DNA of 64,000 bases from Flectonema sp. DT1601 (taxonomy: Eukaryota). The DNA lies in contig OZ025790.1 in the NCBI GenBank assembly GCA_964019425.1, positions 620,001 through 684,000 of the forward strand, written 5' to 3'. This document shows, piece after piece, positions 1-64,000 of the stretch (positions are counted from its first letter, which is position 1; each line of letters begins with the position of its first letter). Under the pieces are notes generated by a model. That model was not told where the DNA came from, did not search any database, and saw nothing but the letters and a program-made list of their open reading frames with translations. The translations under genes and the position numbers were made by a program.

Positions 1-1087
1 GCTGGTTATTTGGAATTTGAATCTTCTTTATCGAAGATAAAAGCGGCCAACCATTAAGGATTGAGGAGTCTGTCAGTTTGTTCTTCCCGGCAGCGAATGT
101 GTGCAGACTTTGTTGGTCAAATAATGACTCGTGTAATGTGGTCATTTGATTCTCACTCAAGTTGACTTCCTCTAAATATTTGTGAACTCCAAGAACTGGC
201 ATCTCCGACAACTGATTTCCGTTTAGTTGTAATTCGCGGAGGCTCGTAAGCGGGGCGAGCGATGGAAGACGAATTATTCTGTTCCAGAATAACGCAAGTC
301 TTCTCAGCTTTTGCAACTCTGTGAACGCATCTGGTTTTATTGCCATGATCTTATTAGATGACATGTTCAATTCCGTCAGATTCTTCAAAGTTCCGATACT
401 CGCCGGAGGTTTCAAGATCGAGTTGTTATAGAAGTTGAGATACGTTAGGTTCTCACATTTCGAAATTTCATCAGAAAGTTCTCCAACAAAGCTGCACTTG
501 TAGGCATCGATCTTTTCCAGATTCTTGAGACTGGCACCAAATCCTTCTGGAAGTTCCTTAAACTTTGGGTTGTCAGAAATATTTAAGTATTTCAGATTCT
601 GTAGCTGCATTATATCTTCAAGTCCTCCAATTTGATTGTCCTCAACACTCAGAGCAGTGACGGCTGACTGATTCTTAAGGTTGTGAGGGAGTTCCACGAG
701 ATTCTTTTTGCCGATATCAAATTTTGTGACACCGTTTGCGAGAGCGCTATCAATAGCCCCAGGGAGATCACCGTGTTCTTCATTGATTTCCTCTAATCCT
801 TCTGCTGGGTCATCTAATTCAGGCAACTCAGCTGGCAAGTCGTCTGCAGCTGCAGCTGCAGTTTCCGCTTGAACCGGAGGAGTGTCTTTGTCCTGCGCTG
901 CTGGTTTTTCCCCAGATCCACCAGGCACCCCTCCATACTTCGACTCGTCAAGAGTCCCCAAGAATGACCTCAGCTCCGCTACTGGATTGGTTGGCCGCTT
1001 AGCCAGCAGATGTAACATCATGTCGTTGATTAACGCTGGAACATTACTTTCCTTTAGGAACGCTGCACTTTCGTCCAGATCAGTCAT
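1..1087 (-). CDS. Leucine-rich-repeat protein with N-terminal RIIa/Dpy-30-like docking helix (runs off window start)
   Basis: Manual translation from ATG at 1087: MTDLDESAAFLKESNVPALINDMMLHLLAKRPTNPVAELRSFL..., then LxxLxLxxN repeats (LKYLNISDN, LTYLNFYNN, LTELNMSSN, LRELQLNGN). No stop before base 1. Confidence 0.8.
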   Translation of the reverse strand, partial: MTDLDESAAFLKESNVPALINDMMLHLLAKRPTNPVAELRSFLGTLDESKYGGVPGGSGEKPAAQDKDTPPVQAETAAAAADDLPAELPELDDPAEGLEEINEEHGDLPGAIDSALANGVTKFDIGKKNLVELPHNLKNQSAVTALSVEDNQIGGLEDIMQLQNLKYLNISDNPKFKELPEGFGASLKNLEKIDAYKCSFVGELSDEISKCENLTYLNFYNNSILKPPASIGTLKNLTELNMSSNKIMAIKPDAFTELQKLRRLALFWNRIIRLPSLAPLTSLRELQLNGNQLSEMPVLGVHKYLEEVNLSENQMTTLHESLFDQQSLHTFAAGKNKLTDSSILNGWPLLSSIKKIQIPNNQ

Positions 1088-1756
1088 TTTTGTGGTGCTT
1101 GACAATAATAAAGTTAGACTTTCGCACAATAAATATAATCTCGTTCACCAACTTCATGACGACTCTCAACATCATCTGTGGAAGAAAAAAGAAAGAATTT
1201 CAGTTGTAAAAGTTGTTAATTAATAATCGCATCCAACGAATGAAACAACACGGGCTTCCTTTATTTCCGTTTTGAAATAAAGACACTGGACCTGTGACTG
1301 TTTCTAGGAAGGAGAAGGGGACACGACACGCAACACACTACTTGGGGTGGATTTTAAACACTAATATATATTTCCTCATTGGAGGTATTGATGAAAACGT
1401 TGCGCGTATAAACCGAATATTATTGAGTTCCGATATGAGATCTTCAAGTTCCTCTTTCGAAGTGTTTGTTCACTGGAGCGCATAGTAGGATATTCATCAC
1501 AAGAATTCTTACTCGAGTCAATGCCCAAGTTTGCTCTCAGACCTTCAAGACCTACGAGTACACGCGCACACAACAAAGTTTACAAAGTGTGCGAATATCA
1601 AATGGCTAACAAATTATTGCGTAAGATGTTCGTAATTCCTAAAGGCTAATCGCTGCGGGGCTGAATGGCAGCGACTCCCTTCCCTTTTTGTTGTTGAAAA
1701 AGGGAACAGATGAGAGAAAATGAGGTAGCGGTAGTTGTTGTAGCGAATCACCAGTT

Positions 1757-2191
1757 TTAGTATTTGAAGGCAATCTCACTACCCTGGGATCCACTCTGTG
1801 TTTGTTTTGTTAGTGTAACTGGCTATGTTAGGAAAAAAAGTAATAAATAAAAACAAACCTTTCTGGCACTCGCAAGTTCGTTCTTGTATTCCTGCAGTCT
1901 ATCTCTGGAAAGGGTTCTGTTTGACTTTGGGTCCGAGAAGTCGAAGTCCTGTGCTACCAATGCAGGTGGTTGGCAAGTGAGGGCTGAGTTGCGGTGGGCG
2001 TATAAACCGTCAGCGTTGTTGTTGACCTTCATCGCCAAAAATGCGATCGCTCCGAGAATTACGAAATCTCCGATCAGCTCCACTCTGCGAACTCTCTTAG
2101 CGATACTGTTGTGAGGCTTCAAAGTGCTCCAAAACTTTGTTCCCCATTTCTCTGCTCCCTGCTGTGGCCATGGCCAGTTCTGATGACCCAT
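1757..2191 (-). CDS. Small single-TM protein, probably a euglenozoan mitochondrial respiratory-chain (complex III-type) accessory subunit; 2 exons
   Basis: ORF 1823-2191 plus GT-AG intron 1796-1858 gives C-terminus ...ARKSGSQGSEIAFKY*. One hydrophobic helix (DFVILGAIAFLAM). Family assignment is from memory of euglenozoan proteins and is unverified. Confidence 0.5.
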
Positions 2192-2680
2192 TATTTGATT
2201 CTTTTATTAACCTGAGTGAGAAATGATTTAATGTACTGCTGGATATCCTTATCTGGATTCCTCGACTATTGTCTGACTTGAATGACAAGTTGTTGCTGTT
2301 GGAAAAGAATAACATCAATGAGAGTGTTACGAGAAGCCAAACTGACGATACCAATAGGTCGGAATAATACCGCTAACAGAACGTTATACACTTGGGAGAG
2401 CCTGTCAAAGAGGCTTCTTATTTTACTAAATAAAAGAATCAAATGTCAGCAAGACTGTTAACGGTGAATGATCAACACACTCTTTACTGATTAATGAAAA
2501 GGTCATTATCCTCGTTGATCTCCTTAATTTATATTCTGGAGAGTACCATCGGAGTTGTTATCGTTTTCATTCCTTAAACGGAATTGAAGATTGCGAACTT
2601 AACTTATAAACACATTCTTAACAGTCAGTTCACTTTCTTCATTCGGAGCGCTATTTAGATCAACTGCCGTTAGTAGGCTC

Positions 2681-3636
2681 TCAATCGACAAAGCAAATTG
2701 GTTCACCCATTCGAAGTTTTCGCCGAAAGGCTTCCGGGTGGGTCATAATCTCACCTGAGTCGATATCTCTGATGAAATAAATACGAACTACGTTGTACAC
2801 ACGATTGAAGTACATTACTTTACATATCTCTTTCAGGTCCCAATGAACTTCGGCTTTTCTCTGTTATTGTTTGATAAAGTTCTCACAGCTACTGACTTAT
2901 AAATATTAAAAAAAAGAAGTCAACATACCAACGGATTGGAAACAGGTCGCATATTTTGAATTGCCGGCATATTTTCAAACCATTTTGTCTCAATTGAGAA
3001 TCGAGAGTTATTATTGTAGTCTCTAAGTCCAGCAATAAAACCGTTATCAAGCAGCAACTTTGCTATGGCTTTGGTATCGGGTGAAGTGAGTACGGTGATA
3101 AATCGCTCACGACGTTCTTTTTGTCTTTCAAGAGCAGTACACATATGTGGTAAGGGAGCAGTCATAAAAACAACATTATCTTGATCTCTGGAAGTGACGT
3201 TACCATAAGTGTGTTCATACACTTTGTTTGGGTTATCAGGAAGACCTCCAGAGTACAGTAGTTCAGCGTTCTCATCTTTCACTTGAAAGAAGAGTCTGTC
3301 GACTGGATCTTGAGGAAGTTCACTAGTCCAAAGTACTCCAGGGAGAGTAGTTTCAGTGTCTTTTTGATATTGTGTTCTTAACTTCTTCTCAACATTTCCC
3401 GGAACTGGGACTGCCCAATCTCTTCTTGTGCTTGGTGGGATTGCTTGAGTTGCTTTTGGAATACCCCAACCACCTGGAAATTTTGGGTACGGAGACCCTC
3501 TCATTGCCATCTGTGGAGTGTACTTCATTTGTTCAGATTGTGTGACCCCTCCATTCCACGTAGTTCCTTGTCTCGACCTCGACATGTACTCTGAAATGAA
3601 ATCAGCCTTCAGCAGCTGTTGTGACCGGCGCATCAT
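2681..3636 (-). CDS. Mitochondrial ribosomal protein uS8m (N-terminally extended); 2 exons
   Basis: S8-like core AIAKLLLDNGFIAG...IETKWFENMPAIQNMRPVSNP. After intron 2861-2928 it continues to ...DSGEIMTHPEAFRRKLRMGEPICFVD*. MMRRSQQLL resembles a mitochondrial targeting start. Confidence 0.7.
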
Positions 3637-4117
3637 TTTGTCGTTCTTATTGGCCCCCACCCTGCAGCAATAGTAAAGTAATAAAGTAATAATATCCTAA
3701 TGCCATTTTACTACATTCAAGATGACTCCAGACCGAAAGAGAAGCTGTCTGATGTGAGCAGTTGGCCCAACCTGTTCATTCAAAAATAGATTTCAGAACG
3801 GTCCAACAAAAGCCTCAACACTCTCCGCCAGGTCTCTTTCAGACGGGAAAATAGAAACAGACAACAGTACAACAGGAGGAATACAAAACTTTTCATTTTT
3901 TCTAATTTCATTTGAGTTTTCCGAAGGAGAGGTAGTGAAGTAAGAAAAAAAAAGAAATAAAAGAATAGATACAGCTACTTCAATTATAGGTAATAATTAG
4001 GTACAAAGGACGGCAAAGAACAACTTAATATTTCAGTATCATCTACGGGGAGGGAGGGGAATTGGTGAACTGTTTTCTCAAAACAAAAGACAGAGTAGTA
4101 TCAGCTGGTACTGCAGA

Positions 4118-6905
4118 TCATCTGCGAGGTGTCGGCTTTCGGACTGTTGTCGGAGGAGAAGAAGGGGAACCCCTGTGAGTTGAAGAAGGAGAGATGGGCT
4201 TAGCAGGAGAGAGATCCCAATCATTCATACGAGATGGTGAGACTGATCTATCAATTAGTAGGTTTGATAATTGAAGTTTCTTTGACTCCAATTCCATTCG
4301 AATCGCATCGACGATAGCAGTCGCCTGATGGCCAGCTGGGAGAGATGGAGTAGCAGAAGTTGAGAGGGTTGCAGCATGCATTTCACTCTTCAGTTTATCA
4401 ACGTCAGCCATTACAGGTGAGGCGACTACAGGAGGTAGAGGAGGTGGTTGAGCAGCAGCAGCAACAGCTTCTCGAACCTTCAAATCGATCAGCTCCCTCT
4501 CTCTGGCATTTACCTTTACCATCGCAGCCATTCGCTCCCCTTCTAACTGTCTGGCCAACGCTGCGGCCTTTTCAGCTTCGCAACCTGCAGCTGCTGCAGT
4601 ACCGTGAACTGCTGCCTTCAGTTCAGCAATTTCTTGAGCCTGCCTTGCGTTATCTTCGAGTAATCTGCGAACTTCTACACCTTCAGCGCTGCTTACAGCT
4701 AACTTAGCAGTCAACTCGTCTTCCCTTAGCCTCGATAACATCGTCTCTTCCCGCAGTCTCTTTGTCTCGGCCAACTGTGTGACGGCGCTATCCAGTGCTT
4801 CCTGAACTCTGGAGTTCTGTTTGTTGTGTTTATTACCAACTTTGTCAAGTTACAATTTTGGGTTTTTACCAATTTCGTTGAATGAAAAATAAAAATTTCG
4901 CAAACTGAAGAACAGAACATACTCGCTCTAGTAGGGAACCCTTCTCTGCTCCCCAGTCTTCGCATCTCCTGGCTGTTTCAATCAGCATTTTCTCTTTCTC
5001 TGAGCGTAACTCAGTAACAGCTGCCTGCAGTATCGGCACCATGTCGTCTGTTACTTTACTGTCCTTTGCTTTGCTGTTTTTTTTATTTGTTTATTGCATT
5101 TGAATCTCTTTTGTGTTGTTGTTGTTTTCACAACATTCAACACCACCATACCAATACTATGATCTCATAAGAGAGAATACTAACAGAGAGGACTTGAAGG
5201 TGGGTTTTATTGGGACATACTTTTGAAGTTCAACATTAACCTGAGTGAGTTGTGACAGCTGCTCTTTAAGTAGAAACACCTCCTGGTTTACATTTGATAG
5301 TTCTCCTTCACGAGTCTCAAGGAGGGTTCTTAACATGTTATTTTCTTCTTTGCTTCCTTTCTGACGTTCATACTCAAGTTGAAATGTTTCGATGGTACTT
5401 TGCAGGGCAGCGTTTGCTTCGTCTAGGGCGGCACTCTTGGACGTGAGTTCAGCTCGGAGGTCATCGTTGATTTTCTTCTGTTGTTCGAGTTCTGAGATCT
5501 TGCGGTTCGCGTCGTTAGTTGAGATCTCACGAAGTTGTTTCGTAGCTGACATGTCTTCTTCAACTCTTTGTTGTGCGTGCATTAGAGCAATATGAAGACT
5601 TTCTATAGTCCCGTGAGCAACAGTTAACTCTCCCTGAAGATTGTCAATTCTCTTTTCAAATTGATCCACTAAGTTCTGATCCATCTCTGCTGGAACAAGA
5701 CCTCCACTACTGTTTGGGTCAAAGTGATTACTTTGTTTCTTACCAAGTAGTCTTGCTTCACATTCTTCTTTTAGTAACTTAACGTTTGCAGGGTCACCAG
5801 TTGCTGTTAAGGTGTTGTCTAACAACTCAATATCAACGCTGTACTTATCGCGGTAGTATTGCATTCCAGTTCCGGAAACTGTCACCAACTTTCTTAACAT
5901 CCCTGGAGGAAGTATTATGTGCTCAGTGTGAACAGCTGCTGGCTGATTTAACGAAAGCTTTTGAATATCTGCTGACTGTGCGATCAACCTTTCCTTCAAA
6001 GCATCGATGAAAGCATTTGCTTCTGCAATCTCATCTATGAGTTCCTTCATTTTCTTCTTCGATTCTAGACGGCCGGATTCTTCAGCTGCTTCGACACCAA
6101 CCTGATTGTTTTTATTGTTTGTTTCCATCTGTCTCACACTATTTCATTACATAAATAGAAATATAAAAAGTTGACATACTTGAAGCTTCTCAATTTCAAG
6201 GTTCGTCTCACGGTCGCGTCTGTCGAAAAGAGTATTCGCTTTGCGCAGTTCGAGTATGTCTCGTTTCAAAGAATAATTTTCTTTTTTGAGATCGTCAGTC
6301 TCACCGTTAGCAGCAGTTGAAATCATCCTTTCTTGATCCTTGAGACGAGAGAACATCTCTGAGACTGTACTATCTTTATTGCTGAGCTGGTCGTTCAGAG
6401 TTAACACTTCTGCTTCAAGTTCCTGAACACGTTTTTTGTTGCGAAGGAAGTCCTCCATTATTTGTTGGGCTCGTTTCTTTGCTGCTGCTTCTTCCATTTG
6501 AGACGACACGTCCCAAGCAACCGACTTGGCCTTAGCAGAAGGAGATATGGCCATCCCTTCAATTGAAGGATGTGGGAACCCAGGAAATGATGAAGGAGAG
6601 GCAATCGGGTACTGAACTACTGCTCGTTCTTCTCTTCCCATAAATATACAACTTCCGGTTCGCAGTCCTTGTTCGTCAGGGGATTGGTTCATATTTATTG
6701 GAATTCCTGGCTGCGCTCCCTGATAGAGAGTGATACCCAACGCCGATAAATTAACAGCGTTTGGTTCACCCACCAGCCCAGCAATCTTACGGCAAGTCAT
6801 CGGGTCTGTGAAAGGTGCCATCGGGTCTACTACAACTAAGGGTTCAACACCAGCGATTTGCATTCGAGCCTGAGTCATTGCGTCACCCGTCACCTTGAGT
6901 AACAT
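4118..6905 (-). CDS. Long coiled-coil protein with a KH-like segment; 4 exons
   Basis: ORFs 6147-6905, 5157-6137 and 4118-4774 plus a short exon at about 4923-5073 join in frame via GTATGT...ACAG/TCAG introns (first intron 6102-6179). Heptad-rich; KH-like HIILPPGMLRKLVTVSGTGMQYYRDKYSVDI. Confidence 0.7.
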
Positions 6906-7505
6906 CTTTTACGGTAACTACTACACCACTCTGAGAAATAATAAATTTAAATTATCAACAAAATGAATCTGACTGGCGGCAATAATCTTTATTTGCCAAC
7001 TAAATCAAGTCCACGAGAGACCAGTCGCAGGCGGTATTGAAATATTATTGTGCTCTCTGAGGGATGAAATTAAAGGGAATAAAATATTCCAACAGCAACC
7101 TTTCACATATTCTAATAATGAAAAAAAAAAGAAAAAAAAAGAAAGAAGAATGAAATCTATAAATAAAAGGCCAGCTGCTAATAGAAAAAAGTAAATTTAA
7201 TTGTCTGTTTTTTTTTTTTTTCTTTTTCCCCTCCCCTCGTTTCTTTAGTTATTCCTACCCCTCCAGGTAAGTGAACAGCTATGATGAGTGCCAAGCAGTC
7301 ACTGTAAGTAAATAATAAGGGAAGAAGAGAGTAACAAAGATAACGAAATTCAGCTCCCCGTTTCCGGTTTTACTCTACTCTGTTTGTTAGTTCAAAGGAC
7401 TCTATTTTTTTTTTTTTTTTTTTTTTTTTGTTTGTTTCTTTTGTTTGTAAAAGGTGAGGTGAGAGGAGGAATCTATTTTTTTAAAAAATTTCTTTTAATG
7501 ATTTC

Positions 7506-9035
7506 CTACTGTGCAGAAGGGTAACCAAGACCTGGTACAGGTTCAACAGCTGGTTTGAATGCGACTGGTCCCACAGGTGGAGGAGGCTGAATGAATAACT
7601 CTGTGAAGTACGACATAGCGATCACGAATGCTACGGTACCAACAACACCGAGACAAACCCACAAACCGTACAAATCATTATCACTGTTTCCTCCCGTTGT
7701 AGTGAATGCCGTTACTTCACCAAAGGATTCCTGAAAAGCGGCACCGACAACAGAAAACGCGCTTTGAGGTGTACGCGGCGTTCCAATCACTCTGTTTGCC
7801 TGCTGCACTACAACACATGATGCGACAGCGGTATTTCCACTGGAATCGGTACACAGAACTCCAGCAATTGAAGTGAGGTCGGTACTTCCATCACCAGTCA
7901 TGAAACCCCAAACATTATCACCAGCCGCTAGTGGACACCTTGTGTATAAATTAGAACTCGCTGAAGTAGTCTGAGCGCAGATATTCTCCGGATTGTAGAA
8001 CTGAACACCAAGACCTTGCTGTGTTTGATATGTTCTGCCACTTGGAGTGGCGAATAGGTTTGTTGTTCTCATCGTGTTACCGATAGCACATAAAGTTGTT
8101 GTTGTGCATCCTGCGAGCGGTGCCAATATCGCATTAGCGAACTTCATCATATCGTGAACAGTTGTCCACATCATAAAGTCTGCTGGATTGTTTGGATGTG
8201 TTCCGTAGTAGTCGCTCGTACCTTCGTATTCACGAACCATGCTGAACAAGAATGGTGATAATGCGTTATTGCCTGGAGTAGGAATAGTACCATCACGGTT
8301 TAACCAAAAAGTAGAAGACATTCCAAGAGGCACAATCACCTGCTCGTTAATGTATTGCATCACAGTCTTGTCAGTTGCACGAACCAAACTGTTGTCAAGA
8401 TTAATAATAGATCCCATTATATAAACAAGGAGAGCGATGTTAATCTTCGCATAGTTGTAGGTACCTGGCACTGTGTTTGACTGAAAAAGGGAAGCCACTA
8501 AGTCAGTTCCCGATGCCGATTGAAACTTCTCAGTAACCCAAGCTCTGAATTCCTGCGAAACAGCACCACTACACACACCAGTTGCCTGAGTACAAGTTGG
8601 ATTATTAATAGTTCCATAACCAATTGAATTATCAGACAGCGATGACGTGTGCTGCATAAGCATTTGATAGGAAATCACTGTAGCCGGAGAATTTGGGTTT
8701 CTGAGCGGAAGTGCAGAAGGCATATAACGAGGGTCTACTTGAGTTGTAAGACTTTGAGCAATCACATTCATTTGCAGTGCTGCAGCCACAACAATCATCT
8801 CTGCGAGACCACCAGCTCTCATTGGGGAATCTGTTGACATCGCTTCTGCTGGATTTAGTGCTCGATTTCCAGAGGCAAATGAAAAACCTCGAGTCAAATT
8901 TCCCTGAACTACAGACATGGTAGACATCGCATACAAGTTTCCATCAGTGCTGAGGGAATTGTACAGATTTCCAATATTACCCTGTCCCGACACTACCGTG
9001 ACGAGAGTACTGAGGAGCAAGAACTTCGACATCAT
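7506..9035 (-). CDS. Beta-lactamase/serine-hydrolase-fold type I membrane protein, catalytic motif degenerate
   Basis: Signal peptide; LMQHTSSL, PGTYNY and PLGMSST motifs typical of the class C beta-lactamase/PBP family; C-terminal TM helix. The SxxK position reads AGGLAEM. Confidence 0.7.
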   Translation of the reverse strand: MMSKFLLLSTLVTVVSGQGNIGNLYNSLSTDGNLYAMSTMSVVQGNLTRGFSFASGNRALNPAEAMSTDSPMRAGGLAEMIVVAAALQMNVIAQSLTTQVDPRYMPSALPLRNPNSPATVISYQMLMQHTSSLSDNSIGYGTINNPTCTQATGVCSGAVSQEFRAWVTEKFQSASGTDLVASLFQSNTVPGTYNYAKINIALLVYIMGSIINLDNSLVRATDKTVMQYINEQVIVPLGMSSTFWLNRDGTIPTPGNNALSPFLFSMVREYEGTSDYYGTHPNNPADFMMWTTVHDMMKFANAILAPLAGCTTTTLCAIGNTMRTTNLFATPSGRTYQTQQGLGVQFYNPENICAQTTSASSNLYTRCPLAAGDNVWGFMTGDGSTDLTSIAGVLCTDSSGNTAVASCVVVQQANRVIGTPRTPQSAFSVVGAAFQESFGEVTAFTTTGGNSDNDLYGLWVCLGVVGTVAFVIAMSYFTELFIQPPPPVGPVAFKPAVEPVPGLGYPSAQ

Positions 9036-10617
9036 TAAAATATCTGATGAGGGAGGTGAGAATTAGAATTAATGCCACGATAACCACTTCATGTGGTACT
9101 GATGTCTAAGTTAGTTCGATGGTTTCAATAAGTTGTTCCTGTTCAGTGAAGTAAAAAAGATAGACAAAAAGACTATTGCAATTCACAAAGAAAACAACAA
9201 ATAGTTAGGCATCACCCTCTTGACATTAATATCCGACGGCAGGTTTTCAGGTAATCCTGCACTGGATTTTTGAGCAACAAGGCAACAGAGTTAAGCTGGC
9301 ATGCGGTGTTATTACAAAAATAAAATAACTGACGAGAGAGCTCTTCACAACGGTTGAAACTTTCTTGCAGTCTAAATGACTACCCTCCGACCCAGTCCGA
9401 TAAGTCCAGACTGTAAGTCAGTGAAGGGGGTTTGATTTACCAAAACAGGATAACTACCTCATAAATGATAAAACCGATACTCATATCAGGTTTTTTTACT
9501 TAAAAAGATGAAACGTATTTACTGAGATTGTTCTTTCAATTTGTGAGGGGAGTTGAAAACAGGTGAGAAACGTTTTTTTTTTTTTTTTTTTCCCCCCCTC
9601 CCCTGTTTTTTTTTTATAATATTCGTTTTACCACTTGTTGTTGCCGACTTCCAAAAAAAACGAAAGTACTTATCATTCTTCTGCACTTCACAATTGATGG
9701 CTGTACAACTTTTTGTGGGAAAAGCAAATAAAAGCTGTCGCTTCTTCCCAGCAGCAGAATGATATGAAGGACGAATAATAAGAAAAGACAAACTGTGCTA
9801 AGACTTCGTCAGTGGCACCACTTTCGCAAACAATTGAAAGGAAGATAAATACGTCCGAAAGAAAGTTCAAAGTACCCAAAACTCGAAGGGAAGTTAGTAA
9901 CAAACGGAAGTCAACTACAACAACAATTTCCGATGAACACACTGAGGTGATAACAGGGTGAGGGACTAAAGTTTTGGTGAAGGGTCTCTGGGGAGGAGAG
10001 AAGTTTTTATTTTCTGTTATTTTGGAAGAATAATGGACTCGTGCGGACTGTTGTGAGTGAAAAGGGGTCCTGGGATTCCAAGTGTGGGGAATGGGAAGAT
10101 ACTTCGACGACAACAACAAAAGAAAGAAAGAAAGAAAGAGAGAAAGATAAATCTGCCATTTGCTTTTCCACTCACAAGAAGAAAATATAATATCAAAGCA
10201 ACCAGAAAGCAAAAACCTAAGCTAGCCAAAATGAAGAAAGAAGGGACACCGATTCCGTTACCGATGTGTGCAGTGCGTAGATCCATCCTTCTCGCGCATT
10301 AAAGCCAACGCGGCGAAGGAAGAGCAACGAACCGCCAACCACTCTACAATCTGAAAACAAGCAAACAAAAAAAACTAAAAATTCTTCGCCGCGTTGCGGT
10401 TCGAGGAAACTAATCGCTGTGCACAAAAAATATAGTAATGAAGGAAGACTCCTAAAAAAAAAATAAAATAAAAATAGGTAAATAGGAACATATACTCGCA
10501 ACGAAACACATAATCTCTTCGTTCTGCTTCTTCGTTTTTTTCTGATGCGATGCACTACTAAAAAAACCTACTTACATTGTCAGCTTCGCGGAATACAGAA
10601 ATCACGCAACACGTTTC

Positions 10618-10692
10618 ACCCTATTATTCCCCGTTACCCGTTACAGCCACGGTAGTCCACTACACTACCGTCAAAAGCTGATAGGGCAGATA
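10618..10692 (-). pseudogene. Isolated ~75-nt fragment of 18S (SSU) rRNA
   Basis: Minus strand reads TATCTGCCCTATCAGCTTTTGACGGTAGTGTAGTGGACTACCGTGGCTGTAACGGGTAACGGGGAATAATAGGGT. This matches the conserved eukaryotic SSU segment CTGCCCTATCA-CTTT-GA-GGTAG...AACGGGTAACGGGGAAT-AGGGT that precedes TCGATTCCGGAGAGGG; the match stops there. Confidence 0.85.
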
Positions 10693-11109
10693 CTCTTGCG
10701 GGCTTGCACCACTTCAAGGCTCTACGCGAAGTAGTTTTGCTTTTCTTTTCCTTAAATGACGAAGCCTAATAAGGGAAGATACCGCACAGGGATGGAGAGA
10801 GTGAGGTTACTACCCTACGATAACAAAACAAGAAACTGTATTCTATTCTTCTGATTGGATTCGTTAAATTGATTCACCACACAAAAGGGGAAAGAATGAA
10901 AGAACAACTTAAACAGAACAAGGCAGATCAATCCCTGCCTCACAAGACACACATTGCAAGAGGTGTCAAAGGAAACAATATCACTAAGCACATTATAAAT
11001 ATGTTTCACCGCATAAATCGATCGCGCAAACTATGAACGTGATGTTGATTTGCTTTTTCTTTTTTTTCTGTTCAAAAAATGCAACCAGCTACTCAGAATA
11101 CCCGACGAA

Positions 11110-12745
11110 CTATCCCTGCCTCGCCTCTTCAATATTACCTCCGACTGTTTGACATTCAGCACTCTCTGGGATTGTAACTTGTAGTAGTTCACATGTTTCT
11201 TCTACTGTCGCACCTTCTGGAGGAGAGAATCCAAGTTGAGAAGAGTTCTGATTGAATCCAACTTCAGAGAACATATCCGCAATTGAGGGACAGGAGACAA
11301 AGAATCTCGCGAAAGTAATATCACTGCTGTCAACCAACTCTGGCAAACCATCAGCAAGAAATGAACGGACCTTACACGACTCAGAGCTCTTGATGTGGAG
11401 TTTGCTAGAGGCGCAGGTTATGTCGCAATTTTTACAGTTTTCGATTGTGACTTGACTTTTTGAAGCAGCTATGAATATCTGAGAACTACTGCAATTCTTA
11501 ATTAAAGTGTTGTCAACAACATCAGCAACGTAAACTTTTCCATTCACACACTGGACGGAGATATCTTGTCCTCCGATACTGTTAAGTCCTCTCGTTACGG
11601 TTTCACCCTCCACGATAATCGAATTTACTGCTGTTGTTGGCTGCGATACCTTCTTCTTATCTGCCATCTTTGCTCTCAGTGCTGCTACAGTAGCATCTAC
11701 AACAACACCCTCCTTCTCAGAAGTTGGTTGCGTTCCCTTCTTTGGAACTGCTTTTGGTGATCCCTTGCGTGACCACCCGGTTCTGTTTTATTAATTAAAT
11801 AAATGATTTCATCTGAGGCACAAACTCCTCTTGTTTAGAATAAATAAATAAATGATACCTTTCTTCCTCATCTCCAGCAAAGATGTGGCGAACAGGAGTA
11901 ATCGGAGATGGTTTGAGGGAAGCTGTTGGAGGAGTCGAGACATCGATAACTGCTGAGGGAGTTGTTGGTGACGATTGGGCAAATGAAGTTTTCATCATCG
12001 GTGTTCCCATTGAAGAGAATGAATTTCCACCACCCGGATTCGATGTCAACATGTCATCCTCCTCGTCTTGAAGATCACCCCAACTGACATCAGCAGGGAG
12101 AGGTTCAATTACTGAACTCTCTGTTTTAATTGATGGAGAGTTAGCACCTTGTGATTGAGGTCCTTGACTTGGAGAAGTAGCTCCTTGAGTAGGAGAGTTG
12201 CATCCACTGCCACTTTCTAAAGGTTTAGTCAGACCAGGAACTGGATTACATAAAAGCTGTTCAGTACTGTTACTACTATCACCTGCTCTGCTATAAGTTG
12301 GTGCGTTAGGATTTAGAGGAGTGGAGTAGGAAGTGCGAGGAGGTACTCGTCCGAAATCCCAGTCACCATTCGTGTTAGGAGGTGGCTGGCGAGTGGGGTG
12401 TTGAAAGTGAGGAGGTGGAGTACGTTGAGGTGGAGGAGGTCCCCATCGATAACCTGCTGGACTATGAGTAAGAGGATTGTGAGAATGTAGTCCCGAGTGA
12501 GAAGTCGGAGGCGCACTTCTTTGCATGTGCGACTTTCTAGGATGCTGTGGCTGAGGTGGAGGAGGAGCAGAGTTTACTTCATAAGGTGAGTGTTGATGTT
12601 GACTCTGAGGTGGCTGTGGTGGTGGTACCCACGCAGCTCCTTGTCCCCGATACCCACCACTACCTCCATAACTACCATACCCTCCATACACTTGTGGCGG
12701 ACCCTTTTGAGATCTCTTTTGAAATCCGTCGTAAGCCATTGCCAT
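11110..12745 (-). CDS. Protein with Pro/Ser-rich disordered N-terminus (PAM2-like motif) and C-terminal TBCC/C-CAP beta-helix domain; 2 exons
   Basis: Intron 11783-11858 joins ORFs 11795-12745 and 11110-11667 in frame. IKNCSSSQIFIAASKSQVTIENCKNCDITCASSKLHIKSSESCKV is TBCC/XRP2-like. Confidence 0.75.
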
Positions 12746-13046
12746 TCTTAAAACTGTTTTATATTACCGAAGTGTGTCTTTGCTTTCAATACGAGTTATT
12801 CGATGAGTAAGATTGACTCACTGCAATAACATATTCTCAAACCTGTGACGGGAAATTAATTATATATTCAGCGAACACAACCAGTAGTATTTCCAAAACA
12901 GTCGTATTCATAATATTATGTTATTATAATCCGAGTGGGGGGGGTGAGAGGAACTTAACCACAATTCCATTTATAATAATAAAATCTATCTACGAATACA
13001 TAATTATTTGTGTTATCTAATTTAAGTAATTATATCTGTGAGATCT

Positions 13047-14309
13047 CTATGTAGTATCTATTCCAGCGTTAACAGCAAGTCCTCGTAGAGTAGCAGCAAC
13101 ACCCTGAAGTTGTTTTTGAGCCTGTTCTTGAAGTACTTGAATTCGTTGATAATCTTCCGAACTTCGAGATGTAGAACGAGACTTCTCTCTAGCAGTAGAA
13201 GACAGAGGTATATTAAGAGGAATTGTACGAAGTGGAGGAGAGAGAGCAGCAGCAGGATCAGCCACAGCAAGAACAGGACCAGTCCCAGGAAGTACATTAT
13301 AATCAACACTCGTTGTGAGAGAATCAAGAAGTGTTGTTACTCCTTTTGACAATTCATCCCTCAAGGCTACTTTTAGAACCGCAGCGTGATTCTCATTCAC
13401 AAACAATCCGTTATCAAGTGGTACTGATCTACTCAACCTTTGATAGACTAAGGTAATTCTATTTTTTAAATCTGCTGACAGGGTTGTTATTTGATGTAAT
13501 TGTTTAAGTAGAGATTCTTCTTCTTTAGCTGCTGCGAGAGCGATGTGTTGAGAGTCGTCTGATTGAAGTTTCATTGAGGCGGCGTGGTTTCCAGTATCAA
13601 TGGACCACTTCTTTTGAAATTTAAGTGAAGTAGTCAACATTTCCATCGCATGACAAGCATTTAATGATTTGATTAATCCTTCCTGTTCCAACTCAGTGTT
13701 ATTACGAGCTAACGTCCTGACGGTATTCTCCAACGAACAGATGTCATAACGAAGACCGTCATCAGCAGCAACAATAGAACTTGGATCACTGTAGGCATTC
13801 TGAAGTTGTAATATTTTATGTTGTTGTTCTCTAATCCACGCGGTCTGTGTTGGAATTGTTCTGTCTAATCGAGAGAGTCCCAACTCAAGTGAAAGTCTGT
13901 CTTCTTCAACTGACTTTAGGATTTCATTAAGTGACTCTTCAGTGTTTATAAGAAGCCGAAGTTCTTGACTCATCACATCTGCAGTTCGATCTTCTTTTGA
14001 TCGAAGAAAAGCTGCCGCTTCTTCCGCATGAATTATTTTAATTTCATCAATAGGAAGTGATTCCAACGCTAGCGTATTGTCTTCAAGCATGTTAGTTAAA
14101 TGTGTTGGTAGGGATATCTCTTCAGTGTTTTCATCTGTTGATTTACTTCTTCCATTTATCGGATTAAATCTCGTCTCTAAGTAATTATTAAACATCTCAT
14201 TAGCTTCTCTCTCTGCGCTCTCAGAGTCGTAGAAATTCATTGAAGCTGCTGAGGTAGTAGTCCCCTGTTTAACTATTCGAGTTGGGGACATAGTACCTTC
14301 GGGATGCAT
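13047..14309 (-). CDS. Hypothetical coiled-coil protein
   Basis: 420-aa open frame with L/E-rich heptads, same strand as neighbours. Confidence 0.65.
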   Translation of the reverse strand: MHPEGTMSPTRIVKQGTTTSAASMNFYDSESAEREANEMFNNYLETRFNPINGRSKSTDENTEEISLPTHLTNMLEDNTLALESLPIDEIKIIHAEEAAAFLRSKEDRTADVMSQELRLLINTEESLNEILKSVEEDRLSLELGLSRLDRTIPTQTAWIREQQHKILQLQNAYSDPSSIVAADDGLRYDICSLENTVRTLARNNTELEQEGLIKSLNACHAMEMLTTSLKFQKKWSIDTGNHAASMKLQSDDSQHIALAAAKEEESLLKQLHQITTLSADLKNRITLVYQRLSRSVPLDNGLFVNENHAAVLKVALRDELSKGVTTLLDSLTTSVDYNVLPGTGPVLAVADPAAALSPPLRTIPLNIPLSSTAREKSRSTSRSSEDYQRIQVLQEQAQKQLQGVAATLRGLAVNAGIDTT

Positions 14310-14353
14310 AGTTCGTGTGGTGGCTCACTGAAACAATGAGGGAGAAAAAAATT

Positions 14354-14384
<31 letters not shown>

Positions 14385-15171
14385 CCAAAAAAATAGCATC
14401 AAATGTCGATCATTATAAAAAAAGTAATGAAAAGAGTTTTTTGCTGTTAACCTGTTAACGTGTAGAACTTAAAAAAGGTGTTTAGTATCTTCAGTCTCAA
14501 CAATGTGCCGTACCAGTACAGATATTTTGTAAGGATTCGCTGTTGGAATCTCAGATTATTCGATGATATATTTCGCAACAGAAAGTTTTCCTTTTCCTTT
14601 TTTTTTTTTTTTTTTTTTTGTGTCTCCAAGTGATTCCTTGAACTAAGAGAAAGTTCTCCCCGACAACTAATCAATTGCAGTCCGTTTGTTTTTTATCCTC
14701 CAACGAGCTGCGGGGATGACAACGGCAGAACGAAAGCTTTTTAACTGCAGCTTCTTCTGTACGAAGACTATGAAAAAAAAAAAAAAATAAATAAAAATAA
14801 AAAGTGAAGAAACCGAAGGGGAAAAAGCCTTTCTCAAGTTTTCCTTTTTTTTCATTTATAGTCACAAGACCAATCACGGATCAGTACCAGAAGCTTTAGA
14901 AAGGCGTTTCAATTCAATTCAACTTCGATAAAAAGAAGAAGTTCTTATGTTCGCGTGCAATGAACAGGGAGCTCAACGTCACTCAATTGTTGAAATCTCA
15001 GTCTCGAAGATTCTACAATTATATTTTGAAAAAAAAAAAAAAAAAACGAAAAATTGAAAATCTGCAAAAAAAAAAAAAAAAAAAAAAAAAGGCGAGACTG
15101 AGCACCCACTGATGCTTCTCTCAGTAAGATGACTCATACGACGTGTACTCAGACGAAAAAATAGAATAAAA

Positions 15172-16060
15172 TTAACTATAACCTCGACCACTAGAAGATG
15201 GAAGTAGTATCGAAACTATTTTATGTGAAAGAGATAATATTCTAAAAGTGAAATGGGGTCTTCCCATATCATCAGCTCTCACAGCAGCTGTTGCCGACGT
15301 AGACACAGCTAGAACTATAAAATGAATAAACAAACCACTGCAATCTGATAACAATAACCGTTTTGACAACCACTTTACTATAAGAAGTGATGGGGCTGAA
15401 AATCCACAGAAGTAGGGAATACGTCTGTCTAAGAATTGTGATTTCAGTCCTCGAGTTACGATGTTCATTCTATCTAATCTTGAAGAGTGACATAAGAAAG
15501 CGAAGACTAAACACTCAACACAAGTAGCAATCACTTCAATAAGAATAATATAATTCCCTAATTCTGTTCTCTTAGTTAGTTCACGTAGTCCCCAAATAAT
15601 AAATAACGGTATCGACATTGTCAATGAATCACTTGTGACTGTTGTAAGCTTCCCAGATACGAATAGTGTTCTGTAATCCCAGGCACCAACACCAACAATT
15701 CCTTGAGACTGTTGAAAGGCTTCAGAGAATAGTTGATCTTGCCAAACCTGTTTTTTTTTTTTTTTGATATCATAAAATTAAATAAAAAACTAATCGACAA
15801 CCCCCTTATAACAATTAACATACGAAGGTAATCGGTGCCGCTATCGTCATAATCAAAAGAGGAGTGAAGAGATCCGGAACAGCTGCTACCACTCCAACTG
15901 CTGGCACAGATGAGATGATCAGCCCCAGAAGACTAACGAGGAAGGAACTCTTTAAAAGGAGCCCCAGAAACAATCCAACATTCAGCCCATGTTGCACCCC
16001 GTCGAGTAAGTATCCGAATTGACGAGCGACTGCCAGCCATTTAGTGCGCCCGAAGCTCAT
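15172..16060 (-). CDS. Hypothetical multi-pass membrane protein; 2 exons
   Basis: Intron 15748-15823 (GTATGT...AAACAG) joins ORF 15815-16060 in frame to ORF 15172-15624; several hydrophobic segments. Confidence 0.65.
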
Positions 16061-16289
16061 TTGAGTGTTCCAACTGCTGTAGTAAAATAGAAGTCACACT
16101 GCTGTACGATCTCAGAGAATATTTAAATTGAGAAAAAGAGTAGGACACGCATATTATTATCTGTTGAGGGGAACATAAGAAATAAATAGTTTCAAAACAT
16201 TAATAACATAATAAGCAATGCGAGATGGTACGCAACATAAGACTGCGTAAGGTAATAAGAAAGTGAAGATGGGGAGGGAGGTTGTCAGG

Positions 16290-18728
16290 TTAAGAAGGAT
16301 CTTTCTTCTTCTCAAGTAGTTTATGCAACACGGTGGGTGAGATGCCGATGCTCCTCTTCGGACGTTTCAATACGGGAGTTTGGTAGCCCAGCATTCGATC
16401 AAATTGACTCATCGTAGTCGTTTCAACTTTTTGATTTTCCACCTCCATCACCTCCTTACCGCGATCACTATCACTTTCTTCTTTAGAAGATTGCCGCAAT
16501 GGAGGAGGAGGAGGAAGACGAGTCCGTTTTTGCATCCGTTGCTTCCGCAATTTTGTCATCTTCAGTTTCCACGCCTCTCTATTAATATTTCTAACCTCAA
16601 CATGTAGTAATGACTTCCTACAAGTACCACAATATGGATTAGAGTAGTCAAGAGCAAGAGCTTTACTAATACACGAAATGTGATAACAATGGCCACAAGA
16701 TAAAGTATAAATATCAATCTTAAGTTCTTCTAGACAGATTAAACATTCCCGTTGAGTATTTTCCGTGTGAATGAATGAAATATTTTGATTACCTTCACTG
16801 TTGTCGGTGATTTCTTTTATTGGAATGACAGGAGTTGAGTTCTTAGGAATTGTCTCCAATTTATTTTGAAGACTGAATGAAGGAATAGAAGTAATATTTG
16901 GATTGCAGGATGTTGTTTTGCTTGAGTTTTCAATCCTCAGGATGGGTTCCTCTGAGGGGCTCTCTGTTGGTTGCTTACTTTCTTGTGAAGGGACAGTATG
17001 AGATTCAGGTTTATTGTGATCATTATTTTCATTCTCATCCTCAACAAGATATACTCTCTCTTCACACAACTGTTGATTAGATTCCGTGACGTCATCATCT
17101 GGACTACGACGAGGGATGTTATTATGTTGTTGAGATTCTCTGATGTCAATACGCTTTTGATTTGATGAATCTTTTGATTGTTGGTCATTACTCAACACGT
17201 CATCTTCCTTAACAGTTGGTTCTAACTTCTCTGTGGTAGTCGAATGTGATGAACTTTCAACTAAAGTAACATCACTGATATTATGTACTTCTGTTGTCGT
17301 ATTTCTTATTGAATTAGATGTCCTTCTAGTGACTGACGGCTGTCGAGTAGTTATCTGACTGCTGTCAACGTCGCCTTCTCTGCTGACGTCATCTTCACAA
17401 ACTTCGAGGTGTTGTTTTTTCATCAGATCATTTGTTGTACGCGAACAACGTTTTCCAAAATATCTTAAATATGGACCGCAATCTGTTTTCAAAAGTTGTG
17501 CCGTCGGTAGTTGTTCAGGTTCTGGAACCTCAGATAGGTGAGTCCTCGGAGGGGTGTTGGAAAGTATTTTTATTTTATTTTCTGGAATATGATCTGTTTC
17601 ACCATCCCACTCTGGTTCTGTTTCCAGTGTCGGTATTTCTTTAGAATTCTGAAGTCTCAGTTGATCAGCCGTCTGCTGAATGTTATTTATGAATGGCTCT
17701 GATACGGACTGTGAACACCTTCTCAGAAGTTCTTCAGTTCTCTCTGTTGAATTCTTTAATTTATTTTCGTGTTGTGGCTGTTCTGACTTTGATGGAAGTG
17801 GTGCTGTCGATTCAGAACAGTCAAACACATTCTTCATCACTTCCTCTGGTGGTTGAGGTTTACTATTTTGGTGCTCTGATTCTAATGTCTCTTTCAGTAT
17901 TGAATTACTAGAATCTCGTACCTCAACAGATGAAGAAGATGATTTACTTTTTGAATGGAATCCGTTCTGTTGTTGAGCTGACTGGTCGCCAGCAGATGTT
18001 TCTTTCAATTCGATCTGAGTTCCCATTTGTTGAATTCCTTCGACGGACTTCACAACCGACACTTCCAAAGGTGAGTGAGAAGTAGTCTTCTCAAGTGTTG
18101 GGGAACTGTCTGTTTGTTGATCTGACAGATTGACGGCTGCTAATTCCAACTTCCCGACATCATCATGAACTCCAAGACAGGAACGAATAGACGGAGACTT
18201 CAACCGTTGTGATGTCGTAGAAGAGTAACGTTGAGTCCCAAAACTGTGACCGTCGGAGTGAAGATTCTCTACTTCGACTGACTTCTCAAGTGAGTGTCGT
18301 CTGTCGGATATTACTTTTAGATTGAGCATCTGGTGTGTTCCTGCAGTGGTGGTGTTGCTGGTGATTTCACTCTTGTCGTTCATCAGTAGAACATGTTGTT
18401 GGGTAACAGAACCTTCAGTAGTCTTCTCACTCCCCAGAGATCCTTTCTTAACTGACTCTAAGGAAGTGTTGACGTCCTCAGCAGTTGCGCCAACAACTAC
18501 AAGAAGAGGAGTGACTGGTCTCTCTGAAGTTCCACAATCAGATTGATCATCTCGCACACAACGAGATGAATTGTTATTTAAATAAATTATTTTCTCATCA
18601 GATGGAAGTGAAGTTTCTCGAAGTCCCCGAACTACCTCCGTCAGGTCCTTTAGACTTCCTTCCAACCTGGTTAACCTTTCCGCACTGATGCTTACGATTG
18701 AAAGTATTTCCTTAACAAGATTGTCCAT
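16290..18728 (-). CDS. RING-H2 finger protein (probable E3 ligase) with long disordered region
   Basis: CLICLEELKIDIYTLSCGHCYHISCISKALALDYSNPYCGTC fits C3H2C3. Confidence 0.8.
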   Translation of the reverse strand: MDNLVKEILSIVSISAERLTRLEGSLKDLTEVVRGLRETSLPSDEKIIYLNNNSSRCVRDDQSDCGTSERPVTPLLVVVGATAEDVNTSLESVKKGSLGSEKTTEGSVTQQHVLLMNDKSEITSNTTTAGTHQMLNLKVISDRRHSLEKSVEVENLHSDGHSFGTQRYSSTTSQRLKSPSIRSCLGVHDDVGKLELAAVNLSDQQTDSSPTLEKTTSHSPLEVSVVKSVEGIQQMGTQIELKETSAGDQSAQQQNGFHSKSKSSSSSVEVRDSSNSILKETLESEHQNSKPQPPEEVMKNVFDCSESTAPLPSKSEQPQHENKLKNSTERTEELLRRCSQSVSEPFINNIQQTADQLRLQNSKEIPTLETEPEWDGETDHIPENKIKILSNTPPRTHLSEVPEPEQLPTAQLLKTDCGPYLRYFGKRCSRTTNDLMKKQHLEVCEDDVSREGDVDSSQITTRQPSVTRRTSNSIRNTTTEVHNISDVTLVESSSHSTTTEKLEPTVKEDDVLSNDQQSKDSSNQKRIDIRESQQHNNIPRRSPDDDVTESNQQLCEERVYLVEDENENNDHNKPESHTVPSQESKQPTESPSEEPILRIENSSKTTSCNPNITSIPSFSLQNKLETIPKNSTPVIPIKEITDNSEGNQNISFIHTENTQRECLICLEELKIDIYTLSCGHCYHISCISKALALDYSNPYCGTCRKSLLHVEVRNINREAWKLKMTKLRKQRMQKRTRLPPPPPLRQSSKEESDSDRGKEVMEVENQKVETTTMSQFDRMLGYQTPVLKRPKRSIGISPTVLHKLLEKKKDPS

Positions 18729-19052
18729 CAGAGGTTGTGTTGTGTTTAGAATTTAATTTATTACTCTCCGCCCCACTCCATCTGTGTGAGTCCTGTCGGG
18801 TTAGAATTATTTATTTATTCCGCAACAGTGTTCATGTTCACAACAGACACAGCGAATTCCCAAAGAACACTGGCTTGGGTAAGTTCAAACTCTCAGAGAG
18901 AGCCTTCATTGTATCGAAAGATTTCTCAGTTAAATATTAATAATAAAATAGTAAAACAAAACAGAATTGGTACCCAGGAGGAGGGTACAGATGTTTCGGA
19001 GACAAAATCAGAAACAAAATCAAATACGAAGTAAAAATACAAAAGGAACACA

Positions 19053-21062
19053 TCAGTTCCCTTGTTCTTGGCGTTTCTTCGCAAGTTTAGCAGCAAGTTC
19101 ATCCATCACACTCATCGGACCAGATGGAGGCTTCTTCGTGGTTGCCTTCGAAGCATTGTCATCCTTAACAACTTTTTTTAGTTTAAAACCACCAGCACTT
19201 ATTGCAGCAAAGAGTTCGTTGTGAGCACCACCTCCTCCTCCTCCAGAAGGTTTTGCTGCACCACCTCCAGAACTTGAAGGAGGAAGTGGAGGAGGTTTAC
19301 TCACAGGCGCCTTCCACCCAGCGGGTGGTGGCGGTGGTGGAGGAGGAATCCCCTTCCCACCAGGTGGGGGTGGAGGAACACCGCCTCCGCCGGGTGGCGG
19401 TGGGGGTGCTCTGCCAGCTGGGGGAGGTGGTGCGACACCTACAGGTGGTGGGGGTGCGACCCTTGTTGGTGGAGGCGGAGGCGCACCTCTCACAGGTGGA
19501 GGCGGTGGAACACTTCCCACAGTTGGTGGCGGCGGTGGGATATTTTTCACAGCTGCCGGTGGCGGAGCTCCACTTCCCGCTGGTTGTATCGGAGGCGGTG
19601 CGACGCTCCTCGCAGCTGGTGGCGGAGGCGGAACCCCGCTTCCCACAATCGGAGGCGGTGCGACAACCCTCGCTGGTGGAGGTGGCGGAACAGGTGCTGC
19701 TGCTGCTGCTTGTGAAGGTTGCGGTAGAGGAACACACTTTGAAGGAGGCGGCGGAAGACTATTTACGGGTGGAGGCGGCACACCCGCAGCAGATGGCGGA
19801 ACAGTTTTTGGAACAGCAGCTGGTGGAAGTATCTCCGCAGGTGCTGTGAGAGGTTTCACAACAGCAGCAGATGGTTTCAGAGGGATGATGTCAGACGGAG
19901 GAACCGCAGCGGTCGTTGTGGGAAAAGTAACTGGTGGCGGCGGTGCAGAATTTACTGAACCCTGAGTAGGTTTAATCGGCTGCGTTGGTTGAGTGTTCGC
20001 TACTGGTTGAGGAACAGGTGAGGTTTGCTTTACAGTTGTAGGCGCTGGGTCATCCCACCAATCATCAGAGTCCTCATCTGCTGTTTGTTTAGAGGGTGTT
20101 GGAGCTCCACCAACAGGAGTGTTGCTATCGATTCCTTTTATAACACTTGGTGGAGAACTCTGAACTCCAAAAGCAGGAAATTGAACATCACTTTCATTAT
20201 CGGTTGGGCTGTCGAGGTTACTAAAAAACGGAAATGCCGAAGTAGCCATCTCAACAACGGGTGCTGTTGCTGAATTCGGAGGAACGTTTTTCGAGGCAGT
20301 CGGAGGGGTATCAGACATGAAGAAATTAATACCACCACCACCACTTTCACCGCCACCACTTGCAGTGCTTTTAGGTGTCTCAAGACCTTCTTTAGTTGGT
20401 GAAGCAAGTGAAGCAGGTGTGGGAGACAATGTCTTGAACAAATCTACTGCAGGAGGAGGAGACTCGATTTTTTCGCTACTTTTTACAGATTCTGGAGTCT
20501 GTTCTGCGACAGCATCTGAAACAGGACTCTTACTAAATAAAGATTGCGGTGCTGAAACTGGTGTCCCAAGTGATTGTTTCTCTGACACTATTCTCCTTAA
20601 AGGAGTAGCAGGTCCCATTCCCTGCATCACTTCAGGAAGTTTCGTAGCAGTGAAATCACTCAAATCTTTCCTTCTAACAACTCTTCTCCTTGCGATTGGA
20701 GTAACAATTTCGAAGGATTTCTGTTCAGGAACACTCTTCATGTAGGATGGAACTTGCAGATAATCGACACCTCCTTTAACACGAATATTGTGAAGCTCTT
20801 GGTCTATTGATTGAGTCATTAAGATGACTTCACGTAGTTTACCATGATGTAAATTATTAACCTCATTCAGTACTTCCTTACCAATAACTCCAATGTGATA
20901 TGTTAAGTGAGGTGCTGCCTTCTCAGCATAGTCATGGAGGGATGAAAACATCTTAGCTCCACAGTCTTTTTTTACTTCACTCTTTCCCCATTCGACGATC
21001 GCATCTAACTTTTCACGTGTTGCTTTGAGACCTTTAAATGCTTCGGTAGTCTTGTTTGTCAT
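19053..21062 (-). CDS. Polyproline/WH2 actin-regulatory protein (WASP/WIP/WASH-like architecture)
   Basis: Multiple PPPPP tracts followed by the WH2 motif AHNELFAAISAGGFKLKKV and a terminal helix MSVMDELAAKLAKKR. Confidence 0.75.
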   Translation of the reverse strand: MTNKTTEAFKGLKATREKLDAIVEWGKSEVKKDCGAKMFSSLHDYAEKAAPHLTYHIGVIGKEVLNEVNNLHHGKLREVILMTQSIDQELHNIRVKGGVDYLQVPSYMKSVPEQKSFEIVTPIARRRVVRRKDLSDFTATKLPEVMQGMGPATPLRRIVSEKQSLGTPVSAPQSLFSKSPVSDAVAEQTPESVKSSEKIESPPPAVDLFKTLSPTPASLASPTKEGLETPKSTASGGGESGGGGINFFMSDTPPTASKNVPPNSATAPVVEMATSAFPFFSNLDSPTDNESDVQFPAFGVQSSPPSVIKGIDSNTPVGGAPTPSKQTADEDSDDWWDDPAPTTVKQTSPVPQPVANTQPTQPIKPTQGSVNSAPPPPVTFPTTTAAVPPSDIIPLKPSAAVVKPLTAPAEILPPAAVPKTVPPSAAGVPPPPVNSLPPPPSKCVPLPQPSQAAAAAPVPPPPPARVVAPPPIVGSGVPPPPPAARSVAPPPIQPAGSGAPPPAAVKNIPPPPPTVGSVPPPPPVRGAPPPPPTRVAPPPPVGVAPPPPAGRAPPPPPGGGGVPPPPPGGKGIPPPPPPPPAGWKAPVSKPPPLPPSSSGGGAAKPSGGGGGGAHNELFAAISAGGFKLKKVVKDDNASKATTKKPPSGPMSVMDELAAKLAKKRQEQGN

Positions 21063-21800
21063 TTCCTTATTAGACTGTCGGAGGTAGAACGAAAAAACAA
21101 ATTAAATTCAACTAATCAACGGAAAAGTCTTTTTTTTTTATAAATATAAATCATAAAAAAGGGAGAGTTAGATAAGGAAGTCCAATACATTGCGTACTGT
21201 GCATCGCTGATACAGCAAACTGGAGAGCATCGGGTTAACTCCCTAGAGCTACGAGGCAACAGCAACAAAAGTCAGAAGTCATCAGTTGCATTGGCAAAAA
21301 AACAAAAGTAAAAAAGAGTTTTGGCTTTATCTTAAATTAGTAACATAACACTTTCTTTTTAATGTTTTATGTGTAATGAAACCCGTGCTGCCAAACATTC
21401 TTTTTTTTTCGTTACAATATTTTGTTTAAAATACAAAAAAACAAAAACAAACAAAAAAAAAGCCAATGTTTTCTGAAATTTTGATATTGTGTTCAAAATG
21501 TAATCACAGAAATATAGAATTCGATGATGGAGTACAACATGGAAAAAATAAAAAAATAAATAAATTAAATAATTGTTGAGAACAGGTCAAGTGTTGTAAT
21601 CGTAGTTGTGAATTGAAAAGAAACAAAACACACTTTATGTCGACAATTACTGGAAAGACAAGAAATACCCATCTCGACACGTAGGGGGTCAAGATTGAAT
21701 GGAGAAAAGAGAGCAAACGGATTCGCGATAATTAAATCACCACAACCAAGAATAAGAAAAGTATATAATCATTTTTTTTAAATTACATCCAACACTCTCC

Positions 21801-23333
21801 TTAGTAATTTCTAAAAGCACACCCACCATTGGGTCCTTGGTACTCACAAATTGATTGGCAGAATTGCCCACCACAGTCGTTACTCCATCTTTCAAATGGA
21901 AATTTCGGGAGTCGATGTTCCCATTTACCATCTGCAATAAGTTGATTTATGTCTGGAACTGAATCTGAGATTGTGAAGTTAACAATAGTTCCGAAGACTT
22001 GCACGACGGGAACACCAAGTTCTGAATAACCAGATCCTCTCATTGTAAATATACTCAGAGGTAAGTGTGTTGAATTAACACCGACAACGTGTTCAGATAA
22101 TTGTCTCTTCAGAGGAACATGAAGAGGGTAGTTCATCGTGACACCAATTTGAGCATCTAACTGAATATCAGCGACTACTGGAAGTGTATTATCATCACCC
22201 TGCTCAACGATTAACATAAACTTTTGTAACCTACTCGTGTATTCATTCGTAAATCCCCAAGTCTGAAGGATTGTTCCGCTTTCAAGTGAGTTCAGAGAAG
22301 CTGCCATGTTAGCAGCCGACTCTGCACCGCTCAGACAGATTTTTGCTGCACACCAATTGTACGCAATTTCAAACTGTTCAGTCTCTGTGTAGTTACCCCA
22401 AGTTGGTTGAAGTGTAATAGATGTGATTAGATTCGCTCTATCAGAACTATAAACTTTCGATAGTTTCACAATCACATCTTGAAGACGAGCCTCATCTGAA
22501 TTAATAGTCGCATTCAAGACAGTCTCTACTTCGTTGACGTTAAGATATTGTTTTAGGAGAGTTGTGAAGGTCTGCATGTGGTCACTGTCAACAACCCAAT
22601 CCACGAAATTTACTTTCCCCTGTTCTGTGAAAAGTGGAATAGTCGGAGATGGAGGGAAGGCGATGTACCACGAAGAGCAGTTCCCGTCACCAACAGAGGG
22701 GTAGAAACTAAAACTAAGATCTCTGTCTTCTAATCTTCGGTCGTATGACACCCAATAAGGTCCGTAATGAGCACCTGGCTTATGATCCCACCAAATAGTA
22801 CTAAAGTTTCTACCACTTGGTTGTTTGTCAGGGAAGACTGTTCCATTTTTAAGAGATTCAGTGATGTCGCTATAGAAGCCGTGATACCACTTTGGGATCA
22901 CATTTAATAATGGTGTTGTTGGATTACTGAGATATGTTTGATAACGATTATTAAATCTTTTAAAGATTGAAGTCAGTTGTGTTGTTCTAATCAACTGCCA
23001 AGGTTTTAATGGAAGAGGGAGTGAAGACATCATATTTAGTAACACATCAGTCACTGAGAGAATGGATTTTAAAATAGCTGCTTGCTTCTCATTAGGAAGA
23101 GGTCCCTGACCGACACCATCAGACGGAAAGTATTCTGCGATTGCTGCTAACTCGTCTCGGCTGTAATGGAACTGCGCGTTGTGTCTGTCGTCAATTAATT
23201 GTTCTCTCCACAGGGCTGCTATGTTGACATCTCCGCACATTAGTTCTTGAACTCTTCCTGTTGCATTAGTACACGTCGGTATTTGTTGTGCAACACAACC
23301 AACACAAAAACTCATCCAAAGTGACTTCCACAT
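21801..23333 (-). CDS. Hypothetical secreted protein
   Basis: 510-aa ORF with an N-terminal signal-like segment and Cys-rich C-terminus; family not recognised. Confidence 0.65.
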   Translation of the reverse strand: MWKSLWMSFCVGCVAQQIPTCTNATGRVQELMCGDVNIAALWREQLIDDRHNAQFHYSRDELAAIAEYFPSDGVGQGPLPNEKQAAILKSILSVTDVLLNMMSSLPLPLKPWQLIRTTQLTSIFKRFNNRYQTYLSNPTTPLLNVIPKWYHGFYSDITESLKNGTVFPDKQPSGRNFSTIWWDHKPGAHYGPYWVSYDRRLEDRDLSFSFYPSVGDGNCSSWYIAFPPSPTIPLFTEQGKVNFVDWVVDSDHMQTFTTLLKQYLNVNEVETVLNATINSDEARLQDVIVKLSKVYSSDRANLITSITLQPTWGNYTETEQFEIAYNWCAAKICLSGAESAANMAASLNSLESGTILQTWGFTNEYTSRLQKFMLIVEQGDDNTLPVVADIQLDAQIGVTMNYPLHVPLKRQLSEHVVGVNSTHLPLSIFTMRGSGYSELGVPVVQVFGTIVNFTISDSVPDINQLIADGKWEHRLPKFPFERWSNDCGGQFCQSICEYQGPNGGCAFRNY

Positions 23334-23462
23334 GATAATGTGTTTATCTGATTAAAGTTATTTTACTAAAGAAATTCTTTTATAAAAGTTTCTCACAATT
23401 AATGAGATCTCTCGTTTAGGAGAACATGAGTCTTCAGACCACTACCGTCACTGTCCTCACAG

Positions 23463-24605
23463 CTAAGTTAATCCCTTTACTTTGGAGTAAAGGAAATCAA
23501 CTTTGTCACGATGAGCTATTCTCTCACATCCATCCATAAAATATGGACCAACAGACTTAACATCACAAAGTCCAGATAGGTTAACGCTGACAGACGTGCA
23601 ACCACAGAGAAAAAACCTTCCAACTGACTGGACGCTACTGAAGGATGACAAGTCCAACGACTCAACACCAGTGCAACCACAGAGAAAGTAATCATTTATA
23701 TTTGTGATATTCTTAAGACTAGACAAGTCCATTGAAGTGACAGACGTACATCCGCTTATAAAGTTTTTACTTATGGACTTCAGACCCTCAAGGTCGGGTA
23801 AAATAAGATTCTCAACAGAACCACAACCAGAAATGAAATAACTTCCAATCGACGAGATCTTCTCCAAAGGTGACAAGTCTAGCTCGACAATAGAAACACA
23901 ATTACAAAGAAAGTAGTTTCCAATGGATGTGACGTTCCTTAAACCTGAAAGATTCAACGTCGATAAAGAATAACAATTCTCAACAAACGAATCCCCAACA
24001 ACAGTGACGCTACTGAAGACTGACAGATTTAGTGAAATGAGTGATTTCTGTTTGTATAAAAATGAATTTCCTATTTCAGTAATAAACTTAAGACCCGTCA
24101 AATCCAACTCTGACGCTATCGACAATGATAAGAACGCATCAGAAACTGAAGTAATTGAGGTGCTGGGGTTACAAAATTCTATTTTGTGAAGAGTCTGCCA
24201 ATCAGAAATAACAACACAACCCTCCACCGCAAACGACGGAGTATCAAAACGGAATACTCTTTCAGGATTTGTGTGAAATAGATTAAGAACTTTAAGTCTT
24301 TTATTTACATCAGTAAACCATTCCCTATCAAATAACTTCATCATACTAACAACAACTTGTGACTCAGACTCCACACCCAACGATAGTAACGTAGCTGATG
24401 ATGAAAGGACTTCTCCCGCAAATGAGATTTCAATAAAATCGACGTCAATATTCCACTCATCAGCTGCTGCCTGAGCTGCATCCTTCACAGTAGAGGTAGT
24501 GGTCATTATAAAAAGTATATCAGAAAATCCAAACTCAGAACATGTCATAAATAAATTCATATTCGTTGTGGCTGACTTTGATAAAATGAAAAGAGAAGTA
24601 AACAA
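23463..24605 (-). CDS. Ubiquitin-like domain + BspA-like LRR protein (true start probably MNLF near 24561)
   Basis: Ubl-like N-terminus (STVKDAAQAAADEW...IEISFAGEVLSSSATLLSLGV) and repeats LDLSxLxxVTSIGxYFLxGC. Confidence 0.75.
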   Translation of the reverse strand: MFTSLFILSKSATTNMNLFMTCSEFGFSDILFIMTTTSTVKDAAQAAADEWNIDVDFIEISFAGEVLSSSATLLSLGVESESQVVVSMMKLFDREWFTDVNKRLKVLNLFHTNPERVFRFDTPSFAVEGCVVISDWQTLHKIEFCNPSTSITSVSDAFLSLSIASELDLTGLKFITEIGNSFLYKQKSLISLNLSVFSSVTVVGDSFVENCYSLSTLNLSGLRNVTSIGNYFLCNCVSIVELDLSPLEKISSIGSYFISGCGSVENLILPDLEGLKSISKNFISGCTSVTSMDLSSLKNITNINDYFLCGCTGVESLDLSSFSSVQSVGRFFLCGCTSVSVNLSGLCDVKSVGPYFMDGCERIAHRDKVDFLYSKVKGLT

Positions 24606-24667
24606 ATCAAACCAACCAAGAGTTGTAAAGGAACATCAATAAGAGTTTCACTAACTTTGTGTAATAT

Positions 24668-26407
24668 TTAACACTTCTTTCGAATATCAGGTTTGTGAAC
24701 GCTGCTACCTTTTGTTTTCTTAGCGATTCGAAGAATGCTATAAATCTCCTTGTCAGAGGCAACTGATAAAGGAGTTTTATACGATTTATCCCTGACTTCA
24801 GGATCAGCATCGTGTTTAAGCAGATGTAATATAATGTCCTTCTTACCCATGGCGGATGCGTAAAGTATTGGAGTTCTGCCATCGATGTCGCAGATGTTTG
24901 GATTAGCTCCAACAGATGTCAACATCTCAATTATTTTTAATGAACCGGATCGACAAGCAGCAGATAGCGGAGTGCTTCCACGATCATCTTCGGTGTTAAT
25001 TAAATCATTAAAATCCGAAAACGACATCATTTCTTCCAAACACTCTTCAGTTTCCTTCGAAGGGTTTCCCTCACAGAGAACGTGAAGAGCTGTCTTTCCG
25101 AAATTGTTTTGAATTTTATAATCACATTTGTGTTTTAATAGTGGTCGTAAGAAATGAAACCTCGCTGTCTTACATGCGATATGAAAGGCGGTGTTTCCTT
25201 CTTTAGTAACACAATTAATATTAGGTTGGTATTGTAGTATTGTATTAAACATTAACAGGTCTTCTTTATCACAAGATTCGTGAAGTATTGTTTTTCCATT
25301 TTTGTCTGAGAGATTGACGTCAGCATTAGCTTCCAGTAAGAGTCTCATGACTTCCATTTGATTTCCTTCTGCAGCTGAGATTAGAGGAAACCTTCCTGAG
25401 CAATCTTTTATATTCACAGCAGCTTTGTGAGATAATAATAATTTTACTACTTCTACTCTTCCCCAACTACTGGCGACATTTAATGGTGTCCTTCTAGAAC
25501 GATCCCTTTCATCAACATGACTGTAGGATAGTAAACAAGATACAATATCAAACAGTCCTCTTGCACAAGCAGTTGTTAATGGAATATGACCATTCTTGCA
25601 TTGAATTGTTGGATCAGCTTTGTGTTTCAGTAGATGTGATGCGACTTCTGAATGACCACAAAGACAAGCCACTGCGAGTGGAGTGAAGCTGATTTCATCC
25701 TCAGCATTCAAATCACACTTTGCAGCAACAAGAAGTTCAACAATTTCCAAATGTCCTCCATGAGCTGCTGCATGAAGAGGAGTTCGATAAGTAACAGAAT
25801 CTTTATATTGAGAAATCGTATTATGACATCTCAGTAGTTCTTCAACACAACGAGTGTGTCCTTGAGAAGAGGCTGCTAATAATCCCTTTCCGAGATCTAT
25901 TTCTAATTGATCTCCTTGAGATGATTTATAGCACGCAATCAGATCATTTAAAACATTAATATTCCCATTGTTGCATGCTACTTGAATGGCCAGCGTACCC
26001 GCAGGTTCGATTCCCGCATCGTTGTATATTCCTACTAGGTTTCCCCCATTTCGTACTTCGTTTAGTAGGTTTTCAATAGTGGCATTTTCATCACCCAGTC
26101 TCTCGAGGGCTGATCTTTTCTTTGATCTGATCATTTCCATCTCATCGTGAGATGCAATTCCGAGTTCCATTACTTTTGTGTCTTTACTTAGTATGTTTCC
26201 TTCATAGACAAGATCGAAGTCATCAGGACAAGTTTCTGTTTCTTCAGCAACTTTCTCTTTGAGGTCAGTAATTGAATCCCTCACATCAACAGGTACGTTG
26301 TATTGATTATCAGTAACACTTTTAACTACCAAATACATCACTTTGAGGACTGTGGAGAATATGTTTATGTGAATGGTTGCTGACGAAGGTATGGTTGTGA
26401 ATAACAA
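24668..26407 (-). CDS. Ubiquitin-like domain + ankyrin-repeat protein (true start probably MYLVVKS near 26338)
   Basis: Ubl fold (SITDLKEKVAEE...LVYEGNILSKDTKVMELGI) followed by many TPLHxAxxxG ankyrin repeats. Confidence 0.85.
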   Translation of the reverse strand: MLFTTIPSSATIHINIFSTVLKVMYLVVKSVTDNQYNVPVDVRDSITDLKEKVAEETETCPDDFDLVYEGNILSKDTKVMELGIASHDEMEMIRSKKRSALERLGDENATIENLLNEVRNGGNLVGIYNDAGIEPAGTLAIQVACNNGNINVLNDLIACYKSSQGDQLEIDLGKGLLAASSQGHTRCVEELLRCHNTISQYKDSVTYRTPLHAAAHGGHLEIVELLVAAKCDLNAEDEISFTPLAVACLCGHSEVASHLLKHKADPTIQCKNGHIPLTTACARGLFDIVSCLLSYSHVDERDRSRRTPLNVASSWGRVEVVKLLLSHKAAVNIKDCSGRFPLISAAEGNQMEVMRLLLEANADVNLSDKNGKTILHESCDKEDLLMFNTILQYQPNINCVTKEGNTAFHIACKTARFHFLRPLLKHKCDYKIQNNFGKTALHVLCEGNPSKETEECLEEMMSFSDFNDLINTEDDRGSTPLSAACRSGSLKIIEMLTSVGANPNICDIDGRTPILYASAMGKKDIILHLLKHDADPEVRDKSYKTPLSVASDKEIYSILRIAKKTKGSSVHKPDIRKKC

Positions 26408-26480
26408 CCTAAAAATAATAACTTACAAAAAAAAAAAAAAAAAAGGTGTGTTGTGTAAATGTGACTGAAGTAAAACAGAT

Positions 26481-28694
26481 TCAGGGTGTTAATATTTTTA
26501 ATTTTTTTTGATTTCGCATCACAAACTTCGCAACCCAATCAAACACAGCGGGAGGGTCATCAATTCGATTTGGTTGAAATAGTTTATAAGAATGAAGAAC
26601 ATCATTTAATACCCAAGCATCAGTAATCGTATTAGTGAAGTACGACAGAAACGTTAATGGAGATGACGATGCACACTGGTTTAATAACACCAATGCCAGT
26701 TTTTCAACATTACTGACGTGTTCCTTACGAGCAGAGTGAACCATGTTCCTAACCATATCCGGGGGAAGGTTCATTTTACGATACGGAGGTCGGGGGGGTG
26801 GACTCCCTCCACGATTTCTTGCTGAAAAATAAGCCTCTAACCTTGCCCCATGAAGACGTGATTGTGTCAACAGTGCTGAAGAGATGAATTTATTTCTCAG
26901 TTTAGGACACACACGAGCAGCCTTTGCTGTTGCAGGAATTCCCCAATGAGCCAGATTGACATTCCCTGCCCCTCCGAATGGAGGAGCTGGGAATGTGCAG
27001 TTCTGTTTTTGAAGGTTCTGTTTAACGAGGACGTCATCTCTACCGAGAAGACCAGATGGAATCCTTAGAAGTTGTTCTTCTCGACGGTGTTGTTGTTTAA
27101 TTATCTTATCCTCAACTTGAATCCAAGCTCTTTTCACCCAGGCTTTTCTAACTGTGTGAGAGAATAACCAACACCTTACTAGTCTTTGACAATTTCTTAC
27201 CATTCTATGAAAACAAACTAATGTTACTTTAATTGGTTGTACATCAGTCCATGCGAGTAACAGGTAAGTAATGAATCTAACTGCTCCTCTCTTAACACAC
27301 AGAGTTCCGTATAATTTCATAACAATACGAAGACATCCCCATCGAAGACGTGTTTTAATTTTATTAGCAGCAACTTCAGCAGGTGCTGTAACAACACGTT
27401 GTTTGTTTCTGAAAAGACTCATTCCCCCCGTCAGTAGAGTTAATGCTTTTGCGGTATTCCAACCTGACGACGTTACTACTGGGGATTCTGGGATTTTCCT
27501 CTGAGATTGTAACATTGCTGTACAAGAGTAAATAGTTTTTATGATGACCAACCAATCAGATATTCGCTTTGCTTCAACAAATCGACGTATTTCAGATCGC
27601 CTGATGACATCTTCACGAGGATTAGACTTCTGAGACTGAAGTACTCGAAGCTTTATAAAATCTTTATCTAAGTTGGCCTTCCTGAGTACAGTTCTTTCTG
27701 CTCTCAACTCTCTCTGTTCAGGTGACAAAAATAGAATCTTCCTCCCTGGATTCACATCGTGTACCTTTGAATTTAATTTATTTGATTTCTTAATACTTTC
27801 TTTGAACTCAACCAATCCTATCCCCTGTCTAAGTTGATTAATTCTTTTAGCTAACGTTCCTCTGTAAATGTTATTAAAAGTAGATCTCTTCCTTGTTGTT
27901 GCTGTGGGTGAGATAGGATAATTTAACTGTGATGTCAAGTCTTTCCATCCAGATCTCAGATCTGTAGAAAGTACATCACATAGACGCTCATTCCTGATTG
28001 AAAAACTCTCGCTCTCTTGTGAGAGTTGACAGATTTCATCAATCGACGAACCTTCATCAGAATTGCAATTATCTTTTATCAGATGACATCGACTGGCATT
28101 TTGTGATGCCACTGCATCGGAGATACACGAAGGATTAGTAGCCTTCAGAGAGTATTGAACTTGAGAGAGTAAATTACCGTCGCTGCCAGGTTGCGGAACG
28201 GAAACTCCGTAGGATGAAAAATTTTGAACAGAAACATTGCTGTTTATGGAGAGATTTAGAGGTTCTTGAACTGGGGATTTTGATACCACAGCTGGAGGTG
28301 AGTAGCTGACTGGAATTCCTTCAGAGCGTCTGATCATATGGTTTGAATCTGTTCGTTTTGATTTTGATCTATTCCTTCCTGCAGTCGATTTATTCGATGG
28401 TTTTTTAGGATAAAACCAATTACTTTTTTTATCACTGACGCTAACAACAGTTTCTCTCACTTTTGCAATGTGAGTACTCTTCTGAATTAATTGATACACA
28501 ACTCTAGCACTTTTCATAGCGTCTTCCATCCTTTTCTTCTTCTCCTGCGGTGGAATGGGGGCTCGGTACAGCCGAGTTCTTTTGGAAGCCTTTGTTGATT
28601 TATATTTCTTTTTTATTTTTTGAATTACATCTATCTCATCCTCATCATCAGTGCTGTCGTCAAGTTTTCTACCGATACTTACATTACGTGACAT
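26481..28694 (-). CDS. Hypothetical basic protein
   Basis: 737-aa open frame; no confident domain. Confidence 0.6.
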   Translation of the reverse strand: MSRNVSIGRKLDDSTDDEDEIDVIQKIKKKYKSTKASKRTRLYRAPIPPQEKKKRMEDAMKSARVVYQLIQKSTHIAKVRETVVSVSDKKSNWFYPKKPSNKSTAGRNRSKSKRTDSNHMIRRSEGIPVSYSPPAVVSKSPVQEPLNLSINSNVSVQNFSSYGVSVPQPGSDGNLLSQVQYSLKATNPSCISDAVASQNASRCHLIKDNCNSDEGSSIDEICQLSQESESFSIRNERLCDVLSTDLRSGWKDLTSQLNYPISPTATTRKRSTFNNIYRGTLAKRINQLRQGIGLVEFKESIKKSNKLNSKVHDVNPGRKILFLSPEQRELRAERTVLRKANLDKDFIKLRVLQSQKSNPREDVIRRSEIRRFVEAKRISDWLVIIKTIYSCTAMLQSQRKIPESPVVTSSGWNTAKALTLLTGGMSLFRNKQRVVTAPAEVAANKIKTRLRWGCLRIVMKLYGTLCVKRGAVRFITYLLLAWTDVQPIKVTLVCFHRMVRNCQRLVRCWLFSHTVRKAWVKRAWIQVEDKIIKQQHRREEQLLRIPSGLLGRDDVLVKQNLQKQNCTFPAPPFGGAGNVNLAHWGIPATAKAARVCPKLRNKFISSALLTQSRLHGARLEAYFSARNRGGSPPPRPPYRKMNLPPDMVRNMVHSARKEHVSNVEKLALVLLNQCASSSPLTFLSYFTNTITDAWVLNDVLHSYKLFQPNRIDDPPAVFDWVAKFVMRNQKKLKILTP

Positions 28695-29300
28695 GTGTCC
28701 GGGATAATGAATTAAAGAAACTGTTTTAAAATAACGAAGAAGAATTATTTCACAGAAGACATCACTTCAATTTCATTATTTATCAATAATTATAAAGTCA
28801 ATTTATTACATCAGGCTTTTCCATATCGACTACTGGAGGACATTAGAGTGTTGTGGTAGCCTGCATTAACATAATAAAATACACAAATACGTCTGTGCGA
28901 ACATTACAACACTCCCATCTCCCAACAACAGGAAACAAGAAGAAGATACACAACAAGGAAAACGAGGCACAGCTCAACACACGGAAAACGTCGAAACACT
29001 GAATGCAACACGATCCAGCATTTCGAGAAAAAAAAGGAAGTTTTTTTTTAATTCAGTTTGTGTGTCATATAAACAACATGACACAGCGGAGAGGAAGAAA
29101 CTGCTGTTCTGATTGTCTGGTCGAAAGCTACCAAGCAATTCAGCACAGCATACGAAGCTTACACAGTTAACAACTGGATTGCTACCAGACATATTCGTTG
29201 TCGGGAGAGCGTTTAAAATGGAACAAATAGTGTTTTTTTTTTCTCTTTACTGTTAATTTTTTAATTTTTCTTTTTTTCAGAGAGAGAAAAGCAATACTTT

Positions 29301-31721
<2,421 letters not shown>

Positions 31722-32345
31722 TTAAATTTTCTTTCTTTCGACCACAAACATGAAAACATTCAACTCAACACAAAATACACAAGGATCACGACTGTCACGC
31801 GGATAAAGAACATGCGGCACCGTGGTGCAGCAATGAATGTAACCAAAAAAGCTTGAGAGGGAATCAAAAATAACCTTTTGCCGAAGAATGCCTAAGGCAA
31901 TCAAATCAACTCAGAGATGGAACAAGGATAATGAAATCACCCTTGGCGTTGTTTTTCGTGTCTGCACCACAAAACATTTTGCTACAAATGTATTATAACT
32001 ACGTATATCGTAATATTGCAGCGGATGTTGGGATAGCATGTATATAATGGAACAATAATAAATAAATAGATAAAAAAAGACTTTCCAAGAATATCAAATA
32101 GAATAAGACAACTTCAAATCCAAGTTGATAGAATTAGGGAGAGGAAGGACACGCTACTAACTCCGAATGTGTTTCTTAAAGCTTTCTGGTTCTGAGGGCC
32201 TTCAGAGCCTTGGCAACTTGCTCGCTGCTGCACTCGTTCTCAAAGAAGGTTCCCTGAGCGTCCTGCTCGCACTGGCCAACTGGCTGGGTGCTGCTGGTGG
32301 CGAATCCACTGCAGGTGGTGGAGGTCAGGTAGTCCTTCATCACCA

Positions 32346-33341
32346 GTTCAGAAAGCATTCCTCGACGTCGTTCCCGATGATCCGCAGCATCGAGTCGGTG
32401 TTCTTCGCTACACATGCCTTCTCCCAATCCCGGTTCGAATCCTTCAAGATCTTCAGGGCGAGCTTCACATCCGGACGTAGGTGCTCCGTGTCGAATTGCC
32501 TGGGTTTCGGCATATGTTGCGTTTTCCCGTCGTATGCCTTCAGTCGTAGGTGGTTGACCATCACCGGTTTATGTGTCGGGATGCCGGTGTCGCTTAGAGT
32601 CTGGGTCCTAGACTCCGCTGTTATGGCCGCCGCAGCCGTGTTGTTCAACAGGACGGCGTCGATTCTTCTTAAACCCAGTCCGCCCGTGCAGGTCGGTTCG
32701 GCGCTGTTCATCGCTACCGCGCAATCGGTCCAAAGTCCTTGGCTCGTCGCTAGTTGAATGCAAGCGGATTCGCGGGTGTCCATGTTGAAATCACCACCGA
32801 TCAACACTGGCACATCCCCCAGCGCTGCCGCTTCCCGGAGAGTCAATTTCAGGAGTTCTTCCGTGTTCGCTTCTGATCGTACATCTCCGTAGAACGAAAT
32901 TGCATGTAGAACCTTGCCTTTTCCGTATGCTACGCCAGCGTGTACGTATCTTCCGGAGTCTTCGAGTACCTTCGGTCCTCTGATCCTTCTAATCGGAGCG
33001 TTGTGTTTCGCGAGGACCGCTACTCCACCCGTGGTCTTGTAAGACCGTTCGTCGATTCTTCTCCTTTCGGAGGGTTTGCTGAAGACCGCCGACCAGCCCT
33101 CTCGTTCGAGTTGTTTGAGCATCTTCTTCTGTTCTGTTTCAGAAAGAAGTGTCTCTTGCACTAGGATGATGTCGGCGTCCAGCGCTATCACCGCTGCGAC
33201 GTTTTTCATCATCGTCGTGGTATTCACCGTTGCCACCGAGAATTCCGAAGGGAGTCTCATTGTTGCGTTGTCGTCCCCAATCCGTCCTGTGTCGGTCCAG
33301 CCGCTTCCTCTTCTTTCTGTGTTGTGGAGGTTCCGAGTCAT
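32346..33341 (-). pseudogene. ORF2 N-terminal part: apurinic-like (APE/EEP) endonuclease, truncated before the RT
   Basis: Probable start MTRNLHN at 33341; EEP motifs as listed for copy B; fuses to the cathepsin tail at 32345/32346. Confidence 0.85.
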
Positions 33342-34812
33342 TGCGATTTCTCCAGAACTGCCGCCAGCAGTAGTTCCAACCTCTCCATTCTCGCTTCCAG
33401 TGAGGATCCGGTTGTGTTTGTGCTTGAGGTGGTTTCGGTGGTGTGTTCGGTGTATCCGATCTTCCAGCGTCCCTCCAGAGCTTCGATCCCTTCTTCTTCC
33501 CATGGAACTTCAGGAAGTCGGTCTTGCAGTATCGCTTCCCGTTGTTCTCCGTCGGATCTTTTCGCGTTTCGGGTGGTGTTGCTACAACGCGTTTCACACC
33601 ATTTTGTTGGGTCACCTTCGTTGTTGGCTTCTGTCCCACTTTCTCAACAAGGCAGAGCTTCCCTCCCACCGCGACGGTGTCGGTCTCCCTCTCGGGGCCC
33701 CTCACAATCATCCAGCGGGTACCGTCTCTCACTCCTTCCCAGGTCTTCCTGACGTCCCATCCCTCCTCAGCTATCAGCTGTTTGACTGCCTCATCGGCAG
33801 TCATCCCCAGCGGTATGCCGCTAACCTTCGCTTCTGGCATTTTCGCTGGGATGCCCAGCTTCCTCCTGAGGTGTTCTCTCCGGATCTCCTCACCCTCATT
33901 CCCAGGCCGTCTTTGTTCTGCACCAGTCCGATGCAGTTCGGGTCCTCCTCGGCTTTCACCAGAGCATCGTCCAGTTTTTCTTCGCCCGGGAGCCAGATGA
34001 TAGCTCTGTTTTCGTTCCTGGATTTCTCCATCACGAAAACCCCGGCTTTTCCGGATGTCCGAAGGAAGGCCTCCACTTCTTCCTCTCTAACCCTTACTAC
34101 GGCCGAAGCTTCTTCTGGGTTTATCCTGGGTAAATACCCGTCCACGAAACCCTTCATTTCCCTCAGGCAGGTTGTGACCCTCTTCGGGTTTCGCTGGAAT
34201 CGTTTCCAGTCCTCCGCCGAGCATCTCTTCTTGGTCGCCCTCACGACCAATTCGGTCGTGGGAGCGACGCCTCCCGATCCAGCAATGCCCTTCATCTGGG
34301 CCTCCTTTCCTAGATCCGTGACTTCCTACGATGTCGACGTGTTTCGAGAATTCGAGGGTCACTCCGTTCATCTCTATTTTGTGTCCGTTCTCTTCCCGGT
34401 TGGAGAACCAGTTGCATTTGTGAGGTGCCAGCTGTTGTCCCGTCACTGTGCAGTATTCGGCTACGATGTCGACACCCTTCTGTAGGTCTTCTCTGGCTCC
34501 CACCAGCGTCAGATCGTAGAGATGGGTCTTCCTCTGAGGAGGATTCGGATCCTCCCTTCGCCCTTTTTTTGGTAGAAGGTGAGGGCTTTGGCCCGTCTCC
34601 GTTGAGAGCGTGTGCTCTCCGGTTCCGTTCCTTGCGCGGTGTTGCTGGGTCTCCGTTGGGGACCTTCCATCCTTCTCGCCTGGCGGGGTCCGGCGGTTTG
34701 TTGGTGTTTGGTGGTGTTGACGGTGCTGGTGGTGCTGTCGGTGCCTCTGCATCTTTCGGTCTATCGTTTCCGGTGTCCAGGAGCGCCCCGAGGAGGCAAA
34801 TGCACAGCTCCC
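33338..34812 (-). pseudogene. ORF1 (gag-like) of the retrotransposon, broken by a 206-nt insertion and two apparent 1-nt frameshifts
   Basis: Reconstructed: ...AEAPTAPP...EEDPSL|GKEAQMKG...FLRTSGKAGVFV...GLGMRVRR/LRRKLGIPAKMPEAKVSGIP...QPDP/SLEARMERLELLLAAVLEKSQ*. Its TGA overlaps the ORF2 ATG (ATGA, 33338-33341). Confidence 0.65.
34748..34812 (-). ncRNA. HDV-like self-cleaving ribozyme at the 5' end of retrotransposon B
   Basis: GGGAGC(P1) TG TGCATTT(P2) GCC(P3) TCCTCGG(L3) GGC(P3') GCTCCT(P1', G1-U wobble) GG(P1.1) ACACCGGAAACGATAGA(weak P4) CCGAA(J4/2, catalytic C) AGATGCA(P2'). Confidence 0.85.
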
Positions 34813-34831
34813 TTAACCCTCCATTGCAACC
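34813..34831 (-). repeat. Third copy of the cathepsin target site (GGTTGCAATGGAGGGTTAA) between elements A and B
   Basis: 18/19 identical to the TSD at 30101/31013; the difference is a synonymous GGC/GGT change. Confidence 0.9.
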
Positions 34832-37073
34832 TGATATGTTTAGTTTTGAGTGCCGTCACCCAGTCTGTACAAAGACAGCCCTGTCGGATGATGCGACACT
34901 TTTCCGACCTATCTAGGTCAGGCCCTTACCCTCCCGTCTCCCCTCGACGTCTCCCGTCTTTTCCTTGGTGAAACCAAGGCCCAGCAGGGTTCCCTGTCCC
35001 TTCACTTCCTTCTTCGTCTTCCGTTTAGGAGCAGGTTTCGGTGGCAGTTGTCCGTGGTGTTTGTGTGAGCAGCACCAGGATGCCAGTCGGTGCGACCGGT
35101 TCGCGTTGCGACCGCAGCTTAGACAGATCGGTCTGTCGTGTTGTTTGCACCTGTGATGGTGCTTCCCGCAGCAGGTGTCGGCTGTCTTCCTCTGCGAGTA
35201 GCAACTCCCGCATGCCGTCATCCTGTGCTTCGTACAGAAGTCCCAGGGGGGTCAGTCCGTCTGATTCGTCATTTCGTGGTGGTTGTAGCAGCATTCGTAG
35301 ATTGCCACTTCCACCGCGTTGTCGCATGTCGCGCACTTCCCCTTGCGGTGAAGTTTGCATACCGGTGGTGGCTTTTTTCCTAGTGGCGGTGGTCTCTTCG
35401 TTGCTTCCTCCGGGGCCACAACTGAGTCCTCTTGTTCGCGCATCACCGTCCATCTCGCATCCCATTCAGGTGAGGGTTCCTCGGAAGCAGTCTTCCTCCA
35501 AATGTCAGCTTTCTTTTCCCATCCCGGCGGGTGTTCGATGAACGTGTTGCTGCCGAAAGGTTGTTCGGGGTACAGGTCTTTCTTCTCGTGTGCGTCCGAG
35601 ATCAGGTCTTCTACCTTCCGGGCAGATTCTTCACCTCCGAGGAACGTCGATCTCCTGTCGATTCCCGCAATTCTCGGTCCGTCCAGCGGTCGTAGAGATT
35701 TGATCACTTCCTTGATGTTGCCATCGGGGTAGATTCTCTTGTCCGGTCCGTCCATTTCCTTCGCGATCCTGTCTATCTTCACCAGTAGGTTGGCGAAGGT
35801 TCTCGATTTCTTGTCCATTGAAATCGGGTGGGTGCTTTCGGTGTGGCTGGTGGTGGCTTCTTTCAATCTGATTCCCGTGCAGATCTCGAAGTCCACCGCC
35901 ATTTCCAGGAAGGTTATCCCGTTTCCGTCCTTCCTTGCCGCCCACTTGATCCTGTTCAAGTAGCTTGCAATCGCGAGGTATGTTTCTCTCGTATTGCATC
36001 CCGGCCAGGCTCGGTAGTTAGGCATGTATCGGGCCAGGTTGTTGGGGTACGAGATCATCTCTTCGGAGCTCCAGTCGCCGGCGTATTTCAGTGTGGTGGT
36101 CGGTCGTGCCGTCCGATCGCAACGTCTTCTGTCTCTCTCGAGTCTGATTCGCGCCAACATCAGTTGCATCCTCCCAGTGATTCCGTCCGGAAGTTCCATT
36201 TCCAGGGGTTTTATCCCGCAGAGTCTGAGACATGGTGGCCAGGATTCTGAGTAAACATGCATTACGTCAGGAAATTCAGAACGGATTTCGTCGTATGATG
36301 TGCATATCCAGAAGTTGTGGTCAAGGGATTCCACCTTTTCCTCACCATCCTCCGTACAGTTCTTGCACGTCTTGTCCCCACCTCCGGCATTCTCATTGGT
36401 GAAGATGTCGTCCATCATAATGCTCCTGACAACCCCTCTTTCCAACGGCAGTCCCAACTTCAGCAGTTGTAGGGTTTCTCCTCTGTCGATACCGTTTTCG
36501 ATTCCTTTCAGGTTCACTCTCTGTTTAGTGACCTTCTTCCACTCGATCAGCCTGCAGCTTTCACGGATCTCGTGCTGCCAGGCTCCCAGTTCCAGATCGT
36601 TCATGTTGAAGGTCTTCGTCGGTGTTTTGATTTCCAACGGTGATTCCCAGCTCCATCCCATTCTCCGTAGTGATTCCATCACCAATCCGATAGGGCCTCT
36701 CGTTCGGGTGGATTCTTTCGCCTTCCTCCATGTATCGATTATTCTTTCTCGGAATTTGTCGAGCATCCGTACGAACATCGATAGCCTGTTGTAGGTTATA
36801 TAGGTGTCCGGGTTTACGCAGTGTCCCTTGCACAGTAGTGATAATCCTATCGTGTTCGATAGTTTACTTCCTTTTACCTTCCTATTGAAGATCGCTGCTG
36901 CCATCGTGCTTTTCAGCTGACCCAGTCGTTTCTGATCTGGTTGGTACAGCTCTATGCCGAACAGGGCGCTCGTCATGACAGCTGCGGTCGCGATCATTGC
37001 TCTCTTGTAATACTTCAGGGGTAGCAGTTTGATCCTTCTCGCTCTCTCGAGAAGTTCCTTCGTGATCCTCCAC
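34832..37073 (-). mobile_element. Non-LTR retrotransposon copy A: 5'-truncated 3' half (post-RT region, CCHC knuckle, Cys/His repeats, 81-nt 3' UTR)
   Basis: ORF 35252-37075 contains ERARRIKLLPL, SALFGIE and CKNC...ESLDHNFWIC. It continues in the same frame past one TGA (35252-35254) to TAG at 34913, and ends ...CAAAACTAAACATATCA at the target site. Confidence 0.85.
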
Positions 37074-37352
37074 ACATCTTGGCTGGGCCAGCCTTGGTAG
37101 GAACGTTCAGGCTGTGGTACACTTTGAACTCATCAGCGCTCAGGTCAGAGTAAACGTTCATTCCGAAGCTCGCTCCAGGGTTTGAAGCCTCCAGCTCAGC
37201 TCCCTTCATCATGTTGTTCTTGAAGATCGATCTTCTCTTCACTTCGTCAGATCCGGAGTACTGCTTTCCGTAGGTCTCCTTGTAGTTGCTCCACAACAGA
37301 CCCTCGTTCTCCTCAACGTAGCTGAGGGGAAGGGCCGAGGTGGCCGCGGCCA

Positions 37353-37435
37353 TGGCGAGCATTCTCTCGTATTGCATCCCGGCCAGGCTCGGTAGTTAGG
37401 TATGTATCGGGCCAGGTTGTTGGAGTGGCGAGCAT
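37353..37435. repeat. 63-bp copy of retrotransposon ORF2 sequence inserted in the cathepsin copy 2 signal peptide with a 10-bp duplication
   Basis: 37363-37425 matches 35985-36047 (61/63); flanked by TGGCGAGCAT at 37353-37362 and 37426-37435. Confidence 0.9.
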
Positions 37436-38014
37436 GCAGGCAGTCTTCATTTTTGAAAATGTGTGTGTTAAAGTAGAAATAACTGAATCAGGGAGAGAGA
37501 GAGAGAGAGGAAAGAAATAATAAATATTAATAAAATAAAATAAAACAAAATACAACATTATATCGATCCAGGAGGGACAAGTCAAGCGGAAGCTCCAGTG
37601 AAAGTCTGTAAACTCGCTCTCTAAAACTCGACAACCCCAATGTCGGTGGCAGTCTTCATTTTTTAAAACATCCTGAGAAATAACTGAAATAACAAGTAAA
37701 GGAAACAATAAATATCATATTAACACGTTAAGTCCCCTCTTCTTCTGAGATTCAAAACAACAATAAGTTAGTAGTGAAATAGTTAATATCGAGACGGAGT
37801 AGAAATCTAAAGACGGAGTGGAACAGAAGATTGAAAACAAGTTTCAGTAGTTGAATACAACATTTATTAATACAAATCAAACCATCGGATGGAATGCTGC
37901 AATCAGTAAACAGTCACAGTCACTCCCCTCGGGGATCAAGCAAACAGTCGAATCAATTCACACTTAGACTTTATCTATTAAATGCTTAAGATAAGTCATT
38001 TCCCGCATGTGAAT

Positions 38015-40339
38015 TCACAAGAGCTCCCGATAAGCCTTCTCGAGTGCTTCCTCAGCTCTTGATTTTGCAGCCTTTCGAGTAGTAGACAAGAATTGAGGAC
38101 TACTATTACTGTCAGTAGTGTCTTTGATGATGACATCAGTCTGAGTTCCAATACTTTTATTAAAAATACTTCTTCTGGTTGAGAACACTCTCAGGGAAGA
38201 GTAATACCTTGAGACTAGAAATGATTTAGAGTTCTTTTGAAGAAGAAAAGCGACTAAGAACCTGTTTATATACTTCACACAGTCACTTGTCTGAGAGGAT
38301 GAATTCCGGAGGGAAGCGTTTCGCTCCTTTGCTCGTTTGAGTGCTCGAGCGTACTTGTCTCTCAGTTTGGATTCTTTCTCTTTTTCTTTAGCCCTTTGCT
38401 GATTAGAAACTTCACCTAGAATATCAACGGAGAGATTATCAACAACAAGAGTAGGTGTTGGTGTTGGTTCTATTCTCTCAGGTAATTCAGAGCTCACACT
38501 GGGAGGTGCTGTCTTAGTTTTATTAACGAGGATAACATTTTGTTTTAAAAGACTTTCAATTTCCAACTGTTGGCTGTCTACTTTCGACGTCAATTCAGAA
38601 GAAAATGATATGAATTTATTTAATTCCTTTCCTCGATCTTCAGCTATCAGAGATTGTTTAGTCAAACACTCCTCGAGAGACTCAAGTTGTAATAATAAAG
38701 AGTTCTCTGTTGCTGACGAATGTTGAGTTGCTGATGAAAATTCAGCTGTTTTTTGTTCTAATTCAGAACGTACCTGTATCAATTCAAAGTTAGAGGACGT
38801 TTCAAGTTCTCGAAGATCATTTATGATCTGCGTGAGAGTCGCTACTTCATTTTTTGCATCTGTCAGTTCTGTTTTCAATTCTTCAATCTCTACTTCAGTT
38901 ATAGATTTATGTTCATGAGCGGCTGTTTCAGTTAAGTTGTATTGACCTCGTAGCTCAACACTCTCTTTTTCAGCTCTTTTTTGAGCTATTTTCGCTTTTT
39001 CTAATTCTTCCGTAAGCTCATCAAAGTCTCTCTTCAAGTCTTTGAATCTTTGTTTTTCAGTTTCGACTAATCGTTCATTAACAGATGATGATATTTTAAA
39101 CTTCTGAAGTACATGTTGAAGGTCAGCTAGCTCTTCAGGATGTTTACAAAGTGATTTCGTTATACGAATAGAATCACCTTTACCACAAAGTTTTATACAG
39201 ATTCGTAATTTTGAAGAATCGCCTGCGAGGAGGCAGTCAATAGGACTTCCAACACTCTCGTTTTCAATATAAAATTGTACTGTCGGAGAGGAATTCTTGA
39301 GGGATAACTTAATAGTAGAAGTACTTCCTGTGGTAAGTCTCGATTGATTCTTTTTTATTATATTGCCCGCTAATAGGAGGCTGCCATCAGAACGAAGTAG
39401 GATTGCTTTCTCAGTGTCGAGGTCAGAACAGATCCCGACTGCTATTCTACCCGAAGTATTTGCTTGAATATGAACAGAGAGTACTAGCTCAGCATCATTC
39501 ATAGCAACGCTACTGCTGAAGATGTATTTGGGAGAGTTGTCAGAAGTCTTTTCAGCTAAGCGACAGTCAGGTGATATCCGAATACCTGACAAGTCACTCA
39601 ACGTATCCGATAATAGTACTTCAGAACTGTTAGTGAATATTGTTGGGTCTACTTTTGGTTTATGCCACCGAGAAGGACACCACAAATCACAAACATTCAC
39701 ACCCGAACATCCTGGACACACTACATCAATAGATGCCTGAACGATTTCTTGAGGAAGACGTGACTCAAGCTCGTGTAGTCTTCTTGAAATGGTGTCGTGA
39801 CTGTGTTTTATTTCTGATTTCTCATGTTGAAGTTGCTCTACTTCACACGCTAATTGTATGGCGTAGGTTTCGAATTCATTTACTGCATTTATGTTTTTTG
39901 TTGAAAATGTTAAATTATTTGCTTCGTGTCCATCGAAGTATGAAGAGCGGGGTGACGACATCGGTGAGAACTGCGTAACCTCTTCTTGGTGTTGGTGTTG
40001 TTGCTGTTGCTGCTGCTGTGATAAACACAAAGGTCTACTAGAAGAGAAGTCATTGTCAATATTGGCATTTGAATTCATCAATTCAGGTAAGATATTATGT
40101 TCAATTCCTGACCCTGCTAACATTTCTGAAAATTGAAGCAACACGTGTCCTCTTTCTGGTTCGTTAGGAAGGGTGACCACACGTTCTACTTCAGGAATCT
40201 TAACTATACCAAAACCTTCGTATACTAACTTTCGAATTGGACCTCTTTTCTTTGAGCCTCCAACAGAGTAGAAGCAGTGATTACCTTCAACCCAAAACTC
40301 TACAGTTTTACCAACTGATGGAGATGTAAATAAAACCAT
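38015..40339 (-). CDS. Hypothetical protein with SPRY-like beta domain and coiled coil
   Basis: GRIAVGIC, LTTGSTSTIKLSL and TVQFYIENESVG resemble SPRY/B30.2 strands; long E/L/K heptad region. Confidence 0.65.
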   Translation of the reverse strand: MVLFTSPSVGKTVEFWVEGNHCFYSVGGSKKRGPIRKLVYEGFGIVKIPEVERVVTLPNEPERGHVLLQFSEMLAGSGIEHNILPELMNSNANIDNDFSSSRPLCLSQQQQQQQHQHQEEVTQFSPMSSPRSSYFDGHEANNLTFSTKNINAVNEFETYAIQLACEVEQLQHEKSEIKHSHDTISRRLHELESRLPQEIVQASIDVVCPGCSGVNVCDLWCPSRWHKPKVDPTIFTNSSEVLLSDTLSDLSGIRISPDCRLAEKTSDNSPKYIFSSSVAMNDAELVLSVHIQANTSGRIAVGICSDLDTEKAILLRSDGSLLLAGNIIKKNQSRLTTGSTSTIKLSLKNSSPTVQFYIENESVGSPIDCLLAGDSSKLRICIKLCGKGDSIRITKSLCKHPEELADLQHVLQKFKISSSVNERLVETEKQRFKDLKRDFDELTEELEKAKIAQKRAEKESVELRGQYNLTETAAHEHKSITEVEIEELKTELTDAKNEVATLTQIINDLRELETSSNFELIQVRSELEQKTAEFSSATQHSSATENSLLLQLESLEECLTKQSLIAEDRGKELNKFISFSSELTSKVDSQQLEIESLLKQNVILVNKTKTAPPSVSSELPERIEPTPTPTLVVDNLSVDILGEVSNQQRAKEKEKESKLRDKYARALKRAKERNASLRNSSSQTSDCVKYINRFLVAFLLQKNSKSFLVSRYYSSLRVFSTRRSIFNKSIGTQTDVIIKDTTDSNSSPQFLSTTRKAAKSRAEEALEKAYRELL

Positions 40340-40790
40340 CTTTTTTATTATTCTGTTTCAGAGAGTTGTTTGTACATTCAGAAAACGTTAACAATTTAAT
40401 TGTTAAGAAAAACCAACCCAACTGTTTGTAGGAAACTGTTGTTGTGATGGAAGGAAATCAAACAAAGCTAAAAAAAAAAAAAAAAAAAAAAAAAACGAAA
40501 TTGATCGAAACAAAATAATTCACAGCAAACCACCTTGTGAGTATTTGTGTTAGAAACATAGAACAGACGTATTTAAGAGAAAGCAACAGATGATGATAGA
40601 ATCACCCTGTCGACGGTTCAAAAGTATGCTTGCTATTTAACGAAGCAAAAAAAAAAAAAAAAAAAAAATTGAAATGATCGAAACAAAAACAGTTACATTA
40701 CAGCAAACTGAGGTTTTTTATAAAACTCATCCCCTTCTATGATACAAAGGGATATAAAATGGGCACAAAAAAGAGAGGACAGAATCACCT

Positions 40791-42458
40791 CTAACTTGAA
40801 ACAAAGCAGTCATCTTCACAACTTCCCAGATTCGGATATTCACCAGCGCTGTTGGGGACGCAGTACTTCGCACTTGGATCGGACGCATTTTTAATATTTT
40901 TAACACAAGTCCAGTTGTTATTTGCACACAGAGATAAACAATCTAACTGTGAGTCGTAGATTGCCTTCGCATTAATTGTAGTAGTCGACTGTTCACAAGT
41001 ACCGTCATTCATGCATTCCCATTTCGGTGATGTTGGTGTCGGTGACGTCCAGTAGACACAATCACCTTCTCCATCTATACCTAAGACGTTATTAAGTGGA
41101 TTTGCTTCAATATCAGCACATATACTTCTCGTATCGTATGTTTGGAAGTGTAATTGTAAATATAAAGGGACACTTAGTATTAATTCTTCCCAATTGATAA
41201 GTCCAGGGTTTGGTTTCCAATGTTTTTTAAAGTTAGCAACATCATCCTCAGTAATCTTATTATTGGCTAAACCATTAACGACAGGATCAATAATCATTTT
41301 AGTATTTAATTCGTTAGCCCAGATTATTGGTCGACCTGCTGATTTCATTTTCACTTGAGTTTCACCTCCGAGAATTGTTCCCCAAACTCCGATTGATTTT
41401 TCTGGAGCGTATGTCGAAGTGATGTTGCTGAACTTTAACATTAAATACGACAAGTCTTCAGGAAGTAACACATTTCCAATTGCCATTACCTCGTAGTAAG
41501 GGTTAGTCATCAACATCCCTGTTTGTGTTGTTGTTGTTGTTGTTTAACTCAACCCAAAAAAAAAAAAAAGAAAATATAACAAACCTGTCGTTGGAACAGC
41601 AGTCCCAGGAACCCACCATCTATTAAACAAGTCTGCGATACTGTAATCACAACATTTAATTATTGAAGGAACCCTCCATGCCTGAGGATACGGTAAATTA
41701 AATAACTCTTCATGAGGCTTTACGAGGTGATACCAGTTATCAATTGTACCAAAACCTGGATAAGACATATTCAATTCATGGTACATGGTTTCGGTATTAC
41801 CAGCATCCCACGCCTCGAAAAAAATTCTGTCTTTTAAAGCTTTTTGATTGAGAACGTACGTTACCCCACCGTAGATGAAATTTCCCAAACTGGTTTTTCT
41901 AAGATTGTTAGCGTTGTATAAGAGGCATTCGTTAGCATCGGAAAGAGTCCAGTTTGGTGAGTAAGCAGTTGTCGGCATACCAACCCTTTTAATAAAGAAG
42001 TTGTAGGCGTATGAATCCGCCAGTTGAATCTTTTCAGGACCACCAGTAACCAATCTATGACAAGGGTTTTGTATGTATCCATTATTCAGTGTAATGTTAA
42101 GAATTGTATCATCAGATATTATTTTTTGAGCATTAACTTCTTCTTCATCAAGTGGAGCGTTGTGTATGATTGAAAGTCTTCTAAATTCCCAATCAAACCT
42201 GTTAAACAATTCCTCGTTACTAATATTTTTTAATGAATTCGGAAGTCTACCTCTCAAGGTTGTATTTCCCATGTATTGTATGACCCATTCCTTTGCTGCA
42301 TTAGACTGCTCTACTGCCTTACTCGCAATCTTTGATAAAACTTCTTTTTGTGTTGGTGTTTGTCGCGGAGGTCGAAAATTTGTTTCAAGGGCATTTGCAG
42401 GTACAGAGATTGCGACACTGCATGTCACCATCGCTAACATTATGATCATTGTTTTCAT
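40791..42458 (-). CDS. Hypothetical secreted protein with Cys-rich C-terminus; 2 exons
   Basis: Signal peptide MKTMIIMLAMVTCSVA; intron 41519-41584 joins ORFs 41544-42458 and 40791-41516 in frame. Confidence 0.7.
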
Positions 42459-43741
42459 TTGGTTACCAAGTTCTTATCAAAGAATGAAAAATTATTAAAA
42501 AAAAAAAAAATTATCACACTACTTACTTTGTACTAAAAAAATAATTTTTATAAAGTCTGTTGAAGTAATCTATAAAATAATGAATACAAAATCACCAACA
42601 AACTAACGATCCAAATAGACAGACTGACAGATGCAGTAAAGGGTAAATATTAAATTAGAAGACCATCACACAGTTAGAGTGTGAGAGCTAATCATTCATT
42701 TGATTATAAAAGGAAATCAAGTTCGGTATCAGTTCTGACCTTATTATTGGATGCTCTCCGTCGATAATATTTTATTAATTAAAATACCAACAGAACGAGT
42801 TCGTGCCTTCAGAGGATAATAATAAATAATAAAATGAGAATATTGAAGAGAGACCCCCCAATCACTGAGATTTGGGTTTTTTTGGATTAATTCCAGCTGT
42901 CCACCTTAATCAGGTATTTGAATAAACAGGTTGAAAACAAAATAAGAAACGATGTGAAGAGTTCGAATACATCAAATCAAGAGTTTGCTAAAGGGTAGTT
43001 AGTATTAATAATTATCAGTCAATCATGTTAGTTAGTTAGTTAGGGTAATGTTAGTAAACTCCGCAGATGACGAAAACAAAACAAGAAATAATGTGAAGGG
43101 GGGGGGTTGTATGTTCGATTTTGTAAAAATTACAACTGTGTTGTATCATAAAATCATAAAGATAATTTAACATTAGTTTTAAATACAGTGACTAAGGGTG
43201 ATGCGCAACTTAGCCTATTAAAGTAACTATAGGTTTCGAGAGTAATCCATATACCTCTTACCTCTATTCTCTCTCATCAGTATGGTGTAGAAGTAAGTCA
43301 GTCAAATGTTGAGACTGAGTCATTCCAGTTTGCAGGACTAGAATGTAGTTACTTTAAGTTTCATGTTCATAATAAAAAAAACGAAGGGGGGAGGAGGAGA
43401 GAATTAGGGGGTATTAATTAAAATAACATTTTTTCTTCTTCATTAAATAATCACATGTGTCACACCACACGAAAAAAAAAAAAAAAAAAAAAAAAACAAA
43501 TAATAAAACTTAAAACAAGACTGCGCCGCCAAGCTTCAACATCGCAAGGGGCTTTAGAAAAAATGAAACCTTCACCGTACCAAGAGAGACAGGACTAGAA
43601 ACCTTTCTAATGGCTCTTCCTCATCTCAACACACACACACACTGGCCAAACTGTAAAGCCGACCTAAAAAGAAAACACTACACGATCTGTAAAGCTCGTG
43701 TGGAGGGAAGAAAAAAAAAAAAAGAGAGAGAGAAAAATAAG

Positions 43742-46700
43742 TTAATTATCACGACTGCTATCCACACAAGCCCAGGTGTATAATAAACAAACATACGGAT
43801 AATCGATATCTTGTGGTGAGATATTCACTACATTCCATGAAGGTGTTGATGAACTATTTTCAGATACCTGTTGTAACTCCAGAGCAACACAATCAAGTAA
43901 ACGATGACCAGACTCAAGTTGAATGAGTGAAGACAAATACGATGATTTTGGAATAAATATTAAATATGAAATTGTATTATCGTCATGTTCATTATTAGTT
44001 TCATAAGAAGCTGCGATGTTAGAAAGTAATTCATTTTTAGGTTTCTTTGAACTTCGAGTCGGATGAAATACCAACGGCTGAGTACTCGCGCAATTCAAAG
44101 AGTTGAAGTGAATTATTGCCAACGAGAACAATTCACTTATTGACATCTCTCTATCGACTGGCCAAGCAACGTGTTGCAGTCCTCTGAAATATAAAAACAC
44201 GACGAGTCCAACAGCAGACATGAAGAGAGGAAATGTTATCACAACGGACCATTTACTCTCAGTTAACGGTTTCAATCCTCCCCATAAAATAATCATAATC
44301 AAAATTATGAATAGCATTGCGATTGAGAAAGACGCTCCAGCACACCAAAGATATTCTATCCGGGAATAGATATTTTTATAAATTTTAAATTGTTGTAATG
44401 AGGTGTGACTCAACCTGATTTTACTATTTTTATAAAAAGTATCATCGCCATCCAATCCCTCGTGACGAGGATTAACAATCGAGTCTCTTCTTGACTTTTG
44501 AAGTAATAAGAGAGTTTCATAATTATTATTATATCTCTGTAGAGCTTCTTGACAAGTGTTGTCGGTTGATAATTTAATATTAACGTGACCAACACTGTGT
44601 TGAATCATTCTTAAAAATGAAATAATTTGTTTTCGAGGAACACTTTCCCATCCTCCACCAACAGATTGAATCATCCGAGCAGCCATCAAAGGAATAATTG
44701 TAAAGACAAAGTCTGAAACATTTCTATGACCCATCACACCGAATAGCATTGTGAAGTTTGGTTCAACTTCATACGGATGGATTGCTGCTATTCTTTTTGG
44801 TTTAGAATTGCGTACGCGTGACAATGCACATCTTCCAAACTGGAATAGTATTTTCAACAACAGTTTCATTGGTACGTACAGGATACCACAAAAACCATGA
44901 AAAACACCTTTTAAACGACTCATTGAAGGCGAGTCATTAACATTGTGTGAATGGAGTATTGTATTCATGTCTGAAGGAGGAGTGTTTTCAAGAGTAAATT
45001 TAAGAACGCTAATCGGTAATTTAGAAAAGAAATGGTTTCCATAATACGGCAGACTAAACAAGTGCTGACCATTCGTCGTTGCTATTAATTTTCCAATCCA
45101 AGAATCAGTCAACAACTTCCTTTTATGAATCGTTAAAGTCGATTGAATGGAAATAAAATCAGCGTCAGTATCGACTTCTTTCTGAGAGGTGTCGTCAATT
45201 TGTTGAATCAGGTGATCAACAGAAGACTTTGTTAATTCTGAGTCTTCCTTTTTAGAATAATTAGCAAGAATAGATCGTAACTTAACCACGTCAACTTCCT
45301 GCTCAGGTTCCTTATCTTTGTGCGCTCCATATGAAAACCATGATATTTGATATCCTGGACACCCTTCTCTACAACTTTCAATAAATAGTTTATACGACGT
45401 GTCCGTAACTTGAAATCCCGATTTCAGATAATAACTTGCTAAGGTTGTTGCTGTTGGTAACACGAAGAAGAAAAAAGCAATTAATTCTCTCACCTGAGTT
45501 CTCTGAAAAACATATTTTGGTGAACCGTCAGAGTACAGAAGTTGAGATTCGCATTCACTAATTCCGATAAAAACATTATTCGAATCGTAGCAAGCCTCAT
45601 TCGGATCAATGTACCAAATCGCAATAAGTGATAATGGAATTGCTTCTGCTACAAGTGATACGACTTTTGGTATGAAAGTTTTCATCATTGAGAACTTAGT
45701 CGTGTGACTGTCAAGTTGTTTTGCTAAGTGAGGTTCATCCATTGCTCTCTCACTTCTGTGAAGCCATGTCTCACTTGCTATGAGGTGGAGTAGTATTGTG
45801 TCAGTCATGAATTCTCCTCCAAAGGGAAGACCATTTATAAAACACAATAACCAAAACAGTCTCGAGTCACCCCTTCCAACAAACACCATAAGTCCATTCG
45901 TTAAAGCTGATGACAAGTTGAAGAGGAGCCAGTTTTTGTATAAATTACCGTTTCCGTATTCGTCTGTTTCAGAGTCGATCTTCTTTTGCCAAAAGACATT
46001 TCCAACCATCGCTCCAACGATTACAAAGAACACTCCTCCCTTTACAATTGAATCAGCAGAACACTCAAAAGAATATTTATCCTGACCTGTTTCAAATCCT
46101 CCTTCGGTTACGTACTTTGCATTTGCGGGATCGCTGTATGCCAGGCATCCTGGTGCGAGATTTGGTTCAACGTTATGTCTCACGAACCACATTAAGAGAT
46201 TCTTAACTAAAGTGATAGTCAGTTGATCACAAACCCAAGCACCAATAAGTTGTCTAAAGAATGGATTATTATAAGAAGATGTCATCATTGCACTGAATCC
46301 TTTTAAAAATGGTTCTAATCTTTCAGTTTCTGATATTTCACAAACAGAGTCTTCGAAAGACTTTATTAGTGACCAAAATCTACAATTGATAGCGAAATGA
46401 ATAAGTCCAAAAAATATCGCACAATAAAAATTAGTTTTTGGAGTCAACCCCTTAAAGACTCCTTCACTTGAACCGAATTCATAACCTTGACTGGTCATAA
46501 ACTTACCTGCTGCGAATGTAGTAAATCCCATTAAAAGTATTCCACCAACTTTAGCCATAGAGCCGAGTCTCATTCCGTTATTGTGGTGTTTTGTTGAGAG
46601 GATTCGTTGTGATTTCAACATCGTTCCAAGTGTTGTTGTTGGTGTTCCAGTCATCGTGTCACCAACGAAGAAAAAAACATAACAAACTGCGTATTGAAGA

Positions 46701-47188
46701 AGTACGCGACTACTTCCTCCAGAAGGATCATTCGGTTTAAAATAATAAAACATCGCAGCGAACGAGAGAGCTTGAATCGCACTTCCAACTACAGCGATGG
46801 TCGCTATTTTATACATCGTACAAGTTCTTAAATAGTATGCCATCATTGGATCTGTTATAACGTCGATACATTTACTGAGAGTAATAACTAAAGCGACTTG
46901 TCCTGGTAAGAGGTTTCTAGCTGTGTACCATTGTGTTGCAATGACTGCAAGCCATAAAGGCATACCGAATACTCCAAATAATTGAGTTAGAGACCAAACG
47001 TTAACGATTTGTTTCATCTTCTTGTCGATATCCTCATCAGTCATTGGTTCGTCATTCTTTTTATTCCCTCGATAGAATGTATTTAGTTTTTCAATATCAT
47101 AAATGCGTTCTGTGTGTGCTACACCACTACTACCTCCACCACCTTCAGATACTCGAGACAGCTCTGTTTCACGACCAGGAGATGTCAT
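43742..47188 (-). CDS. MFS (glycoside/melibiose, MFS_2-like) transporter with long C-terminal extension
   Basis: SKCIDVITDPMMAY and NNPFFRQLIGAW motifs, about 12 TM segments, plus two further TM helices late in the protein. Confidence 0.75.
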   Translation of the reverse strand: MTSPGRETELSRVSEGGGGSSGVAHTERIYDIEKLNTFYRGNKKNDEPMTDEDIDKKMKQIVNVWSLTQLFGVFGMPLWLAVIATQWYTARNLLPGQVALVITLSKCIDVITDPMMAYYLRTCTMYKIATIAVVGSAIQALSFAAMFYYFKPNDPSGGSSRVLLQYAVCYVFFFVGDTMTGTPTTTLGTMLKSQRILSTKHHNNGMRLGSMAKVGGILLMGFTTFAAGKFMTSQGYEFGSSEGVFKGLTPKTNFYCAIFFGLIHFAINCRFWSLIKSFEDSVCEISETERLEPFLKGFSAMMTSSYNNPFFRQLIGAWVCDQLTITLVKNLLMWFVRHNVEPNLAPGCLAYSDPANAKYVTEGGFETGQDKYSFECSADSIVKGGVFFVIVGAMVGNVFWQKKIDSETDEYGNGNLYKNWLLFNLSSALTNGLMVFVGRGDSRLFWLLCFINGLPFGGEFMTDTILLHLIASETWLHRSERAMDEPHLAKQLDSHTTKFSMMKTFIPKVVSLVAEAIPLSLIAIWYIDPNEACYDSNNVFIGISECESQLLYSDGSPKYVFQRTQVRELIAFFFFVLPTATTLASYYLKSGFQVTDTSYKLFIESCREGCPGYQISWFSYGAHKDKEPEQEVDVVKLRSILANYSKKEDSELTKSSVDHLIQQIDDTSQKEVDTDADFISIQSTLTIHKRKLLTDSWIGKLIATTNGQHLFSLPYYGNHFFSKLPISVLKFTLENTPPSDMNTILHSHNVNDSPSMSRLKGVFHGFCGILYVPMKLLLKILFQFGRCALSRVRNSKPKRIAAIHPYEVEPNFTMLFGVMGHRNVSDFVFTIIPLMAARMIQSVGGGWESVPRKQIISFLRMIQHSVGHVNIKLSTDNTCQEALQRYNNNYETLLLLQKSRRDSIVNPRHEGLDGDDTFYKNSKIRLSHTSLQQFKIYKNIYSRIEYLWCAGASFSIAMLFIILIMIILWGGLKPLTESKWSVVITFPLFMSAVGLVVFLYFRGLQHVAWPVDREMSISELFSLAIIHFNSLNCASTQPLVFHPTRSSKKPKNELLSNIAASYETNNEHDDNTISYLIFIPKSSYLSSLIQLESGHRLLDCVALELQQVSENSSSTPSWNVVNISPQDIDYPYVCLLYTWACVDSSRDN

Positions 47189-47819
47189 GTCACCCGACTG
47201 TTTAATGAAAATATATAAATAAACATGACTTTCTGCTTTACAGTCAACTCATAAAAGTAATTTTCTCAAAAATATTTGTTGCTGGATGATTAAATAGCAT
47301 CAAGTAACTAATATTTTGAGAAAGGGAAAAAAAAAAAAAAAAAAATAAATAAATAAAAATTCTATAAAAAAAAAAAAAGATTGTCGGTAGTGTTTCTGAA
47401 TCATACTCTCATAAAAGGACGATTCAAAAAAAAAGAAAAAAAAGAAAACTTTTTTCCCTTTCAAATTTTCTTTCAGTATGTCTGTTGTTGAATATGTTTC
47501 TTCTTCTCTTTTTTTACTATTTTTTTTTCTTTCTTCTTTTTTTTTTCCAACAACTAAAAAATAAGTAAAGGGGAAAAAGAAAAAAGAAAATAAAATAAAT
47601 GGCAATCAAATCTAAGGAAAGGGGAGGAGGATTTCGGGGAATAGAGCGCACCCAGAAATATAGAAATTACAAAGTAGGTAACTATGAACGTTTTAAAGTC
47701 TCGACTTAGTTGAAGCTTAAAAGCCAATTACTAAAGACTTAGCGGAGGGTGGCAGTGTTTGTAAGTTGATTTTTTTGTTCTTTTTTTTTTTCTCCTCTTT
47801 TTCCCCCTTTATTCTAAGC

Positions 47820-49267
47820 TTAAACAGCCATCTGCATCTTGATAGTTGGAAAAGGAGCGTAGTCAAGAACAGCAAAATCTTCCATACAATAGTCTTCAAC
47901 CTTGTCATGGTGATTAATAATCTTAACTACTGGGAATGGACGTGGATTTCTCTCAAGCTGAGTTTGAAGTGGTTCCACGTGATTTGAGTACACATGAGCA
48001 TCACCTAAAGTATGAATAAAATCACCCGGCTTAAGACCACATATATCAGCCAATATAATTGTTAATAACGAGTACGAAGCGATATTAAAAGGTACTCCAA
48101 GACCCATGTCACATGATCGCTGGTACATTTGACATGAAAGCTCTCCATTTGCAACATAAAATTGAGATAAGATGTGACAAGGAGGTAAAGCCATCTCTGG
48201 CATAGCTGTTGGGTTCCAAGCAGACATGATGATTCTTCTATCGTTTGGATTGTTTTTAATCTTGTCGATTACTTCAGCTAGTTGATCAATACCCTTACCA
48301 GAGTAGTCATCGTGACAGGTTCCATATTCGGCCCCAAAATGTCTCCATTGAAATCCGTAGATGGGTCCGAGGTCTCCTACTTCTCTGTTGTGAAGACCTC
48401 TGCCGTCGAGGAATTCACGAGTTCCGTTGTCATCCCAGATACCTACTCCCTTGGCTTTGAGAGTTTTACCGTTAGTTTCTCCTTTTATAAACCAAAATAA
48501 TTCCTCAGCAACACCAGTCCAGAAAACCCTTTTTGTTGTCAATAACGGAAATCTACCATCGCGGAGTGAAAATCTCATCTGAGCACCAAAACGAGAGATG
48601 GTACCGACACCAGTTCTGTCACCTTTCTTGACACCATTCAAAATGATGTCTTCAACGAGATCGAGGTATTGTTGTTCTTCTTTGTTAGAACGGGAATACT
48701 TCTCAAATGAGTAAGTGAAGTCACCTTCTGTTTGGTCATCAGATTTTGATATTTGTTGGTATCCTTTTGGAGTTCCTTCGAAATCGATGCTCACATCACA
48801 TCCGTGATCACCTTTTACACGTGTGATAAAAACATGATGAAGGGGAAGTTTTTTATTTTCCAACGCATTCTTGTAGATCGACGCACCTCCGATAACAAAA
48901 ACACGATCAATAGAATCAAGGTAAGGTGACTCTGTTAATAATGATAAAGCCTTTTCTAAGTCACCATTCACAACTAAAACATCATCTCCAGCAACATCTT
49001 CCATCGTCGTTGATAAGACGACATTTAACCTTCCTGGGAGTGGTCTGAATTTTGACGGGATAGATTCCCAGGTCTTTCTTCCCATTATAACTGCGTTCTT
49101 CTTGTTTGCTTCTGCTGCTTTGGTGCTGCTGGACTTGGTCGTTATTTCTTTGAAATATTTCAGGTCCCCAGGTATTCTCCATGGAAGGTCACCGTCTTTT
49201 CCAATCCCTCCTTTTTCATCGGAGGCTACAATGATTGAGAATGGTCTCATCACGTTATGAAAACTCA

Positions 49268-49268
<1 letters not shown>
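47820..49268 (-). CDS. DHFR-TS: Bifunctional dihydrofolate reductase-thymidylate synthase
   Basis: DHFR motifs GIGKDGDLPW, VIMGRKTWESIP, RPLPGRLNVVLS and VFVIGG; TS motifs DRTGVGT, LPPCH and YQRSCDMGLGVPFNIASY. Confidence 0.98.
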
Positions 49269-49300
<32 letters not shown>

Positions 49301-50919
49301 ATAATATTCTGTGAAGGGAAAAATAATATAAAAATGGAGTTAAAAATTAAAAAACAACGCAATGAGTGTTGACGAATCACGCTATCAATCTATAAATGAA
49401 GTTTTTTTTTTTTCTTTCTCAAAAATAAGTTTGTAAAACCAGTGAGTGTGATTTTTTTTTTTTTTTTTTTCCCCTGTTTGTTAGCAGAGCTTCTGAGAAC
49501 GCAGAAAATAGAAGAGCGCTTTAAAGAAAAAATATCACCACTCAGTATGAGCTCTCTGTGTTATATTCATAATCCGAAGTACGTTACTTTTATTAAGCAT
49601 TATTTCACTTATAAACTACCCAAGACTACATCAGCACTTTTGGACGCAGCTAAGAGACTTGTCAAAAAAAAAGATAACCAGAAAACAACCTGAAGAGGGC
49701 AGCAAAAAAAAAAAGAGGACGGAAAAAAAAATGAATAGCACAAAATAATAACAAAAATTTCGGGTTATGGTCAAAATGCCTGGATGTGGAAAGCTATGCG
49801 GAGTTTCCAAAAAAAAAAAAAAAAAAAAAGCTGGTCAAACCTGATAGCCATATTAAAAAACCTCTCAGGAGGTGGAAGCCAAGGAGGAATTGAAGTATGT
49901 TCCACAAAACAAGTTGTTTTCAAACCATCGATTTCGATCACCTCCACGTCTATTGAACAGAAGACATCGTTTTATCCGGAAATTCGGGGACCACATGAAA
50001 TGGGGTGGCACGAAAAAAAGGAAAAATAAAAAAACTTGGTTTGGTTCCCTCTGTTACTCAAAGGGTCAATCAGAAGGTAATCTGTTACTTTTTTCCTGCG
50101 ACACATTCCAATCAGAATAAAAAAAACTTTAATTTCAAAAAAAAAAAAATTAAAAAAAAAATTGTGGGACTCTTTTTTATGCAAAAAGTGCACCACCTGC
50201 TTAAATGGTGTGGAAGGGTATTTTCCTTTTTCCTTTTTTTCTTCTTTTTTTTCTCCAATTCTAATTCTGTTAATTTCAATCGATATTAAAAAAAAATAAA
50301 TAAATAAATAAGATCTCAACGGCCGTTTTCGTCGTCAGAAATGTAAATCTCAAAACAAGAAATGTGAAAAATAATACAACCCAATTATCTTCAGTATCTA
50401 ACTCACTTAGACAGTTAAACCCAAAGTAAAAGGTTTAATCGCGCGTACCTCACAATAAAATCTAATTGGTGGATCACATAAACAAGTCGTAGAGAAGTTT
50501 AGAATCCTGGCCCTGGGTGGCTGATTATCTCATACAGAGTATCAATTACTTTTTAAATACTCCGATCTAACTACAGTCACATGAGTAATCATCTCTCCGT
50601 ATGAATTCTTAGAAATGTAAATAAACAAATCAAATTTATGTGTTGAGTCGGTAGAATTAGTTTTTTTTTTTTTTTTTTCACATCTAAAATTTTCATTTTC
50701 AATAAAAATGCTCTAACTTCGCACACAAAAAAATAATATCTCGAGGGGAGGGAGGGAAATGGACTAGTGGTCTAATTTTGTTGAAAAAGGAAAAAAAAAA
50801 AAAACTTTAGTACCTGAAAATAATAAGTTAAACTAAAACAAAGAATAATGTTTCTGCCTTGCACACCAACAAAAGGGTTCTAAGCAGCAGTTAATCAGTA
50901 GCCTACATTCTTAATTCAT

Positions 50920-51864
50920 TCAAATACCAGAATCAGGAACATACACAACTTTACGAGAGTATTGACAGATCTTATTTTCCACATCACGTATTTGAGTCTC
51001 AAGATCGTCGCGACGCTTTCTTATGGAAGTAGTGTCGTATCGCATTGGTAATCTGTTTTAAGTGTTCCAACAAAAGAGGGAGGGAGGAAATGAGATTACA
51101 TACTTATTAATGTCTGCCATCAAATCTCTCTTTTTGGCTTCAAGTCCTTTTAGAATTCCAGTTTTCTCTTCTTGAGTAAGAGGAGTGCAGCCGGGTGGAT
51201 GCTGTCGTCGTTTTCGCTCCTCTTCTACTGCTCTGTTGAGAATATCTTTCTCGTATTGGAGTTCTGCCTTACGTTGTTCTAAATAAGCAGGTACTTTACC
51301 CAGAGTTGATGTCTTTGTTACACCACCTGTAGAGTTCTTACGAGCAGCACCAGAACCACCTGATGGAGGACCACACATAGAAGTTGCGTTTGTTGGAGCT
51401 ATCGGCTGAGGTGCTACTGGTGGTTGATATTGTTGTTCCACAACCTGCGTTGCTAGTTTTGATTGAGGTGGAGGAGAAGGAGAATAAACCTCATCTTCTC
51501 TGATGGTGTATTGTCTGGCATGCGCTGGTTCCGTTTCTCTGACGAAAACTTGAATTTCACCATTTCTTGGCTCCGCATCAAATGTGGTCTCTTCCATTTG
51601 ATATTCCCTTACAGGAGATATGTTACTTCTTACGGTTGTTGTTGCTGCTGCTGGTAGTGCTGCTCCTCTGGTTGCCGTCGCCGTACCCGTGAGAGATCCC
51701 TTTCTGGAGTACTGCCCGCGAAGCCTTTCCTTCAACTTCGTATCGCGGTCTTTCATTTCCTGATCTCTCTTACGCATCTCTCGATTCAACATCTCTTGCT
51801 CTCGTATCTGCATTCGATTTTGACGTTGATAGTCATTCGTTATGGGGGGTCTGCGGGTAGTCAT
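50920..51864 (-). CDS. Enkurin-domain (flagellar, calmodulin-binding) protein; 2 exons
   Basis: GKVPAYLEQRK...PPGCTPLTQEEKTGILKGL, then after intron 51053-51103 LPMRYDTTSIRKRRDDLETQIRDVENKICQYSRKVVYV. Confidence 0.8.
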
Positions 51865-54800
51865 GTATGTGATGCTGTGGATGATTGTTTTGTGATTACA
51901 TTATATTATTCAATTCCTTTATTAAAAAAACCAAAGACTAGCTCCATAATTTTGGATCGTTTTCTGTGCGAGTGAAATAACTATTAAAAAAAACGACGTG
52001 AGACTCAAATTTTTGTTGAAGTCATTCATTTCTCGACAATTTAGAGCACAGCGTCTCGCAGTGTTCGCCCGGGAGCAATGCGGGCTACTAATTGCTTAGC
52101 AGCTAGCTACTTATTTGTACCGAATTTTGAATTTAGATGAAAGGGGGAGGAGAAGGGAGAAGGGAGGAACAAGTCGAAGGAGGGAGACAAGTGATCAAGA
52201 TATAGAGATATAACTCTGCCTGCTTGAAGAATCAGAAATTAAGACCTTTACTTATTTACTTATTTTCTTTTTTCAATTCTTTTTTTTGTGTAAGTCTCCC
52301 CCAGCGGTCTTTTCGGAAAGTGCGAACGAGACGATGGGCAAACAAAATAAAAAGGGGGAGAGAGAGAGAGATTGAAAAGAAGAAATAAAATATAATAAAA
52401 CAGCCATACAACACCATCAGTTATAATTGTAGTTAGAGATAGGGATGTACCGATATTACCAACAAATCGAAAAACTGTAGCAAAGCAGGAGCCACAAATG
52501 ATAAAGATAAAGAGAACTGCTAAACAGACTCACCTTACTAATAGCCTAAGGCAATACGTTAGGGTATCAAACCGTAACTTACGACTTACGAGTTTTTTGG
52601 GAAGCACGCCCTACGAATACAGTTGAGAAAACTGCTCGCAAGGAGAGCACCACTTTATTTGTCACTCGATGACTAAAAACAAGAGAGAACAATATCAACT
52701 TAAAGAGGAAAAGGGGGGGGGTGGGGTGGGGTGGGGTGGGTGAAAGGATTGTCAAAACAACAAATTTACTAAATACTTTTCTTTTTCTTTTTCTTTTTTT
52801 TTTCTTTTTTCTTTTTTTTTTTTTTTTTTTGCTAATTTTTGATAATAAAAATACAAAAAATCAATAAAATGACCTTTTTGCATTAAATTAACAGGAATTC
52901 GGAAAGTCGAAAAAAAAAAAAAAAAAAAAAAACAAAGGACGCGAAAAGAAACCGAAAAATCTTTTTTTTAAATAAAAAAAAAAAAAATAATTGTTTGCCA
53001 TGGCTATTCCTTAATAACGAAAGCATCTTAGGAGATAGTTAGTCAAACACCAAATAGATTTCCTGAGAACATTAAAAATGACCCAAAAGAAAACGAAGGG
53101 TTGATGCAATGGGGCTACAGATCTTCTGTACGAAGATCCAAAACCTTATCTACTGAATTATTAATTAAATAGCAGGAAGACACCTGCTTACCGCAAGTAA
53201 AGTTATTTTTGGAAATCCAACGTTGTTGCTGCTTCATGAGAACTCTAGCGAGGGTAACTCACAGCGAAAAGTAAGTTATGCAGACAAAAACTAATTTGAC
53301 TGCAAAACAAAAAAAAAATTCATCAGCCAATTCAATGCACTGATTAAATAAAAAAAGCTAATCACCAAGTAGAATAGACACACCTAAAAAAAAAATTATT
53401 GTTTTTTTTTTTTTGGTGATTCATACCTAACATGGTGAAAAAAAAAAAAAAAAAAAAAAAAGTATTATTGTTTTTGAAAATGAAAATAAAAAAAGAAAAA
53501 TTCAAGTGGAAGGAGGAAAAAGCTCTTTGAAGTCTACCGAACGCAGAGAATTCTTCTTTTTTTCAAGAACGGGATGCTGAGAAGTAAATAGAACAGAGCT
53601 AATCACATGGTGCTCAAATCGTTCTCAAAATTAGAAGACGAACTATCGATCGCAATTGTTGACCTGAAGTTCCAAATGTTAGTTTTAAATAATTAAAAAT
53701 AAAATAAAATAAAATAAAATAAAAGGAAAGTTGTTTTGCTCATTGCGAATATTACGCCGCTTTTTGCGGCAATTTAAATTGCGTTGTTTTTTTTTTTTCC
53801 TTTTCTCTTTGTTCTTCAGGAAAGAAGGAAGTACTTGATTCGGACATTATTTGTTTTCGTTCTTTTTATGCAGCTGCTGGTTGGTTATTAAGTTTTTTTT
53901 ATTTGCAAGACCGATGATTTTGGTTTATCAACGTCAGTTATAATTTTATTGTTGTTGTTGTTTTCCCTTTAATTTCAATGATCACCTCAATAGCACGGCT
54001 CAACCTCTTATGAGGAAGGAGGCGACCTTTTCAACACTGAATACGAAGAACTCACTGAGCAGGATGCGATCCTTTAAAGTCTTATCACTCAGTGAGGTCA
54101 GAAGGGAGAATGACATGCCCCTGAACAGGTTTTGTGTCGGGTGATAAATATATAAAATAAATAAATTCATGCTAAAATTGAAAAGATCAGAAGTTCGACC
54201 CTATACACTGAATTACGAAGACAATAATTAAATAACAACAACAGAGTGTTCTCTATTGAAGTTTTTCAAGTCTGTTTTCTCTCAGTGTTTCCTTTCAAAG
54301 AAAAAAAAAAAAAACGACCAGTTTGTGTGATGTTCAAACTTTTGTTTTTTTCTGAGTGTTTTATTTCTTATTCGTTTGAAGAGCGATTGCGAAGAGAATG
54401 ACATCTGAGATTCGAGGCTCTACTTCAATCAGAAGAAAAGCTGATTTTGCTCAAACGCACAAAAAAAGTTGATTTTACTGACACACGAGTATATCAGTAG
54501 TCAGTTGTTTTTTTTCCTTCTTTCCCGTTCTATAAAAAAAAAAGAAGAAAAAAAAAGAAAAAAATAAATAAATCACAAACTGACTATCAAGAAACCACAT
54601 AATTCGTGACAATGAATGAACTGCACGACTGTAAAAAAACAACTTTTTTTTTTTTTCATTTTTCTTTTCCTACTTACTGGGGAGAGGGACAACAAGAATA
54701 AGGGAAAGTGGGTACACCCAACAGTGGAGGATTACCAGAGCCAACTTCTAAAACGATTTTTCATAATCAACAACAACAACAACAACAACACACTAGCTGT

Positions 54801-55811
54801 ACACGACTAGAAAGAAATCGTCAAGACAACAAATAATAATAATAAAGCAGACTCTATCCAGAAGATAAAGGTAATTATCCATCCAGTTATGGGTTTACTC
54901 TAAAGTAAATTAAAAACATGACTGAAATCTACAACAGTATTCAACACCTATCAAGGCATCAGTAAGCAACATATAAAATAATCGAATAAGTGCTCTGAAT
55001 GCGATGACGGAATACTGCTGCAGACACAACAGTAAACATAAAAAGAAAATATTAACCCGGGGAGATAATATAATTAAGTCATGCAGTTATAAAAATTAAA
55101 TAATTAAAAAGATACTGCGACCGGTTTTATCTCCCCCTTGGTTTAAAAAATAAACAAAACCCTAATACTCGCCGGGCCACAAACATAAACTCGGAAAAGA
55201 AATGAAAAGAAAAGTGCATAAAGAGCCAACAAAAAACAATGAATGGAATAAAATGTTTTTCTGCACCTTTTTTTTAACTCGTTGCTAATACATTGTCAGC
55301 ATAATTCCACCGCCTCTTTTTCCACATTGGCTACCAGCGGCAGTGATGGCGACTGCAAAATGTTGGGTGAATATTCAAAAAGTTTTTTTTTTTTTTCCCG
55401 AAAAAGAAAGGAAGAAAAAGCAGGAAATTTTCTTTAAAAAAAAATAAAAGAAAATACGAGGAAACATGGAATGACCACTGCTGAAGGAGATTACCCATCA
55501 ACAGGTGGTCTCCACTAAGAAGTCCCGTAGTCGATGACTTGGGAGTAAATTTCTACTGCGGAGCAAAACAATAATACAGCACCAGGAATTGTTCAAGGGC
55601 TAAGCGTATGCGACAAGCAAGCAAACATAAAGTAGGATAACGTCCACGACCTACACAACAATCCTACTCAACTAGCGCACAGTGAGGTAAGCTCCTTTGT
55701 TGGGAAAATGGGAGTTGGTTGCAATAGAGGGAGTGAAGAAAAACAAAAAAGAAAACAAGGATAAGAAAATATTCTTTTTTCTCCTTCGAAATGCCGTCTG
55801 AAAAAATCAAG

Positions 55812-55844
<33 letters not shown>

Positions 55845-56797
55845 GAAACGACGTGCAAGTCAGGGAAGAATAAAAACGCAAGTTATTTAGAAAAGAGCTT
55901 TAATTAAAGTTAGACAAGATGTTGAATTCCGACCTACAAGTGAATCTACGGACCTGAATAGAGATAACATCAAAACATTTTGTCATTTATCTTGGTCTTC
56001 GATAGAGAAAGAAAATAATTCGTTGCCTGACCAGAATAAATAAAAATAGATTAAAAAAGAAAAGCCCACGTAAAGAATGGAGGGGAAAACAAATACATCA
56101 GCAACGACATACACACAAGTGGAAGCAGACAAGACGGCTCAACGAATTTTCTAAAACCTCAACTCATTACCTTACGAGCGTATCACCGTCGACAACTATA
56201 TTTCTGAGAAATAAATATCTTCGGTGATGTGCCATAACGAAGTATTTTCATTGCGGATTGTTACCTTCCCCCAACACCACCAATCCTAGTCCACAACACC
56301 AGCAGTCACTTTGGTGTGCAAATCATATGCAGTTCAGCAATGCTTGTTTTTATTATTTTCCCTTCTCATCTTTTGCAAAGAGAATACAGCAAATATCCTT
56401 AACGATTGTTTGTTATTAAAAAAAATAATAGTTGTTGGTCACAGATGTGAACAGGTTAGGGGGTGTTATGCGTGAAAAATAAAACACCAGACGCTGTTAT
56501 TCTGATGTAATAATCACGCTAAGAAGAAGACTAGCACTGCGACCAGTGACCAGTCAAATAATAGTTTAGGGAAGATGGGAATAGGGCATTCAAATAATTT
56601 TAAAATAAAACTGAAAGAGTCTACTGGAAATAAAGGTACCGAGATCAGGGGATGGAAAGTGAATGGATATTATAAATTGATAAAGTAACTTAATAATTAT
56701 TTTTTGATCTTTTTTCCCCCCTAAATATCGTCATCATGATATATTTAAAAAGGGGAATTTTAAAAAAAGCGTCCCAATGTTGATATTGTTATCGGAT

Positions 56798-59700
56798 TTA
56801 ATCTTTCTTCGTGAGACCGAAGACACCATCCCAGTATTGGTTCTTAACTTCTGGAAGTGGTGATCTTGGGCGATCAAATCCTCCCTGAGTTAGGGTACCG
56901 TACGCTGTTGAAAACAAAACGCCGTGAGCTCTGTTCTCCAACTGTGTTCTTGAACTATCTTCGTTGTAGAAGTTTGTGTAGAATTCACTCTCAACAGTCG
57001 AAACGTTATCCTTGTGTGTGTCTACGAACCCAACATCACTTCCTTCACCACCAATGATTTCATTCCTATCAGCTGTGTGGTCATCCCGACTGATATCAAT
57101 CATTCGATCCCAACAATCGACATCAAATAATTTATATGTCGAACTCTTTAAGTCAACGTAATTGTTATCAACTAGTTGTCCATCTCTTTGAAGAATTGAT
57201 AAAACGATTCCTGTGAGTTGTTGAAATTATTAATTCCAATTAATGAAAAAAATGGAATTCGAAAAAGGATCCTAACCTACCAAACAAAGACATACCTGCG
57301 TTATTGTTAACCAGAACATCAGCACCATTGCCTCCATTGATAATGTCACAAAGAGGTCCACTCTTTGGTTCATCGTGATTGAAGCTGTCGGAACTCTCGT
57401 GATTTTCTCTACTGTGGTGAGAGTAACGTTTTTTGCGTTCATTCCAATCGTGATCATCATCGTCATGATGGTGTTCGTCGTCATGGCGATGCCACCAGCT
57501 GGTGTACTCATGGTGGTGACCTGTTTTTAATTTATTTCAAAACTCAACACGGATACAAAACTATTTGTTAAAAATAACATCTCACATCAGTTCCTTTTTC
57601 AACCTCTCCCCACCCTTCCACCCTCCCTCTTGTGATTGGATTACTTCACACAAAAAGTTAATAAAAACATACCCTTATCATTGTACAAAACAAGGTTGCT
57701 GTATGGGTGTAGACCCTCGTCTCTGCCCTTCAACAACCCAAGCTTCTTCGCCGGGTTGAGTGCACGTTCCTTGATAGTGTCTTGAATATTAGTCATGTAC
57801 ATATCTTGGACTACATCAATGTGTTGGAAGTCGTGTTCTGTAGTTGGGTCAGCATGTGCTCCCGCAAAAGTATTGACGAACAAGATTCCGTAGTCTCCGA
57901 TCACCACGTCGTCTCCGGCGTTTCCATTAAGCTCGTCGGATCCCCACTTCGTAAGCGGAAGGGCGTTCCATCTCTCGTTCGAACGATGTCCAAGCTCGTG
58001 GATGGCAAGAGCGTGTGAAGGAGAAAACACGTCAACGTGGCGCTTGAACTTGTACTCCAAGTCGTTGAACAGCTGAGTGAAGGTGTGCTTGTCGTGGTTG
58101 TCACTCGGGTAGTAGTGGTCAAATTGATCATTGTGGTCATCTTGGTTAGCGTCGTCGTGGTGGTCGCTGTTTGGATCGTGATCCCTGTACTCAACCCACA
58201 CCCATCTCCAACCGTTCCAGTGGTAGTGTCCTGTGTGTTCGTGTTGCCAATCTCCGTGGTGATCGTGTGCAGGAGGATTCTTTGTCAGGGTCTTCGAAAC
58301 TAACACCAAACCATCACCAACCAGAACATCGTTTCCGTTGTTTCCGCGTATCACATCATTCGACATCGAGAGCTCCACCGCAGGTGCGGCAACCCCGACA
58401 TCGCTGTTAGCAACCAACGCCTCAACAATCGCGTGGTGGGCTTCGAATACTGCGTGTGCAGCGTCCGCCGCCAACACCGAGTAGTCGTACAAGACGTGCA
58501 TCATACCCTTCACAACGATTTCCAAGTCATCCTCAACAATTTCATCGTGGAAGATTACGTCTACGAACGACTGCATGTTGTCTCCAACCAGCAAATCGTT
58601 TCCATTTCCTCCGTTTACCACATCGTTTCCGATCACTACCTCCGCTGGAAGCGCGTATGTTCCTTGGTCCGACTCGTAGGTACGCAAGTCAGTAGTCGCT
58701 CGGAGGAGGCGGTTTTGCAACTCAATCCAGCGCGCACCAGCTGAGTCGTGAATGCAGTCCAAAGCACCGATTCTTAGGTTCATCATCGCATGGTGTGTCG
58801 CACTGTCTCCAACCACGATGTCGTTTCCGTCACCCCCGTTCAACACGTCGTTTCCGTACAACGCCCTCTGGTTACGCACCGCGTCTGGGATCATCGACAC
58901 GTATCCCCTCATCGTGTGTGACTGGTCGTCCGTGCGCCTCACATCTGCTACCCCGACTGCCTCGTGCAGTTTCTCCAACGCAGTCGGCAACACGGTAGCC
59001 ATTGCCGCCCCCTCGATGATTTGCATAGCCGCCGCACGGTTCGAAGACTCCGGCTTCAACGCGATTCCAACGTGCATCACCGTTCCGAATTCATCGACTT
59101 CCAGAGGAGGCGAGTTCGCCGCACTGTCCTCCACCGACAGCACTCGAATCACGTTCGACACCAGAGGCATGTCGGAGTCGTAGTGGTACACCGAAGACAC
59201 ATCGTCTCCGTACAGCAAGTCGTTTCCTCCCTCTCCCGACAGCACGTCGTCTCCACGCTGTCCGAACAGATAGTCGTCGCCGTCTCCACCGTTCAGCGTG
59301 TCGTGGCCGGCAGGCTTCAACCTCATGCCCGCAATCGCCGTCTCCCACTCACCGCTTGGAGCCGTCGCCTTCACCTTCTGCGATTCGAATGCGCCCATCG
59401 ACACCAGCAGCTCGTTCCTGAAGAAGGTTGCGGCTTCGTCAGCTGTGAACGTGCTACTCTCCCACGTTGGCAGCCATCCGGTCACCGTCACCGGCTCTTC
59501 GAGAACAACGTCACGGTGCCAGGCACCTGTCCTTTCGTTCAAACGCGGGCTTCCGCCGCTCCTCAACGATCGCACCACGTGCCCGACATCTCCGATCAGC
59601 ACGTCCCGTCCTTCCCCGCCGTGCAGAACGTCGTCCCCGAGTTCACCGAACAGCTCGTCGTCTCCCTCCTGTCCGTGCAACGTGTCGTCTCCACGCTGAC

Positions 59701-62700
59701 CGTGCAAGATGTCATTACCTGCTCCACCATCGATGCTGTCATTCCCAGACACCTCGTCGACGTCATCGAACCTCTGGATAGTCCGCACCACGTCTGCGAA
59801 CATTGCCGATCCAGGGTACCGCTCCCACACCTTCTCGTGGTCGAATGGAGCTCCGTTCTCCATCGTTAACACAGTCCTGCTGATTACACCGTTGTCACCC
59901 AGCACCACGTCTGATCCCTCTTCTCCGAAGATCGTGTCGTCGCTGTCCACTCCTCCCAGCACGTTGTGCCCCCCAGTGATGTCATCGTCGCCGTCCCCAC
60001 CGTTGATCGTGTCCTTTCCTTGCTGTCCCATCAGGAAGTCATCCCCCTCCCCTCCGTTAATCGTGTCGTCTCCGGCACCGACATCCGACGACGTGAACAA
60101 CGACAAGTACGTCGACCCACCACCCTCGAAGGCTGCGTGGTCACCCATCACCACATCCGAACCGGCGTTCCCGTTGAGCACGTCGTTTCCGGTTCCTCCG
60201 AATACGTAGTCGTCACCTGACCCTCCGTTGATCACATCCGACGCACCAGCCAGTGGATCGATCGTTTCCGCGGACACCACCTTCAGTGTCGCTGCATTCA
60301 CCTTTGCGACAACCTGATCTCCCCACAACATATCCTGGCCATCCTCTCCGTCCAACGTGTCAGATCCTTGTTGCCCCGCCAAAAGATCATTACCAGCGCC
60401 TCCCTTTAAGTGATCCGCTCCACCATTCACGTCGTCTCCTGTCGACACCGATGTAAAGGTGAGCAGCTCGGTGGACCTTTCGAAGACCGCGAAGTCACCG
60501 AACGCGACGTCGTGACCTGCTTCTCCCTCCAACACGTCGTCACCTTTTCCTCCGAACATCACGTCGTTGTCATCGCCACCGAACATCGTGTCCGCACCAC
60601 CGGTCCCCTGCGACATTGGTTCCGCATGCGATACCAGTCCGGTGTTTCCCTGCTGCGTCTCGATCGACATGTGGTCTCCGAACATCCAGTCGTCTCCGGG
60701 GTTCCCCTTCAAGTTGTCTCCCCCGTTCCCGCCGACGATCACATCGCTGCCGGCCCCACCGGAAACCTCGTCCGCGCCTCCTCCGTACTGGTCCTCTGTA
60801 AACACCGATTCCAACGTCACGCTGCCATCCGCCACAGCGGTGCCCCACCTCAGCTCCAAGTAGTCACCGAACAACACGTCGTTACCGACACCGCCTGCCA
60901 ACTCGTCGTCTCCAGCCCCTCCGACCAGCACGTCCGCGCCGTCGTCTCCGTGAAGCTCATCTCCGCCACCCATCCCTGGATCTGTGGACACCGCGTGCAC
61001 GTTGTTTCCATCGTGTGGAATTGTTATCTCTGCGAAGTCACCAAAGATCCAATCATCTCCTGCGTTTCCGTGCATGACGTCCGCCGCTGCACCACCAAAG
61101 AGAACGTCGTCGCCTTCATCACCGTTCAGGGTGTCCGCTCCTCCGGCCTGGTCATCTCCCGGGAACGCTGTTTTCATAGTCACATCTCCCTCCTTCGACT
61201 TGGTGTACTCTGCGTGGTCTCCGAACACGAAGTCCCTTCCGGAATTTCCGCTTACTTCATCCGCAGCCGCACCACCGATGACCACGTCGTCCCCCTCGTT
61301 TCCAGAAATCGTATCCCCTCCCCCGAGGGTCGCCTCCGTCGATTTCATCGTCACTCCCCCATCGACGATGTCCACCGAACCATGGTCCCCGAGGATCTTG
61401 TCGTCACCCGCACCACCAACGATGTCGTCTCCGCCTGCCCCTCCGAAGATGATGTCATCTCCATCCGATCCGGCAACCGTGTCGGCATCTCCGTTGCTTC
61501 CAGGGGTCTTGAAGACCGTGCGCATGTGGCGGTCTTCCGGACTTGTGTACGACCGCTTGATCTCTCCGCAGTCTCCGAACACCACATCATTACCTTCCCC
61601 ACCGTCGATGACGTCCCTGTCCGCACCTCCGAACACGGAATCGTCACCGGCTCCAGCGACAATCGTGTCGTTTCCACCGCTCACCGCCTGCTCCAGACAC
61701 TTCAGCGTGTGCTCGTCCTTCTTGATCGACAACAGCACGTCTCCGTGATCCCCGAACACCACGTCGTTTCCGCTCGACGCGTCGATGTGGTCAGCACCCT
61801 GTCCACCGATGATGAAGTCATCGCCTTCGTCACCGTTCAGTTTGTCGTCTCCTCCACAACCAGACTCGGTGTGCGTCGAGTGCAACACACGCTCGTCTTT
61901 CTTTGACTCATACAGACCGTGGTCCCCGACAATCACATCTGCCCCACCGTTTCCATCGATCACATCTCCTCCAGCACCTCCGAACACGTAATCGTCTCCA
62001 GCTCCCGCCGTGATTGTATCGTCGCCACCACTACACGACCCGAGTGTGATGAGTTTCGTAAGCTCCGCGCTCGGCGTCCACGCAACCTCCCCGAGGTCTC
62101 CGAAGATGTAGTCGTTCCCGCCCTCGCCGTCGACTTCGTCGTCTCCCTCACCCGCAACTACCACGTCGTCCCCTTCGCCAGCGAAGATCTTGTCCGCCGC
62201 ACCGGCATCCGATGTCGCCGGACCTGCCGATCCCTTCACGGTGAAGTCACCTGGATTAGTCGTCTCGTATTTCCCGTAGTCTCCGATGATGACGTCCCCA
62301 CCGGCCCCTCCGTGGACCACGTCACCGCCTGCCCCAGCGAGTATCTTGTCGTCGCCTAGTCCACCGTCGATGACGTCGCTTCCCCCGCCCACCTGGTTTG
62401 CGTTGCGCAACCTCACCCAGTGTGACGATGGGTTCAAATGCACCTCTCCAGCGTCTCCGAACACGAAGTCATCTCCGTCTCCTCCATTGATGGTGTCCTC
62501 ACCACCACCTCCCAACAAGATGTCGTTCTCTTCGTCTCCGTTCAAGTGATCATCCTCCCCATCCGCCGCGTCACCAGTCGTGACGAGGTGGGTCAGCCCA
62601 GTCAGAGGCGTGCGAGTCATGATCCCGATGTCACCGAATACCACGTCCAACCCAGCGTTTCCGCTGATCGAGTCCGCGCCCCGTCCTCCGAATAGGATGT

Positions 62701-64000
62701 CGTCCCCCGCGCTTCCGTGGATGGTGTCATCCCCGCTCCCGGCAGTGGCCTCGCCGTCGAAGACCGTTTGCAAAACCAAGTCACCCGGCTGTGTAAACAT
62801 CTTCCTCACGCGTCCAAAGTCACCGAAGATGAAGTCGACTCCATCCTCCCCATCGATTACATCGTTGGCCGATCCTCCGAACACGATGTCGTCTCCGCCA
62901 CCAGTCAGAATCTCGTCATTCCCGCCATCCGCCAGCGCAGGCGCAGTCGACTCGTACACCAACGAATCGGCCTCCTTCGAGATTACCACCGATCCGTGGT
63001 CTCCAAACACCGAATCGTCTCCTCCGCGCGTGCGGATGACGTCGTTGCTCTGACCCCCGAACACGTAGTCCTTCCCGTCCTGCACGTCTATTGTGTCACT
63101 TCCACCCTCCCCGCCCTCCGTGAAGATCGAGGTCATGTTGAACTCATCGCTGGCATTGCGCTGCACGAATCCGTGGTCTCCGAACACCACGTTGTTCCCG
63201 TTGCTTCCATCGATGGTGTCGTTCCCGTATCCTCCGAAGACGATGTCGTCCGCGTCTCCTGCCGAGATGGTGTCCGCTCCGCCAGACAACGGAGCCAAGG
63301 ATTCCAACGTGTAGGTCCCGTTCTCGTGGTCGCGTACGTGACCGTGGTCCCCAAAGATCCAGTCACTTCCCTCGGCAACCGTGATCACGTCGTCTCCCTG
63401 ACCTCCCATGATGATGTGCCGGCCGTACGAACCCGTGATCGTGTCAGCTCCTCCCTCGCCATCGGAATCGGTGAAAGTCGACTTCACGTAGAGTCCTCCC
63501 ACGTCGGGGTTGCTGCTGTCGTGCGTCGTCCGGTACACCTCTCCATGGTCCCCAAGCAAGATGTCTTCGCCGCTGCTACCGACCACCTCGTCGTCACCGA
63601 ACCCACCAATGATCACGTCGGTCTCCGACTCTCCGTACAGGTGGTCATTTCCTCCCGACAAGCTCGCAGTCGAACGGAGCGACCACGTGTCCGAAGTTGC
63701 TGGGTCGTCGCTGATGTCAATCTCACCCTGGTCACCGATGATGAAGTCCTTTCCGTCCCCTCCGTGCACCGTGTCCCCTCCTTGACCACCGATTATGATG
63801 TCGTCTCCCACCGATCCGCTGAGGACGTCGTCGCCCCCCTCTCCCGCGTCCCCAGTGTGCAGCGACTCGAATTTTCTCCATCCCCCAACCGCCGACCATT
63901 TGATCTGGTACCGACCATGGTCACCGAAGATCACGTCGTTGTGTTTTTCTCCCTTGATCGAATCCTTCCCAGTCCCTCCGAAAACCACGTCGTCTTCGTC
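56798..64000 (-). CDS. Giant RTX/hemolysin-type Ca-binding repeat protein (5' end beyond window); last 3 exons
   Basis: More than 2100 aa of GGxGxDxL/I nonapeptides and DxxFGDHG modules. GTATGT...ACAG introns at 57521-57672 and about 57211-57296 join in frame to ORF 56798-57103. Confidence 0.9.

Follow-up and report, generated by a model that had tools for sequence, protein, structure and literature searches.

Organization of the locus

The window, by which we mean the whole stretch of 64,000 nucleotides that was analysed, carries its host genes on the minus strand, and cathepsin L genes among them are interrupted by inserted DNA. The features are collected in Table 1. One of these genes contains a LINE that lies in pieces: the order is a cathepsin 5' fragment, ORF2 amino acids 857-1577, a copy of the target, a candidate ribozyme, ORF1 with an RT piece, ORF2 amino acids 1-331 and a cathepsin 3' fragment, while ORF2 amino acids 332-777 are missing. 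The ribozyme adjoins a 3' end that belongs to a different piece of this element, and not an intact cathepsin exon. This scrambled order reflects either a rearrangement or a mis-assembly. In the 3' half of ORF2 there is one local frame disruption, near 35252, and the 80-nt 3' UTR has no poly(A); the stop codon of ORF1 overlaps the start of ORF2 (ATGA). The 20-nt target copy may be a target duplication or, in part, the element's own 3' tail.

Table 1. Features of the two interrupted cathepsin L genes, in window coordinates
Feature	Position	Strand	Remark
Second cathepsin L gene (PF08246, PF00112, PF12131)	29301..31541	-	interrupted at the same target
892-bp non-coding insertion	30121..31012	-	at the same junction base
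Cathepsin L 3' fragment	32176..32351	-	end of the scrambled unit
ORF2 aa 1-331, APE endonuclease (PF03372)	32349..33341	-	broken off into the cathepsin 3' end
ORF1 3' part	33338..34322	-	frameshift near 33867
Displaced ORF2 piece, aa 778-848 of P0002	34303..34515	-	in place of ~300 ORF1 codons
ORF1 5' part	34516..34810	-	runs through the ribozyme in frame with cathepsin
Predicted HDV-like ribozyme	34748..34812	-	G1 = 34812; predicted catalytic C = 34758
Cathepsin L target copy, 20 nt	34813..34832	-	codons G-C-N-G-G-L and flanking bases; matches the local gene at 18/20
Element 3' half, ORF2 aa 857-1577	34833..37073	-	stop at 34913, then 80-nt 3' UTR
Cathepsin L 5' fragment	37074..37450	-	with a 65-bp copy of element DNA (37362-37426)

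The 65-bp copy in the cathepsin 5' fragment duplicates ORF2 DNA from 35984-36048; it lies in the signal-peptide region between 10-bp repeats, and is either a templated insertion or an assembly error. Elsewhere on the minus strand, a bifunctional DHFR-TS gene was found at 47820-49268, and a GC-rich ORF of 2115 aa, in which RTX calcium-binding repeats (PF00353) form 24 stretches, occupies 57641-63988, starting at the window edge.

The full ORF2 (P0001, 1576 aa) encodes an APE endonuclease (PF03372) followed by a reverse transcriptase (RT; PF00078) in one ORF, which is the arrangement of APE-type non-LTR elements, and has a cysteine-rich C-terminus; no RNase H was detected in it at E<=1. The ORF2 cluster contained 12 sequences, and the four full-length copies were either P0002 itself or 99.4-99.7% identical to it. 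The element family is young, intact and recently active. Among the matches listed, the named relatives were diplonemid. One is Diplonema papillatum (36-42% in the RT); the other, Flectonema neradi, has a related ORF1 (P0144) and, under the same transcript name, an ORF2 (P0014) with 61% identity. The host, a marine protist, is thus probably a diplonemid itself. In a quick tree, built without L1Tc/ingi reference sequences, the family grouped with P0013-P0015 (SH-aLRT 100) within a broad protist set, and the more distant element of locus L012 formed a long branch of unsure placement. A sequence search of the PDB failed to separate L1 (64.8 bits) from R2 (57.9 bits), and aligning ORF2 against viral contigs gave 0 matches. 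In the public runs X1-X3 only traces cover the APE element, and this coverage is not a measure of expression. A motif N-x3-H-x2-NG[N/G] lies near the ORF1 start in the window family, P0144, P0146, P0159, P0175 and P0203, and at 3158 and 3563 in L012; it is a candidate processing or recoding site. At ~190-220 of locus L001, a related ORF2 is preceded by the peptide DVEQNPGP, which we take to be a 2A-like motif. A 2A-like peptide has been reported for L1Tc.

The predicted ribozyme

Each structural part of the HDV-like ribozyme that had been proposed for 34748-34812 (P1, P2, P3, L3, P1.1 and J4/2) was found on the minus strand where it had been placed. P1 (GGGAGC/GCTCCT) has 6 bp including a G1-U wobble, J1/2 is 2 nt long, P2 has 7 bp with one G-U, P3 is GCC/GGC, L3 is TCCTCGG, P1.1 is CC/GG, and J4/2 is CCGAA with the equivalent of C75 at 34758. 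The fold is a nested double pseudoknot of P1, P1.1, P2 and P3, and it has what characterizes HDV-like ribozymes: a P1 of 6-7 bp opening with a G1 wobble or pair, a P2 of about 7 bp, the L3 consensus (U, C, C..CG), and a catalytic C followed by N-R-A in J4/2. This L3 and J4/2 consensus agrees with the Rfam model line. According to excerpts of PMC4908430, 6 or 7 bp is the usual length of P1 in the HDV-like family, and J1/2 spacers of 0-1 nt are inactive or weak, compared with 2 nt in the window. In a search of both strands of the 64 kb, the strict HDV descriptor returned a single match, which was this fold, and it returned 0 matches when the 5.2-kb element region was shuffled 5,313 times with dinucleotides preserved. 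With a relaxed descriptor, 9 matches arose in 1,849 shuffles, 2 of which equalled the window fold. The covariance model RF00094 did align at the ribozyme, but weakly (17.9 bits, E 7.2), and against a gathering score of 50 this places the fold outside the HDV ribozyme proper. The nested fold of 34740-34850 was no more stable than shuffled sequences (z 0.98), and pair probabilities of ~0.8 were obtained for P1 and P3 with 30 nt of upstream target included. Taken as a prediction from sequence, the identification as an HDV-like ribozyme is supported.

P4 had originally been described as short and weak, which is true of the window copy, where a C-A mismatch at 34764 shortens the stem, but not of the family. 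The codon concerned encodes Asp in the window and Gly in all 7 other informative copies, and the only single-base change that leads to Gly would yield a 4-bp P4 stem closed by GAAA. Because the other copies thus imply a fourth P4 pair, the mismatch is likely a defect of the window copy that other copies do not share. It is conceivable that the ribozyme is active in the family while the window holds a relic, dead or mis-assembled, that cleaves hardly or not at all. The scrambled order, the loss of ORF2 amino acids 332-777, the frame disruptions and the P4 mismatch all fit such a relic, as does the nested fold, in which the upstream target is able to extend P1 against P1.1. However, every core position is intact, and some R2 ribozymes are described as having no P4 (excerpts of PMC3774820), and we consider an inert window copy unlikely.

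The element boundary, its targets and its relatives

The ribozyme had been predicted to start at the first base after the target and so to fix the element's 5' end; the 19-bp target does end at 34813, immediately before G1. Ten proteins make up the ORF1 cluster, 7 of which are informative about the 5' flank and 3 uninformative. These copies were examined as translated proteins, and the boundary, the P4 repair and the covariation in sister elements are read at that level. In P0132, P0136 and P0137, which involve two paralogues, cathepsin L sequence ending in GCNGGL is followed by R-ELCIC, and in P0133, P0134, P0138 and P0139 a second gene ending in KEWQGEL is followed by G-ELCIC. The window ribozyme translated in frame reads ELCICLLGALLD. 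The residues encoded by the ribozyme after the junction residue are identical in all 7 copies except at the P4 codon, and the junction residue differs (R or G) by the single base before G1 (A or G). The boundary thus falls at G1 in 8 copies, 7 of them read from protein. Since the shared sequence begins at G1 and the host sequence upstream of it differs, these copies support G1 as the 5' boundary and bear out the predicted end, as does the L012 fold described below. At least four distinct flanks occur at the two motifs: the cathepsin ones come from two paralogues and the KEWQGEL ones from two variants. Every junction known is in sense orientation and in frame, and follows codon base 1. The exact junction pattern gave 0 matches in metagenome contigs.

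The 19-bp target, which encodes the cathepsin L motif GCNGGL, also occurs at 31013-31031 and 30101-30119, giving 3 matches where 0.03 are expected. These two flank the 892-bp insertion in the second cathepsin gene as a 20-bp duplication (31013-31032 and 30101-30120), and contigs of the public runs X1, X2 and X3 bridge its empty site. The insert contains no match to the HDV descriptor and no meaningful Rfam match, and the similarity of its ends to those of the element is not significant (88 and 269 of 500 shuffles reached the same score). Target-site duplications were measurable as 20 bp here and 18 bp in L012; the window copy of the element is scrambled. Compared with the local cathepsin gene, 34813-34832 has mismatches at two of the first four bases, and the same two mismatches follow the 892-bp insert in one contig each of X1 and X2, at a depth of ~7.5. 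This suggests that insert and element share a common 3' end and machinery, or that there is an unseen paralogue. The insert is structured, pieces of it occur in X1-X3, and it is possibly a non-autonomous passenger.

The KEWQGEL target belongs to a tandem family in which members without an insertion also occur, mostly on a single 178-kb contig. Neither Pfam nor NCBIfam gave a match above cut-off for the family, and its structure model (pLDDT 40.9) was unusable. P0156, P0157, P0166 and P0195-P0202 form a tandem family: the helical N-terminus is constant, the segments right after the site are interchangeable and the C-termini differ, with a weak HNH_2 match in one member. This layout is possibly RHS/CR-like. 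The targets of all five junction types have a T 16 bases ahead of the junction, and the codon there, five upstream, encodes Cys, Trp or Tyr; this pattern was noticed post hoc and is known for three of the five targets from protein only.

In two sister elements, ORF1 (P0203 and P0144) continues an LRR-type gene, and the fusion falls at one and the same position of the repeat; the LRR assignment is an LRR_5 match below cut-off in P0144 and was made by eye in P0203. In a back-translation scan, 14 of 480,411 distinct 13-mer/phase combinations permitted the window core (516 without the P1 requirement). Three of the 14 were P0203, P0144 and P0175, in the same codon phase and with the compatible core 45-52 aa before the N-x3-H-x2-NGN motif; P0203 and P0144 had first been chosen by eye, and P0175 is the sole blind find. 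Same-family copies are identical apart from P4, and it is in these three relatives that the peptides imply re-pairing, with Y-G in place of G-C at P1 pair 5 and G-C in place of G-U at pair 1. J4/2 fits poorly in P0203, P0159 has the motif with no compatible core, P0146 is too short for the test, and P2 feasibility was too lax to count (13/16 matches). The sister junction peptides are compatible with the same ribozyme core and a re-paired P1.

A more distant case was found at the DNA level. The L012 element, with 26% ORF2 identity, lies between 18-bp duplications at 2958 and 10517 inside a light-harvesting (LHC) gene whose sequence there hardly differs from PDB 8jjr_J, a type that we take to be dinoflagellate. 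An HDV-like fold with re-paired P1 and P2 begins at 2976, the first base after the duplication, and its flaws are an A-A mismatch in P3 and a P1.1 of 1 bp. A tolerant descriptor, written post hoc after this fold had been seen, gave 1 match in 20 related loci and 4 in 1,057 shuffles; the coincidence of the fold start with the duplication edge is independent of it. The other 19 loci, most of which lack a 5' end, gave no match. The strict descriptor and Rfam found no ribozyme in related loci (scopes: 20 loci, 10 of the 20 loci, and L012 2500-3700). In L010 the sequence upstream of ORF1 is present, but fold and motif are both missing; the wider group therefore does not carry the ribozyme throughout. 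Two further LINEs lie beside LHC fragments in L012 (1-2624 and 10560-15484); the downstream one starts just past the LHC continuation and seems, by eye, to open with a decayed HDV-like fold.

These data bear on two other explanations. That the fold arose by chance, or that its position next to the target is an assembly artefact, would fit the weak Rfam score and the scrambled locus. However, the absence of matches in the 5,313 shuffles, the identical boundary in 7 other copies and the parallel case of L012 have already largely refuted this, and we regard it as highly improbable. The other explanation denies specificity at the level of the enzyme, and holds that tandem duplication and gene conversion in the gene arrays spread a few loosely preferred insertions. 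Some copies may indeed be later duplications: four lie on one 178-kb contig, three of these with identical host N-termini, and P0132 and P0136 are in one and the same cathepsin paralogue. In addition, the cathepsin and KEWQGEL targets have only G-[G/E]-L in common, at the protein level, and the segment directly after KEWQGEL varies among uninterrupted genes. Against this stand the four or more distinct flanks at two motifs, the unrelated 892-bp insert at the same base, and the sister elements at the same LRR position in two different records, and we find an origin by duplication alone rather doubtful.

Proposed release from the host transcript and comparison with known elements

On this sequence evidence, the 65-nt fold very probably opens an APE-RT LINE that sits at fixed sites in multi-copy protein-coding genes, and likely self-cleaves before G1 and frees the element RNA. 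In the proposed scheme, a polycistronic host transcript would run through the target into the element, and the ribozyme would cut before G1 in an Mg2+-dependent reaction via C34758, leaving a 5'-OH. The freed RNA would be translated, and the APE-RT protein would copy it into a new target by target-primed reverse transcription with a duplication of 16-20 bp. The element would survive because its target genes have spare copies. In a tandem such as that of the window, the downstream ribozyme would also trim the RNA of the upstream copy just after the target. The cutting, translation and reverse transcription steps are modelled on L1Tc and R2 (excerpts of PMC3185411, PMC6765202 and PMC3774820).

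Read-through from a cathepsin or polycistronic transcript, as originally proposed, is plausible because the host genes lie on the minus strand, diplonemid genes are described as polycistronic (excerpts of PMC10161547), and the host-fused sister ORF of F. neradi comes from a transcriptome assembly. In the window copy the ribozyme follows an element 3' end. The original claim that the element has no promoter is unsupported. The 5' end could be an internal promoter as well as a ribozyme, like Pr77 of L1Tc, so that the element would not rely on read-through and the ribozyme would still be real. L1Tc provides the precedent of a 5' end that is both (excerpts of PMC3185411 and PMC4035085), but the 8 copies whose flank is known all run in the sense of the host unit, though the fixed target forces that, and the F. 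neradi ORF again points to host transcription; an internal promoter therefore seems to us the less probable arrangement, with perhaps a minor chance of being correct.

In the window, P0203, P0144 and L012, the first in-frame AUG comes only after the conserved ORF1 motif, which reads NGD in the window, so that translation of ORF1 needs non-AUG initiation or a host start codon. ORF1 could accordingly arise from the cut RNA through non-AUG initiation, or be made from uncut RNA as a host fusion. The window and L012 junctions, known from DNA without frame selection, both keep the frame and contain no stop; a rough estimate of the chance of this, (1/3 x 0.42) x (1/3 x 0.58) ~ 0.03, is suggestive only, and the LRR and KEWQGEL targets would have escaped notice had they not been in frame. 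We tentatively propose, at somewhat less than even confidence, that a clade of protist LINEs in diplonemids and dinoflagellate-type genomes uses conserved motifs of tandem protein-gene families (cathepsin L, KEWQGEL, BspA-like LRR and LHC) as sequence-specific safe havens. Sense, in-frame insertion after codon base 1 would let the host provide transcription and possibly a start codon for the AUG-less ORF1, and the ribozyme would choose between a host-fused mRNA and a free template.

Splicing of the element as a GC-AG intron with the 3' end CAG|G was considered and rejected: the donor is G|GCTGC, compared with the diplonemid consensus G|GTATG (excerpts of PMC12621601), and there is no YTRAY. 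The element 3' end does run into CAG|G at 34833-34845 (minus strand), like a diplonemid splice acceptor, and could attract trans-splicing.

With a young, intact family, a 5' end set by a ribozyme and relatives that have other targets, the question of how APE nucleases switch specificity becomes testable, as does that of how uncapped, AUG-less LINE RNAs are translated. Caution is also needed where gene models of these genomes show fusions with cathepsin, LRR or LHC, since such models can be insertions.

The element likely works like L1Tc and Drosophila R2, by analogy, and is a member of neither group because it lacks defining features of both. It resembles L1Tc/NARTc and ingi/RIME (L1TcRz, Pr77) as a euglenozoan APE-RT LINE with an HDV-like ribozyme that starts at nucleotide +1, liberation out of polycistronic RNA (predicted here), target duplications, tandem copies and short non-coding passenger elements. 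In contrast to L1Tc/ingi, it has two ORFs with an ATGA overlap instead of a single ORF, no RNase H, which is listed among the features of that clade (PMC12278014), no poly(A) at its 3' end, duplications of 16-20 bp instead of ~12 bp, and a P1.1 of 2 bp. No trypanosomatid name occurred among the best 120 of 128 RT matches. With Drosophila-type R2, according to excerpts of PMC3774820, it shares site-specific insertion in a tandem multi-copy gene, an HDV-like ribozyme that frees the element from a host co-transcript by cleavage at the exact 5' junction (predicted here), a P1 of 6-7 bp and a variable P4. R2, however, has an RLE, one ORF and a 28S rRNA target, whereas the window element has an APE, two ORFs and protein-coding targets.

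A fixed insertion base in repeated sequences is also known from other sequence-specific non-LTR families, such as R1, Tx1, CRE/SLACS, NeSL and Utopia. The targets named in excerpts of PMC5035012 are rRNA, tRNA, snRNA, microsatellites, telomeric repeats and transposons, with no protein-coding genes among them. The only parallel that we found for this target class is the RHS hot spot of Trypanosoma, where, according to excerpts of PMC7563717, insertion occurs at one coding position of a multigene family, with one or more elements per site and both autonomous and non-autonomous types. Repeated insertion at one coding position by more than one type of element was likewise found here. The targets differ, being cathepsin L, which is not an RHS/CR-type protein, and the KEWQGEL family, which lacks Pfam and NCBIfam matches above cut-off, and in relatives LRR and LHC genes; moreover, the informative copies are concentrated at target sites and not dispersed. 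Our literature search, with Repbase, subscription papers and dinoflagellate LHC targeting outside its scope, found no description of the element. An HDV-like ribozyme on a LINE is already known and is here extended to another lineage; the protein-coding targets are the new part.

Follow-up and report, generated by a model that had tools for sequence, protein, structure and literature searches.

Judged from sequence comparisons, the three Cys/His repeats that close the second open reading frame (ORF2) of a LINE from Flectonema sp. DT1601 are a conserved module that marks a diplonemid-type APE-RT LINE lineage, and they likely represent a new, unnamed module binding two zinc ions per unit. The LINE itself appears, from its junctions, to home to cathepsin coding sequence. 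What do the repeats contribute to this element? The reading that we prefer, to which we give about an even chance, makes them an accessory module, with two predicted zincs in each unit, for general gripping of RNA or DNA during target-primed reverse transcription, the endonuclease (EN) domain mostly picking the cathepsin site.

The element and its repeats in the window

The stretch of DNA that we analysed, here called the window, comprises 64,000 nucleotides of contig OZ025790.1 (positions 620,001 to 684,000; assembly GCA_964019425.1), and its features are collected in Table 1. The three repeats share one minus-strand frame, and a six-frame scan of all 64 kb finds such motifs only at these three sites. 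Because shuffling almost never yields even one motif (20,000 residue shuffles of the whole 738-aa frame gave none, and as many of its closing 178 aa gave one just once), the repeats are very unlikely to have arisen by chance. They lie well downstream of the CCHC knuckle, as had been proposed, at a distance of about 320 aa; in the intact protein P0001 the knuckle spans C1092-C1113 and the first repeat starts at 1428.

The original prediction described three tandem repeats at the ORF2 C-terminus. All three peptides are present, but an in-frame TGA at 35254-35252, which that earlier reading missed, splits repeat 1 from repeats 2 and 3 in the window copy. Is this codon recoded? A search with the C-terminus led to P0001, an intact ORF2 of 1576 aa with APE and RT domains (intact ORF2 copies measure 1576-1577 aa). 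The linker between repeats 1 and 2 has 11 codons in intact copies versus 10 in the window, where two small indels put it out of frame; the intact linker, RNDESDGLTP, is encoded in the window as well, in another frame. Shorter by one codon and out of frame, the window linker therefore belongs to a copy that is damaged or misassembled, not recoded. Both stop-codon read-through and a variant genetic code for TGA are ruled out by the ordinary linker of the intact copies and the frameshift of the window copy. A further difference is GKYHH in intact copies versus GKHHH in the window.

The region around this copy, from 32345 to 37430, is a patchwork in which two stretches of ORF2 (aa 1-330 and aa 856-1576), a piece of RT, pieces of ORF1 and exact copies of cathepsin parts are abruptly joined. 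Element and cathepsin sequences meet abruptly at 32345, 34303-34515, 37070 and 37362-37423, the last of these being a 62-bp piece of ORF2 that sits, flanked by short repeats, within the start of a cathepsin. Such joins could stem from local misassembly, from amplification chimeras or from templated repair. Because the window is locally chimeric, the tandem LINE junction may be partly an assembly artefact.

Elsewhere the window is gene-dense and eukaryotic. A bifunctional DHFR-thymidylate synthase gene, a fusion usual in euglenozoans, lies at 47820-49346 on the minus strand. On the same strand, two adjacent genes at 23463-26422 each encode an N-terminal ubiquitin-like domain, followed by LRRs in one and by ankyrin repeats in the other. 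At 57641-64000 the minus strand has a frame that stays open for over 2100 aa and is GC-rich, unlike its AT-rich surroundings; many short repeats, spaced in multiples of 9 codons, give it what may be an RTX-like look.

Table 1. Features of the LINE, its repeats and the cathepsin target, in window coordinates
Feature	Position	Strand	Remark
Cathepsin 3' half (Peptidase_C1, DUF3586 extension)	29301..30120	-	begins at target
892-bp non-coding insert in cathepsin gene	30121..31012	-	20-bp duplication at 31032-31013 and 30120-30101
Cathepsin L-like gene, 5' half (I29, Peptidase_C1)	31013..31541	-	ends at target
LINE ORF2 aa 1-330 with APE (PF03372)	32349..33341	-	abrupt join to cathepsin 3' end
LINE ORF1, incomplete	33338..34812	-	P0202 aa about 278-578 replaced by RT piece (34515-34303)
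Predicted HDV-like ribozyme, LINE 5' end	34748..34812	-	begins at first base after target
20-nt cathepsin target (GCNGGL codons)	34813..34832	-	between LINE 3' end and next LINE 5' end
LINE 3' UTR, about 80 nt	34833..34912	-	tail resembles 3' end of short element
LINE ORF2 3' part	34913..37069	-	aa 856-1576 of P0001, 97% identical
Lys/Arg-rich tail after repeat 3	to stop at 34915-34913	-	low model confidence
Cys/His repeat 3	35054..35149	-	missing in about half of relatives
Cys/His repeat 2	35153..35236	-	best conserved, H-R-[ML]-T-x-C-G-x-C
Linker between repeats 1 and 2	35237..35275	-	D-G-L motif conserved in intact copies and relatives; frameshifted here
Cys/His repeat 1	35276..35359	-	C-x2-H-x4-C-x2-C-x10-CC-x2-HH
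Conserved unnamed domain, W..ITxxELAvDFE..G	35565..36000 (approximate)	-	between CCHC knuckle and repeats
Canonical CCHC knuckle of non-LTR ORF2	36302..36367	-

What kind of element carries the repeats? P0001 begins with an APE endonuclease (PF03372, E 9e-11), followed by an RT (PF00078, E 6e-24, with YADD at 774) and by the CCHC knuckle from 1092. ORF1 precedes ORF2 both in P0202, a protein discussed with the target below, and in the window pieces, and stop and start overlap (ATGA) at about 33340. By this domain content the element is an APE-type two-ORF non-LTR retrotransposon. No Pfam match to RNase H was found in P0001, nor any real BLAST match to the RNase H of five relatives; some repeat-bearing relatives do carry RNase H. 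In structural searches with a 637-aa model, the region from thumb to CCHC knuckle aligned with R2 (9dou_A, Z 10.5, rmsd 4.9 over 206 aa), a feature the element shares with R2, and with L1 ORF2p (9hdo_A, Z 6.5, rmsd 4.3 over 122 aa). Both alignments stop just past the knuckle, where the standard non-LTR core ends; an unnamed domain follows, and then the repeats. For this upstream domain the predicted order is helix-strand-strand-helix-helix-strand-strand-helix, which suggests a winged-helix-like fold and a candidate DNA binder. An Atlas search with it returned no usable match, and the fold searches with the 637-aa model barely covered it.

At the 5' end, an HDV-like descriptor, built from the HDV consensus after the sequence had been inspected, has one match in 64 kb, and 40 shuffles of 9 kb gave none with a P2 of 7 bp or longer. 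The core of this predicted ribozyme, CCUCCUCG-GG, matches the R2 core as given in the available text of PMC5035012. An Rfam scan returned no ribozyme or other RNA family. The 892-bp element has no ribozyme match at its own 5' end.

Conservation and predicted fold of the repeats

Of the 12 members of the P0001 cluster, 8 have the three repeats together in a single ORF, and the remaining 4 are fragments that break off earlier. All three repeats are also kept in elements that are only 29-47% identical across ORF2. When a six-sequence repeat profile was run against 1.84 billion representatives (cut-off E<=0.001), 88 proteins, each standing for a cluster, were matched, 85 of them new. Two units (n=48) or three (n=35) are the rule among these 85, with a single protein each having one and four. 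Upstream LINE ORF2 parts are present in 52 of the 85; of the remaining 33, 32 have fewer than 150 aa upstream, too short to judge LINE linkage, and one, P0160, has 223 aa upstream of the repeats without a LINE link. The full eight-ligand pattern, C-x2-X-x4/5-C-x2-C-x5-21-CC-x1-4-HH, fits 199 of 220 units; of those 199, 177 have His as the second ligand (X), 11 have Cys and 11 another residue. Over 99 aligned rows, ligand conservation is 87-100% in repeats 1 and 2; it is lower in repeat 3, partly since two-unit proteins run into its columns. Some non-ligand residues are common to families as well, namely R (72%), T (70%) and G (65%) in repeat 2 and D (74%) and G (67%) in the linker. Between families, identity is 45-71% in the RT, 32-48% in the EN and 16-31% at the non-ligand residues of the repeats.

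All relatives with a named source are diplonemid: Flectonema neradi, Rhynchopus euleeides, Lacrimia lanifica and Diplonema papillatum, which points to a diplonemid host. One further EukProt match has no repeats. The repeats are present in D. papillatum families of 75, 28 and 68 members; 15 listed members of the first are spread over at least 14 contigs, a dispersal that refers to contig spread only and does not show random insertion. One P0107-family protein was found on 13 contigs. On an RT tree of 39 rows, comprising relatives and distant outgroups (L1-like and others) from which 8 short matches were excluded, repeats are found on several separate branches; the tree, which has long-branch warnings and many repeat-less rows that are fragments, is used for this point only. 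A metagenome scan returned 16 loci, none of the 16 with either the repeat or a cathepsin.

Two domain arrangements deserve mention. P0143 and P0145 are single ORFs of 1910-1991 aa that start with an OTU-like protease domain and also contain APE, RT and RNase H along with two repeats. P0147, a Lacrimia lanifica transcript, has three repeats fused to C2H2 zinc fingers, without LINE parts, and is a possible case of co-option by the host.

The available text of the D. papillatum genome paper reports about 2500 retroelement ORFs, with automatic labels only, and calls for a rigorous TE study. Orthogroup OG0000014 ('R2/R2DM/LINE-1'), in the text available, holds 1178 D. papillatum genes, together with genes of other diplonemids and of euglenids and none from T. 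brucei. From the shared automatic names we infer that these ORFs belong to the same family as the repeat-bearing relatives; no domain or target is described for them in the available text of that paper.

Could transposition do largely without the repeats, these being no more than a structural appendage? Two relatives, L005 and L006, reach their stop without any repeat yet keep the upstream unnamed domain, the number of units ranges from 1 to 4, and the window copy is itself broken in the linker, all of which would fit an appendage of this sort. The ligands and the linker, however, are near-invariant over the 88 clusters, even where RT identity falls to 45%, and the repeats are intact in 8 of the 8 P0001 cluster members that reach the repeat region. 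Dispensability is thus, in our view, highly improbable.

An AlphaFold model of the 177-aa C-terminus, built with 56 sequences, has a mean pLDDT of 83.8 and blocks of 86-95 across the repeats, so that a confident independent fold is predicted. In each unit a short helix follows CxxC and a second helix runs into CC..HH. Two zinc ions per unit are likely because the eight Cys/His ligands are conserved and His is exchanged for Cys.

The repeats had been set outside the named zinc-finger families, and the searches agree, with no match in Pfam, the PDB, Foldseek, VIA or Atlas. A Pfam scan of the 85 new proteins gave no family covering the repeats. Among six seed members (E<=10, HMMER filters) there was no zinc-module match, only DUF1137 at E 0.11 in one member; zf-C2H2 had no match in P0001, and a PDB sequence search with the repeats found none at E<=10. 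On the 177-aa model the best Foldseek E was 6.3, which is not significant, and VIA gave nothing at Z>=2, in both cases with methods in which small metal-held folds score poorly; with the repeats the best Atlas score was 0.79, below its chance level. These blank family and fold searches are no proof of a new fold. In the literature searched, with Repbase Reports and most subscription papers outside that search, we found neither the motif nor any LINE that targets cathepsin genes described.

Like B-box, LIM and double zinc ribbon domains, the repeats have eight Cys/His ligands per unit and a C-x2-H start, with which the B-box2 pattern also begins; they differ in their adjacent CC and HH pairs, their x4 spacing and their lack of a Pfam match. 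Two-zinc treble-clef-like modules such as the B-box often mediate protein contacts, and the repeats might likewise serve protein interaction or tethering, to ORF1p, a second ORF2p or a host chromatin or nuclear-import factor, with no base contact. Surface residues conserved family-wide, a basic tail after the repeats that is a possible NLS, and the B-box2 of TRIM5alpha as the only zinc-domain match in Foldseek (at a non-significant E of 9.9) would fit such a module. Yet the repeat block has a net positive charge in 87 of 91 proteins, which suits nucleic acid better, and we regard this function as quite unlikely.

Junctions at the cathepsin gene

The original prediction also tied the element to a cathepsin target, and this part stands: the 5' end, the 3' end and the 892-bp partner all join GCNGG codons, in two paralogs. 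The empty site, with 30100 joined to 31013, occurs in contigs of X1, X2 and X3, three of the four runs, and the 892-bp insert is polymorphic. In X1 and X2 the insert joins, by its 3' end, the same position of the second cathepsin paralog, where the 20-mer differs at two letters; the 20-mer between the LINE ends in the window carries the variant of this second paralog. The 3' end of the short element resembles the tail of the LINE 3' UTR, with a score reached by 4 of 1000 shuffles, and the insert is likely a SINE-like non-autonomous partner of the LINE.

For a LINE copy inside the cathepsin gene an in-frame fusion is predicted, and an ORF1 search served as the direct test. Its only match, P0202, is a protein of 913 aa (cluster of 10) on another contig, possibly from the same strain as the window. 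It consists of the cathepsin 5' half, 100% identical to that of the window, joined at GCNGGL to LINE ORF1. In the window, too, LINE ORF1 is in frame with the interrupted cathepsin (34832-34790), and an uncleaved transcript would encode a 913-aa prepro-cathepsin/ORF1 fusion. The junctions at this one site comprise the LINE 5' end in paralog 1 (P0202), the LINE 3' end on the paralog-2 20-mer, and the short element in both paralogs. At each LINE junction one copy of the duplication was seen, and the full 20-bp duplication is seen around the short element only. The P0001 family occupies at least 6 contigs; in runs X1-X4 the LINE is without coverage at 85% identity, which is not evidence of absence.

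Target choice and the role of the repeats

Do the repeats themselves read the target? They could be DNA-reading fingers that extend EN recognition to the cathepsin site, with their variable residues reading each family's target. The site-specific junctions, the tandem basic units of variable number and the fast change of the non-ligand residues, as might be seen in target-adapted fingers, are consistent with this, and the fusion with C2H2 fingers in P0147 hints at DNA binding. According to the available text of PMC1919474, the R1Bm EN alone is too loose to explain precise insertion, with an APE domain reading about 8-10 bp; because it reads only that much, an extra reader is plausible at a site with a 20-bp duplication. 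On the other side, the repeats are common to dispersed, high-copy D. papillatum families, and among R1-clade APE LINEs there is the precedent of TRAS1 and SART1, where exchanging the EN moves the insertion site (cited in PMC1919474, in the text available). The predicted short helices ending at CC..HH also depart from the beta-beta-alpha order of a finger, and the upstream domain, which is more widely kept, offers an alternative candidate DNA binder. Taken together, we hold target reading by the repeats to be tentative and somewhat unlikely. A bolder proposal, which we consider unlikely, is a new class of two-zinc DNA-reading finger that would home a diplonemid LINE to codons of the cathepsin L active-site region, with each family's two or three repeats a retargetable reader and at least one copy taken over by a C2H2 protein of the host.

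It had been proposed that the repeats could supply DNA specificity in a role like that of the R2 or TRAS domains. The first part was not borne out: because the repeats are found on several RT branches and in dispersed D. papillatum families, we take them to be lineage-wide rather than target-linked, and the precedents of the EN swap and of L1Tc speak the same way. In L1Tc, the nearest euglenozoan precedent, the C-terminal fingers are described as chaperones with a preference for RNA and an at least 16-fold better binding of single strands (PMC2805920, in the text available). The analogy with R2 is weak as well, since R2 combines one ORF with an RLE nuclease and with DNA-reading fingers at the N-terminus, whereas the diplonemid element has an APE domain, an ORF1 and C-terminal repeats. 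An R2-type element targeted by ZnF/Myb domains is ruled out, the N-terminus of P0001 being an APE domain without any N-terminal finger family.

Other known elements resemble this one in part. With R1, TRAS1, SART1 and Tx1L, as the available text of PMC1919474 describes them, it shares two ORFs, an N-terminal APE, an RT, a C-terminal zinc-finger-like domain and a fixed site with a duplication; the profile search found no such C-terminal repeats in that group. The trypanosome ingi/L1Tc elements are likewise euglenozoan APE-RT LINEs with C-terminal Cys/His modules flanked by basic stretches (PMC2805920) and a 5' HDV-like ribozyme (PMC3185411), which is only predicted in the diplonemid element, and they too have a short non-autonomous partner (RIME/NARTc) and insert repeatedly into one site in a protein-coding multigene family (the RHS hot spot; PMC7563717), all as given in the available text of these sources. 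Unlike ingi, whose features are listed in the available text of PMC12278014, P0001 lacks RNase H, and its units are of the eight-ligand CxxH-CxxC-CC-HH type in place of C2H2 fingers. The diplonemid element further differs in a separate ORF1 that overlaps ORF2, in having a CCHC knuckle and an extra domain, and in a target made of the conserved GCNGG codons of cathepsin. This likeness is one of features, and P0001, having neither RNase H nor C-terminal C2H2 fingers, departs from the ingi/L1Tc pattern in both.

How would an accessory gripping module, the reading that we prefer, fit into the life of the element? A LINE copy inside a cathepsin gene would be transcribed together with that gene, and the predicted 5' HDV-like ribozyme would release the element RNA. 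ORF2p would then nick the GCNGG codons of a further cathepsin copy, the nicks being staggered by about 20 nt, and the RNA would be copied in, giving a 20-bp duplication that restores the target and, from it, tandem copies. The 892-bp element would borrow the LINE machinery through its similar 3' tail. In this scheme the repeats, acting like a chaperone, would strengthen the hold on the RNA template or on the open target, and could sharpen specificity without defining it.

Diplonemids are among the most abundant marine protists, and to our knowledge their transposons have not been curated. This work defines a module, so far unnamed, well folded and likely zinc-binding, that is found in at least 88 sequence clusters. 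Its LINE apparently homes to coding sequence within a family of enzyme genes, and targets of this kind are absent from the list of known targets in the text available to us. EN, upstream domain and repeats could be swapped between families, by which the question of how an APE endonuclease that reads about 10 bp inserts precisely becomes testable, and this question bears on tools for retrotransposon-based gene insertion.
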